64,000 nt of DNA from Squalus acanthias (lineage: Eukaryota): assembly GCA_030390025.1 (NCBI GenBank), contig CM059432.1:27778001-27842000 (forward strand), given 5' to 3'. The translations under genes were made by a program, and so were the position numbers. Shown here in pieces: positions 1-64,000 of the stretch. Positions within the stretch are counted from its first letter, which is position 1, and each line of letters opens with the position of its first letter. The notes under the pieces are model-generated. The model was not told the DNA's origin. It worked only from the letters and a program-made list of their open reading frames with translations, and made no database searches.

Positions 1-590
1 ATTGCCTGGCACTTGTGTGGCGCAAATGTTACCTGCCACTGATCAGCCCAAGCCTGAATGTTGTCCAGGTCTTGTTGCATGCGGGCATGGACTGCTTCAT
101 TATCTGAGGAGTTGCGAATGGCACTGAACACTGTGCAGTCATCAGCGCACATCCCCATTTCTGACCTTGTGTTGGAGGGAAGGTCATTGATGAAGCAGCT
201 GAAGATGGTTGGGCCTAGGACACTGCCCTGAGGAACTCCTGCAGTGATGTCCTGGGGCTGTGATGATTGATCTCCAACCGCCCCAACCATCTTCCTTTGT
301 GCTAGGTATGACTCCAGCCAGTGAGTTTCCCCCGCGCCAATTCCCATTGACTTCAGTTTTACTAGGGCTCCTTGATGCCACACTCGGGTTAAATGCTGCC
401 TTGATGTCAAGGGCAGTCATTCGCACCTCACCTTTGAAATTCAGCTCTTTTGTCCATGTTTGGACCAAGGCTGTAATGAGGTCTGGAGCCGAGTGGTCCT
501 GAAGAACCCAAACTGGGCATCAGTGAGCAGGTTATTGGTGAGTAAGTGTCGCTTGATAGCACTGTCGACGACACCTTCCATCACTTTGCT
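1..590 (-). mobile_element. Non-LTR retrotransposon RT fragment (clade undetermined)
   Basis: ALDIKAAF motif and GVPQGSVLGPTIFSCFINDL in shifted frames. Confidence 0.8.
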
Positions 591-1139
591 GATATAAGGC
601 TTGTGAAGCTGGTGTCACTGTAAAGTTGTAGGGAGGACTTGTAAACAGCTGTGACTTCATGGGTATTTAGAGTTAAGGAATTGTGATTCTCCCCCAGTCT
701 AACTTACTTGTTTCTTTCTCCTTTCCCCATAAAAATATGTTTATGGAATATTTTTCTATATTCCTCATGTTTGGGACTGATCTTGCCAAATCTGATATTG
801 TTGGAAAAATATGAGCTGTCATTTTGAAGAGGGGAGCTTTTCACGATCCTTTCCTATCTCCTTGAATCCTTTTCTATCAAATCATTACAAAATTAGGATG
901 TGCCTTTGATTTTAAACAGTGAAAGTTGGTGATCTCCTCCATGAACCAACTTAATTACTGAGTTTGAGATTGAGTTGATTAATGCAGCATGCATCATTTC
1001 AGCTGTGATTCCATTCCAGTCCCAGTAACCCTGAGCTAGTTTCCATGTATTGTGTGCAGTACTGGTCACTATACAATGGAAATTATGTTGTGCTCCTTGC
1101 TTTGTGCAACAAGGACAGGACAATAAGATCACAAGAAAA

Positions 1140-2040
1140 CTATGAATATGAGCACCATTTGGCTCCCCTTAGCTTGTCTTTCCAAAAAGATTAATAAGCT
1201 TTTGAATTTCTAAAGTTTTGGCCTTCATTATTTCAAACCTATGACCCCTGTTCTACAGTAGGTGAACAAAATGTTTAATAACTTGGATGCTTCTATACGG
1301 TTTCTCCACCTCCTCCCCATCTTCACCTATTGCTGACTTTTGAATTTGATGAAACCCAGTTTCTTTAATCTATCTTCATGGCCAGCATCTAAAGACTGAG
1401 CTATCAACCTTTTATGGCCCTTAGCGTCCAGGACTTGAATATTTCTCTCGTGTCTTGGTGATCAAAACTGGACACTAGTCTAGGTGTCCTCTAACTAGAA
1501 CATAATGAAGTTATAGCACAACATCCTCAGACTGGTACCCTACTAATTTTGGCACTAGTTTAGCATTGTTTGCTTTTAATTGCTGCTCTACAGACAGTGC
1601 TTTGACATGCCAAATCTACTAACTTCTCCAGATCTCTCTTGACCTCCCCTCTACGTATTTCTGCATTTTGTATGCAACATTTTTTTTCCCCGTATGTTGT
1701 ACCATACCTTTTTTTGAATCTGCATTAAATTTTATTTGCACTGTTCTGCTCATTTACAGATTTCTACCTAACTCCTCTAAGTCTGTGTGGTTATTTTTGC
1801 CTGAATCGACCTTTTTATCTCCAACTTGGCAAGTTTGAGTCCAGGTTGTTGATCTAAATTTAGAAATGGTTGAGGCCCCAGCATCAAGCCTTTGGGTGCT
1901 TCATTTAGTACCTCCAACCTCACTCAAACACCTACTGCATTTTTTTTTTCAGTCAATTACTTGTCCATTTCCAGATTTTTGCCATATATCCCCACCCACT
2001 GTTTGAGTTAGCCAGCAACCTTTTGCGAGGAGCCTTTTTT
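1140..2040 (-). mobile_element. Highly decayed CR1-like RT fragment
   Basis: Residual similarity to the CR1 RT C-terminal region (RGHLD..VQF.SP); many indels. Confidence 0.5.
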
Positions 2041-3599
2041 TTAACTGGAAGTCTAAGGACAAAGAGTTCTAAAGTTAATGTCTAATATTGGATATCTAAG
2101 TTAAGGGAGAGATGATGTGTTGGGGAAGAGATTTTCAGGTAACCTAATACAAATGTCCAGATTTATGAAGGGGTTTGATGAAGTTGATCAAGGCACATTT
2201 TTCATATTAAGTTAGCTTTGCTGGATATTGGCCATATTGTAAGATGGGAACATTGTAGAGTAGAAGAGATTTCCACCATAAATTTGTTACTTCCTTATAG
2301 ACGTGAAATTCGCAAGAAAAGAAATGTTAGTCTCTCTTGGCAGCCTCATTGCTGATCCAGCACTGCTCTTTATAACCTATAGCTTAACAAACACTTGATT
2401 TGTATCTGTTTAAACTCCTAGAAAACTGAAGAAATAACCAATCTTAAATGATTTTTTGGACAGACTTATTTCTGTCTTGCTGGTGTTAACTGCAATCCAG
2501 TTGGCTTTCCAACAATGTCCCATTTGGAAGTCTCTACCTACAAGTTTGGCTCTAGTATATAATACTTGAATCTTGAGAGGATTTCAGCAACAGATGGGGG
2601 AAGAGAATGACACTTAGTGATCTTTACATTGGATTACTGCCTATGGAAACACATTCTTCCCCCCCCCCCCCCCCCCCAGGATAGTACTTAATATTGATCA
2701 GTGTGGTAAACAGCCTGACTGACACACAGCTGACGTTTGTGTAAATGACCACCATATGTTCACCCTCCCTTGTATGTGCACAACACGTAGACTACAATTC
2801 AGTAAAGAGATTAAGTGTTGTAAGCTGTTTTTGTGGAGTGGGGGGAGGGAGAGGAGCAGGGATGCAAAATCTACAGATCCTTAATTGATACAGACAGTCA
2901 ACACTGAGTTAAGTACTTGTGATTACTGTACTGTATAGGAAGCTTAAGCTGCATATTTTATGTTCAGTAGTAAACAACAACTACTTCTATTCATATCATG
3001 CCTTTTTTTATTTTGGCGCTTTACAGAATGCAAAGAATGAACAAATGTCAAACCCATGAGAGAGGTGATCATAATCTGCCCAAAGAAAAATGGAGTTTTA
3101 AGGAGCTTTTAAGAGTGGAGAAAGAAAGGAGATGGGTCAGGGCAGTTGTGTAGGGCTGAGGGCAGTTGTCAAGGGCTGAGGGAGCTGAAGGCTCTATCAT
3201 AGATGGTGGAGAAGGCCTGAGGCAGAATAACAAAGGGTGTGGGAGGGGAATAATGGCTGGAGGAGGACAAAAAAATAATTAATTTTGGGTTGGGGATGGT
3301 GTAGGCTAGTGAGGAGGTGGGTGATGAGCAAAATAGGGTTGAGTACAGAACAAGATTTGGACAAGTTAGTTTGTGGAGGGTGAGAGGCTGACAATCTTCC
3401 CCAAAGTGACACAAATCGAAATCAACCCATTTTGGTTTCTCATTTCCTCTAATGTCTCAAACTAAAGGCATTGTGTTACAAGTTTTTGTATGAATGCTAA
3501 AAGCATTTCAACTGCATTTGTTGGGCAAGAAAAAAGGTGTTATACTCGTGTCCCCCCTCATTTTCCCTAACTTCTCTAATTTAAATATTTTGTTCACCT

Positions 3600-3960
3600 G
3601 TACACAGCTTAGTTCCTTCATTTAAAATACTTCAACCAAGTATCCCTGAAGTCTATGCTCTCAAGTAAAGTGATCCAGCTCTTTGAGCCTATCATGATTG
3701 CTAAAGGTTTTTAGACTAGGTATTAATCTTGTGGCTCTCCTCTGAAGCTTTTCTAGGGCCTCTATATCTCCTGCCATGTGAGGGGACCAGAACTGGGACC
3801 AGAACTGGGCACAGTGTTCGAGATGGGACCTAACCAAGGCCTTGTATAGAGGCAGTATGGTGCTCTTTGTTTTGTGTTGTATTGTCTTAGCTATACATCC
3901 TAATACTAATTTGCGTTCCCTATAGTCTATTGGCTCTAATCGTGGATCTTCGTCTCTTGC
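3600..3960 (-). mobile_element. CR1-like RT C-terminal fragment
   Basis: LYKALVRSHLEHCAQFWS..LEKLQRRATRLIP. Confidence 0.8.
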
Positions 3961-5039
3961 ACTATAACACTCCTTTCCTATTCCTTTCAATAGATGTTAA
4001 TTCCGAGAATAAGGCCAGAATTTTGTGGGTTGGGGGGGCGGCTCCGTTAAAGTCGGCAGGGCCTGTGGGAGGCCGGGTTTCCCGCAGGCCCTGTCGACTT
4101 TAACGGCAGGGCCTGACTTGCAGGCAAGGCCTCAGTTTCCCGCCCGCAGCCAGCCAGCCTCTCAATCTGTATAGGCCTTCGTTTGGACAGAGGAGGGAGG
4201 GAGGGTTCCCGTGAGGGCCGGGCTGTTAAATGAATTTGTGGGGGTGGGGGAGAAGACCGGAGGCCAGGCGGAGGATTGGAGGGGTGGGGAAGAGAGAGAG
4301 GATCAGTGGCTGGGGAAAGGATCGGGGTGGGGGGGGGTGGTTGGCCAGGATTGTGTCGTTAAAAGGATTGGGGGGGGGGGGTGGAGGGAGGTGTGTGAGC
4401 GAGGATCGGGGCCAAATTACTATTGTGCGTATAATGTACAATTCTACAGTGCATCTTCTGCACAAGTTTTAATTGTAATGGATATAGTGTGCCATAAAAT
4501 ACTTCGGTTTTCCAAAGAAAATACCACCTGGAGTATTGTAAGCTGCTGACTGGGAGAGCAGACGTGTGTCTCCTGGGTCACAGTGGTGTTGCAGTAACGT
4601 GGTTCATTCTGATATTTACCAAACCATGCAAATTGCATTTTTGTTTAGTGAAGTACTTGATAAGAAGGATGGTATTCCTTTAATTCTGGGTTCATAATGA
4701 GTGGGGAAGTGTAACTGGAGAGACCACCTGCCAGTGTTTGTATGGCTAATGAGTCTTGTTTTGGGTTGTGGACACCTGCCCAGTCTGTTATTACCTGTAG
4801 TACTTTTTAAAATATTTTCTAGTGCACTCTGTGCCATGGAAATTAATGTTAGCACACTTGGAAACGGGAAGTAAACCTCCCATGTTAGAACACTCTCCAC
4901 CACTGGGGACCATTCAAATAGCTTTACCCTGTGAAAGTATGTTGTACATTTCAAATGACTGACACATTTCTTCTGGGATTTCATGGTGTCCAGTATATGG
5001 GGATCCAATTTGCTCTACTTTGCCAGGTTTCTTTTTATT

Positions 5040-5252
5040 TGTTGTGAATCTTTGCAATTCTCTACCCCAGCGAGCTGTGGATGCTCCGTTGTTGAGTATA
5101 ATCAAGACCGAGATCGATAGATTTTTGGATACTAAGGGAATGGAGATAGTGCAGGAAGGTGAAGTTGAGGTAGAAGATCAGCCATGATCTTATTGAGTGG
5201 CAGAGCAGGCTCAGCAGGCCAAATGGCCGCCTACTGCTCCTATTTCTTATGT
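5040..5252 (+). mobile_element. CR1 3' end fragment
   Basis: GATCAGCCATGATC..CCTACT/GCTCCTATTTCTTATG tail. Confidence 0.8.
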
Positions 5253-6925
5253 TGTTAGCACATCGGCAAGGATGCATTTATTGCCTACCCCTAGTTGCCG
5301 TGAGAAAGGCCAAATCATGGAGATCAAGATTTTTGGGGGGGTGGGGTGTTTGGGAGAGAGAATGGTTTCCCATTCTTTGCCTGCTCATGGCTGGCCCCCT
5401 GGTTCTTGGAACTTCTCACACAACAGCTGCTGATGCAAAACCACAAATGAATACCACAACTGCAGGGAACTCCACCTATAGGGTAAATCCAATAACATTT
5501 GTAGGTGTCATGTGGTCAGGACATCATGTGGTCAAACCACCAAGAATGCCTCCAACCAGACTTGGCAACCTACTCCACCAGTACATGAAGTACTGATGAG
5601 TAGCTAACAGCTCCCCACCCCCCACCAACACTTCAAGTAGCTGCAGCACACAGAGGAAGCGGGTCCCAGGCACAAATATGCAGAACATTAATCACCGCCC
5701 CCAAATTTGGCTGGAATCTCTCAGGCACTCCACAGCAGCCACCTCACCCTGTGGAGGCTGCCAGTGTAACAGATTGCAGGGTCAGGAAAATCCTTTCTCA
5801 TTGCCATCCCGGGGTCCTTTTCCAATGAACTGGAAAACCCAACAAACAGAAAATGAACTGAAATCACATCCCGCTGTCAGGGATCCAGAATTAGGCACAA
5901 TCCCAGGTGAGGTTGAATAAAAAAGACACTGCAGGAGATAGTCAATCCAGGATATTTGGCTCATCCAGTTTGGAATGACCATTTTGAAAGTAAGGACACC
6001 TGATGCAAGTCCCTTGGGCGTCCCTAATTTACAGGTTTCACTGTACGTTATAATTGTTTCTTTTGACAATGAAGTTTTTGCTCAATTGCCTTTTGGGGAC
6101 TGGGCCTGTTGTACAGATCATTTAATTAAAAAAAAACCTTTTGCTTGCATTTCATAATTCTTCACATACGATGAACTATGTTGTGTAATGACATATACAG
6201 ATGAACAAGGCATCGTAATGCATATAACATACCAGAAATAAAAATGAGCTGAATGACTGACTAGTTGGTCTGGGTTTTTGTTAGGATTGAAGGAAAAATG
6301 TTGGTCAGAACACTGGAGGAACTTTCTGCTCCTCTTTGAATAGTGCCATGTGATTGTCAAACATCTACCAGATTAGAGGCAGATGGGATCTAAGTTTAAT
6401 ATTTAATTCAGCACCTCTGACAATGCAGCATTTCATTAGTACTGCACTGGAGTAGCGGGCTAGATTATGTGCTCCAGAACTTGAATCTTCAATTTCTGAC
6501 TCTGGCAAGAGTGCGAGCAACTGAGCCAAGCTGACCTAAGCAGCTTGTATGTTAGTGAATTGATAAAGAAAATAAAACCTTGCACAATTAGTAAGTAAAT
6601 TAATTTACCTTGAGCTTGTGATTACCACCTTCTGGACATTTAGATTGCAGTCCTGCTTTGAAGCTGGTGTGAGTTAGTTATATCACCTTGGTTATATTTT
6701 TTGCACCCCAGTTAAATGTAGCAACCTAACTTTTTTTTTGGTCTTCACAAACAGTGTTGGCCTATTGGCAGTACACAGGCACTCACTTTTTGGACAAATT
6801 GAAACTACTGTCTATATCTCAATCTATCTTAATTTGATTTTGTTCAATTTTGCTATTGCACATATAATCTATAGACACTGGAAAAGCATGTGATGACTAA
6901 CTGCTAATGCTGATCTCTTCCACAG

Positions 6926-7031
6926 GAGCATGATATTGAAACTCCATTTGGTGTTGTTCGCATCGCAGTGCGTGGGACACCTAAAGGAAGTCAGCCAGTC
7001 ATACTCACGTTTCATGACATTGGGATGAATC
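6926..7031 (+). CDS. NDRG1: NDRG1 coding exon (EHDIETPFGVVRIAVRGTPKGSQPVILTFHDIGMN)
   Basis: cacag acceptor, gtaag donor, 106 bp; translation matches the NDRG N-terminal alpha/beta-hydrolase motif ILTxHDIGMNH. First exon I could identify; upstream coding exons not found. Confidence 0.95.
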
Positions 7032-7471
7032 GTAAGTAACAATTCCTACACAATCTCAATATATTGATTGCATTGCCAATCATAAGCAGCTTCTGCATGC
7101 TGCTTGCAGTTATTCCTCAAATAAGTAAGACCAGAATTTGAGGGGAAGACCCATTAAAGATCTTTCTTCTCCTCCTTTAGTCTGCATGCTATTTATGGGC
7201 AAGAGGGCAGGAACGGTCCCCCAGCAGTCGATGAGGGATTCCAGAGCAGTCTGGGCGGGCTGGGGATTCCCTTGCGTCACATTCAGGATCGGGGAGGGCT
7301 GGGGATTACTTTGCGGGGGTGGGGAAAGGGGGAAAGGAAGGTTGAGGCCGGGGCTGGGTTAAAATAGAGGTATGTCTGTCTCTAAATTGTAACTTCAATG
7401 GGATGGGGCAATTTGATTTAACTCACTAGCTTAGCTTAATATAATCAAATTGCTAAGCCACTAGACTTTGA

Positions 7472-7890
7472 TATAGAAACATAGAATCTAGGAGCAGGAG
7501 TAGGCCATTCGGCCCGTCGAGCCTGCTCCGCCATTCAATACGATCATGGCTGATCATCCAAATCCAGTACCCTGTCCCTGCTTTAATCCCCACAGTACAC
7601 ATATCCCACCCTACCCCCGTAACCCCACGTATTTAATTCCCCCTAACATATCCCATCCTATCCCCATAACCCCACATATTTAATCCCCCCTAACACTAAG
7701 GGTCAATTTATCATAGCCAAATAAACCTAACCCACACATTTTTGGACTGTGGGAGGAAACCGGAGCACCCGGAGGAAACCCACGCAGACACGGGGAGACT
7801 GTGCAAACTCCACACAGACAGTCACCCGAGGTCAGATTCGAACCCGGGTCTCTGGCGCTGTGAGGCACCAGTGCTAACCACTATGCCACC
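7472..7890 (-). mobile_element. tRNA-derived V-SINE (HE1-like), near-identical to 49787-50220
   Basis: Reverse complement of the same head, V-domain and CR1 tail. Confidence 0.9.
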
Positions 7891-8894
7891 ACTATATCTG
7901 GCAGTGTTGGAGGTTTCTAATGCAGCTTATGTATATTTTAAAGCAGAAAGTCAGCAGCAGGTTCCTGGCCAGGTTACTGTAACAGCTAGATGTAAATGGG
8001 TCACAAATACTAGCTCAATCTAATACCATTTAGTGGTATTCTAATCTGGGATTAATCTAGTCCTTTATAATCTTTTAATTGTTTAGCCAGATGCTTTTTA
8101 AATGTACTATTTGTGCCTTTCAAGCAAGCTGATTGAGCACTGTAAACCTGTTGAGTTTAGCACTTTTTTTAGTTGATTACAGCTCTGAAATGCTGTGGGA
8201 TGGTTTTTCTATTTTGAAGGCACTAAATAAATGTAAGTTGTGGTGCTTTTGGATTTGCTCACTTTTTGATTCTCCACTACTTTTCATTTTTTAATGTATT
8301 TTATTGCACACCCTTTAATTTTGCTCAGATTAAATGGGCCAATTGCTTTTCTACCGTAGCTACTTTCTATTATTGTGTTCTTTTGGGGATCTAAGTTGTG
8401 CTGCTTCTTGTCTCCCATTACCTTTCCTCCTACAATTTTCAAGCATTTAAAGTCCACACTTGGCTTTGCCTGACCACTACTACTTCATTTATCTGAACAT
8501 CATCTCTCCTCTCTCCAACCTTGTAGAGTGTTTGAGCCTTAGATCGTCACATTGATTTTTTTTTTACATAAACTTGCATGAACTGAATAGATTTCCTGTT
8601 GAATGTATAGTTTAAAAAAAACTACTTTACCATGCAGTGATACTATTAATGTGTAACCTGAAAACGTATAACTTTGCACACACTAGCTTCATATCTTAAA
8701 GAACAGCTAAAGGTACAGTGCGCAAAATAAAAACTGATTTATTGATGCCTGGTATCCAAAAACATAATTATGTACAGGATCTGTCTGCAATTTATTAAAT
8801 AACTTTTTTAATGCAATTCAAATCGAGCCAAGGCATTTGGTACTTCTGTCTTATCTGGGGAGGCATCTCACACTCGTGGACAGAATCATATAGT

Positions 8895-10148
8895 CTTAAA
8901 CACAGGTACTAAAAAGATTGGCAGCGCTCAAAGTAGAAAAGTCACCACGTCCAGATGAGAGGCATCCTAGGTTATGGAGGGAAGTAAGGGTGGAAACTGT
9001 AGTGGCTCTGGCCACAATCTTCCAATCCTCCTTAGCTATGGGAATGGTGCCGGAGGACTGGAGGATTGCAAATGTTACACCCCTGTTCAAAAAGGGGAGA
9101 GGGATAAACCCAGCAACTACAGGCCAGTCAGCCTAATGTCAGTGGTGGGAAACATTTAGAGACATTGGGGGTAATTTTAACCCCCAAAAACAGGTGAGTT
9201 TGGATCGGGCGAGAAGTTAAGATTTCAAACACGCCCAGTTACGGTTTTAACTGAGACAGGATGGTTGGTAACTGCTTTTAAGGAGTTTGTGTAGCTCCAT
9301 TTTTAATAAGCTTTTTATCTTTAATTTCGGCCGGGTTTCCTGTGCCTTGGAAAACTCGGCAGGTAAAATGAGGCGAAGGGCTGGAAAAGTGAAGTTATTC
9401 ACTTTGATGGGAAGAATGAGGAGAAGCAATATAAACTAAATGGTATAATTTTAAAGGGGATGCCGGAACAGACACCCGGAGATGTACGTACACAAGTCTT
9501 TGAAGGTGGCAGTGCAAGTTGAGAAGGCTGTTAAAAAGGCATATGGGATACTTGAGTTTATAAATGGAGGCATGAGTACAAAAGCAAGGGAGTTATGCTA
9601 GACCTTTTTATAAAACACTGGTCAGGCCCCAGCTGGAGTATTATGTCCAATTCTGGGCACCACATTTAGGAAAGATGTCACGGCTTTGGAGAGGGTGCAG
9701 AGGAGATTTACCAGGGATGAAAGACTTCAGTTACGTGGAGACACTAGAGAAACTGAGGTGGTTCTCCTTGGAGCAGAGAAGGTTAAGGGGAGATTTGTTA
9801 GAGGTGTTTACAATCATGACTGGTTTTGATAGAGTAAATAAGGAGAAACTGTTTCCAGCGGCAGAAGAGTCGGTAACCAGAAGATGCAGATTTAAGGTAA
9901 TTGGCAAAAGAACCAGAGGCGACATGAGGGGGGAAAAGAATTATGCAGTGAGTTGTTATGATCTGGAATGCCCTGCCTGAAAGCATGGTGGAAGCAGACT
10001 CAATAATAACTATCCGAAGGGAATTGAATGCATACTTGAAGTGGAAACATTTGCAGGGCTATGGGGAAAGAGCGGGACTAATTGGATACCTCTTTCAAAG
10101 CACAGGCACGATGGGCCGAATGGCCTCCTTCTGTGCTGTATCATTCTA
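8895..10148 (+). mobile_element. CR1 fragment, internally deleted and interrupted at ~9165-9390
   Basis: VPEDWRIANVTPLFKKG, then RT C-terminal region and 3' end. Confidence 0.85.
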
Positions 10149-10149
10149 A

Positions 10150-10680
10150 GAAGGCTCCTAATGGAATCTGCTTCCACCGCCCTTTCAGGTAGTGTGTTCC
10201 AAACCTTAACAACCCTCTGTGTAGGGGGAAAACAAAATCTCCTAATTGCTCCTACTTCTTTTGCCAATTATTTTAAATCTGTGACCTCTGGTTACTGACC
10301 CACTTGCCAGAGGAAACCGCATCTCCCTACTTTCTCTATCAAAACCCCTTATAACTTTGAATACCTCTCTGCTCTAAGAACAATTCCAGCTTCTCCAATC
10401 TCCACATAAGTGAAGTCCCTCAAACCTGGTGGTATCCTGGAAACCACCTCTGTACATTCTCCAAGGCCTTGACAGCCTTCCTAAAGTGTGGTGCCCAGAA
10501 TTATGTACAATATTCCAGCTGATGTGTAACCAGTAATTTGTGAAGTTTTAGCATGACTGACTTGTTTTTTTATTCAATGCCCCTATTTACGAAGCCAAGT
10601 ATCTTGTATGCTTTTTTAACCACCTTATCAACTTGCCCTGCCATCTTCAAAGATTTCTGAATATGCACCCCCCAGGTTTC
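10150..10680 (-). mobile_element. CR1 3' fragment tail-to-tail with the previous copy
   Basis: Reverse complement of the ~9500-10000 region. Confidence 0.8.
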
Positions 10681-11886
10681 TCTGCTCTTGCACCCCCCTT
10701 GAATTGGGGGGGGGGGGGGTTTACAGGAAAATGTAGCCTGGGTGATCCTAATTGTGGTCATTACATGTCTAAATTTTCCTGTCTTCCTCTTGATCTTCAA
10801 ATACATCTTCCATTTTTATTTTACTACATGCATCCATTCTTTGTTAATTTAGAGCTGACCATATTGCCTGTCATCCAGGTTTGTCAAATCATTTTAAAGT
10901 GCAACAGCATTTACCCATTTCCTTCCTCCAAATATGGGATGCTGTTTAAAAAGCGCCAAAACTAACACCGGTTATCGTCTGCTCTTTTGTGGTGAGCATG
11001 TATATGATTCTTTACCTTCTTGCTTACAAAAGAAAATTCTTGTTCTGTATCATCTTTGTAGGTAATCATCTGTTTTTCATAATGAGTAAATTAAAGTTTC
11101 CTCAGTCGGAGCTTCTAAATTAATTTGGATTTTACAGTACGATCATGTTTGAACATTGTAATAGTGTTTATAGCAAGCTGGTAACATGAATCTGTTCAAA
11201 TATGCAGTCCGAATTCTTGCCTTGCAGGCTAAGACTTGTATGCAAAGCATTATGGGTTTTGTTAAACCTGTTGGTAGCAGCACACTTTGAATACAGTACA
11301 TTTTAACTGTGAGCTTTGATCTTTTAAGCTATGTTGTAACTTACAGTATGAGAATAATTAGGAGCTGTATATAATTAGAAAAGCTATAAGGTGTAGAATA
11401 GTTTCAAGAAATAGATTAGGGAAATGTTTTATACTTTAAGCATGGCAGATTCTAAGTTTTAAAACTCCAGCTTTTTTTGCCTTGCATATCAAGATAACAT
11501 CTATTTTTGAAGCTCATGCATAGGTTGACCTGGATGCCAAGTAAAGAACTTCATTGAGTTGAGCTTTAAAGGAAAATAAAACTATTCTAGCACTTATCCT
11601 AACTAGCCTTCTTTACTTGTTAAATCTACTTTTACGAATGTACTCGCAGCTGGCCTCGCATTTAAGAAAATTGCAGACGCACTGTCTTTGATTTTTTTCC
11701 ATCCCTTTACGCTAATGGATGGAAAACCATTTGCAGCTTGCAAGTGACTTCCTGATGTAGGTGGCCACCAGATGAGGCTCACTGTTAGTCGTGTGCACTT
11801 GTAAAATTGTCCCCATCGTCTAAGCCTTCTGAGTGTTCACTTAACCATTTGGTGCAAACTTCTAAAGTGTTTCCTCTTTTTTATAG

Positions 11887-12007
11887 ACAAATCCTGCTTT
11901 GACGCGCTCTTCAATTCTGAAGACATGCAAGAAATTACACTTCATTTTGCAGTTTTTCACATTGATGCACCTGGCCAGCAAGAGGGAGCTCCATCTTTTC
12001 CACCTGG
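11887..12007 (+). CDS. NDRG1: NDRG1 coding exon ([41 protein letters not shown])
   Basis: tatag acceptor, gtaag donor, 121 bp; phase fits previous exon; NDRG HxDAPGQ motif. Confidence 0.96.
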
Positions 12008-13251
12008 GTAAGGATGACCATTCCAAACCAGTACCTGAGTGTGTAATATAGTTACAGGCTTCTGAATTTGTAGCTTCTAGTAGTATAGAAGCAAACAAAA
12101 GATAACTAGCCAGCCTGACCTTTTCAACTGCAGAGTTGTAATGGCTAGTTGTTGGGGATTCCTCTGGCCAACTTCACTGTTTTGTTTGTTTATTTGAGGT
12201 AAACCGTGATATTTCTTGTACCTTATTCCACTGCTCATCTGGAATATGAATTGCTACAGGAGCATCTCTGACATATCTTCCATCAACCTCCCCTTCAGTC
12301 TTCTCCCTTTTTCCTCTGCCCTCTGTCCCTGAAGGCATTGATTCCTGTGGGAACAGATCCTTCCCACAAATATAGTTACCAAGCATAAGCCTAGGCAGTG
12401 TGTTGACAGGCTTTTCACAGCTAAGCCCAGTCCTGTCGTCCTCCCCACATTTTTGTAACCTGCAATTCTTTCAGGAGAGTTACTGATTACATATGGGAGT
12501 ACTGGCTGATTTTGATCCTCCTTTCCTAATCCAGGGCGCTGAGATCAATTTTACTGCATTACAGCTGAAATCGCTTAACTCAGGCCTGAGACCTTCCTGG
12601 TCTCTCGCTTCACTATTCACTATCTTAACCAGCTGAACCATTGGTGAAATGATGCAATGCATATTATCTTCAGCACCATGCTCTCAGCAAACTGTTCACG
12701 AGTGCAAGGGTTTCTTCCGAAAACCCCAGTATTCTTGTTTTCAGCAGCTAATCTATTCTTGTCTCATAACTTGGTAGCCAGATTTGGTTATTGCTTTTGT
12801 CACTTCATCAAATTTGCATGAACTACTGTGACAATAGGTGACCAAATTGTGACTGGACAAATCTATAGATTAAGGAGAATGCTTACAGTTTTGAGCAGTT
12901 ACATAATATTTAAGCAAATATTCCAGTCTGGATTTTATAGCAGGCTTTTAGACTACAAATTCGTAGGGTGAAATATTTTCATTTCACGTCACTACTGTTA
13001 AGTCACATTTTGAGCTAGATGACTGGGGAAGGTCACTATTGTGCAATGCCTGAGTCAAATCAACCTGTTCTCGATGCACACTTTCTGTTTGCTACCTCCA
13101 ATGTGACACATTGTTTTTAATAATCCATAATTTCAATAAAGGATATGGATTTAAGTAGTGATTTAAGTGTTTTGGATGAGAATCAAATAGTACTGTTTTG
13201 AAATTACTTGGAAGAAAATAGTAGTGTTAACTTTTTGCATCTGATTTGCAG

Positions 13252-13314
13252 ATACCAGTACCCATCAATGGACCAATTGGCTGAGATGCTTCCAGCTATT
13301 TTGAAGCATTTTGG
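13252..13314 (+). CDS. NDRG1: NDRG1 coding exon (YQYPSMDQLAEMLPAILKHFG)
   Basis: tgcag acceptor, gtaag donor, 63 bp; YPSMDQLAEML motif. Confidence 0.96.
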
Positions 13315-14241
13315 GTAAGGTTTCTAAGTCTAAAATTTTCATATTGCAGACCTCAATGATCCATTTAGCAAGACTTCAACCTAGTAATGTGCTGCAATTC
13401 TCAACCTGTGTCATTGTAATTGGTAGATATTCTGTTTTCATGAACCGTAGTACTTGAGTTTGCCACTGTTATTATATGCACTCTTCAGAACCTAGCTAAC
13501 AGACTAAACAATTGAGATGCGGGTGCTACAAATTTTACATGTTCAGTTACAATTTACTGATTATGTAACTTTTTGCCACCCCAGTTTTCTTTCCCCTTGT
13601 CCTGAAGGTGCCAACTTTTGCTGAGCCCAATCCTGTTCTGTTCTTACCCAATATTCACGAGTGCATGCTTGAGTGGCGATCACTTCATAAAAATTGAGCA
13701 AGGGATCCTAAATGATTTTTTTCCCTCCATTCTTCTCCGCTGTACTTTTTTCCAAGCACAGCACCATTGAAACCAATTGTAGTACTCCCAATTGCAACAT
13801 AAGTGAGATAAGCTAACTCTGGAGAGACCAGAAATGAAACCTGGGACAATCGTGTCTGTATGGTTTAGTATTGGATGAGACTGTCGATGCACTGAACAAT
13901 CCCATTAAACAGAGAAATATTTTCACTTCCTGTTGCTTTTTTTAAAGTGAAAATTAGTTTTGTGTTCCTTCTGACTTAGTCTCTCAGACCCCTCTATAAA
14001 GGTTTGAATACTATTAAGGTTTCAGTGTATTTTTCCTAATACTAGAAGACATCCATGTAAATAATCATATTTGCTGAAATAAATGCAGAAGCATTTGTCT
14101 ACTACACTGGTCCGAACTTTACAAACCGGGTCTCTTTAGGTCAAAATGAGTATTTTAGACCTTTTTGGCCGAAAATTGTATGATCATTGTATCTCGCCTG
14201 CTCTGGTGCAGCTGGCTAAAATGGTCTGATTTGTCTTTCAG

Positions 14242-14302
14242 TTTGAAGAGCATTATTGGAATAGGAATTGGAGCTGGTGCATATATCCTGACTAAATTTG
14301 CT
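14242..14302 (+). CDS. NDRG1: NDRG1 coding exon (LKSIIGIGIGAGAYILTKFA)
   Basis: ttcag acceptor, gtaag donor, 61 bp; degenerate nucleophile elbow GxGAG typical of NDRG pseudo-hydrolases. Confidence 0.96.
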
Positions 14303-14496
14303 GTAAGTTTGACAGAACTTCTTTTGTCCATTTTAATACTCTAGAGGTTTGCTGCCAGTAGAGAGCCTCATTCACCAGCAGTGCACATTAAAAATTCATG
14401 CGTGAATGGACTCATAATTTTACATTTACTTCTGTCGTACTGAAGTGAGTGTGCTACAAATAACATAAGCACTTCCATATCTTTTCTCTCTTTCAG

Positions 14497-14583
14497 TTGG
14501 CTTTTCCTGATCTTGTTGAGGGACTATGTCTCATTAATATTAATTCCTGTGCTGAAGGATGGATGGACTGGGCAGCAACCAAG
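14497..14583 (+). CDS. NDRG1: NDRG1 coding exon (LAFPDLVEGLCLININSCAEGWMDWAATK)
   Basis: ttcag acceptor, gtaat donor, 87 bp; CAEGWMDWAA motif. Confidence 0.96.
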
Positions 14584-16039
14584 GTAATGCAATGCTGGAA
14601 GCATTTTATTAAATAAGACATCAAGCGATTCAGCAATACATTCTAACTGCTTGATTAAGCTTGTTCTACTGAATTGTTACATTATCCCAAATGTTATAAT
14701 GGAAGTAGTGTTATCACCAGGTTTATTTCATTTACCAATACACTTGGGAGAATTCCACACTTAAACCATTACACATAAAAAATAGTCATACACTGGTTTT
14801 CATGTAGTTGTATATTTTTGTTTATATGGGAATTTTCAAAAGCTTACATTTATGTAAGTAGTTTCATTATAATTGTCCATATTGGTTAGTAGCCTTCAAC
14901 ATTTAAGGATTAGGGTAGCTCAGGGAGAAGTGTCGGAGGGGCTACACAGGAGTTGTCCTACCTCTGTTGGAGTGTCACTAGTTTGAATCATGATTCTTGT
15001 GGTGCTTGGATCAGGTAGTTATTAGGATTTTTCCTCTAGTACCCACCCCTCTGCATGGTGTGTTGGGCAATTGCATAGACTTCCAGGAATGGGATCTAAA
15101 CAGCTTAGTGGTCTCCTGTCCCAGGAAGAGACCATACATCACTCAATCCAACTGGCATTTGTCCCATTGACACTTAATTTAGATTTGTGGTGGAGGAGGG
15201 GGTGAGGTCTTGTCATAGCAAAGGATAAATCTTCTGATACTTGCACTGACTTGCATGAGGAGGACCCACAAACTCTTGAGGGAAGCCCAGCAGGTAGGCA
15301 AGTGGTTGCCAATACACTGCTCTCTGAATCTGCTCACTTTTGTACCACTGCCAGTATTTCATCTTTGTATTGCATCAATTCAACTGCTTTCAGGCACAAA
15401 CTGGATTTGAAAGCCTTTCTTCACAATTCAGGTAGACCTAGTAGGAAAGTTTCACTTTAGTGAAACACTAATGACAACACAGACACTTGGTGTGTCTCAG
15501 TTGTCCCCTGTTGCTATGTTAGGTTCTAAAACTACTGATTTAAAGGCAACTTGTAAGCAGGTGTTTCATTTTAAACTTTCCTTGATGTGCAATTTCTGCT
15601 CCAATGACTTGTGCTCCTCCTTCAACTGACTGCCAGGGACTGTACTGACGGGTCCTCGACTGCAGTCTCCTGCTGCTGAAATCCTGCTCCCACCCACTGC
15701 CCAGGTAGTGGATTGGGCAGGTCTCTCGGAAAATTTATGGAAATAAGGCCTAGCTGTTAATATCAACCAGACCTCCACATCTACAGGTTCAATGCCCGTG
15801 CTCTGTACCCTGCTTCCCCCCCCACCCCCCCGGTTAAAATCGAGACCTACATTTCTGGTGTTGACCATAATTACTCTGATAAATGGTCTGCATCTGATGT
15901 ATTAGTTCATCTTTTCTCTTTACATCTGCTGACTGACTTGTGCATTTTATATATTTTTTTAATTCATAATCTAATAACCCAGGGTCCAATAGTGCATTTT
16001 GATGGTATATTGACCAGACTGATAAATTGTGGATTATTA

Positions 16040-16925
16040 TAGAATGGTTACAGCACAGAAGGAAGCCATTCGGCCCGTCAAGCCCGTGCCAGCCCTCTGC
16101 AAGAGCACTTCAGCTAGTCCCACTCCCCCACCCTTTCCCTGTAGCCCTGCAAATTATTTTCCTTCAGGTACTTATCCAGTTCCCTTTTGAAAGCCACGAT
16201 TGAGTCTGCCTCCACCACCCTTTCAGGCAGTGCATTCCAGATCCTAACCACTCGCTGCGTAAAAAATATTTTCCTCATGTCGCCTTTGGTTCTTTTGCCA
16301 ATCACCTTAAATCTGTGTCCTCTGGTTCTTGACCCTTCTGCCAATGGGAACTGTTACACACTATTTACTCTGTCCAGACCCCTCATGATTTTGAACACCT
16401 CTGTCAATCTCCTCTCAATCTTCTCTGCTCTAAGGAGAAAACCCCAGCTTCTCCAGTCTATCCACGTAACTGAAGTCCCTCATCCCTGGAATCATTCTCG
16501 TAAATCTTTTCTGCACCCTTGCTAAGGCCTTCACATCCTTCCTAAAGTGCGTTGCCCAGAATTAGACACCATACTCCAGTTGAGGCCGAACCAGCGTTTT
16601 AGAAAGGTGGTTCATAACTTCCTTGCTTTTGTACTCCATGCCTCTATTTATGAAGCCCAGGATCCCGTATGCTTTTTTAACCGCTTTCTCAACCTGCCCT
16701 GCCACCTTCAACGATTTGTGCACATAAACCCCTAGGTCTCCTGTTCATGTGCACCCCCTTTAGGATTGTACCCTTTAGTTTATATTGTCTCTCCTCATTC
16801 TTCCTACCAAAATGTATCACTTCACACTTATCTGCGTTAAATTTTATCTGCCACGTGTCTACCCATTTCACCAGCCTGTCTGTCTTAAAGTCTATCACTA
16901 TCCTCCACACTGTTCACTATACTTC
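16040..16925 (-). mobile_element. CR1 3' fragment
   Basis: TRGHRFKV..FFTQRVVRIWNALP. Confidence 0.88.
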
Positions 16926-16974
16926 CAAGAATTTTGTCCTTTCGCTGCCCCACACCCCCTGCAATGCCCTATGT

Positions 16975-17755
16975 TAGATTCATACAGCACAGAAGGAATC
17001 CATTTGGCCCATCATGTCTGTGCTGGCTCTTTGATAGAGCTATCCAATTAGTACCACTCTCCAGCTCTTTGCCTATAGCCCTGCAAATTTCTGCTTTTGA
17101 AGTATATATCCAATTCCCTTTTAAAAGTTACTATTGAATCTGCTTCCATCAACCTTCCAGGCAGTGCATTTCAGATCATTATAACTCGCTGCATTTCTTC
17201 TCATCTCCCCTCTGCTTTTTTGCCAATTATCTTAAATCTGTGTCCTCTGGTTACTGACCCTTCTGCCGGTAGAAACTGTGACCTCCCTATCCAAACCCCT
17301 CGTAATTTTGAACACCTCTATTAAATCTCCCCTTAACCTTCTCTGCTCGAAGGAGAGCAATCCCAGCTTCTCTTGTCTTTCCACATAACTGAAGTCCCTC
17401 ATCCTTGGCATTATTCTGGTAAATCTCCTCTGCCTCCTCTCCAAAGCCTTGACATTTTTCCTGAAGTGTGGTGCCCAAAATTGGACACAATACTCTAACT
17501 GAGGCCTAACTAGTGATTTATAAAGGTTTAGCATAGCTTTCTTGCTTTTGTACTCTATGCTTCTGTTTATAAAGCAAGGGTCCTGTATGCTTTTTTATCA
17601 ACTTGTCCTGCCACCCTCAAAGATTTATGTATGTGAACCCCTCTCCTCACTTTTCCTTCCACAATGCATAACTTCACACTTAATCTGCGTTAAATTTCAT
17701 CTGCCCATTTAACCAGTCTGTCTGTCCTCCTGAAGTCTGCTACTATCCTCCTCAC
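16975..17755 (-). mobile_element. CR1 3' fragment, tandem to the previous copy
   Basis: [19 protein letters not shown]. Confidence 0.88.
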
Positions 17756-17872
17756 TTGTGTTATGTTACATAACAAGCTGCAAGATGTGGTTGGTTTTCA
17801 GAGAGAAAAAAGGAGGTGCTGTGTAATGTGTGAGTTAAGTTAGTGAAATGATTTTGTTTTGTTTTCTCCTAG

Positions 17873-17929
17873 ATTACTGGTTGGACCTCTAACCTATCAG
17901 ACGTTGTGATCTCTCATCTGTTTGGAAAG
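17873..17929 (+). CDS. NDRG1: NDRG1 coding exon (ITGWTSNLSDVVISHLFGK)
   Basis: cctag acceptor, gtgag donor, 57 bp, phase 0/0. Confidence 0.95.
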
Positions 17930-18374
17930 GTGAGGTCAGCATTTATGTATCTCATTCATACCGTGATGTGGTTCGAGCATTATTCCATCATGAGATTAAT
18001 GCTGATTTTAGCTTGGTTCAGTCCTCTCTACCAAGTAGGGTAGGGGTTACATAATTTAAGTCTCCCTGGGAATCCTCAACATTGTCTTTCTACCCCATGC
18101 AGTCTCATGACGTTTGATTTGAATGGAAAGAAACCAGCTGATTATCACCTTTTCATTCTTCCCCCACCCTTCAATTGATGAATTTTGTTTACTTAATTTT
18201 GTTTGGAGGAAGCTCTGTGGGAAAGCAAGGGCACAGAATTTACTCTGGGTGGTACTATTAAACAACCAGAGTTGTTTGCTGATGATTTCAGTGTTCAGCT
18301 TCATTCACTCCTGATTATGAAACAATCCATTTTGGCTTACAACACGACCTGGATAACAAGCAGACTTTTGATAA

Positions 18375-19075
18375 CAAGTGGCAGGTACAATTTGTCAGGT
18401 AATGACTAACTCCAACATCTTCCTCCTGATCTACAATGGCACTGCCATCAGAGTCCCCCACCATCAACATCTTGGTTGTGGGGGGGGGGAGGGGTTGTTA
18501 CCGTTGACCAGAAGCTTAACTTGGACCAGCCATATCAACGCTATGGCTACAAGTGCAGGCAAAGGCTGGGTACTTTGATGAATGGCCACCTTGACCCCTC
18601 AAGCATCTTCTCCACCAGGCCAAATCTCAAGTCAGGCGTGTCATGGAATACTTAACCACTCACCTGGATGGGAGCACTGCAACAGCACTAAGATTGACAT
18701 CCTGTAGAACAGCATTCAGCATGATTGGCACTCCTGAAACTGGATTCAAAATCTACCTGCCGCATACATGATCTACAGAATGCCAAAGCAGTAACTCATA
18801 AAAGTTACTTTGACAGCATGTTGCTGCCTTGTGACTTCTACCACTGAAGAACAAGAGCCACAATGTCGTGAGGATACCATCAAAGTTGCATGCTAGCCCA
18901 ACTTAGGCATCTATTGCTGTTCTGTCATATTTGCTGGCTCAATATTGGGCTGCTCCCTTGATGGTTTTCGCTACAAAATACCTATGAGGATTGAAGCAGT
19001 TGAAGGCTCAATACCACCTTGGAGCAACTAGGGATGCTCAATAAATGTGATCTTGTCAGCATCACGCACTTCCCA
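18375..19075 (+). mobile_element. Decayed 3' fragment of the undetermined LINE family
   Basis: Similar to 27130-27545 and 35905-36340. Confidence 0.6.
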
Positions 19076-19199
19076 AGAACAAGTTAAAAATATTGGCTCC
19101 CAGGTCATTGATGTAAAAACAAAATGTAAAATTATCATTGGATTTTAAAATTTGAACATTGTAAAGAAATGCTACCAATTTTGAATAGATGTACCCTTG

Positions 19200-20675
19200 G
19201 TAAGCAACAACTTGTATTTATATAGCGCCTAGCGCCTTTAACGTAGTAAAACGTCCCAAGGTGCTGCACAGGAGTATTATAAGACAACAAATTTGATACC
19301 AATCCACATAAGGATAAATTAGGGCAGGTGACAAAAGCTTGGTCAAAGAGGTAGGTTTTAAGGAGTGTCTTAAAGGAGGAAAGAGAGGCAGAGAGGTTTA
19401 GAGAGGGAATCCCAGAGCTTGGGGCCTAGGCAACAGAAGGCACGGCCACCAAAGGTTGAGTGATTATAATCGGGGATGCTCAAGAGGGCAGAATTAGAGG
19501 AGTGCAGATATCTGGGGGGGGGCTGAAGGAGATTAGAGATAGGAAGGGGTGAGGCCATGGAGGGATTTGAAAACAAGGATGAGAATTTTGAAATTGAGGT
19601 GCTGCTTAACCGGGAGCCAATGTAGGTCAGCGAGCACTGGGGTGATGGGCGAACAGGACTTTGTGCGGGTTAGGACACGGGCAGCCGAGTTTTGGATGAC
19701 CTCAAGTTTACGTAGGGTGGAATGTGGGAGGCCAGCCTGGAGTGCATTGGAATAGTCAAGTCTAGAGGTCACAAAGGCATGGATGAGGGTTTCAGCAGCG
19801 GATGAGCTGAGGCAAGGGTGGAGACGGGCGATGTTACAAAGGTGGAAGTAGGCGGTCTTTGTTATGCTGCGGATATATGGTCGGAAGCTCATTTCAGGGT
19901 CAAATATGACACCAAGGTTGCGAGCAGTGTGGTTCAGCCTCGGACAGATGTTAGGGAGAGGGATGAGTCAGTGATTAGGGAACAGAGTTCGTGGCGGGGA
20001 CCGAAAACAAAAGCTTCGGTCTTCCCACTATCACCCTGAACTGTATGTCGGACCAGCAGTCTGACAATTTAGACGCCGTGGAGAGGTCGAGAGAAGAGGT
20101 AGAGCTGGGTGTCGTCAGCGTACATGTGGAAACTGACGCTGTGTTTTTGGATGATGTCACCAAGGGGCAACATGTAGATGAGAAATAGGAGGGGGCCAAG
20201 GATAGATGCTTGGGGGACACCAGAGGTAACAATGCAGGAGTGGGAAGAGAAGCCGTTGCAGGTGATTCCCTGGTTACGATTAGATCGATAAGAATGGAAC
20301 CAGGCGAGTGCAGTCCCACCCAGCTGGATGACAGTGGAGAGGCGTTGAAGGATGGAGTGGTCAACTGTGTCAAAGGCTGTAGACAAGTCAAGAAGGACGA
20401 AGAGGGATAGTTTACCTTTGTCACAGTCACAAAGGATGTCATTTGTGACTGATAGAGCTGTTTCGGTACTGTGGCAAGGGCGGAAACCTGATTGGAGGGA
20501 TTCAAAAATGGAATTGCGGGAAAGATGGGCACGGATTTGGGAGGCGACAACACGTTCAAGGACTTTGGTGAGGAAAGGAAGGTTGGAGATGGGGCTGTAG
20601 TTTGCAAGGACGGAGGGATCAAGGTTTGTTTTTTTGAGGAGAGGTGTGATGATGGCAGATTTGAGGAAGAGGGGG
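19200..20675 (-). mobile_element. L2-clade LINE, 5'-truncated and decayed
   Basis: AFDTVDH, GVPQASILGPLLF, YADDTQLY, SRLDYSN and LHWLPV motifs across frames; GCTATATAAATACAAGTTGTTG tail. Confidence 0.9.
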
Positions 20676-20891
20676 AAGCAAACCTAGGAAGCTTAGCCAA
20701 GTTTGTAGCAACTGTAGATTTGTAATAGTTTTTAAGTGATTTATATTGTGTATAATAACATGGTTGATTTTTATAAGTAAAATCTTTGCCCACTGCCATT
20801 TTTTTTTAATTTTGCTTAAGTATCTCCTGTAATTAGGTGTGTTATGATATTGCAATTAACATTGTCTAATATATTTGCAATCTATTTTTAG

Positions 20892-20995
20892 GATGAAATG
20901 AACGCTAATCCTAGTTTGATCCAGATGTACCGCACTCACATTTCTAGTGAGCTTAATCACAACAATCTGCAGCTTTTTGTTGATTCATACAACAG
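20892..20995 (+). CDS. NDRG1: NDRG1 coding exon (DEMNANPSLIQMYRTHISSELNHNNLQLFVDSYNS)
   Basis: tttag acceptor, gtaaa donor, 104 bp; NLQLF..SYN motif. Confidence 0.94.
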
Positions 20996-23801
20996 GTAAA
21001 GTAGCACTGGATCCCTTTTCATAATTTAACAAAAATTAAATCGCATGTCTTGGGTAAAGGCACTGTCCTGTGAAGCAGAGCCATACAGAGCTAGGTTGTT
21101 ACCAGGTTCACTTGCAGTCTGTGCTGTTTTTAGCAAGGCCGCAGTTCTGAGCCAGGAGGGGGATAAAATCAGTCAGGGTTCCTGATTGTATTGACTCCTG
21201 CTGGATATATGTATCTGGGCATTTGGTGAAGACAGGACCAGGCTCTGCTGTGCTCAGATAAATTTTGCCAGCATTTGCTGTCTAAGTGTTCGTGAAGAAC
21301 ATGCAAAATATACTGGACAGGAAAAGACCAGCTCATCCATCTAGCCTGTCCCATACAGTAGTGAATTGTTATGCTTCATGATTTAAAACATTCCCTACCC
21401 ACCTGGGTCCTTGTATCCTCCTGGAAGAGGTGAAAAACAGATTAAAAACCCAAGGCTAATGAGGGGGTGAAATCTGGGTAATTACCCTCCCAACTCCCCT
21501 TCACGTCAATTGAAACTAGTCCAGGAGACCACAGTGGCCATGACATGTTACTTGCGACCTACCTCTTGTATATGTGATCGTTGATTCAGCCAGAAACCAG
21601 TCTAGCTCTCTTTTGAAGGCATACAGCGAATTGGCACTCTCGACATGAGCCAGCAACTCGTTCCGTAGGTCTACTAATCTGTAGAAAAGGAGAACCGTCT
21701 AACAGAGTTCTACCCTTGTGTATGGGTAGAACCCTGGTCCTTTCCAACTTATCTAATTCAAATCCGTCAGAGTGGACACAATTTAGTCTCTTATTATTTA
21801 TAAACTTCAATCAAATTGGCTGTATATCTGCTTTTCTTCAAAGTAGATAGATCTAGCTTTTAAGCCTATCTAGGTAGAAAGACCACTTGGGTGAGGTATC
21901 CGAGAACACCTCTGAAACCGAACCCAACAAGAGTTAGAGAAAGAAGGAAAGACTTTTTTTTAAGCATTCATTCATGGGATGTGGTCGTCACTGGCAAGGC
22001 CAGCATTTATTGCCCTTCTATAATTGCCCTTGAGAAGGTGGTGGTGAGCTGCCGCCTTGAACCACTGCAGTCCATGTGGTGAAAGTACTCCCACAGTGTT
22101 GTGTTGATGTAGCACCTTTCGTGACATCATTTACAGCCATTGAGGTACTTTTTTTTGTGTTTGTGATGGTTGAGGCATAATTATTGGCCAGGACACCGGA
22201 ATAACTCTCCTGCTCTTCAAAGAGCACCGTGGATCTTTTACGTCTACCTAAGGGCAGACTAGGCCTCGGTTTAACGTCTCATCCAAAAGACGACCTCCAA
22301 CAGTGTAACACTCCCTCAGTATTGCACTGCCGTGTCAGCCTAGATTGTGCTTGCGTCTCTGAAGGGGGACTTGAACCCACGACCTTCTCCGTGGTGCGAG
22401 TGCTACTACTGAGCCAAGGCTGGCGCATTAGTGGCATCAAGTAACAAGAGAAAATTTGGAACTGAAGGATTGACTTGATTTGCAGCTCAGCAGACAGTTA
22501 TTTAAACTGTTAGCTTTATAAATAATTTAGTAAACGATTGTGTAGTTTGATCCCTTATTCCCTTGTGCATCTTCTCTGAATTTCACAATAGCTCATTACA
22601 TTGGTTTTGGGAACTGGACAATTGGAAGCTGAAGACCCCATAATCAATTAGTTTTGCTTTTTCTTCCAGCCTAGGAACTGTATGTCCTCACTAACTCCCT
22701 CGAAAGTAGATTTGGTACATTTTTTTTGTTATACAGCTTTGACCAATGGGTACTAGCTACCTGTGGAGTACACAAGTCTGTTGGATTGCAGCATTTTAAT
22801 GGTAAACTCTGTGGAGCTAAATTAAAATATTCCCTAGTTGGTGGTATAATGTGTTTGAGCACCAGTGTGCAGGCCAAGGTATGGTGGAACGTTAAGTTAA
22901 TTCTAAAGAACAGTACAGATTATGGACCATTGATCTACCGAGCTCATCCTTGCAAAGAAACCTTCTCTTCTTCCCTTGCTCCCACCCCATCACAGCATCC
23001 AACTGCCTCTTGAATCACTCCAGGTTTTGCCTCCACTACCCCACTGAGAAAACGAATCCAGTTATTAATCACTTGTGCAAGGAAGTGCTTCCTGACTTTA
23101 GTCTGATCTTGCAGTTTGCTCATTAGTACCTTTTTGTCCTACAGTTACTTCAAATAGTGTATCAGTTCGGATTAACCTTTTCTATTCCACTTGTGATGAC
23201 TCACTTGAGCAGAGTTTGAACCTGTGTGGGTAAACCCCATTAAACTTTTGGCCATTGCAACCAGTTGTCAAATCCTCGCTCTGTTTTTCTGTCGCTGCAC
23301 CAGTTAATGGAGAGAGTATAGATCAGGCACTGCTTCTCAAACAGACAGGTGGAGGGGGGAAAATTACCAGAAGCAGTAGTCATGGACCACTCTTGCATAC
23401 TCTGGCTGCTTGTTCAAAGCAGCATTACTTGGGTAAGTCTGGGTCGTTAACCATCTCAACCTCAGGTTGTCAGAAATGGGGGGGGGGGGGTGTGTGAAAT
23501 TCAGGGGTACACGCTCTCAAAAGAAGAGTGCCCACTGTGGCTTTGTGAAATTGAAATATGTTGGGCACACTTGTGCCTGAGGGGCTTTAATGTTTAAAAC
23601 ACGAGTGTAGTTGCGTAGTGTAGATTTGGCAGAACATATTAGGTTGAATAGTGGAGGGATGAGGAAGGAGAGAAGGCTATAAAGGGGGAAATGCAAATTA
23701 AACAAAGTAAAGCTCCTACTGGCTTTCTTGGAAGAATTTTTAACATAGGCAATTTAACTCTCAAACTGACCCACTTAAAGATGTGTTTTTCCTTTTTGCA
23801 G

Positions 23802-23864
23802 CCGAAGAGACCTGAATATTGAGCGCCCGCTTCCTGGAACGCATCACAACATTCCTACTTTACA
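23802..23864 (+). CDS. NDRG1: NDRG1 coding exon (RRDLNIERPLPGTHHNIPTL)
   Basis: tgcag acceptor, gtgag donor, 63 bp; RRDLxIERP motif. Confidence 0.95.
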
Positions 23865-24236
23865 GTGAGTTTGATTTATTTAGAAGTCCTTTTATAACTC
23901 CCAGAAGATGAATTTGGAAATGTTTGGTAGAAACTAGTCTGATTTTGTTTTGAAATTTATAATGGCAGTGAAGAATATTTGGGGTGGTGCAATAAAAGAA
24001 TGAAACATTCTGAGTTGGGCTAGTCATTAGAAGTCCAAATGTATTGCAGCCTTTTCCAGCCATGATTAAAACAGCTTTTTTTTTTAAAATATCTATTTCC
24101 AAAACTTTTACTTACACAGGCCAACCAGTTAGACTTTCTCGTGGAAAGGTTTCTTAATGCACCAAGTACTGGTAAGACTATATGGTCTAGGTATTCACCA
24201 TCAGTTGTGCTGATCAATATTTTGTTTTGTTTGTAG

Positions 24237-24288
24237 ATGTCCTACTTTGCTAGTGGTTGGAGACAGTTCACCTGCAGTGGATGCTGTG
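24237..24288 (+). CDS. NDRG1: NDRG1 coding exon (CPTLLVVGDSSPAVDAV)
   Basis: tgtag acceptor, gtatg donor, 52 bp; LLVVGDSSPAVDAV motif. Confidence 0.96.
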
Positions 24289-26096
24289 GTATGTTAAGAT
24301 TACTATCCAGATTACATGAATTTCTTGTTCAAACTTTCAGTTTTTACAAAGATAACTGCTTATTGAGGACATGGCAACCATGTTGCCTATTGAGCTTTTG
24401 CTCAAATTCCCCTGTGCTAACACCCTTTGCCTTTAAATAACCACAAAAATGGAAACTGCAGTTATTTAATTTTGAGTGCCATTTAAGTTGGGGGTAGCAG
24501 GGAGTGCTCACATTTCAATTAAATTAAATTCTTGGGAGATCTCATGAAGGAGTTTTATTTTGCATCAATACCAATATTCAGGTACTCTTGTGGCTAAGAA
24601 GCTGAATGAAATGGATTCCATTCCCCAGTGCTAACTTGCACTTTATCTCTGTTAACAAGTCATCAAAATAATAAATGCCTGAAATAATTTCTAATGGATA
24701 ATGCATGAAGTCTGGCTTTCTTGGAGTCTGTACTGAAGTTCAGTGGTTTTAATTACAAGTGGCTATTAGTGAAACACAAGTTCTTGAAGTTAACTGAACC
24801 TCTCCTAACTCTTGCTGGAATAATAGACCAAAGTGGCCTGCCTACTCAAACCCCAGCATAAACCTTGTTGATGCAGTATAGATTATTTTGCAACTAGTAA
24901 AGGCAACAAAATCTACATCCTTTAAAGATTATAATGTGTGGAAATCAATCATGTAGAGACTCAAAATAATCCTTGGTATAATGGTAGTGCACTTGTCCAT
25001 AAATGTTCAGAAATCTACCACTAAGGTGATAGAACAAGATGTGTGATTGTGTTTGCACCCACAAATTCATAATCTTCACAATGCCATTCTCGAGAGGTGC
25101 TTAATGGAGACCAGGAACTCGTACCATGGAGTGAGGTAGATTGCTTCAGGTCACTTTTGACCCCCCAAATATTCGTCCTCTTGATTGGCTTGAACTGGGA
25201 TAGCTGACCCTAGGGAGCAGTGAACTCCACTATGCTGTGACGAGATGGAGGAAATTAAATTGGCATGACTCCTGAAACACTAGTCGTTAAATAAAAATTG
25301 ATTTCTGTACAAGGAATGTAGTGTCACTAGAATTACACTAAATCATTATACTAGGCATGTGAAATTGTCATACTGTATTTGAACTGTAAAAAGCACCTTG
25401 CTTTTAGGTTTTTGTTCTTTCAAACTTGAAACATGATGCGTTGCAAAGCAGTTGGGCGAAGTCTTGTTAGCTGCAAGTCTGAGTGGTAATGCAGCAGTTT
25501 GAGAAGTTTTAATTCATTATCATATTAGGAATGTGTCCTATAACATTAAAATATATTGAGTGCGATTTCCCCAATAGATTAGTGGATTTATCCAGTGAGT
25601 TGCTGAGCCATACAGACCAGGAAGGCTCCAATAATGAATACAGATGTTGGTGAAAATGGACTTGTCTATTATGCCCTCTTTCTCTTGGAGTCCGAGGTCT
25701 TCCCTCCATTAAGTTTGGATAACTTGATAACAGTTGCCGGCGCAATTCACACTTAAATAATTGCTTCATGAGTAAGTTACTAGAGAGTGTGCGCCGTCAG
25801 TGCAAGGAGTCGGTGCCTTGAGGAGCGAAAATTGGCAACAAACTATTGATTTAGGTAGAATTTACTTGTACTTAAATTGTGTTCCGATACACTAAGCCTG
25901 GGGATAATCCTGTATGTTACACAAAGCAGCTTCTCTATCAAAATTGGAATTGAAACCGTGTGGGTTATTCTCATCTATTGCTCAGATTGTGCAGGATGTA
26001 TTTATTTAAATTGGGACTCTCTACTGGCTGGGTATGAAGCTGATCACTTATCTATGTAAAAGTGCTTAATGGTAAAATGTTGATAATCTCTTTCAG

Positions 26097-26144
26097 GTTG
26101 AATGTAATACTAAGCTTGATCCAACAAAGACTACTCTGCTAAAG
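26097..26144 (+). CDS. NDRG1: NDRG1 coding exon (VECNTKLDPTKTTLLK)
   Basis: ttcag acceptor, gtaat donor, 48 bp. Confidence 0.96.
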
Positions 26145-27129
26145 GTAATGCAATGTAACTGCACATAGGCAAAATGTTGGCATACTGTTTTAAATGGTTG
26201 TCAAACTAGTTTGAGAATACTGAAGCTTTCATTGCTGCCAAAAGAAAAGTTTACAGGAAGCCATTGTCACTTGCAGTTTGAAGCAGAATGTGTATGAACC
26301 TAAAGTTTAAAAAAAAATCAGTCTTTTACATGGTAAACTCAGTTTTTGTTTTGGCCTCCAAACCAAATCATTAGTTTCAATCTTTAGGGAGGACAAGATA
26401 GAATAGGGTAATGGGGATGTCCTTTTGGAAATGATCTTGCAAGTAGTGGTTTGTGCAGAATTTTGAGATTGGACCTAGTGTTTGATTGCAGACTACATGC
26501 AGTGCAATAATGTCAAAAGTGAGACTTGGGGAGTGAACCTGCTCAGGCAGACCACTTCAATATGACCTATTTGCCCAACCTTTTAGATTTAGAAGCCACT
26601 AAATTTTAATAAGCTTCAATATCCAGCTGTCGACTCAAACTTCAATACCTATAATAACTTCTCTTGGTAATATTTTCAGTTTTTGTAATTGTTCTACTAA
26701 CTTTTTTGAAAGAGTCTACAATAATGAAGCACTCTGTACCTTATCCTATAAACAGAAGGTACTGAATTTCCTACCCTTTAAACTTCACAGGCCTTGCAGT
26801 TTTTCACCAGGTATTTGTGTTTCAACTGTTGTAACCCTGCAGGAAAATAGATGCCTTGCATGATGCACAAACATTTTACTGTGGCTTACTCCAATAAACC
26901 TACAACTTATTATTAAAAAGTAAGAGGCCTTTGAGTTATTATGCGAGTAACCGAACGGTGTTTGGAAGTGCTAGTAGTTGGCAGAGTACAGCAAAAAGCT
27001 GCTGCTTTAATGCCCACTGCAATACACATGCCAGTGTAGTAGGAAATGTATCAAATGTTCCAGCAACTAATGAAGAACTGCTTGTGAGGTATTTGACGCT
27101 ACGCACTATACGCAATTATCTGTGTGACA

Positions 27130-27545
27130 TATGCATGATCGGCACCCCATCCACCACCTTAAACATTCACTCCCTCCACCACCGACGCAACGTGGCTCCA
27201 CTGTGTACCATTTGCAAAATGCACTGCAGCAACTCGCCAAGGCTGCTTTGACAGCACCTCACAAGCCCACAAACTCTACCACCTAGAAAGACAAGGGCAG
27301 CAGGTGCATGGAAACACCACCACCTCCAAGTCACACACCTCCCTGATGGAAATATATTGTCATTCCTTCATTGTCGCTGGGTACAAATCCTGGAAAACTC
27401 TACCTAAAAGCACTGTGGGGGTACCTTCACTACACAGACTGCAGCGGTTCAAGAAGGTGGTTCATCACCACCACCTTAAGGGCAATTAGGGATGGGTAAT
27501 AAATGCTGGCCTCGTCAGCAACGCCCACATCCCAGGAATGAATGA
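27130..27545 (+). mobile_element. 3' fragment of the undetermined LINE family
   Basis: IHSLHHRRNVAPLCTICKMHCSNSPRLL; 3' end with AATAAA and a (TGAA)n-like tail; related ends at 21965-22090 and 60350-60420. Confidence 0.75.
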
Positions 27546-28236
27546 AAAATATATATACTCGGACAAGTGTTTTTTGTTTCCAGACTTGGTTTTCTTTAAA
27601 AAGAACCAAAGACTAAAATGCCCTAGGTTCTTACTATTGAATTCCTGAGTGATTCTAGTTGCTAGATGTTTTTTCCATAATGTCTTAAAGGTGAAACCTA
27701 ATGTATTGAAAATGCACATATTGCTGTGTTGTGCTGAAAATTGGTTGGAGTTACTGTGGAAATTTTGGCGGAAGGAGGAGTTTAATACAACAAAAGCTGT
27801 TCCCAAGCTGCATGTAACTGGGGAGTTTTGAAATGCACAGTAACAAGGCAACCTCTAGACCTCTGTAAATGCAGATTCAGAGGATAGGGCTTAATGTACC
27901 CTATTTAAAATGGAGGTGCGGGGGGAGAAAGTTATTGAGGGATAAATATTGGCCAAGACACCAGAAGAACTCAACCTGCTCTTCTTGGAATAGTGTCATG
28001 AGATTTTTTACATCCACCTGAAAGGGCAGATGGGGCCTCGGGTTTTAACATCTGAAAGACTGCACTGCACCTCTGTCTGAAGTGTCAACCTACATTATGG
28101 GCCGGAATTTGCGGTGGGTAATAATGATGAACTAACAGCCTTCGCCGTTACTACCCCTTTGAAACTGACCGCAACTTCAGGATGTAGCGCATGCGCATCT
28201 AAAGGCAGAAATCCTGACTTTGTGGTCAGTCGTTCA

Positions 28237-28520
28237 CTGCTCCGACACTGGCTGTACTGTGCCCCCCTCCCCTGCTCCGACACTGGCTGTACTGTGCCCC
28301 CCTCCCCTGCTCCGACACTGGCTGTACTCTGCCCCCCTCCCCTGCTCCGACACTGGCTGTACTGTGCCCCCCTCCACTGCTCCGACACTGGCTGTACTGT
28401 GCCCCCCTCCACTGCTCCGACACTGGCTGTACTGTGCCCCCCTCCACTGCTCCGACACTGGCTGTACTGTGCCCCCCTCCACTGCTCCGACACTGGCTGT
28501 ACTGTGCCCCCCTCCCCTGC
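28237..28520. repeat. Minisatellite, 8 copies of a 35-bp unit (CTGCTCCGACACTGGCTGTACTGTGCCCCCCTCCM)
   Basis: Unit starts at 28237, 28272, 28307 ... 28482; near-identical copies with no spacers. Confidence 0.95.
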
Positions 28521-29562
28521 CCCCAATAGCCAGCGAACAGTGAAACTGACACAAAAGTTATGGCCCTGAAAGTGTCAAATTTCTCCATTACGATAAAAAT
28601 TACAATTTTTAAGAAACCTAAAAAAAATTGGAATTTAATAAAATTAGTGTTTGTGATTTGTATTGCTAATTTGAATTAAACCACTCTGCCTTTTCAGAGA
28701 TGTATTGCAAGTTGACCGCCCAAAATCTGTTCATGTTGGTGATTTAAAAACTGTGTAGCTCTTGAGACTCCAAACTAAAATGGGAAATGTTAACTGTTTG
28801 GCGCACGAAGGATTAATTTCTGCATCAGGTTGCATTATCAGAAGACACTGTTCTAAATGAAATAGTTGACTAATTTATTTTACTGTTATACTTACCACTT
28901 TAATAAAAATAGAAAGTTAATCCATTATTGGGTTCTCTGGTCATTTTGTGCTTGTTTTCACTGTAGGGGTTAATGTGCATGGTGTGCAACCTGCTCAAAC
29001 TACCGCTTTGTGAATTGAGTAAACCCATCAGTGCAATGCAATTGCTGGCTTGACTTTGTTCCCAATTCCCCACCATTTATATATTAAAAAAATAATTAAT
29101 TACTGGTCCTGTTTTACAACCAGCACTGGCACCATTGGTGTCGTTGTCATCCTTTTTAACATTTTACCCAAAGCCAGTCCCTTTGTTACAATGGCTTTTC
29201 TCTTCCATTGAAGTAGATTTTAAACATCATTGTTTCTCGTCGTTCATTGTGTACTTCAAAATTGTTGAACGAATCATTTCAAATTATTTTTCGATCATCT
29301 GTATTAAACATTTTTTCAATTTAGAAATGTGCATCTTGTCCTATCCTTCAGACAACCAGAATAAATGTGTCTTGAAATTCCTCGTGTTCCAATTCACTTC
29401 TGTTAAATAATTGAACAAAAAGTATGGGGCAGCCTTGATGGACCAGCTGATCTCTTCCTGCTACTCCTTTTCGAATGTTCATAGTGGGAAAATGCAGTAA
29501 GCTATATATGCCAGAAGTCCTGCATTATGCCCAAGCTGTTGATGTGCCTGTGTGGTCCCTTT

Positions 29563-30180
29563 AAGAAATAGGAGCAGGAGTAGGCCATTTGGCCCTTCGA
29601 GCCTGCTCCGCCATTCAATAAGATCATGGTTGATCTTCTACCTCATCTCCACTTTCCTGAACTATCGCCATATCGCTTGATTCCCTTAATATTCAAAAAT
29701 CTATCGATCTCTGTCTTGAATATACTCGACGACTGAGCCTCCACAGCCCTCTGGGGTAGAGAATTCCAAAGATTCACCAGCCTCTGAGTGAAGCAATTTC
29801 TCCTCATCTCAGTCCTAAATGGCCGACCCCGGTTCTAGACTCCACAGCCAGGGGAAACATCCTCCCTGCATCTACCCTGTCGAGCCCTGTAAGAATTTTG
29901 TATGTTTCAATGAGATCACCTCTCATTCTTCTAAACTAGAGAATATAGGCCTAGTCTACTCCATCTGTCCTCATCGGACAATCCCCCTCATCCCAGGAAC
30001 CAGTCTGGTAAACCTTTGTTGCACTCCCTCTATGGCAAGTATATCCTTCCATAGGTAAGGAGACCAAAACTGTACACAATACTCCAGGTGGGGTCTCACC
30101 AGGGCCCTAATATAATTGCAGTAAGACGTCTTTACTCTTGTACTCAAATCCTCTTGTAATAAAGGTAAACATACCATTTG
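29563..30180 (-). mobile_element. CR1 3' fragment
   Basis: [19 protein letters not shown] and the CR1 3' end. Confidence 0.88.
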
Positions 30181-31366
30181 TTTTTGTGGGGAAAATGTGT
30201 GTGGACGCCCTGGTGAGGATAGAATTGGGCTTGGCTATGATGTCCTCTGCAATCAAATAGCCAATTGGCACTTGGTCTAGGCTCAGTTTGGGTGAGGTGC
30301 TGATGCTCATTAGCACGATATCCCAGTATTTTTCGATCCTCCTATTGATGTGTTTGGGGGGGCTAGTGGTGGTAAGGGGAAGAAAGTTAGGTGGAGGCAG
30401 AGATAAAAGGAAAAATAAAACACTACGTAGTGCCTTTCACATCTCAAACTGCTTCACAGCCAATTAATTGTTTTTGAAGTGTACTCACGGTTGTGTAAAT
30501 AAACACATCATTCAAGGTCCCATGAGTGAGGATGAGATAAAGACCAGTTAATCTATTTTGGAGGTGGTGGTTTGAATGTTAACTGTTGGACAGAACACTT
30601 GGAGAATTCTCCTGTTTGCAGTGTCATGGGATCTTTTACACCCACAGAAAGGGCCTTGGTTTAACATTTCTGCCCAAAGATTATACCTCAACAATACAGC
30701 ACTCCTGCACTAAGTGTCAGCCTAGATTACATGTTCAAAACCCTGAAATAGGGCTTGTACATACAACCTTCTGTTTACCACTGGGCCATTTGAGGTACAT
30801 TTTGTTGAAATCAATGATGTGCCCGAGAGTAGGCGGTGGGTTTATAACTCTAATTTTTCCATGATCGTTCCTGATTTCAGCCATACACCTAGATAGCTGA
30901 GTGAAAGCCGCATGTGCCCACAGGGCAGGGAGGGCAATTCATAAGATGAACCAGGTGGAGCCATGCATGCCACGGTGCAGTTACAATGGCTCTGACATAG
31001 CTTTGCAACTGGTCTCCTTGATAACAGCTGGGCATGGATTTTGGGCCTGAGAGTAATGCCTTTTATGAAGAAAGTGAACCTTGGAAATCGTTACAATGTG
31101 TATAGACATTTTTGAAACTAAAGTGACTACTTCCAGCAAAATAATTGTAGGATAGAGCAACAATGAACAGCAATGTTTCCCAAAAATTGGCATTCACTCC
31201 CAACTTATCAAAATGAGCAAATTAAATAAATGACTCCTTAATGTGGCAAATCCAACTCTAGCTGTTCATTCAGAAAATAATGAAGCCATTAAACAATGGG
31301 CTACACTATGCCCACAATTTAGATGTGAGATTTTGACTTAACCATTCTCTCCTTTATTTGAAATAG

Positions 31367-31402
31367 ATGTCTGACTGTGGAGGACAGCCACAAGTTGTTC
31401 AG
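31367..31402 (+). CDS. NDRG1: NDRG1 coding exon (MSDCGGQPQVVQ)
   Basis: aatag acceptor, gtatg donor, 36 bp; MxDCGGxPQ motif. Confidence 0.94.
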
Positions 31403-31728
31403 GTATGTTTGAAACTTGCTGTGTAAAATGGACTGTTTAACATAACTGGTGTTACAATTTTGTTTTCTTTAAAGGAGGGCTCCATCCAAATATAAGGACT
31501 GGCTTTGTTTTGCATCTGTGGATTTTTTGGGGGGAAAGTGGGGTGGGTAGATGAGAATAGAGCGGAGTTCGATCATGCACTCTGGCACACAGCCACCTGC
31601 CAAATGACAGGGACAGCATTATGGAAGTATTCTGTCATGAGCAAGATAGATCATTTTTGTAGGATAGAATTTAAAACGGGTTAAACTTTTCAGAGGTTTC
31701 ACTCTTGTTTTGTTTTTTTCTCTTGCAG

Positions 31729-31780
31729 CCAGCAAAGCTTACAGAGGCTTTTAAATACTTTGTGCAAGGAATGGGCTACA
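31729..31780 (+). CDS. NDRG1: NDRG1 coding exon (PAKLTEAFKYFVQGMGY)
   Basis: tgcag acceptor, gtaag donor, 52 bp. Confidence 0.97.
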
Positions 31781-31810
31781 GTAAGTAGAAACCATTTTCC
31801 TTAAATGTGA

Positions 31811-32024
31811 TAGCAAAATACTGCGGATGCTGGAAATCTGAAATAACAACAGAAAACGCTGGAAAAACTCAGCAGGCCAGGCAGCATCCGTGGAGAGAGA
31901 AAGAGAGTTAACGTTTCAGGTCGATGACCTTTCGTCAGACGAAAGGTCATCGACCTGAAACGTTAACTCTCTTTCTCTCTCCACGGATGCTGCCTGGCCT
32001 GCTGAGTTTTTCCAGCGTTTTCTG
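31811..32024. mobile_element. Palindromic Penelope-derived mini-insertion in the last NDRG1 intron
   Basis: 16-bp TSD TTTTCCTTAAATGTGA (31795-31810, 32025-32040); perfect 89-bp inverted arms 31848-31936 and 31938-32026; same sequence as the pLTR at 42754 and 44895. Confidence 0.9.
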
Positions 32025-32121
32025 TTTTCCTTAAATGTGAGTTCAGTACAATAGTAGCACACTATCATTGTACCTGGTTAACCATGTGTTCTCTCTTTTT
32101 GCCCTGTTCTTTAATCTGAAG

Positions 32122-32336
32122 TGCCTGCAGCCAGCATGACTCGTCTGATGAGATCTCGTTCAGCATCCGGATCCAGCGTCGTGTCCCTAGACGGCAACAG
32201 GAGCCGATCTCACACCGGGGAAGCTGCGAAGTTTTATAGTCACCCAGCTATGGGGTTGAACCCGAATACTAACTCGAATGCCAATGTGGGAGGTGTTGAA
32301 CGCTCTGGCCCTCAATCAGCAGAAATTTCATGTTGA
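32122..32336 (+). CDS. NDRG1: NDRG1 terminal coding exon (MPAASMTRLMRSRSASGSS...RSRSHTGE...QSAEISC*)
   Basis: aag acceptor at 32119-32121; SMTRLMRSR and RSRSHT motifs, C-terminal EISC, TGA stop. The 13 exons total 1065 nt (354 aa + stop). Paralogue assignment rests on MTRLMRSR/RSRSHT and convergent synteny with CCN4. Confidence 0.95.
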
Positions 32337-34500
32337 GAACCTTTCTTCCCCTCCACCCCAAGAAAAAGTCATACCAAGTGTAATGTTACCCTTAATGCAT
32401 TGTGTGGGCATGTCCTAAAAATAAAAGTTTTTTTGGGGAAAAAAAAGGACTTAAAAGATTAAAAATGAATATGGTGCACAGACTAGAATCTACTTTGTGC
32501 ACGCTCTCTTGTTTGGGACTCTTCTAATTAGTGCCATAATTGAATGCAAAGGTCCACACACAATTTGATGGAAAAACAAAACAAATGCAGTTTTTTTTTC
32601 TTGCACCTTTTTTGGGAGCAGTGTATTATGGGTAACACCGTTCTCCAAGCATTACTTGCCCATTAGTCACACGAGTCACGTGAAGCTAGAGTTGAATGTT
32701 GAGATGTATATAGTTTAATTCATTTTCTTAATGAAAAATATTAAATCTCTTGTTAGTTTGTGTAACTTTTTGTCAAACTTCAATTGGCTGTTGACTTTTT
32801 TTCCCTTGACATGCTGTTGCTTTTAAGCCAGAAGCATATATATTGCTTTTTAAAAAGAAAAATATTCCTGTTAAGCATGTATGTAGATTGATATTGCTTC
32901 CTGGTATAACCTTGCCTTTTTCTAATCTGCTTGGATTTATGACTAGGCAAGTAAGATTTTTGATCTTTTCAAAAAGTTGGGCTAAAATGCTTAGAAGTTT
33001 GTTTCATAGTTCCTGGTTGTGTAATCTGATTATTCCAAAATATGCATTTTATATTGTTGTACTACAGAAATTTGGATTTTTGGATTTTTTTTGAGTTTCC
33101 TTTGAATGACAAATGATGATCCCTAGCAGCTGTTGTGCATTTCAGGTGGAACTCTTTCAGAAGAGTTCTGATAGTTATACCCAAAACATGAACGCTGATA
33201 TCATTCCCTTTCAGCTGCTGACTGACGTGGTGTAAATTTCCAGTATTCATGCTTTTTCTTTAACAAGAGCTCTTTCAGGGCATCATCCACTCTGCACTGT
33301 CCTGAAATATGTGGACAGGCAGGAATTCCAGGGTGAACTTTATAACTTGAAAATATATTGTCACCTTATCCACAGCTAATGAGGTGTCACTATGTGGCCT
33401 CACACTGCTGTTTCTTAGCCCAAAAAAGTATCTTCCTTTCTTTCCCTCCCCCTACAGTCCTGATCTCCAAAGCATTTCTGAAGGTACAAATTACATCAAA
33501 TTTTATCACACAGAAACAGGCCATCTATACTTGTGCTTCACACTAGCCTCCTCCCACCTTACTTCATCTCACCTCTATCAACAGTGTTGAATTTGGAAAT
33601 TGCAAATGAGGGTAGAAGAAAGCTATAGGGCTTTGAGATTACCATTTAAACACAGGTTCTGCAATAAACCTAGACCCATATCTTCCTGTCCCCAAGAGAT
33701 GAAGGTTTGTGTCACTTTAGCTTGATTTTACAATTTTTAAATACTGTCTGTAGACTAGGCTTTAATAACAGAATGCTGTCCCAGTGTGATCTCTTATTGT
33801 GGTGCCCTGAAGAACACACACTAGAGCCCAATTAAACATTTGCATCAAGAAAGCTTGTTAGTGCAGCAGAAATGGACACAATCAGCACCAGAGAGGACTT
33901 CTTGCCTTACAAGGTTGCCTCTAACGGTAAACTTGGCCGGAGGTAACGCTGCTTGGGAATGACCTAGTGCCAGAAGTACTGAATCCCTTGTTGAAAGATT
34001 ATGCTGCGTGGCATTGATTTTAAAGTATGGTGACAACAAAGGTAAATTGCTGGTAGGATGTGTTGGGTTTGCCATTTCAATTTTGGCTACAAGGGGGCTC
34101 GGGCCCCTTTCCATGCCGTATATAGGCTGTAATAAATTGGGTATCAAATGCAGTGATTTTATAGGGGGATGGTAAGGATGACATTCTTTAATTGTATTTG
34201 CTTAAAATAAAGTTGAGCGGGCAGGGGGGAATGCTGTTAACAGCCTTGCACTGTTTTGGGACATGCTGATGTTCAGGGGCCAGGCTTTTGCTACTTATGT
34301 TAAATAAAAAATTGTTTCTTAATAGATTCTCAATCAACTGCAGATCCAATTTATATCAACATATCTTTGCATTAAAGACAGTATTGGCTATGATCCTTTT
34401 TTTGATCCTGTATGGGACAATACTGAACAAACAGATTGAAATCCATTTTGAAAAGTTTAATTGACATGCACATTTATATTTATTTTGAAAATAAATTTTT
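32337..34500 (+). other. NDRG1: Probable NDRG1 3' UTR with candidate poly(A) signals
   Basis: Repeat-poor, AU-rich stretch after the stop; AATAAA at 32420, 33663, 34131, 34206, 34303 and 34490. The true end cannot be determined from sequence. Confidence 0.55.
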
Positions 34501-34819
34501 GAAACTTTGCAAAATTTGTTTAACTTCTTTATGATTAGGTTGTTGAATTCTAAATTGGATTTAAGTATTATATAAACACTGACACTTCCATGCACATTGG
34601 ATCCTGGAAGGTAAGTCTCAGCAGACCAGGCGGAGATGGGACCATGACCACTCAATTAACTAGGCACAAACTGTCGATTGAGCCTGGTAGATATGGCTTA
34701 GCTAGTTGTTAACCAAACCTGCTGAATCAGGTGCCAGGAAGAGCATGTTTCCATATCTTGTGAAGTGGGATAATGTTTGAATAATACGTTTTTAAAGCCC
34801 CACCACAAATCATAAATAT

Positions 34820-35240
34820 GCCCATTTGGCTCCTGGCTAAGCAACGCCTCGCTTTCAAAATCCTCATCCTTGTTTTCAAATCCCTCCATGGCCTCGACCC
34901 TCTCTATCTCTAATCTCCTCCAGCCCCAAAACCCATGGAGCTATCTGTGCTCTTCTAGTTTTGCCCTCTTGAGCATACCTGATTATAATCGCTCAACCAG
35001 TGGTGGCCGTGCCTTCTGTTGCCTAGGCCCTAAGCTCTGGAATTCCCTGCCTAAACATCTATACCTCTCTTTCCTCCTTTTAAGTCGCTCCTTTAAAACC
35101 TACCTCTTCGACCAAGCTTTTGGTCAGCTGCCCTAATTTCTCATTATGTGGCTTGGTGTCACATTTTCTTGTCTTATAATACTCCTGTGAAGCATCTTGG
35201 GACATTTTACTACGTTAAAGGCGCTATATAAATACTTGTT
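34820..35240 (+). mobile_element. L2 3' fragment
   Basis: Reverse complement of 19200-19620, with the same tail. Confidence 0.85.
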
Positions 35241-35904
35241 GATTGAACCCAAGAGGTCTTGAGAGCACTCTTTCTTTGAATAAGATTGAGATTATAGCAG
35301 AGACAGCACAGATACTGCAACAGGAGTTCACAGCTGCAATGCAAAGTGGTTGCGAGAGGAACTACAAGACTGAATAGACCAGGATATGCAACAAAACCTA
35401 CAATAGAGTGATGTTTTTTAAGAATGTTACCACTTTGTGACTATAGCACATTATTGGGGTGATGAGCAAATGATTCTGACCACACCAAAAGGAAAATATG
35501 GGTTGATGAAGGGGAAGTCTTGCCAATCTAACTTGGTGGCTTCCTTATAAGGTGTGACAAAGGACCTTGATCGAGATAAGGCAGTGCAGTACTTGGATTT
35601 CAGTAAGGACTTTGATGCAGTTCCTCTGGAAAGGCTGGTACTGAAAATAAAGCATGTATCAGTGGAAATATTTTACAACATACATAATTGGTTGACATAG
35701 AATCTAGAGGGTAGTGGTACAATCCCCACCACTTAAACATCCACGTTTAAAATGCAGTCGTTTATATCGGCCAAAAAGTGCTATTTACATTGTCAATTTC
35801 AAAGTTGCCTTTATACTGTCTTAAGCCACTGGATTGTATCTGATGTAAAGGGAGGTATTTGACAAAAGACTAGTCATTGTGACCTCAGGACATCCTGTCA
35901 AAAG

Positions 35905-36340
35905 TTCCTCTGGAAAGTATTCTCAGCCCAATCATCCTCAGCTGCTTCATCAATGACCTTCCTTTCATCATAAGGTCAGGAGTTGTGCTGTTCACTGACC
36001 ATTCCTCTGATAATGAAGCAGCCCATGATAGCCAACAGCAGGATAATATCCAGGCTTAGGCTGACCAGTAGTGGGCATAATTAGCAGATAACTGCTGAGT
36101 AGTGACCATCTCCAACAAGAGGGAAGTCCAGCCATTTCCCCGTGACCTTCAATGGCACCAACATCAGAGTTTTCCCACCATCAACATTTGAGGGATGCCC
36201 ATTAACCAGAAGCTGAATAGGGCCAGCTATATTGACACTGGCTGCAACAAGGAAGAGACTTGGGCATATTATTGCTGTTAGTTCATTGTCACTGGGTTTA
36301 TATCCTGAAATTTCCTACCTAACACCATTGTGGGAGCACC
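35905..36340 (+). mobile_element. Decayed RT fragment of the undetermined LINE family
   Basis: Similar to the reverse complement of 1-250 (CAGCTGCTTCATCAATGACCTTCC). Confidence 0.6.
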
Positions 36341-37789
36341 GTCTCTACTCTTCCACTCCCATCAAATCTGAGTACCCCACTGGATGTTAACCCTATATTC
36401 TGAGACCTGACCTCTAGTCTCCTGCTCGATGGGGTGGGCACTCCTGTCATATTGGACTCGAGTACCCCGCTGGATGTCAACCCAAAATTTAGAGTCCAGA
36501 ACTCTCAATTCCGCTTGTCGGGGTTGTCTGGAGTGGGATTCGAACCCATAACTTTACAACTCAAAAGGTGGGACTATTAACACTGACCGAAGGTTCACTT
36601 CATCGAGATTAGCATAGTTACCTGTAAATGTTGTCATAGTTATTCAGTTCTTCTATTCAAATTCAGTTGATGGTTAAACTTTGAAATGAGGTCTGATGTG
36701 ACATTGCTGCTTTCCAAAGACACGAAACATCCTATGGATGCACAAACTTTTCTGTTCTGTTTCTGGGCACAATATCAACTAGATTGTGGGGCCAGTGAAT
36801 ATACTTTCAAGATTGTAAGCAGCTAAGAATACTCCTACGAAAGTAATCTAAAATACAGAAACTGAAATTTCCAGGATAAGAATAAAAGACAATTCTAAAT
36901 ATGGTAAAAGTAGGAGAGTACCTCGATCTGTGGTCATATCATTAGAACTGACACATTTATGAGATTCTACAAAAAGGAAAGGAGACTGACACAAAATTAT
37001 TGGATTCTGAATAGCAGATTTTGAGGGACTTAAAAAATGATTAAAAGAAGGAAAATCACTACTGAAAGGGTGGTATAGCAGTTTCAATAGTAACTTTCAA
37101 AAGAGCAATAGATACATACTTGAAAAGGAATTATTTGCAGGGCTTTTGGGGAAAGCGGGGAGTGTGACTAATTGGATAGCTCTTTCACAGAGCCGGCACA
37201 GTCATAATGGGCCGAATGGCCTTCTGTGCTCTGATTCTATGGTTGGAAGATTTACAATAGAAAGGTGGGGAAATGTTGATGTGGCTGCCAATAAAATTAA
37301 TTCAAAGCTAATCAGAAGCAGTTAAAAGGCAAAAGTGTCTATTGTGGTTAATGAGGAATGAAAAGGTTAATATAAGCAGTGAGTTTTTAAAACATTTAAT
37401 GGACCTAGCCAGTAGGAGGATTGGATAACGATAAAGATGAGCAAAAGCTGTGAAAAGTCAAGATACTGACTGCAAGATTATTGCAATGTCAAGTAACAAT
37501 AAGGATTTTCAAATCTACTAATCAATTTATTGTGCTTTTAATGTGAATAAAAATAACTCCTGCAATTCTTGCTCACTGTCTCATTCACAGAGTAATTTTG
37601 ACTTTGTGCAATAGTGTATGAAATACAAGAGATAGCGAATCAGCAGCCCATTTTACATCTCCTGATTTTTATTTCCATTGAGATCACTGGTCAGTGTCAA
37701 CCCCCTCCTTGTTTCAATGGCACCAATCTGCCCTCTCTGAAGATGTCAAAAATGATGCTGGATCTTTGATAATTAACCCTTACAAATCC

Positions 37790-38145
37790 TAAACCTGTGT
37801 CTTTCTCCAGTTTCTCTCCTATCTCCCCTCATGCCCTATCTGAGCGCATCTTGTCCATGAGACTTGTGCTCCATTGGCTCCTAACCCCCATGCTAGCTCA
37901 CGTTGTAAATGGTTCCCTCACCTCTGGTACTGTCTGTCTCACTTTCAAAAACATCATCACCACCTCCTCAAAAAACCCAACCTCGACTCCTTGCAAACTA
38001 CCACCCCATCTCCAACCACCCCTTCCTCTCAAGTTCTTGAACTTGTTGCTTCTCAAATCAGTGCCTATCTTTCCTGTAATTCCACCAGTTTTCTGTCCCT
38101 GCACTGAAACAGCCCTAATCAAAGTGACAAATGACATGTGACTGT
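37790..38145 (+). mobile_element. L2 internal fragment
   Basis: Similar to the reverse complement of 20420-20650 (LLKKPNLD, TETALIKVTND). Confidence 0.7.
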
Positions 38146-38279
38146 AGACGTGGTGCATTATGACGCGCAGACCTAGGTTTCCCAACTTTAATGCAAACAG
38201 CAATCCATTAAATCAAATGGGTTACTTGTGGCTTTGCAAGTGGAAAACTTGCAAAATGTTTTCAAATGCAGCATTAAAA

Positions 38280-38710
38280 GAAAGATTGCATTTATATAGC
38301 ACCTTTCACGACCTCAGGACATCCCAAAGTGCTTTACAGCCAATCTAGTACTGTTGAAGTGTAGCTACTGTTGTAATGTAGGAAATGCGGCAGCTTATTT
38401 AAGCACAGCAAGGTCCCACAAACAGTAACGACACAATGACCAGATAATCTGTTTTAGTGATGTTGGTTGAGGGATAATAGTGGCCAGGACACTGGGGAGA
38501 AGTCCTCTGCTCATTATTGAATAGTACCATGGAATCTTTTATGTCCAGTCTGAGCGGGCAACCAGGACCTTGATTTAACATTTCTTCTAAAAGATGGCCT
38601 TTCCAACAGTGCAGCATTTCCTCAGTACTGCAAGTCATTGGAGTGACTCTTGAACCCACAACCTGCCGACTCGGAGGCAAGAGTGCTACCACTGAGCCAC
38701 AGCTGACACC
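38280..38710 (-). mobile_element. tRNA-derived SINE with L2-like tail (Deu-domain/SacSINE1-like)
   Basis: Minus-strand head TGTCAGCTGTGGCTCAGTGGTAGCAC..GGTTCAAG (A/B boxes); tail GCTATATAAATGCAA. Related copies at ~6275-6535, 22110-22425, 27930-28095, 30420-30790 and 56840-57440. Confidence 0.7.
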
Positions 38711-40029
38711 TACTATGACTTGGAACAGGGTATGAAATTGCCAAATTTCCAGATAGCAAAATAGGAGACAGAGCAAATAATGAGGAAGAATGCAACCATA
38801 TTCAGAATATTTGCATCTGCTGGATTATTGGGACAGTAGGTGTAAGTAAGTGTAAAATAATTAGTATGGGAGCAAGGAACCTAAAAAGGAAGCTTGTTTA
38901 AATAGAACAATGCTGATCAAGAAAGAGATCTAGGCTTATTAAAAATTCATTCTTCTGATGTGGGTGTCGCTGGCAAGGCTGGCATTTATTGCCCATCTCT
39001 AGTTGCCCTGAGAACGTGGTGGTGGGCCTTGTACTTGAACCACTGCAGTCTGTGTGGTAAAGCTGCTCCCACGTTGCCGCTACATAGGGAGTTCCTAATT
39101 TTGACCCAGTGACGATGAAGGAACAACGATGTATGTCTAAGTTGGGATGGTATGCGACTTGCAGGGGAAGTTAGAGGTGACAGGCCAGTCAGCTTAACCT
39201 CGGTAGTGGGGAAGCTTTGAGAAATGATAATGACAAAATTAACAGTCACTTGGACAAATGTGGATTAATTAAGGGAAGTCAGCACAGATTTGTTAAAGGC
39301 AAATCGTGTTTAACCAACTTGATTGAATTTTTTGATGAGGTATCAGAGAGGGTTGATAAGAGCAATGCAGTTGATGTGGTATACATGGACTTCCAAAAGG
39401 CATTTGATAAAGTGCCACATAATAGGCTTGCCAGCAAAGTTGAAGCCCATGTAATAAAAGGGACAGTGGCAGCATGGATACAAAATTGGCTAAGTGACAG
39501 AAAACAGAGAGTAGTGCTGAACAGTTGTTTTTCAGACTGAAGCAAGATATACAGTGGTGTTCCCCAGGGATTGGTACTAGGACCACTGCTTTTCTTGATA
39601 TATATTAATGATTTGGACTTAGGTGTAAAGGGCACTATTTCAAAATTTGCAGATGACAAAACTTGGAAGTATAGTGAACAGTGATGTAGGGGGTGGCGTG
39701 TGTGTAGTCAGCTCGCCTCTGACTGGGTTCTTGAGCGGTTCGAATCGCTCCCACACCCCTGGGATCTAGACACCGGACTTAGGTACAGGCGGCGATACAG
39801 AATTGGAGTAGACGACTGGTTTGGTACAAGAAAATCGTATTTATTTTATGAACGATACAACACTGAAAAATTACTGGAATAGTTACAGGCTTCCTAAAAT
39901 ACACATAAATTGGAATGGGGAACACATGGCACATCGAGGGAGAAAAATCACAGTCTTAATCCCCTTACCCATATCTAACTAAGTGTGCTGTGAGGGGCCA
40001 GGGATCATGCTCACCAATAAGGGTCTCTG

Positions 40030-42412
40030 GATGAGGTCCTAAAGCAGAATATAGGGAGTTAGGAGGTAAATTAAAAAATAGGACCTCAAAGGTAGTAATC
40101 TCAGGATTTCTACCAGTGCCACGTGCTAGTCAGAGTAGAAATAGGAGGATATTTCAAATGAATACGTGGCTAGAGGAATGATGCAAGGGGGAGGGATTCA
40201 AATTCCTTGGACATTGGAACCGGTTCTGGGGGAGGTGGGACCAGTACAAACGGGATGGTCTGCACCTGGGCAGGGCCGGGACCGATGTCCTAGGGGGAGT
40301 GTTTGCTAGTGCTGTTGGGGAGGGTTTAAACTAAAGTGGCAGGGGGTTGGGAACCTGAGCAGGGAGACAGAGGAAAGGGAAACAAGGATAAAAGCTAAAG
40401 ACAGGAAGGAGAAAAACAAAAGTAGAAGGCAAAGAACTCAACGGTTTAAATCAAACATGGTCACAGTAAATAATAATTCATATAGGTCTGAGAGCATTAA
40501 TTAAGAAGGGGAAAATAGAATATGAAAGTAAGCTTTCAGGGAACATAAAAACTGACTGTAAGAGCTTTTATAGATATGTGAAGAGAAAAAGATTAGTGAA
40601 ATCAAGTGTAGGTCTCTTGCAGTCAGAAGTGGGGGAAGTTATAATGGGGAACAAAGAAATGGCAGACCAATTAAATGCATATTTTGGTTCTGTCTTCACA
40701 AAGGAGGACACAAATAACCTCCCAGAGATGTTGGAGAACATAGGGTCTGATGAAAGGGAGGAACTGAAAGAAATCAGTATTTGCAGGGAAATGTTGTTAG
40801 GGAAATTGACGGGATTGAAGGCCGATAAATCCCCAGGGCCTGATAATCTACATCCTAGGGTACTTAAGGAAGTGACCCTAGAAATAGTAGATGCATTGCT
40901 GATCATCTTCCAACATTCGATGGAATCTGGAACTGTACCCATGGATTGGAGGGTAGCTAATGTTACCCCACTATTCAAAAAGGGTGGTAGAGAGAAAGGA
41001 ATTACAGACCGGTAAGCCTGACATCGGTAGTGGGGAAAATGCTAGAGTCCATTATAAAGGATGTAATAGCTGAGCACTTGAAAAACAATGACAGGATCGG
41101 ACAAAGTCAACATGGATTTACAAAAGGTAAATCGTGCTTGACTAATCTACTGGAATTTTTTGAGGATGTAACTGGGAAAATAGATAAGGGAGAACCAGTA
41201 GATGTGGTGTATTTGGACTTTCAAAAGGCTTTCGATAAGGTCCCGCATAAGAGATTAGCGTGTAAAGTTAAGGCACATGGGATTGGGGGCAAGGTATTGA
41301 CTTGGATAGAGAACTGGTTGGCGGACAGAAAGCAGAGAGTAGGAATTAATGGGTCTTTTTCCGAGTGGCAAGCAGTGACTAGTGGGGTACCGCAGGGATC
41401 GGTCCTTGGACCCCAGCTATTCACAATATACATTAATGATCTAGATAAGGGAACTAAATGTAATATCTCCAAGTTTGCAGATGACACAAAGCTGGGTGGG
41501 AGTGTGTGCTGCGAGGAGGATACCGAGAAACTCCAGGATGATTTGGACAGGTTGGGTGAGTGGGCAGAAGCGTGGCAGATGCAATATAACGTGGATAAAT
41601 GCGAGGTTATCCACTTTGGTGTCAAAAACAGAAAGCCAGACTATTATCTGAATGGCAATAGATTGGGAGAAGGGGAAGTGCAACGAGACCTGGGTGTCCT
41701 TGTGCACCAGTCGCTGAAGGTAAGCATGCAGGTGCAGCAGGCGGTGAAGAAGGCAAATGGTATGTTGGCCTTCATAGCGACAGGGTTTGAGTATAGGAAC
41801 AGGGATGTCCTGCTGCAGTTGTACAAGGCCTTGGTGAGACCACACCTTGAGTACTGTGTGCAGTTTTGGTCGCCTTATCTGAGGAAGGATGTTCTTGCCA
41901 TGGAAGGAGTTCAGCGAAGATTCACAAGGCTGATACCTGGGATGGCAGGAATGACATATGAGGAGAGATTGGGTCGATTGGGCTTATACTCGCTGGAGTA
42001 TAGAAGAATGAGAGGGGATCTCATCGAAACATATAAAATTCTGACAGGCGTGGACAGACTGGATGCAGGAAGAATGTTCTCGATGGTCGGAGAGTCCAGA
42101 ACCAGGGGTCATAATCTAAGGATAAGGGGTAAGCCATTTAGGACAGAAATGAGGAAGAATTTCTTCACCCAGAGAGTGGGGAACCTGTGGAATTCTCTAC
42201 CACAGAAGGTAGTTGAGGCCAAGTCATTAAATATATTCAAGAATGAGTTAGATATATTTCTTAAAGCTAAAGGTATCAAGGGATATGGGGAGAAGGCAGG
42301 TACAGGGTACTGAGTTTGGATGATCAGCCATGATCTCATCGAATGGCGGAGCAGGCTCGAGGGGCCGAATGGCCTACTCCTGCTCCTATCTTCTATGTTT
42401 CTATGTTTCTAT
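40030..42412 (+). mobile_element. Defective CR1 LINE: 5'-truncated in ORF1, endonuclease domain deleted
   Basis: ORF1 C-terminal esterase remnant (..RDGLHLGRAGTDVLGGVFASAVGEGLN*) with an internal TGA; near 40490 it jumps to the post-EN region (LIKKGKIEYESKL); frameshift near 41000; RT ORF 41030-42313; (TTCTATGT)n tail. Confidence 0.9.
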
Positions 42413-42800
42413 GACAGGTCAAATCCTGTCGATTAAGCCAGTCGTGGTTTTGGAGTTCGCTCGATGTGTTGGATGGTGGCTGCCGTACCCCGTACGTGGC
42501 AGAGAACTTCAGCGGCTCTGCAGGCTCAGTCTTTGCGAATCTGCTGATCGGTCGGTTTCGTCCTTGCTTCAGTCGACTGCAGTCTGCTTGGCCTTGCTGT
42601 TCCGTGTTCCGTAGCTCCCTTGCTGTAATCTGCTAGTCTGCAAAACTGCCAGTCTGTGCTCTGCCTTGCAATCTCTGTTCTCTGTAGAACTGGCTTGCCC
42701 CAGCCTCTCGTCTCTGTAGCCCTCTCTTGTTCCAGCACAGGTCTATAGTTATACTGGAAAAACTCAGCAGGCGAGGCAGCATCCGTGGAGAGAGAAACAG

Positions 42801-42837
42801 AGTTAACGTTTCAGGTCGAAGACCTTTCGTCAGAACT
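42801..42837 (-). ncRNA. Minimal type I hammerhead ribozyme motif in the inverted pLTR
   Basis: Minus strand reads AGTT-CTGACGA-A-AGGTC(TTC)GACCT-GAAA-C-GTT^AACT. Confidence 0.78.
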
Positions 42838-43415
42838 GGAAATAGCAGGAAATGAAATAGATTTAAGGCAAGGATAAAGCTGGGAAAAGGGGGAGGGGAT
42901 GAAAGAACAAAAGGAGAGATTAAGAGACATTAAGAGATGATCAAGGCAAGAGGTGGTGTTAATTCACCACTTCACTCCCACTCTGACCTCACCGTCTTCG
43001 GCCTATTACACTGTTCCACAGAAGCGCAGCGTAAACTCGAGGAACAGCACCTCATCTTTCGTTTAGGCACGCTACAGCCCTCTGGACTCAATATCGAGTT
43101 CAACAATTTTAGATCATAACCTCAGCCCCCATCACATTTATATTTTATTTTTTCATCCACCCTTTTGTTTGCCCCCCCCCTTTTTTTCCCTCCTAGAAGC
43201 TGGCAGCTGTCCTTCATTCTGCCAGTGCATTTCACACTTCTTTTAGCCTCAACCTGTCACATTAACACCACCTCTTGTCTTGATCATCTCTTAATGTCTC
43301 TTAATCTCTCCTTTTGTTCTTTCATCCCCTCCCCCTTTTCCCAGCTTTATCCTTGCCTTAAATCTATTTCATTTCCTGCTATTTCCAGTTCTGACGAAAG
43401 GTCTTCGACCTGAAA

Positions 43416-44889
43416 TATGGATAATCATAATTTAATAGGACAAAGTCAGCATGGTTTTACGAAGGGGAAGTCATGTTTGACAAATTTGCTGGAGTTCTTT
43501 GAGGAAGTAACATATAGAGTGGATAAAGGGGAACCAGTGGACGTAGTGTATTTAGACTTCCAAAAGGCATTTGACAAGGTGCCACACAAAAGATTATTGC
43601 TTAAGGTAAAAAATCACGGGATTGGGGGTAATATTCTGGCATGGATAGAGGATTGGCTATCTAACAGAAAGCAAAGAGTTGGGATAAATGGTTCATTCTC
43701 AGACTGGCAATCAGTAACTAGTGGTGTTCCACAGGGGTCAGTGCTGGGTCCCCAACTCTTTACAATCTATATTAACGATTTGGAGGAAGGGACCAAGTGT
43801 AACATATCAAAATTTGCAGATGATACAAAGATGGGAGGGAAAGTAGTGAGTGAGGAGGACATAAAAAACCTGCAAGGGGACATAGACAGGCTAAGTAAGT
43901 GGGCAGAGATTTGGCAGATGGAATACAACACTGGAAAGTGTGAGGTGATGCACTTTGGCAGGAAAAATCCTAGAGCAATTTATTATCTTAATGGCAAGAA
44001 ACTGGAGAGTACTGAAGTGCAAAGGGATCTGGGGGTCCTGGTGCACGAAACTCAAAAGGTTAGTATGCAGGTGCAGCAAGTGATTAAGAAGGCAAATGGA
44101 ATGTTGGCTTTCATTGCTAGGGGGATAGAATATAAAAATAGGGAGGTATTGCTTCAGTTGTACAAGGTATTGGTGAGACCGCACCTGGAATACTGCATAC
44201 AGTTTTGGTGTCCTTACTTAAGGAAAGACATCCTTGCTCTCGAGGCAGTGCAAAAAAGGTTCACTCGGTTAATCCCGGGGATGAGGGGGTGGTCATATGA
44301 GGAGAGGTTGGGTAGATTGGGACTCTACTCATTGGAGTTCAGAAGAATGAGAGGCGATCTTATTGAAACATATAAGATTGTGAAGGGGTTGGATCGGGTG
44401 GATGCGGGGAGGATGTTCCCGATGACGGGTGAGACGAGAACTAGGGGACATAGTCTTAGAATAAGGGGCTGCTCTTTCAAAACTGAGATGAGGAGGAACT
44501 ACTTCACTCAGAGGGTGGTAGGTCCATGGAATATGCTGCCACAAAAAGCTGTAGAAGCTACAACATTAATTAAATTTAAAACAGAAATAGACAGTTTCCT
44601 GGAAGTAAAGGGCATGAAGGGTTACGGGGAGCGGGCAGGAATTTGGACATCAGTCTAGGTTCGGATCGGTCATGGCCCTGTGGGTAGTGGAGCGGGCCCA
44701 GGGACTGTGTAGCCTGATTCTGCTCCTATTTCGTGTGTGCAATTCTGTTAGATGCAGGAGATGGTTCTGTGATAGATAGTAGATTGGCGGTTAGGATCAG
44801 ATCAGCCATGATCTTATTGAATGGCGGAGCAGGCTCGAGGGGCCGATTGGCCTACTCCTGCTCCTATTTCTTATGTTCTTATGTTCTTA
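43416..44889 (+). mobile_element. 5'-truncated CR1 LINE inserted in a Penelope-like element
   Basis: Open RT frame 43417-44658, (TTCTTATG)n tail, TGAAA duplication at 43411-43415 and 44890-44894. Confidence 0.93.
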
Positions 44890-45353
44890 TGAAACGTTAA
44901 CTCTGTTTCTCTCTCCACGGATGCTGCCTCGCCTGCTAAGTTTTTCCAGCGTTTTCTGTTGTTATTTCAGATTTCCAGCATCTGCAGTATTTTGCTATCG
45001 TCTATAGTTATACTGTTGGATTGTTCCTTATCTGCCCGCCAAATCTTCCCAGTGCTTTGTTTAATTCTGGTGGGCTCGTTAAGGTCGTTAACTTTAATGG
45101 CAGGAGAATGGCCTTTAACGATATTAAATATTTGGTAAGTGGAGGCTGATTGCTGGTCTGATGGTTGTTCATTTGTGTTGAGTTTCGGGCCATCGAAACT
45201 GGGCCTTGGTATGAATAGACTGGGCTTTTGGGCTTGTTTTATTCATGTTTTTACATAGAAACATAGAAACATAGAAAATAGGTACAGGAGTAGACCATTC
45301 AGTCCTTCGAGCCTGCACCACCATTCAATGCGTTCATGGCTGAACATGCTACC

Positions 45354-48290
45354 TCAGTACCCCATTCCTGCTTTCTCGCCATACCCCTTGATCCCCCTAG
45401 TTGTGAGTGTTATATCTAACTCCCTTTTGAATATATTTAGCGAGCTGGCCTCAACAACCTTCTGTGGAAGAGAATTCCATAGATTCACCACTCTCTGGGT
45501 GAAGAAGTTCCTCCTCAGCTCAGTCTTAAATGGCTTCCCCTTAATCCTTAGACTGTGACCCCTGGTTCTAGTTTTCCCTAACATTGGGAACATTCTGCCC
45601 GCATCTAATTTGTCTAAACCAGTCAGGATTTTAAATGTCTCTATAAGATCCCCCCTCATTCTTCTGAACTCCAGAGGATACAAGTTCAGTTGACCCAATC
45701 TTTCTTGATATGTCAGTCCGGCCATCCCAGGAATCAATCTAGTGAACCTTCGCTGCACTCCCTCAATAGCAAGAATGTCCTTCCTTAAGTTAGGAGACCA
45801 AAACTGCGCACAATACTCCAGGTGTGGCCTCACCAAGGCCCTGTACAACTGCAGCATCACCTCCCTACTCCTGTACTCAAATCCCCTTACTATGAAGGCC
45901 ATCATTCCGTTTGCTTTCTTGACTGCCTGCTGCACTTGCATTCCCACCTTCAGTGACTGATGTACCATGACGCCCAGGTCTCGTTGCACCTCCCCTTTCC
46001 CTAATCTGCCACCATTCAGGTAATAGTCCGCCTCTCTATTTTTACCACCAAAGTGGATAACCTCACATTTATCCACATTGTACTTCATCTGCCATACATT
46101 TGCCCATTCACCCAATCTGTCCAAGTCACTCTGTAGCCTCCTAGCATCCTCCTCATTGTTCACACTGCCTCCCAATTTAGTGTCATCCGCAAATTTGGAG
46201 ATATTACATTTAATCCCTTCGTCCAAATCATTAATATATAATGTAAACAGCTGGGGTCCCAGCACCGAACCCTGCGGTACCCCGCTGGTCACTGCCTGCC
46301 ATTCTGAAAAGTACCCATTTACTCCTACTCTTTGTTTCCTGTGTGCCAACCAGTTCTCAATCCACGTCAACACATTACCCCCAATCCCATGTGCTTTAAC
46401 TTTGCTCACCAATCTCTTGTGTGGGACCTTGTCGAAGGCCTTCTGAAAGTCCAAATACACCACATCTACTGGTTCCCCCCTGTCCACCCTATTGGAAACA
46501 TCCTCAAAAAATTCCAGAAGATTTGTCAAGCATGATTTCCCTTTCACAAATCCATGCTGACTTGGACCTATCATGTCGCCACTTTCCAAATGGTCTGTTA
46601 TGACATCTTTAATAATTGCTTCCATCATTTTACCCACGACCGATGTCAGGCTGACCGGTTTATAATTCCCTGCTTTCTCCCTCCCTCCTTTTTTAAAAAG
46701 AGGGGTTACATTGGCCACCCTCCACTCCATCGGAACTGATCCAGAGTCTAAGGAATGTTGGAAAATGATCGTCAATGCATCCACTATTTCCAAGGCCACC
46801 TCCTTAAGTACTCTGGGATGCAGACCATCAGGCCCCGGGGATTTTTCAGCCTTCAGTCCCATCAATTTCCCCAATACCTTTTCCCGACTAATAAGGATTT
46901 CCCTCAGCTCCTCCCTCTTACCAGATCCTCTGACCCCTTTTATTTCCGGCAGGTTGTGTGTGTCCTCCACAGTAAACACCGAACCAAAGTACTTGTTCAA
47001 TTGATCTGCCATTTCCTTGTTCCCCATTACGACTTGCCCTGTTTCCGACTGCAGGGGACCTACGTTTGTTTTTACTAACCTCTTTCTTTTTACATATTTA
47101 TAGAAGCTTTTGCAGTCCATTTTAATGTTCTCTGCAAGCTTCCTTTCATATTTTATTTTCCCTGCCCGAATCAAACCCTTCGTCCTCCTTTGCTGAGTTT
47201 TGAAGTTCTCCCAGTCCCCGGGTTTGCTGCTACTTCTGGCCAATTTGTATGCAACTTCCTTGGTTTTAATACTATCCCTGATTTCCCTTGTTAGCCATGG
47301 TTGAGCCACCTTCCCTTTTTTATTTTTACACCAGACCGGGATGTACAATTGTTGTAGTTCATCCATGCAATCTCTAAATGTCTGCCATTGCCCTTCCACT
47401 GATAGCCCCTTAAATATCGCTTGCCAATTTAACCTCGCCAATTCACGCCTCATACCATCAAAGTTGCCCTTATTTAAGTTCTGGACCATGGTCTCTGACT
47501 TAACTGTTTCCTTCTCCATCCTAATGTAGAACTCCACCATACTATGGTCACTCTTCCCCAGGGGGCCTCGTACCACAAGATTGCTGATTAGTCCTTCCTC
47601 ATTACACAACACCCAGTCCAGGATGGCCTCCCCTCGAGTTGGTTCCTCAACATATTGGTTTAGGAAACCATCCCTTAAACACTCCAGGAAATCCTCCTCC
47701 ACCGTATTGCTTCCAGTTTGAGTAGCCCAATCTATATGCATATTAAAGTCACCCATGATAACTGCCGTGCCTTTTTTGCACGCACCTCTGATTTCCTGTT
47801 TCATACCCTCCCCCACCTCACTACTGCTGTTTGGAGGTCTGTACACAACTCCCACTAACGTTTTCTGCCCTTTGGTGTTCTGCAGCTCAACCCATATTGA
47901 TTCCACATCCTCCAAGCTGATGTCCTTCCTAGCTATTGCATTAATCTCCTCTTTAACCAGCAATGCTACCCCACCCCCTTTTCCTTTTATTCTATCCTTT
48001 CTGAATGTTGAATACCCCTGGATGTTCAGTTCCCAGCCTTGATTGTTCTGGAGCCACGTCTCTGTAATCCCAATCACATCGTATCCGTTAACATCTATTT
48101 GCACAGTCAATTCATCCACCTTATTACGGATACTCCTTGCATTAAGACACAGAGCCTTTAGGCTTATTTTATTAACATCCTTTGTCCTTTTAGACTTATG
48201 ATTTAGTATGGCCCTTTGTGTTTCTTGCCTTTGTTTACTCGGCCTTCCCCTATTGTTTCTCACCCTTCTAACATTTGTTTCTGACTGCAT
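45354..48290 (-). CDS. CR1 ORF2p: APE endonuclease plus reverse transcriptase
   Basis: NARS, ITETW, YRPP, GDFN and SDH endonuclease motifs; DFQKAFD, GVPQGSVLGP and FADD RT motifs; 978 aa without stops. Confidence 0.96.
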   Translation of the reverse strand: MQSETNVRRVRNNRGRPSKQRQETQRAILNHKSKRTKDVNKISLKALCLNARSIRNKVDELTVQIDVNGYDVIGITETWLQNNQGWELNIQGYSTFRKDRIKGKGGGVALLVKEEINAIARKDISLEDVESIWVELQNTKGQKTLVGVVYRPPNSSSEVGEGMKQEIRGACKKGTAVIMGDFNMHIDWATQTGSNTVEEDFLECLRDGFLNQYVEEPTRGEAILDWVLCNEEGLISNLVVRGPLGKSDHSMVEFYIRMEKETVKSETMVQNLNKGNFDGMRRELARLNWQAIFKGLSVEGQWQTFRDCMDELQQLYIPVWCKNKKGKVAQPWLTREIRDSIKTKEVAYKLARSSSKPGDWENFKTQQRRTKGLIRAGKIKYERKLAENIKMDCKSFYKYVKRKRLVKTNVGPLQSETGQVVMGNKEMADQLNKYFGSVFTVEDTHNLPEIKGVRGSGKREELREILISREKVLGKLMGLKAEKSPGPDGLHPRVLKEVALEIVDALTIIFQHSLDSGSVPMEWRVANVTPLFKKGGREKAGNYKPVSLTSVVGKMMEAIIKDVITDHLESGDMIGPSQHGFVKGKSCLTNLLEFFEDVSNRVDRGEPVDVVYLDFQKAFDKVPHKRLVSKVKAHGIGGNVLTWIENWLAHRKQRVGVNGYFSEWQAVTSGVPQGSVLGPQLFTLYINDLDEGIKCNISKFADDTKLGGSVNNEEDARRLQSDLDRLGEWANVWQMKYNVDKCEVIHFGGKNREADYYLNGGRLGKGEVQRDLGVMVHQSLKVGMQVQQAVKKANGMMAFIVRGFEYRSREVMLQLYRALVRPHLEYCAQFWSPNLRKDILAIEGVQRRFTRLIPGMAGLTYQERLGQLNLYPLEFRRMRGDLIETFKILTGLDKLDAGRMFPMLGKTRTRGHSLRIKGKPFKTELRRNFFTQRVVNLWNSLPQKVVEASSLNIFKRELDITLTTRGIKGYGEKAGMGY

Positions 48291-48337
48291 ATTACTTCCC
48301 CCTGTTTCGCTACATAGGTTCCCCTTCCCCTGCCATA

Positions 48338-49282
48338 TTAGTTTAAATCCTCCCGAACTGCTTTAGCAAATATTACCCCGAGGACATCGGTTCCAGTCCT
48401 GCCCAAGTGCAGACCGTCCCTTTTGTACAGGTCCCACTTCCCCCAGAACTGGTTCCAATGCCTCAGGAATTTGAATCCCTCCCTCCTGCACCACTGCTCA
48501 AGCCACGTATTCAATCTCACTATCCTGTTCTCTCTATTCTGATTAGCTCGTGGCCCTGGTAGCAATCCAGAGATTACTACCTTAGAGGTCCTACTTTTTA
48601 ATTTAGCTCCTAGCTCCCTAAATTCTGCTTGTAGGACCTCTTCCCGCTTTTTACCTATATCGTTGGTACCTACATGCACCACGACAGCTGGCTGTTCACC
48701 CTCCCTCTTCAGAATGTTCTGCAGCCGCTCCGAGACATCCTTGACCCTTGCACCAGGGAGGCAACATACCATCCTGGAATCTCGGTTGCGGCCACAGAAA
48801 CTCCTGTCTATTCCCCTTACAATTGAGTCCCCTATCACTATAGCCCTACCACACTTTTTCCCGCCCTGCTGTGCAGCAGAGCCAGCCATGGTGCCATGAA
48901 CCTGGCTGCTGGTGCCTTCCCCTGGTAGGCCATCTCCCCCAACAGTATCCAAAGTGGCATACCTGTTTTGGAGGGAGATGACCACAGGAGACTCCTGCAC
49001 TACCTTCCTGATATTGCCCTGCTTCTTGGTCACCCATTCACTGTCTGTCCTAGCCTTTACCTGCGGTGTGGACAACTCACTAAATGAGCGATTCACCGAG
49101 TTCTCGGCATCGTGCATGCTCCAGAGTGAGTCCACCCGCAGCTCCAGCACCGCCATGCGGGCTGTCAGGAGCTGCAGCTGGACACACTTCCCGCACACGT
49201 AGTATTCAGGGACACTGGAAGTGTCCCTGGTTTCCCACATGGCACAGGAGGAGCATGAAACGGGTCCGAGACTTCCTGTCAT
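48338..49282 (-). CDS. CR1 ORF1p: N-terminal Cys-rich zinc finger/coiled coil plus SGNH esterase domain
   Basis: CxxC...CxxC followed by a Leu-rich heptad; SGNH blocks GDS, GA, GTND, DGLH; 314 aa. Confidence 0.92.
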   Translation of the reverse strand: MTGSLGPVSCSSCAMWETRDTSSVPEYYVCGKCVQLQLLTARMAVLELRVDSLWSMHDAENSVNRSFSELSTPQVKARTDSEWVTKKQGNIRKVVQESPVVISLQNRYATLDTVGGDGLPGEGTSSQVHGTMAGSAAQQGGKKCGRAIVIGDSIVRGIDRSFCGRNRDSRMVCCLPGARVKDVSERLQNILKREGEQPAVVVHVGTNDIGKKREEVLQAEFRELGAKLKSRTSKVVISGLLPGPRANQNRENRIVRLNTWLEQWCRREGFKFLRHWNQFWGKWDLYKRDGLHLGRTGTDVLGVIFAKAVREDLN

Positions 49283-49786
49283 GACTTAACCCTTATGTTA
49301 CTTTATTACTAAAATTTTAACTTATTTATCTTAGGTCCAGGAGTTAAGTCCCTGAAAACAAAATATAAAATCGAACCTACCTTTTAAATTCCCTCTACCC
49401 CTAAAGGTTAGAGGAGGTGGGAGGGTGGGAGTCACTACTAGTGTAGTGTCTCGGGTTTAGCATATTTCTGATATGCCTGGAGTTTTGGTGAGGACTCCAT
49501 TCCTTTACTTCTTTGTATAAATGCTAAGCAGTTTGATGGGCTGGAGTGGGGTCATCCGGTTCCCCAGACAGGTCGACCACCTGTAATATACAACATTATC
49601 TCTGTAGAGGCCAGCCCTGCCTCCTTTGGCAGCCTGTAGTGTGGTCTGCCCAGGCATGTTTTAAAATGTCCCTGGTCCAATACACTTAATTGGTTTTAAA
49701 ATGTCCAAAGTCCCTTTTTCTTAGGGTCTCTCTCTTTTCCTCCGAGTCTTTTGGGGGTCTGGGAATTTTGCAACTCTCTTACAGAC

Positions 49787-50220
49787 GGTAACACGGTGGC
49801 ATAGTGGTTAGCACTGGTGCCTCACAGCGCCAGGGACCCGGGTTCGAATCTGACCTCGGGTGACTGTCTCTGTGGAGTTTGCACTTTCTCCCCGTGTCTG
49901 CGTGGGTTTCCTCCGGGTGCTCCGGTTTCCTCCCACAGTCCAAAAATGTGCGGGTTAGGTTGATTTGGCTATGATAAATTGACCCTTAGTGTTAGGAGGG
50001 GATTAAATATGTGGGGTTATGGGGATAGGATGGGATATGTTAGGGCGAATTAAATACATGGGGTTACGGGGGTAGTGTGGTATATGTGTACTGTGGGGAT
50101 TAAAGCAGGGACAGGGTACTGGATTTGGATGATCAGCCATGATCGTATTGAATGGTGGAACAGGCTCGACGGGCCGAATGGCCTACTCCTGCTCCTAGAT
50201 TCTATGTTTCTATGTTTCTA
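49787..50220 (+). mobile_element. tRNA-derived V-SINE (HE1-like) with CR1-derived 3' tail
   Basis: A box TGGCATAGTGG, B box GGTTCGAATC, V-domain (GGGTTTCCTCCGGGTGCTCCGGTTTCCTCCCAC); 3' end shared with CR1; (TTCTATGT)n tail. Confidence 0.9.
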
Positions 50221-51757
50221 GACCCAGGCATGTCACCTGGCCTGCTGTTTTTGCAGGGCCCTGGTTTCTGTTCAATGTCGCAGGCTTCTGCCACGAGGTC
50301 TAGAAGCCATTTTGTCTAAGATAACCCTTATTAATAACTCTGGGGAATATGGGAATTTTGAGAACCTTACACTGAGGAGGATAAGGATAGACTTCAAGAG
50401 GACATAGACAGGCTGGTGGAATGGGCAGACATGTGGTAGATGAAGTTTAATGCAGAAAAATGTGAAGTGATACATTTTGGGAGGAAGAACGAGGAGAGGC
50501 AATATAAACTAAAGGATACAATTCTAAAGGGGGTGTAGGAACAGAGAGATCTGGTGTATATGTGCACAAATCATTGAAGGTGACAGGACATGTTGAGAAA
50601 GCAGTTATAAAAGCATATGGGATCCTGGGCTTTATAAATAGAGGCACAGAGTACAAAAGCAAGGAAATTATGATGAACCTTTATAAAACACTGGTTCGGC
50701 CACAACTGGAGTATTGTGTCCAATTCTGGGCACTGCACTTTAGGAAGGATGTGAAGGCTTTAGAGGTGCAGAAAAGATTTATGAGAATGATTCCAGGGAT
50801 GAGGGACTTCAGTTACGTGGCTACACTGGAGAAAATGGGGTTGTTCTCCTTAGAGAAGAGAAGATTGAGAGGAGATTTGATAGAGGTGTTCAAAATCATG
50901 AGGGGTCTGGACAGAGTAGATAGAGAGAAACATTGGCGGAAGGGTCGTGAACTAGAGGACACAGATTTAAGGTGATTGGTAGAAGTTCCAAAGGCGACAT
51001 GAGGGAAAACTTTTTTATGCAGTGAGTGGTCATGATCTGGAATGCACTGCCTGAAAGGGTGATGGAGGCAGATTCAATCGTGGGCTTTCAAAAGGGAATT
51101 AGATAAGTACCTGAAAGAAAAAACTTTGCAGGGCTATGGAGAAAGGGTGGGGGATTGGGACTAGCTGAAGTGCTCTTGCAGAGAGCCGGCACGGGCTCGA
51201 CAGGCCGAATGGCCTCCTACTGTAACGATTCTATGATTCTATGACAGTGGTCCCATGCACCTGCTGCCCTTATCCTTCGAGCTGGTGAAGGCCATGGGTT
51301 GGGAGGTGCTGCTGAAGAAGCATTGGTGAGTTGCTGCAGTGTATCCTGTAGATAGTACACACTGCAGCCACGGTACGCTAGTGGTGGAGGGAGTGGATGT
51401 TTAGGCTAGTGGATGAGGTGTCGATCCAGCGGATTGCTTTGACCTGGATGGTGATAAGCTTCTTGAGTGTTGTTGCAGCTGTACCCATCCAGGTAAGTGG
51501 AGAATATTCCATCACACTCCTCCCAGGATAATGATGGTGGGGGACTCGGCGATGCTAATGCCATTGAATGTCAAGAGGAGCTGGTTATAGTGTATAAGTC
51601 TGATAGCATCAAAATAGTGCTTCACTTCAACGGAAAAGTCAATTAAGGTACTGAATACATTAACAGAGGGATCGAGCACTCATCTAAATATTGTAGTTAT
51701 ATGTGGTGATCGTGGGATGCCACCAAAACTACTGTGAGCAGTTCTGGTTGCCTAATA

Positions 51758-52940
51758 AGAACCTAAGAACATAAGAAATAGGAGCAGGAATAGGCCAGTT
51801 GTTCCTTCGAGCTTGCTCCGCCATTCAATAAGATCAAGACTGATCTTCTACCTCAACTCCACATTCCCGCACTATCCCCATATCCCTTGATTCCCTTAGT
51901 ATCAAAAATCTATCAATCTCTGTATTGAATATACTCAACGACTGAGCATCCACAGCCCTCTGGGGTAAAGAATTCCAAAGATTCACAACCCTTTGTGTGA
52001 AGAAATTTCTCCTCATCTCAGTCCTAAATGGCCAACCCCTTATTCTGAGACTGTGACCCCTTGTTCTAGACTCCCCAGCCAGGGGAACATCTTCCCAGCA
52101 TCTACGCTGTCAAGCCCCTTAAGATTATTCTACTTTTCAATGAGATCACCTCTCATTCTTCTAAACTCTATAGAAAATAGGCCTATTCTACTCAATCTCT
52201 CCTCATGGGACAATCCCCTCATCCCAGGAATCAGCCTAGTAAACCTAGGCTGCACTCCCTCTAAGGCAAGTATTTCCTTTTTTAGGTAAGGAGACCAAAT
52301 CTGTACATAGTACTCCAGGTGTGGTCTCACCAAGGCCCTATATAATTGTAGTAAGACTTCTTAGCTCATACCCTAATCCCTTTGTAATAAAGGTTAACAT
52401 ACCATTTGCTTTCCTAATTGCTTGCTGTACCTGTATGTTAACATTCTGTGATTTGTGTACAAGAACACCCAGGTCCCTCTGAATGCCAACATTTCCCAGT
52501 CTCTCACCATTTAAAAAATATTCTGCTTTTCTATTTTTCCTACCAAAATGGATAACTTCACACTTCTCCACATTACATTCCATCTGCCACGTCCTTGTCC
52601 AATCACTTAACCTGTCTAAATCCCTTTGCAGCTTCCTTGTGTCCTCCTCACAGCTTACTTTCCCACTTAACTTTGTATCGTCAACAAACTTGGATACATT
52701 ACACCCAGTCCCCTCATCTAAGACATTGATATAGATTGTAAACAGCTGAGGCCCAAATCACTGATCCTTGCAGTACCCCACTAGTTACAGCCTGCCAACC
52801 CGAAAATGACCCATTTATTCCTACTCTCTGTTTCTGTCCGTTAACCAATCCTCAATCCTTGTTAACATATTACCCCCAATCTCATGATCCCTAATTTTGT
52901 GTAATAACTTCTTGTGTGGCACCTTATCGAATGCTTTTTG
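51758..52940 (-). mobile_element. CR1 RT/3' fragment
   Basis: RT C-terminal ORF pieces; (TTCTTATG)n tail. Confidence 0.9.
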
Positions 52941-53413
52941 AATAATCATAGGCAGGACATTAGTGTAATTCAGAAGGTACCGAGATAAACAACAAAGATG
53001 GATCTGTTACCAGGTGTGTGTAAGTGCTGAAGAAAACTTCAGGGAGTTGAGTTTTGTTTTCTTTGGAAAAGAGACTTTGTGGCCTACTCCTGCTCCTATT
53101 TCTTATGTTCTTATGTTCTTATCTATTTAATTTTTCAGGATTGTGAAGGAAATTGTTCACTATATTGACAGTTTGATGTACCAGGGAACACAAGTTTAAA
53201 AATTTGGGAGTTAGAAGAAAGGAGGGAAATTGGACAGAATTTAGTCACCCGAACGGTAATGGAACTGTTGAATGTGTTACCAGGGAAAGTCACTGCAGGG
53301 TGCAGTATAAATGGGTTCAAGTGACAGTTTTATGCATTTCTGGCGAGAGTTAGCATTGGGGTTATGATGAAAGGGCAAGTCAAGTTAATCGCTAAATAAG
53401 GACTAAACTTTAA

Positions 53414-53450
53414 GGTTCTGATGAAAGGTCATCGACCTGAAACGTTAACT
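53414..53450 (+). ncRNA. Minimal type I hammerhead ribozyme motif
   Basis: GGTT-CTGATGA-A-AGGTC(ATC)GACCT-GAAA-C-GTT^AACT: conserved core, 5-bp stem II, palindromic ACGT in place of stem III, 4-bp helix I. Confidence 0.78.
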
Positions 53451-53515
53451 CTCTTTCTCTCTCCACGGATGCTGCCTGGCCTGCTGAGTTTTTCCAGCGT
53501 TTTCTGTTGTTATTT
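53416..53515 (+). mobile_element. 100-bp Penelope-derived insertion starting at a hammerhead motif
   Basis: 13-bp TSD CTAAACTTTAAGG (53403-53415, 53516-53528). Confidence 0.88.
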
Positions 53516-55223
53516 CTAAACTTTAAGGACCTTTTCCTATTTTTGAGAATTCATATGTTCTTAAGTACCTTAAAAATAACAAAATTTCACACGTTACTTT
53601 TCAAATTGTATCTTTAATATCATAAGGACTCTTATAAGTGGAATTAAATAGATTTTCTTCATTAAAGCATTCCTTTACATATATAGTACTGTATCCCTGA
53701 TAACAAAAATTATACACTTTTTTTGTTTCATTTCTCTTTCATTCTGTGTTGCAGCACCGTGATATTGAGCAGTGCAACTAATTCACCTCATAGGCTTTAA
53801 GGAGAAGGTAATCGATGGGGAGGGGGAAAGAAGCACCATGTATGATCAGCTTTCACCCACAACTCACATTCATTATTTTATTTTCATCAAAATGTTTTTT
53901 TTGTTTACCACTGTGCTGTCGATCGCTGGGTGCTGTCCATTCTTAGATTGTCATCTTTTACAGGGGGTGAGTGGTGGGAATCGTGGCTCAAGTTTGAAGT
54001 TTGGGTTGCCCACTATAAAACTCAACTGAAAAATCTAGTCATTACTGTCGCCCCATTGCGAGACTTGGGGGAGGAGGGTACCTTCTATGTTAAAGATTAG
54101 ACTTTTTGGCATCTTGTAGGAAATCACAGACATATGGATTGTTTGGGCCAAAAGATGAATCACACTTATCAAGGTGACAGCACCAAGGAGATTTCTTTGG
54201 GTGGTTATTCCATATGCTGTTTATGTCTTCAGCAATAATTGTATTACTGCCTCCACCATCTCCAAAAAATCCACCAGGACATGAACTGGGGCTAAAGCAC
54301 TTGCCCAAGGAGTTACCTTCTTCCTTCAAAAGCAAAGAAGTGATTGATTAGCACCTTGTTGTACCTTAAAATCTAAAATAATGAATCGTACAGCTCCTCT
54401 ATTATAGGAATAACAATGCACATCACTGTTCATCTATAGGAGACACCATCTCAAGTTTACCGAAAGTCCTATATGTCTCAACTGCACACATTTTAGTTGT
54501 TTATTATTCAGTGCTGGCTTTGACCATGGACTAAAGCAACCCTGGTGAAAGTTGGCTTTTTGTCAAGGAGAGATTACTGGTTCGTGCAAATCCTTAACGG
54601 ATGTCACTTTAAAGGAAGAGGTGCTTTGTGAGGTGAGCATGTTGCAGAAAATGTCCTTGCAGACCATGGCAAATAGGACCTTAATGGACTGCAAGGTCTT
54701 TTCTCATTCTGTGCTTTCTCGTGTATACTTTGATAACATTGTCTGAACTCTGCAACTCTCTTGACCCTTTCCAACACATATTATTCTTTATATTATGCAT
54801 AGCCAAGGTTCATGGGGATAAATGGACAATTTTATTCTGTTTGTATCTCCCTTTAGTTTTGCAAGTTGCTGGTGTCATGGCTGACAGCGTGATCTTGTGA
54901 CCAAATCATGTCACTTTAGCTGCAGGGATTCACTTCAGGACACGTTGCAGGTGGCTAGAGGAAAATATATAGATATTACTTTTTTTAGTTCTCCTCTAGA
55001 TGACTTATCTGTAAATGAGAAGCTCCTATAAAGATAAAAAATCTGACCTTTATAAATGTTTGTCTAGAAAACAGTCACTCACTTCAAACTAATGCACTGG
55101 CTGTGACATTTCAGGGTGACAAAGTGCTATGTAAGTGAAAGCTTTTTTCCCTTTTTAAACTCAAAGGAGGTTGATCTCATCTGGGCACACTGCTAAAAGC
55201 ATTTGTAATAAGTTCCTTTGGGT

Positions 55224-55429
55224 CAATAGCAAAATACTGCGGATGCTGGAAATCTGAAATAACAACAGAAAATGCTGGAAACACTCAGCAGGTCAGGCAG
55301 CATCCGTGGAGAGAGAAACAGAGTTAACGTTTCAGGTCTGTGACCCAGCGTCAGAACTGACAGATCTGAAACATTAACTCTGTTTTTCTCTTTCCATGGA
55401 GGCTGCCTGACCTGCTGAGTGTTTGCAGC
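55224..55429. mobile_element. Older imperfect palindromic Penelope-derived insertion
   Basis: 14-bp TSD AAGTTCCTTTGGGT (55210-55223, 55430-55443); diverged inverted arms. Confidence 0.85.
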
Positions 55430-55644
55430 AAGTTCCTTTGGGTTCTATTTCAATGCAGCCGCTGTCCCATTTATTTTAAGTGGGTTAAGGATCCCTTCAA
55501 AAAAATGGGCAAGCAGTTTTACGCAGACCTGTTAAGAGCTGAGCGTCTGGACATATTTAAGGCCCATGGTGAGAAATGTACTGAGGTGAAGGGCTGTGCA
55601 GGGTTCAGTGACAGGTAAAAGGCTCGAGTTTCTCCTTAGACATT

Positions 55645-55905
55645 TATACGAACATACGAGTTAGGAGCAGGAGTCGGCCACTTGGCCCTTCGAGCCTGCT
55701 CCGCCATTCACTAAGATCATGGCTGATCCGATTACTCCACATTCCCGCCTACCCCTGATAACTTTTCACCCCCTTGCTTACCAAGAATCTATCTACCTCT
55801 GCCTTAAAAATATTCAAAGACTCCGCTTCCACCGCCCTTTGAGGAAGAGAGTTCCAAAGACTCACGACCCTCTGTGAGAAAACATTTCTCCTCATCTCTG
55901 TCTTA
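55645..55905 (-). mobile_element. CR1 3' end fragment
   Basis: Conserved CR1 3' UTR; (TTCGTATG)n tail variant. Confidence 0.8.
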
Positions 55906-57444
55906 TGATCCATTCCCCAATGAAAAATTTGGGACCATGCTCAGCTGAGGCCAGGAGTAATCCTCATCGACAGGAAAGCCCGCACAGGAATTTAATCCTG
56001 GGAACAAAACAAGCCACAGAGCACTACGGCCTTGATTGTTAAAGAGGAATTATGTTTCACTACATTTTTGGATTCTATGATCAAAGATCTGTGCTGAACT
56101 AGTTGATCTCAATTGGGACAGCAGTGTAAGAACATACGAACATAAGAAATAGGAGAAGGAGTAGGCCATAAGGCCCCTCGAGCATGGCGTAAAATCCCTG
56201 TGCCTGAATGGTGAGGCCCATGTTCCCATGATATTGGGCCTCAGGCCTCAATTACATCGAGCTGGCATGGAGTGAGCAACCAACCCGCGAAGAATAAAAT
56301 AAGACTGGGCCATTGCTACCGTCACAATGGCCCTCAGTTAAGTGGAGTGGGGTCAGAAGCCAGGGAGAGAAATCAGAGGCGGGGTGGTTGGGAGATAGGA
56401 GGCCGGGAAGGGGCATCGGAAGCCGAGGATCAAGAGATAGGAGGTTAGGGAGGGGGATCGGAAACCGGAGAGGTGAATCGGAGGCCGGGGAGGGGAATTG
56501 GAGGCAGGGGGACAGGAGATAGAAGGCCGTAATGTCTACTTCAAAACTGCCCCTAATTAGCATTTGTAAATCATAAAATAATGTGTTAAAAGCAACTCTT
56601 AGGTGGATGTGAAAGATCCCATTGCACTATACGTGCGCATGTATGATGCCCAACCCTGTTATGTTTTACTGAATTTATGGATTCTACGGTTATAGGTCTG
56701 TGCTGAATTAACTGATCTCAGTGAGCTAGGCTAGAGAGCAATGTCCCCCGTAAACTGCACTGCCTCCTGCGCAGCCTGCCTCCCCCAATGCGCGGCCCTT
56801 TCAAATTGGATGCTACAGTAGACCTCAGTGTAAACTATCTAAAGCACTTCCCAACTAATAATTTTTGAAGTACATTGACTGTTGTTATGTAGATAAATGA
56901 ACAGCAGTCCTAAGTCTGCAATGTTGAACAAACGGCAATGAGATGAATGACTGGATAATAATGTATGCTTTTGGTGATACTGGTAGAGGGAGGAATGTTG
57001 GCCAGGACATTGGGAGAAGTCCCTGCTCTTCTTCAAATAAAAGAAAGAAAACAAAAGACTTGCATTTATGTAGCACCTTTCACAACTTCAGGCTATCCCA
57101 AAATGCTTTACAGTCAATGAAGTACTTTTGAAAAGCAATCACTGTTGTAATGTAGGAAACGCAGCAGCCAATTTGCACACAGCAAAGTCTCCGAAACAGC
57201 AACGACTAGATAATCTGTTTTTTTAGTGATGTTTGTTGAGGGATAAATATTAGCTGGGACATCCCTGCTCTTCTTTAAAATAGTGCTATGGGATCTTTCA
57301 CATCCACGTAAGAGTTTAACGTCTCATCCGGAAGATAGCACCTCTGACAGTGCCACTCTCCCTCAGTATTGTTCTGAAGTGGCAGCCTGGATTACATACG
57401 CAAGTCTCTGGAGTGCGACTTGAACCCATGACCTTCTATCTCAG

Positions 57445-58054
57445 GAGCAAGGATGTCTTGCTGCAGTTGTATAGGGCCTTGGTGAGACCACACCTTGAGT
57501 ATTGTGTGCAGTTTTGGTCGCCTTATCTGAGGAAGGATGTTCTTGCCATGGAGGGAGTGCAGCGAACATTCACCAGACTGATACCTGGGATGGCAGGAAT
57601 GATGTATGAAGAGAGATTGGGACGATTGGGCTTGTATTCGCTAGAGTTTAGAAGAATGAGAGGGGATCTCATTGAAACTTATAAAATTCTAACAGGACTA
57701 GACAGACTAGATGCAGGAAGGATGTTCCTGATGGCGGGGGAGTCCAGAACCAGGGGTCACAGTCTAAGGATAAGGGGGAAGCCATTTAGGACAGAGATGA
57801 GGAGGAATTTCTTCACCCAGAGAGTGGTGAACCTGTGGAATTCTTTACCACAGAAGGCAGTTGAGGCCAATTCATTAAATATATTCAAGAAGGAGATAGA
57901 TATATTTCTTAAGGCTAAAGGGATCAAGGGATATGGGGAGAAAGCAGGGACAGGGTACTGAATTTGGATGATCAGCCATGATCTCATTAAATGGCGGAGC
58001 AGGCTCGAGGGGCCGAATGGCCTACTCCTGCTCCTATCTTCTATGTTTCTATGT
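57445..58054 (+). mobile_element. CR1 3' fragment inserted in a Deu-type SINE head
   Basis: [19 protein letters not shown]...GYGEKAGTGY; the SINE sequence resumes at 58055-58085. Confidence 0.9.
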
Positions 58055-58670
58055 AAAAGTGCTACCACTGAGCCACAGCTAACACCATTGGATGTTAATA
58101 TTACCATTGGATCGTAATCCTTCACTTGAATGAGAAGACAAGACCACAGATTAAATTCTGAGCAGAACAGTGCAGAACTGCCTTGGCAATGCATGGAAGT
58201 TTCCGCCTGAATAGGTTTTGGAGGAGTTTGTACCCACAGCCTTGTACCGCAGAGGTGAGATTGCTACCAACTGAGCAAAACTGAGAAAGTGGCTTTAAGA
58301 CATCAGTACCAAAAATTTAGTAATTATAGGGCTATTCAGTAGAATGTACTTCTCTTTTAAGACAGATTACTGGCTTGAAATGCAACCATGGGAACACTGA
58401 ATCTGGAGGTTGACCTAAGTATTAAAGTGACATCACAGTAAATAATATTTTTCTAACATTTTCTGTTGGATATTTTCATAAATTTATCTTTTTTTGTAGA
58501 AAATAATAATTCCTTAGAGCTGAGATAGGGAACTCGTATTTTTCAGACAATTAACTCACTGATGACAGGTGTGAGAGTGCCTTCATTACCCCAGGGTAAA
58601 AATATATATATTTTCCAGCCTTCCCACTAATTCTGTTGTCAGTCAATCGAAGGGCATCAATTTTTAAAAT

Positions 58671-58970
58671 TTAATTTGAAATTTCAGAGTAGTCGGGATA
58701 GTAGGACAGATCTGCAAAAATGTCATTGGGGTTCTTGCATCTCAAGTTGCAGAAACAGGAGTTTATCCACATCAGGTTCTTGGAGAAGCCCAGGCCGTCG
58801 GGGCAGTCGAAATTCACCTCGATGGTCTTTGACTTCTGGGGAGTGCAGCATCGGTCGTCCGTGCAGACACCGCAGTACTTGGGCCGGTAGGTGCGCCGGC
58901 TCACACAGCCGGACAAGGTGAAGTTCATGGGTTCCGCCTGCTTCAGCACGCTGAGGCACTTCTTTCCTTC
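58671..58970 (-). CDS. CCN4: CCN4/WISP1 terminal exon, cystine-knot CT domain (EGKKCL...YRPKYCGVCTDDRCCTP...CKNPNDIFADLSYYPDYSEISN*)
   Basis: ttttgcag acceptor, 300 bp to TAA; C-terminus NPNDIFADL..YPD.SEI.N is characteristic of WISP1; convergent to NDRG1 as in mammals. Confidence 0.96.
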   Translation of the reverse strand, partial: EGKKCLSVLKQAEPMNFTLSGCVSRRTYRPKYCGVCTDDRCCTPQKSKTIEVNFDCPDGLGFSKNLMWINSCFCNLRCKNPNDIFADLSYYPDYSEISN

Positions 58971-60028
58971 CTGCAAAAAGAGAAACCGCCATAGTGAGCA
59001 ACATTGGCTGAATACACTTTGTCAATTCCCTTCACAATCCGGAAGATCTCAATTAGATCACTTCAACGTTTTCCCTTTCCCCAAGGAAAAATGGCCAGCT
59101 TCCTTAACTCCTCCCTGCAGTGTCCTGAAGTGAAAGAATTAAAAGTGATATTATTTTATTTTTTCTCGGGGTCCTGTTTAGTCCAGCTTAGTGATGTAAA
59201 CACGACTGAACTGACAAGACTAATTACTCTCAAAGTAATGGGCCATTGGAAAGCATTGGTAAACTTCTGTTTTATCTTCAGGATGACAGCGCATTGCAAG
59301 TATGTTTTGGTAACATGATTCTTTGGCTATTTGCACGGAGTTTCTGTTTTGTGAATACACAGTGATGATATTTAGATCAGACAAGTTGGCCTTTATGGAC
59401 ACATGACACCTTCACGCCAGTTCAAGTTTGAGCCAATAAACAATATCACTGCTAGATGGAGCAATATGTCCAGTTAACCAGTGTATGGTTTACATTCCAT
59501 TTGAATACTATAGAAAAGATCAAAGATATCTATATATGCATAGTAAAAATGTAGGTGCAGTATTGAGGTTCTGCCACCAGACGGCCTCAGTACATGCGTT
59601 AAACACCAGTATCCTACCTCATATCTGTTTTGTGCTGAGGACACCTAGAGGCTGCTGGTCATTTATCACCCCAACAGAAAAGAGTCCTTCAGCGCACTAT
59701 TGCCTGGTTATTATGGTTGGTGGTATTATCTCAAAGCCTTTGTATGACATTCCTCTGTCTGTTATTTTAGCGTGGGCAATAAGGCATTACTTCAAAGGAG
59801 CTAACACCTCCGTTAAAATAACAGACAGAGGAGTGCCATAGGAACACGTTAAGTAAATAATATGGGCAACAGTAGTTTCTAGGCTTATGTGCTAGTGACA
59901 TAAACAAAGTTGGAGGGTTGTCTCTGATCACAATTTGTAACAAAATCATAAACATGTTTTTTGTGCCCAGCAGTAAGTGGAGGAACAGGGACCACAATGT
60001 AGAATGATGGTATGTGAATAGGACGAGC

Positions 60029-60202
60029 GGGGGTAATTTCAACCAAACCCACTGGGAGGAAAACTATCGGACTGGATCAGACCCCCGTGTTACCCCTGCC
60101 CGATTTTCCTCTCAATGGAAAGTAAAATCAGACGGGACGTAAAACAGGCAACTGACCCGATCCCGTCAGTTTCCCACCGGACAGGTTGGGCTAAAATAAC
60201 CT
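60029..60202. mobile_element. Decayed palindromic MITE-like element
   Basis: Ends GGGGTAATTTCAACC..GGGCTAAAATAACC, with imperfect symmetry throughout around ~60115. Confidence 0.6.
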
Positions 60203-60544
60203 GCTATATTGCACTGGTTTGACCGTGAGACTTCTCTTTTGATGGCATGGGGCAGATGGATGATCACGAAGAGGGGGGCATTTCTACCCTGTGTGGCGAT
60301 AACGACCCAGGTGAATAACTTCAGCAGCTGTCAAGGGGATTTTTTTTAATTATTCATTCTCGGAATATGGGCGTCGCTGGCAAGGCTGGCATTTATTGCC
60401 CGTCCCTAGTTTCCCTGACTGAGTAGCTCGTTAGACTACTTCAGAGGGCAGTTAAAAGTTAACCACGTACGCCAGACCAAATAAGGACGGTAGGTTTGCC
60501 TCCCTAAAGGACATTAGTGAGCCAGTTGGGTTTTTTACGACAGT

Positions 60545-61035
60545 GTGCTTAATGATAGATTATTATAGTTTAACAAATTTTGGGAAGACCAGGGGACATG
60601 AGTTTAAACTATATAAGAGTTGGAATAGACTGGATGTTTGGCGATTCTGCTTTTCCCAGATTGTAGTGAGCCTCTGGAATAGATTGCCAGCTGGTGTGGT
60701 GGTGTTGAGTCTCTGCAGGCCTTTATGAGGGAGCTGGACTGGGGCAGAGATTGCATCATTTAGAAGGTAAGTGGTTTTACAGATAACACATGGTCCATGT
60801 GATCTCCTGGACGGGGTTTGATTGAGGGGGTCGGAGAAGAATTTTCCAGAGTATTTTTGCCCTTATCGGCCCTGGGTTTTTCTGGTTTTTTGCCTATCTC
60901 GGAGATTATGTGGCTGCAGTTGGGGGTGGGCGGGGGGAGGTGGGAAGTGTCTAGTCATGATGCTCCAGCCATCATGAGTGAGGGACTGGCTTGATGGACC
61001 AGCTGTTCTTTTCATGCCCGTCAATTTCGTATGTT
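60545..61035 (+). mobile_element. CR1-like 3' fragment (family with a longer 3' UTR)
   Basis: TRGHEFKL..FSQIVVSLWNRLP; TTCGTATGTTCG tail; a related minus-strand copy lies at ~21295-21850. Confidence 0.7.
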
Positions 61036-61757
61036 CGGAATCCAGCAGCTTCATGGTCACTTTTAGTGATACCAGTATTTTTATATTTGCAGATTTTTTA
61101 TAAAACGAATTTCAAATTTTCAAGCTGTCATGGTGGGATTTGAATTCAGTATGTCGGGATTATTAGTCCATAAGTGGACTAGTTTCCCCTCGCTAAAGGA
61201 GGGTGGGTGATATAATAGTGAACATTGCCTCAATCACTAAGTGTACATTACTAACAGCATCCTGCAACACACCCTCAAGCAGAAAAACTGTTTCTTATTC
61301 AAAAAGTCAAATATAAAGACCTATCTTGACAATCCCAACCAGTGCCTTAAAGCTGATGGCACTTAAACAGCAGCACAGGAATCAGTGGTGTCAGGTTTGA
61401 TGGGGACAGTTTGCCCAGGGGTGGAGCTGACCAGAATACTGTGAAATTTACATAACTCACACTTGAAACAGGGCTTGGGGTCTACACCAGCGCAGCCTCT
61501 ATTTGCTTCGCCAATACTTTGCCTTAAAACCATCGCGCTACAAATCAGGCGCACAGCCCTGCTTGCTTTTATTGAGGCCCTGCACTGCCAGCCAAGCCTT
61601 GCAAAATCAGGACTATAGCAACCAGACAAAATCTTCCGCTACATCTTTCTTCTTTTTGACTCTGTAAATCCAGTGCTTGACTCTTGGAAATTAGATTTTG
61701 GGGGTTTGGATGGAGTTTCAGAATCTCAGATCTGACCATGGTTGTTACAGAGTTGAT

Positions 61758-61790
61758 CTGACGAAAGGTCTTTGACCTGAAACGTTAACT
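61758..61790 (+). ncRNA. Minimal hammerhead core
   Basis: CTGACGA-A-AGGTC(TTT)GACCT-GAAACGTT^AACT; the helix I 5' strand is replaced by target DNA. Confidence 0.65.
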
Positions 61791-61888
61791 CTGTTTTTCT
61801 CTCCACAGATGCTGCCTGACCTGCTGATTATTTCCAGCATTTTCTGTTTTTATTTCAGATTTCCAGCATCCACAGTATTTTGCTTTTG
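61760..61888 (+). mobile_element. Penelope-derived insertion in a CCN4 intron
   Basis: 13-bp TSD ACAGAGTTGATCT (61747-61759, 61889-61901); same pLTR sequence. Confidence 0.87.
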
Positions 61889-62459
61889 ACAGAGTTGATC
61901 TTGTCCACCAAAATTATTTCTTTTAGATTGAGAATTTGCAGTGATTTGATGATTTTATTCCACCCTGAGTATTCCTATTGCCCCATCTTTCCTGTATGGA
62001 CTCCAGCAGGAAAGGAATATGGGTTTCCCCCTTCCCCCAATATTCAGCCCCTTTCCCCCCTCCTCTGCTGAAAGCATTGCCTCATGATTGCTCCGCTGCT
62101 ACTGCAAGCCCTCTAGTATCTAGTCTAGGTAGTCATTCTTCATGTGTAAACCTGGATAGTAAGTACTGACAAAGTGTTTGACCATGCTGGGGGAGCTGGG
62201 GGAGCTGGGAGGGTATCAGGATGGACTTTGATTCCAGCGGGAATCACTAGGCAGCAATCGAGCATGAACCCTGTCTGATTTTTTTCCCTTCTGAAGACAG
62301 GGGTCCGGCTCAGACAGCTGATTCAACACAGACCAGAGGACGAAACAGGAACCTTACTGGTCTGTATGGCTTGGTACCACACTGCATTTATTCAGCGAGT
62401 CACTGGGATGGCCCTGGGAGTACGAATTTAATGATGTCAAATAAGACTGAGAATGTTAC

Positions 62460-62653
62460 CTTGATATGCTTCGTAATGTCAATGTCGCAGGGTCGTAAGT
62501 AGCAAAGGCGCCTTTCTTTCGCCAGTTTGCACTGGTTGTTTTCATTTGAAATCCTTGTCGATATTCCCATTCCACAAGATTTTGAGCAGGTGCTCCAAGG
62601 CGTAGTTTGCCCCAAGCAGTTCTGGCGCCACACTTCCGATTCGCCTGTGTAAG
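62460..62653 (-). CDS. CCN4: CCN4/WISP1 TSP1-domain exon (YTGESEVWRQNCLGQTTPWSTCSKSCGMGISTRISNENNQCKLAKERRLCYLRPCDIDITKHIK)
   Basis: Minus-strand ttccag acceptor and gtaac donor, 194 bp; WSxCSxxCGxGISTR thrombospondin type-1 motif of CCN proteins; ends in phase 0. Confidence 0.95.
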
Positions 62654-62890
62654 CTGGAACACGGGAGAATCGACAACTGAGTTAGCATCATTCTCAACCC
62701 AGTCCTGCTAAAACCGCCATGGCCATTTCTGTTCTCTGCTTCCCAAATATTCAAAAACGTAGCAGCAAGACCTTTACTAGGTTCAGCATGTGGCACAATT
62801 GGCAGCACAAAGTGTAACACTTCCTCTACAGTAACCTGCCTGCTGAAATATCTATCTATATATGCTTTGGCGATTCTGTATCTCTTTACT

Positions 62891-62932
62891 TCACCTGAGG
62901 AAGGGGCGATCGATAGCTCCGAAAGCTTGTGA
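62891..62932 (+). ncRNA. Minimal hammerhead motif of a second Penelope-like family
   Basis: TCAC-CTGAGGA-A-GGGGC(GATCGATA)GCTCC-GAAA-GCTT^GTGA; AGCT palindrome; followed by AATAAA at 62938. Confidence 0.72.
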
Positions 62933-63064
62933 TTTCAAATAAAACTGTTGGACTATAACCTGGTGTTGTGCGACTTCACATTTTTGCTGACATATAGGCC
63001 ACCTTTGTGGCAATTTAGAGCTGCATTATAGGGTGGATTTGTGCTGATTCAAAGCCAAATGATG

Positions 63065-63225
63065 ATAGAATTATAGAATCATACAGCATAGGAGGAGGTC
63101 ATTTTGCCCATCGTGCCTGTGCTGGTTCTTTGAAAGAGCTATCCAATTAGTCCTATTCCCCTGCTCTTTCCCCACAGCCCTGCAATTTTTTTCCCCTTCA
63201 AGTATTTATCCAATTCCCTTTTGAA
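63065..63225 (-). mobile_element. CR1 3' end fragment
   Basis: Matches the 16975-17130 region. Confidence 0.75.
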
Positions 63226-63814
63226 TCAATGAGAAAAATGCATGCTATTCTCCTAAGTCAGGCCTACTAGGACTGCCTGTGACTGATGGAGAAGAGGACA
63301 CAAGAAGAAGGTCTGAGGAATCTCTCATTAAAATTTGAAGTGATGTTACCAAAGGGAGAAGATGACAAATTTAATAATGAAACGTGTACATCTCACACAA
63401 CTGAAATATATGGACAAAATATTTAAGTGTGGGTCTTTTTAGAAGGTAAAGTGGTCAATTGAGATTTGAGGGGCGATCATGTAGGCAACATCATAACATA
63501 AGAAGGGTTTGAATGAGAAAAGGCCATTCGGATATTCAAATCTGCTCCTTTCACAATCCGCTGCATGACTCCATCAATTATTGATTCTCCACCCTATCCA
63601 AGATGTCCATACTCTCTTCCCAACCCTTACATGAAGCAAACAGCTATAGTAACATATCTACCAACCTCAAACTCCTTTTTTGACAAGTATTGGGCCAAAC
63701 CTTTTTAAAGGCATCAATTGACCTAGAATTAATTACTTTTGCAGGGAATCTGTTCCACATATGCACATCTGTCACTGACATCAATTATGTCAAAAATGAC
63801 TAAACTGTCCCATT

Positions 63815-64000
63815 TCTCAGTGGTCGCACTCCCGTGGAATGTGAAACTAAGGCACACAGACTGGGACGGTCTCAGGTTCGATATCTGGTCTGTGCTAAGT
63901 TAGCTGATATCAGCTGGGATAGAGGAAGGGGTGGCAAAACTGGCGTCAGTGCCCCTGGGCTAGAGACGGGAAACCATCCAGGATTCCCACTGGTGATTGG
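63815..64000 (+). mobile_element. Unclassified old SINE-like family (GGTTCGAT..GGTCTGTGCTRAGTTAGCTGATCTCAG core)
   Basis: B-box-like GGTTCGAT; related segments at ~21045-21200, 12500-12640(-), 62250-62400(-), 56085-56125 and 56690-56730. Confidence 0.5.

Follow-up and report, generated by a model that had tools for sequence, protein, structure and literature searches.

The -1 frameshift site between ORF1a and ORF1b of coronaviruses and toroviruses combines the heptamer U_UUA_AAC with a pseudoknot. In PEG10, the corresponding heptamer is G_GGA_AAC. According to the available text of a review (PMC5009743), PEG10 and other retrotransposon-derived genes use -1 frameshifting, as do retroviruses and LTR retrotransposons in making Gag-Pol. 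For bicistronic LINE RNAs, how the second ORF is translated is a long-standing open question. The routes listed in a review of LINE ORF2 translation are reinitiation, coupling, internal entry and 2A peptides (PMC3894237); frameshifting is not among them, and the word "frameshift" is absent from the accessible portion of PMC2881922. However, the Dictyostelium elements TRE5-A and TRE3-A are said, in the accessible part of PMC5911963, to need a -1 frameshift for ORF2 translation. An initial sequence-only reading of the locus described here had proposed a retrovirus-like strategy in a non-LTR element; to call such a strategy unknown for non-LTR elements is too broad in view of this statement.

The window (the whole 64-kb stretch of Squalus acanthias DNA that was analyzed) contains a LINE with two long ORFs on the minus strand (Table 1). 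ORF1, which spans 315 codons from stop to stop (48338-49285), matches the GDSL-like lipase family PF13472 (Pfam, E = 3e-13). Identity with its homologues is 36-74%, and no variation occurs at L314 or N315 in alignment A1. ORF2 carries an AP-type endonuclease domain (PF03372, E = 8e-14, residues 89-273, about 47544-48098), followed by a reverse transcriptase domain (PF00078, E = 5e-33, residues 560-779, about 46026-46685). The 3' end of the element consists of 3.8 units of an octamer repeat (TTCTATGT in sense) at 45253-45281, while that of a neighbouring copy is (TTCTTATG) x3. CR1-like elements, which belong to a major LINE group in non-mammalian vertebrates, end in short (octamer) direct repeats in place of a poly(A) tail, and a 2003 title by Kapitonov and Jurka reportedly names an esterase domain in their ORF1. 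Truncation at the 5' end is frequent: besides the 13 of 29 other copies that share the 5' end at 49462, one starts at 49460 and 15 start further inside. Taken together, the endonuclease-reverse transcriptase (EN-RT) ORF2, octamer 3' end, esterase ORF1 and 5' truncation point to a CR1-like (CR1/L2 group) assignment. Copies are 99.0-99.7% identical, and all 40 scored matches to the junction region in the 3.7-Gb genome are 99-100% identical. By these comparisons, the element is a member of a very young, recently active CR1-like LINE family.

Table 1. Positions of the features discussed, numbered from the first letter of the window.
Feature	Position	Strand	Basis or remark
Predicted CR1-like LINE, full-length copy, 4210 nt	45253..49462	-	5' end at 49462 common to 13/29 other copies
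5' UTR, 180 nt	49283..49462	-	between common 5' end and first ATG of ORF1 (translation VMTGSLG...)
ORF1, 314 aa + stop, GDSL/SGNH esterase domain, C-terminus ...REDLN	48338..49282	-	Pfam PF13472, homologues
TAA closing the -1 (ORF2) frame, 5 codons upstream of heptamer	48363..48365	-	same-place stop (TAA/TAG/TGA) in 9/12 family representatives
Candidate slippery heptamer T_TTA_AAC (U_UUA_AAC)	48341..48347	-	X_XXY_YYZ register of ORF1
ORF1 stop TAA, immediately abutting heptamer	48338..48340	-	TAA in 7, TAG in 5 of 12 families, always adjacent
G-rich tract GGCAGGGGAAGGGG	48321..48334	-	starts 6 nt after heptamer; first run of at least 4 G begins 10 nt after
Linker, N-terminal ORF2 extension in -1 frame, heptamer to first endonuclease motif (LNARS)	48150..48340	-	
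First ATG of ORF2 frame, codon 20 after TTT	48288..48290	-	not conserved
ORF2 frame, stop to stop, 1002 codons	45354..48362	-	open reading frame + Pfam
3' UTR	45253..45353	-	terminates in octamer repeat
Second TTTAAAC TAA junction, decayed copy of diverged family B	40325..40334	+	ORF1 C-terminus 72% identical

On the minus strand, the junction reads ...GAG GAT TTA AAC TAA TAT GGC AGG GGA AGG GGA ACC.... The heptamer lies in the register of the upstream frame, as at a tandem-slippage -1 site. ORF2 is in the -1 frame relative to ORF1 and begins, after its closing TAA, with SSSGGFKLIWQGKGNLCSETGGSNMQSE...; counted from its first ATG, it has 978 codons. A fusion of ORF1 and ORF2 is predicted to be about 1309 aa long. 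The sequence-only reading had described an esterase ORF1, an EN-RT ORF2, this heptamer in register before the ORF1 stop, a short overlap bounded by the two TAA codons, and the same two lengths. All were recovered here, the heptamer and stops by reading the minus strand, the lengths by recomputation and the domains by the Pfam matches. The motif TTTAAACTAR occurs twice in the window, against 0.55 expected from shuffles, and each of the two sites (48338-48347, minus strand; 40325-40334, plus strand) marks the 3' end of an ORF1 copy, these copies being diverged.

We propose that the bicistronic RNA of this CR1-like LINE is quite likely decoded by programmed -1 ribosomal frameshifting, with ORF2 produced as an ORF1 fusion. 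Most ribosomes would stop at the UAA abutting the heptamer, having made the esterase-type ORF1p. On U_UUA_AAC, a minority would move back by one base, so that the Leu tRNA in the P site pairs with UUU instead of UUA and the Asn tRNA in the A site with AAA instead of AAC; these ribosomes would then read CUA AUA UGG CAG... in the ORF2 frame. The product would be an ORF1p-ORF2p fusion (...EDLN-LIWQG...) with endonuclease and reverse transcriptase, and the frequency of slipping would determine the proportions of ORF1p and fusion, much like those of Gag and Gag-Pol. The sequence data establish the layout of the junction, its conservation and a linker that codes in the -1 frame; we infer the slipping itself, its efficiency and any stimulatory role of the adjacent stop and G-run. 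The frameshift idea had already been put forward in the sequence-only reading, and the comparative tests on the heptamer, the frame relation and the ATG, given below, support it.

ORF1 3' ends were sampled by protein similarity; in each search the best-scoring 120-130 of 62,000-90,000 candidate ORF1 matches were scored, and families outside this sample could differ. DNA-level evidence comes from one genome and one metagenome contig, and protein C-termini represent the other species. TTTAAAC is present at 84 of 86 sampled ends (30/30, 9/10, 20/20, 19/20 and 3/3 in separate subsets, 2/2 in the window, and 1/1 on the metagenome contig, whose ORF1 is 36% identical); the two exceptions have TTTGAAC (L101) and TTTAAAT (L140). 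Among representatives of 12 diverged families, codon -2 is TTA and codon -1 is AAC in every case, followed directly by a stop. Codon -3 is variable (GAT, CAT, GGT, ATT, GCT), yet its third base is T in all 12. The other C-terminal ORF1 codons have 4-9 variants each across the same representatives. Since the heptamer is conserved among diverged families, it is more than a chance occurrence, and its conservation, including the third base of the variable codon, exceeds the protein requirement as judged from these codons. Thus, the invariance at synonymous positions that the initial reading had proposed to look for was found in 12/12 diverged families, and the -1 relation of ORF2 to ORF1, with ORF2 open from the heptamer, is constant in every sampled family.

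Protein homologues from other vertebrates show a similar pattern. Forty-nine of the 61 homologues with an intact C-terminus end in LN. Such endings are found in sharks, rays, skate, sawfish, coelacanth, tortoise, lizard, snake, monitor and snapping turtle, and for 93 of 94 LN-ending proteins, residue -3 is one that an NNU codon can specify. Two stingray gene models contain ...GG|FKL..., the sequence that results when the same nucleotides are read in the -1 frame. The ending QGN, seen in a sister clade of ORF1 proteins, would at the protein level fit G_GGA_AAC.

The pattern of stops shows the linker to be coding in the -1 frame. In the window, the ORF2 frame is open over 67 codons from the TTT of the heptamer to LNARS, while the other frames contain 5 and 10 stops (probability of being open under shuffling, 0.009). 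All nine family representatives have no stop in the ORF2 frame over the 34-88 codons between the heptamer and the endonuclease motif, with 1-12 stops in each other frame over the same stretch (probability under shuffling, 0.002-0.13 per representative). In 9/12 families a stop closes the -1 frame 5 codons before the heptamer, which leaves an entry window of 8 codons with the heptamer inside. No Met is found between the heptamer and the endonuclease motif in 5/9 representatives (34-88 codons), and a counterpart of the AUG at 48290 is missing in families H, D, E, K and G, as well as in some I copies. Family H is the sister of the window's family, and at least 15 of its copies are identical over 401 nt at the junction; in one H copy, whose ORF2 frame runs uninterrupted for 983 codons, Met first appears at codon 256. 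An in-frame AUG follows the heptamer at a distance of 4-59 codons in families A, C, B, F and J, and has an A at -3 in families A (17 codons after the heptamer) and C (14 codons). Reliance of ORF2 on the ATG at 48290 had been named at the outset as evidence that would count against frameshifting; that ATG is not conserved and is absent from the sister family.

A run of at least four G starts 8-10 nt after the heptamer in 12/12 families. In eight representatives, folding the 60-130 nt that follow the heptamer, with a tool that does not predict pseudoknots, revealed neither a stem-loop nor a pseudoknot that was stable or conserved; the Z-scores of this region range from -1.9 to +1.8, mostly near 0. 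An Rfam search identified no frameshift element, and the long-range partner that the G-rich tract has in the window copy has no conserved counterpart in families C or G. A stimulatory structure 5-9 nt downstream of the -1 site was not seen, the G-run being the only conserved feature. The G-rich 3' segment of the initial reading therefore stands as to its start, 6 nt after the heptamer, and its conserved G-run, but not as a stable or conserved fold. Most other copies have T (sense) at position 48324 of this tract.

An unlikely explanation is termination-dependent reinitiation, or translational coupling. Ribosomes would restart near the ORF1 UAA/UAG at an AUG or non-AUG codon, ORF1p and ORF2p would be separate, and the heptamer would be kept for another reason. 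In LINE-1, translation of ORF2 is said not to require its AUG, so a missing AUG is in itself no proof against reinitiation. An AUG is present in families A, C, B, F and J, located 17-20 codons downstream in A and C and within a SART1-like UAAUG in J, and initiation-based routes are therefore possible there; in addition, the strong 3' structure usual for frameshifting was not found in the eight representatives. Reviews tie ORF2 of SART1 and L1 to ORF1 translation and unconventional initiation (PMC3894237; accessible portion of PMC2881922). However, reinitiation leaves unexplained both the lack of variation in U_UUA_AAC at synonymous positions, the last base of the preceding codon among them, and an ORF2 frame that is open from the heptamer instead of from a restart codon. 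The UAAUG stop-start overlap occurs in family J only. No start overlaps or adjoins the ORF1 stop in the other families, where the codon at this place is AUA, GUA, AAA/AAG, GCU, GCA, ACU, AUU or GAA; it is unconserved, and in several families (GUA, GCU, GCA, ACU, GAA) not near-cognate. AUG is absent over 34-88 codons in 5/9 families, and before codon 256 in the H copy described above. A conserved upstream UGGGA-type motif was not seen on inspection by eye.

ORF2 of the window's family could also start at AUG 48290, by leaky scanning, internal entry or a subgenomic RNA, with the heptamer overlap being irrelevant. The A at -3 of the AUG in families A and C is compatible with such initiation, which is nevertheless very improbable: the AUG is absent from the identical junction copies of family H and from D, E, K and G, scanning would have to pass the 314-codon ORF1, and every family keeps the ORF2 frame open over the stretch that precedes the AUG. 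There is hardly any likelihood that the frames are joined at the nucleic-acid level, whether by transcriptional slippage, RNA editing, splicing, or an assembly or indel artefact. The frames are fused in single copies that carry an indel in the G-run preceding the heptamer (L148 and the stingray gene models), but at least 40 junction copies that are 99-100% identical keep two frames. The homopolymer runs of TTTAAAC are too short for polymerase slippage, and the contigs of 4/4 public runs (run kind unrecorded) are colinear across the junction, with no inserted or missing letters and no splice-like joint. Finally, coincidence, in which the heptamer merely encodes a conserved Leu-Asn C-terminus of ORF1p, fits the invariance of L and N in the protein alignment but is scarcely credible, as 12/12 families use TTA out of six Leu codons and AAC out of two Asn codons while their neighbouring codons have diverged, the variable preceding codon always ends in T, and no protein-level reason is evident for a two-residue tail conserved at the stop after a variable segment.

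A literature search found no description of -1 frameshifting in CR1, and we regard the CR1-like junction as a probable new case of a known mechanism. If so, the active enzyme would be the ORF1p-ORF2p fusion, giving a direct physical reason for cis-preference and for a low ORF2p:ORF1p ratio. Pipelines that seek an ATG-initiated ORF2 would mis-call or miss intact elements such as those of family H, and a simple, well-conserved eukaryotic shift site without obvious RNA structure would be open to mechanistic study. More speculatively, a minimal cassette without RNA structure (X_XXA_AAC, an adjacent stop, and a G-run 8-10 nt downstream) might have been the sole route to EN-RT in esterase-type CR1 LINEs since before the shark-tetrapod split, with ORF2p made only as an uncleaved fusion. 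Sister clades might then have swapped heptamers, -LN fitting U_UUA_AAC, -QGN fitting G_GGA_AAC and -[S/A]KN fitting A_AAA_AAC; the first base of the heptamer would co-vary with the next two, because tandem slippage requires it.

As compared with known systems, the CR1-like junction shares with SART1 UAAUG coupling and LINE-1 termination-reinitiation a bicistronic LINE RNA and a reliance of ORF2 on ORF1-translating ribosomes (PMC3894237; accessible portion of PMC2881922). In those systems a separate ORF2p arises by new initiation, whereas here the ORF2 frame is open from the heptamer and often lacks an AUG. The coronavirus and torovirus ORF1a-1b site has the same heptamer and register, a downstream polymerase frame and a short stop-bounded overlap. 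It differs in that here a G-run is present without a detected pseudoknot or stem-loop, the 0-frame stop abuts the heptamer, and the carrier is a LINE of the host genome. PEG10 is similar in that vertebrate ribosomes shift on X_XXA_AAC in a retroelement-derived mRNA, but this gene was domesticated from an LTR element and its stimulator is a pseudoknot, whereas the element described here is an active LINE. Gag-Pol systems resemble the proposed arrangement in their abundant RNA-binding or structural first protein, their rare RT-carrying fusion and the heptamer in the overlap. In contrast, the CR1-like element is a non-LTR element using target-primed reverse transcription, and its fusion would stay uncleaved because no protease is encoded. 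TRE5-A and TRE3-A are likewise non-LTR elements with an APE-RT ORF2 said to need a -1 frameshift, but belong to another clade and host kingdom. Here, conservation of a canonical heptamer extends over many families and across jawed vertebrates as judged from protein ends.

The CR1-like LINE copy on the minus strand of the window places its two reading frames around a slippery heptamer, with ORF2 in the −1 frame relative to ORF1. The junction (~48285–48365, minus strand) reads GAG GAT TTA AAC TAA TAT GGC AGG GGA and continues through a G-rich segment to GTA ATA TGC AGT. The sequence-only reading had described an esterase ORF1 ahead of an EN-RT ORF2, the heptamer T_TTA_AAC in X_XXY_YYZ register right before the ORF1 stop, and a −1 frame closed just upstream and then open into ORF2. 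Re-reading of the sequence, ORF translation and Pfam confirm all of these statements of fact.

Features of the LINE copy and its ORF1/ORF2 junction
Feature	Position (nt)	Strand	Remarks
CR1-like LINE copy	45253–49462	minus	5′ end common to other copies; octamer 3′ end
ORF1	48338–49285 (stop to stop), first ATG 49282	minus	C-terminus Asp-Leu-Asn-stop; GDSL-type esterase domain (Pfam)
Heptamer T_TTA_AAC	48347–48341	minus	X_XXY_YYZ register of ORF1; abuts the ORF1 TAA
ORF2 frame	45354–48362 (1002 codons)	minus	−1 frame; AP-endonuclease and reverse transcriptase (Pfam)
TAA closing the ORF2 frame upstream	48365–48363	minus	ORF2 frame opens after it
First ATG of the ORF2 frame	48290	minus	Translation of the window sequence
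Octamer-repeat 3′ end	45253–45281	minus	TTCTATGT in sense

An octamer-repeat 3′ end is a hallmark of CR1. The 5′ end at 49462 is common to 13 of 29 other copies, the remainder being mostly 5′-truncated. The assignment as CR1-like rests on domain content, tail and 5′ truncation. Among 518 candidate matches to a 501-nt junction segment in the 3.7-Gb genome, the best 40 are all 100% identical, and copies compared over 2–2.8 kb are 99.0–99.7% identical, which marks a very young family. ORF2-like fragments from diverged CR1-type families are numerous in the 64-kb window, on either strand (41 tblastn segments), and two copies lie tail to tail, with octamer-repeat ends at 44868–44891 and 45253–45281.

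Since near-identical copies say nothing about conservation, diverged families were sampled by using ORF1 proteins of other species as queries against the genome and reading ~400 nt around each ORF1 end. A metagenome contig (L061, ORF1 36% identical) and a decayed window copy at 40041–42310 were added. TTTAAAC is found at the ORF1 end in 84 of the 86 sampled loci (L031–L060, 30/30; L094–L103, 9/10; L104–L123, 20/20; L125–L144, 19/20; L146–L148, 3/3; window, 2/2; L061, 1/1). The two exceptions, L101 (TTTGAAC) and L140 (TTTAAAT), are single decayed copies. Four loci (L115, L121, L123 and L132) carry a mutated ORF1 stop behind the heptamer (GAG, CAA, TTA and AAA), which accounts for their longer open frames.

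Codons at the ORF1 end were compared across 12 families, each represented by a single copy. The last two ORF1 codons are TTA and AAC in all 12, and the codon after the heptamer is always a stop (TAA in seven, TAG in five). The third codon from the stop is GAT, CAT, GGT, ATT or GCT, with T as its third base throughout; each of the ten codons preceding it has 4–9 variants. Leucine has six codons and asparagine two. The invariance of TTA AAC despite these alternatives, among ORF1 proteins with identities down to 36–45%, places the constraint on the nucleotides of the heptamer and not on the protein. The sequence-only reading had named invariance at synonymous positions as a test, and in these 12 families it is found. 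Searches of the genome with catfish-type (-RTI) and QGN-type ORF1 proteins gave matches of 29–44% identity, and all 23 loci fetched were of the LN type. A usable LINE junction was present in one of 20 metagenome loci (L061); 14 of the remaining 19 were scanned for the motif, and none showed a comparable ORF1 end. The scan of genome contigs returned 13 loci from bacterial MAGs at 22–33% identity, and that of viral contigs a single distant match (21%) of no use.

The ORF2 frame is open from the heptamer onwards. It contains no stop in any of nine representatives along the linker of 34–88 codons that leads from the heptamer to the first endonuclease motif (L/F/V-N-A-R/Q-S/N), a stretch over which the other two frames have 1–12 stops each. 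The probability of an open ORF2 frame was 0.002–0.13 when each linker was shuffled 5000 times. Neither the sequence nor the length of the linker is well conserved, so the fact that it stays open points to coding in the ORF2 frame. In nine of 12 representatives a stop in the ORF2 frame lies exactly five codons upstream of the heptamer, so ribosomes must enter this frame within eight codons, heptamer included. This stop (48363–48365 in the window) has three spellings, TAA, TAG and TGA, and occurs in lineages as distant as families A (that of the window), C and G; selection may keep it as a terminator of premature −1 reading, or it may be due to chance.

One locus, L148 (G000:C1302:12060-12480), and two gene models, P0032 and P0121, run from ORF1 into the ORF2 frame without interruption at ...GG|FKL.... 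The L148 fusion results from an extra base before the G-run that precedes the heptamer, and it imitates in DNA the trans-frame product that is proposed. Three copies with open frames of 563–748 aa comprise two ordinary junctions of the H type with upstream extensions and the fused L148.

A stimulator was sought 3′ of the heptamer. ViennaRNA, which as used does not predict pseudoknots, found no stable or conserved stem-loop in 24 folds of 60, 90 and 130 nt from eight representatives. Energies were weak (z-scores −1.9 to +1.8), and local RNA structure was rejected as a classical stimulator on these values. No Rfam frameshift element was detected in the whole element at E-values up to 1. The only Rfam match, below threshold, is to mir-219 and coincides with a palindromic hairpin in the 5′ part of ORF1 (49123–49195, both strands); its score of 21 bits, versus a gathering score of 54.5, is probably due to chance. 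Downstream, all 12 families share just one conserved feature, a run of 4–7 G beginning 8–10 nt 3′ of the heptamer; this run lies within TGGCAGGGGG in the A/B/D/E/F/H/I/J group. By eye, four G3 tracts with long loops are present in families B, D and E but not in A, C and G, and a G-quadruplex is thus not universal. Long-range pairing of the G-rich tract was also rejected: the best partner in the window's copy is ORF1 codons 6–15 (−24 kcal/mol), while those in families C and G lie elsewhere. The lack of a conserved stem-loop, Rfam match or conserved long-range partner counts against frameshifting, which may thus be weakly stimulated, or stimulated by the adjacent stop or by something that the G-run recruits. 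Low efficiency would still fit a LINE, because far less ORF2p than ORF1p is needed (PMC3894237).

The serious rival is termination-reinitiation or translational coupling in the style of SART1 and L1. It is favored by the lack of a strong 3′ structure in these folds and by family J (L126, L127, L129–L132), where the heptamer is followed at once by TAATG, in which an ATG of the ORF2 frame shares bases with the ORF1 stop. SART1 has this stop-start pentanucleotide too; here it stands beside a conserved slippery site, and both the frameshift and the stop-start routes are open in family J. However, reinitiation leaves unexplained why the heptamer is invariant, even at the wobble position of the codon before TTA, and why the ORF2 frame is open from the heptamer itself.

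A start at the AUG at 48290 alone fares worse. An ATG lies 17 codons after the heptamer in family A (20th codon from TTT) and 14 codons after it in family C (17th codon from TTT). There is none before the endonuclease motif in five of nine representatives (H, I, D, E and G), nor in family K (L133). Closest to the window's family is family H, with an ORF2 that is 72% identical. Over 401 nt of the junction, at least 15 of its copies are identical, and the best 40 of 140 candidate matches are all 99–100% identical. None of the eight family H copies read has a methionine in the linker. One copy has an uninterrupted ORF2 frame of 983 codons, counted from the TTT of the heptamer, in which methionine first appears at codon 256, past most of the endonuclease domain. 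The AUG as sole route, which the sequence-only reading had set against frameshifting, is contradicted by this family. The linker of the older family D likewise lacks an ATG in all eight copies read. Initiation of ORF2 at an AUG is therefore not the common mechanism of the clade.

Two findings contradict a joining of the frames in the nucleic acid itself: the copies with two frames are many and identical, and contigs cross the junction colinearly, without indels, in four of four runs (of unrecorded kind, and silent on transcription). The comparative evidence supports the frameshifting interpretation of the sequence-only reading, and programmed −1 frameshifting is probably the main route to ORF2.

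Other species were compared at the protein level. The C-terminus is intact in 61 of 120 ORF1 homologues listed and ends in -LN in 49; the other 12 are nine catfish proteins ending in -TI and three others. Named proteins ending in -LN belong to sharks, rays, a skate, a sawfish, the coelacanth and a tortoise, with lizard, snake, monitor and snapping turtle added among representatives of 50%-identity clusters. In an alignment of 20 sequences whose columns average 45% identity, L314 and N315 do not vary. The residue preceding -LN is G, A, T, Y, S, D, C, F, H, N, V or L in 93 of 94 such proteins, all residues with a codon ending in U; E occurs once, and K, Q, M and W never. The string ...GG|FKL..., the −1-frame reading of GG TTT AAA CT, occurs in two gene models from stingrays, both of which continue into the endonuclease.

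Among non-LN esterase-type ORF1 homologues, 14 end in -GN (including P0171, P0174, P0177, P0182, P0183, P0194, P0197, P0201, P0238 and P0243), preceded by Q in 13 and A in one. Five end in -KN (including P0221, P0225 and P0248), preceded by S in four and A in one. G_GGA_AAC and A_AAA_AAC, each with a stop behind it, would encode exactly such -QGN and -[S/A]KN ends. If this is true at the DNA level, the first base of the heptamer co-varies with the next two across clades, the signature of tandem slippage.

Several public records are LINE ORF1 proteins, or chimeras with them, under other names. An 'SGNH/GDSL hydrolase family protein [Pseudomonas aeruginosa]' (P0008; 59% identical, ending in -GLN, from a 4-kb contig) is really a LINE ORF1 and probably vertebrate contamination. 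P0028, P0069/P0070, P0084 and P0121 carry names such as '40S ribosomal protein S24 isoform X2', 'transmembrane protein 204 isoform', 'ABHD14A-like' and 'hydroxyacid oxidase 2 isoform X1'. In catfish gene models P0124–P0126 the esterase domain is C-terminal in proteins of 1100–1300 aa with EN and RT, and carp model P0123 has it ahead of RT in a single frame. Either these related elements differ in architecture or the models are merged.

A review of non-LTR protein biogenesis does not mention frameshifting for ORF2 (PMC3894237), nor, by term search, does a general review (PMC2881922). A recoding review, in its available part, mentions HeT-A, TART and L1 among non-LTR elements and not CR1 (PMC5009743). 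Our full-text literature search, which covered neither the primary CR1 papers nor Kapitonov and Jurka 2003, where an earlier remark on the overlap may exist, turned up no account of −1 frameshifting for CR1 or for vertebrate LINEs related to it. Overlap-based proposals have been made for some insect LINEs. Together with the −1 frameshift stated for Dictyostelium TRE5-A and TRE3-A (PMC5911963), they make frameshifting an idea that is not new for non-LTR elements in general.
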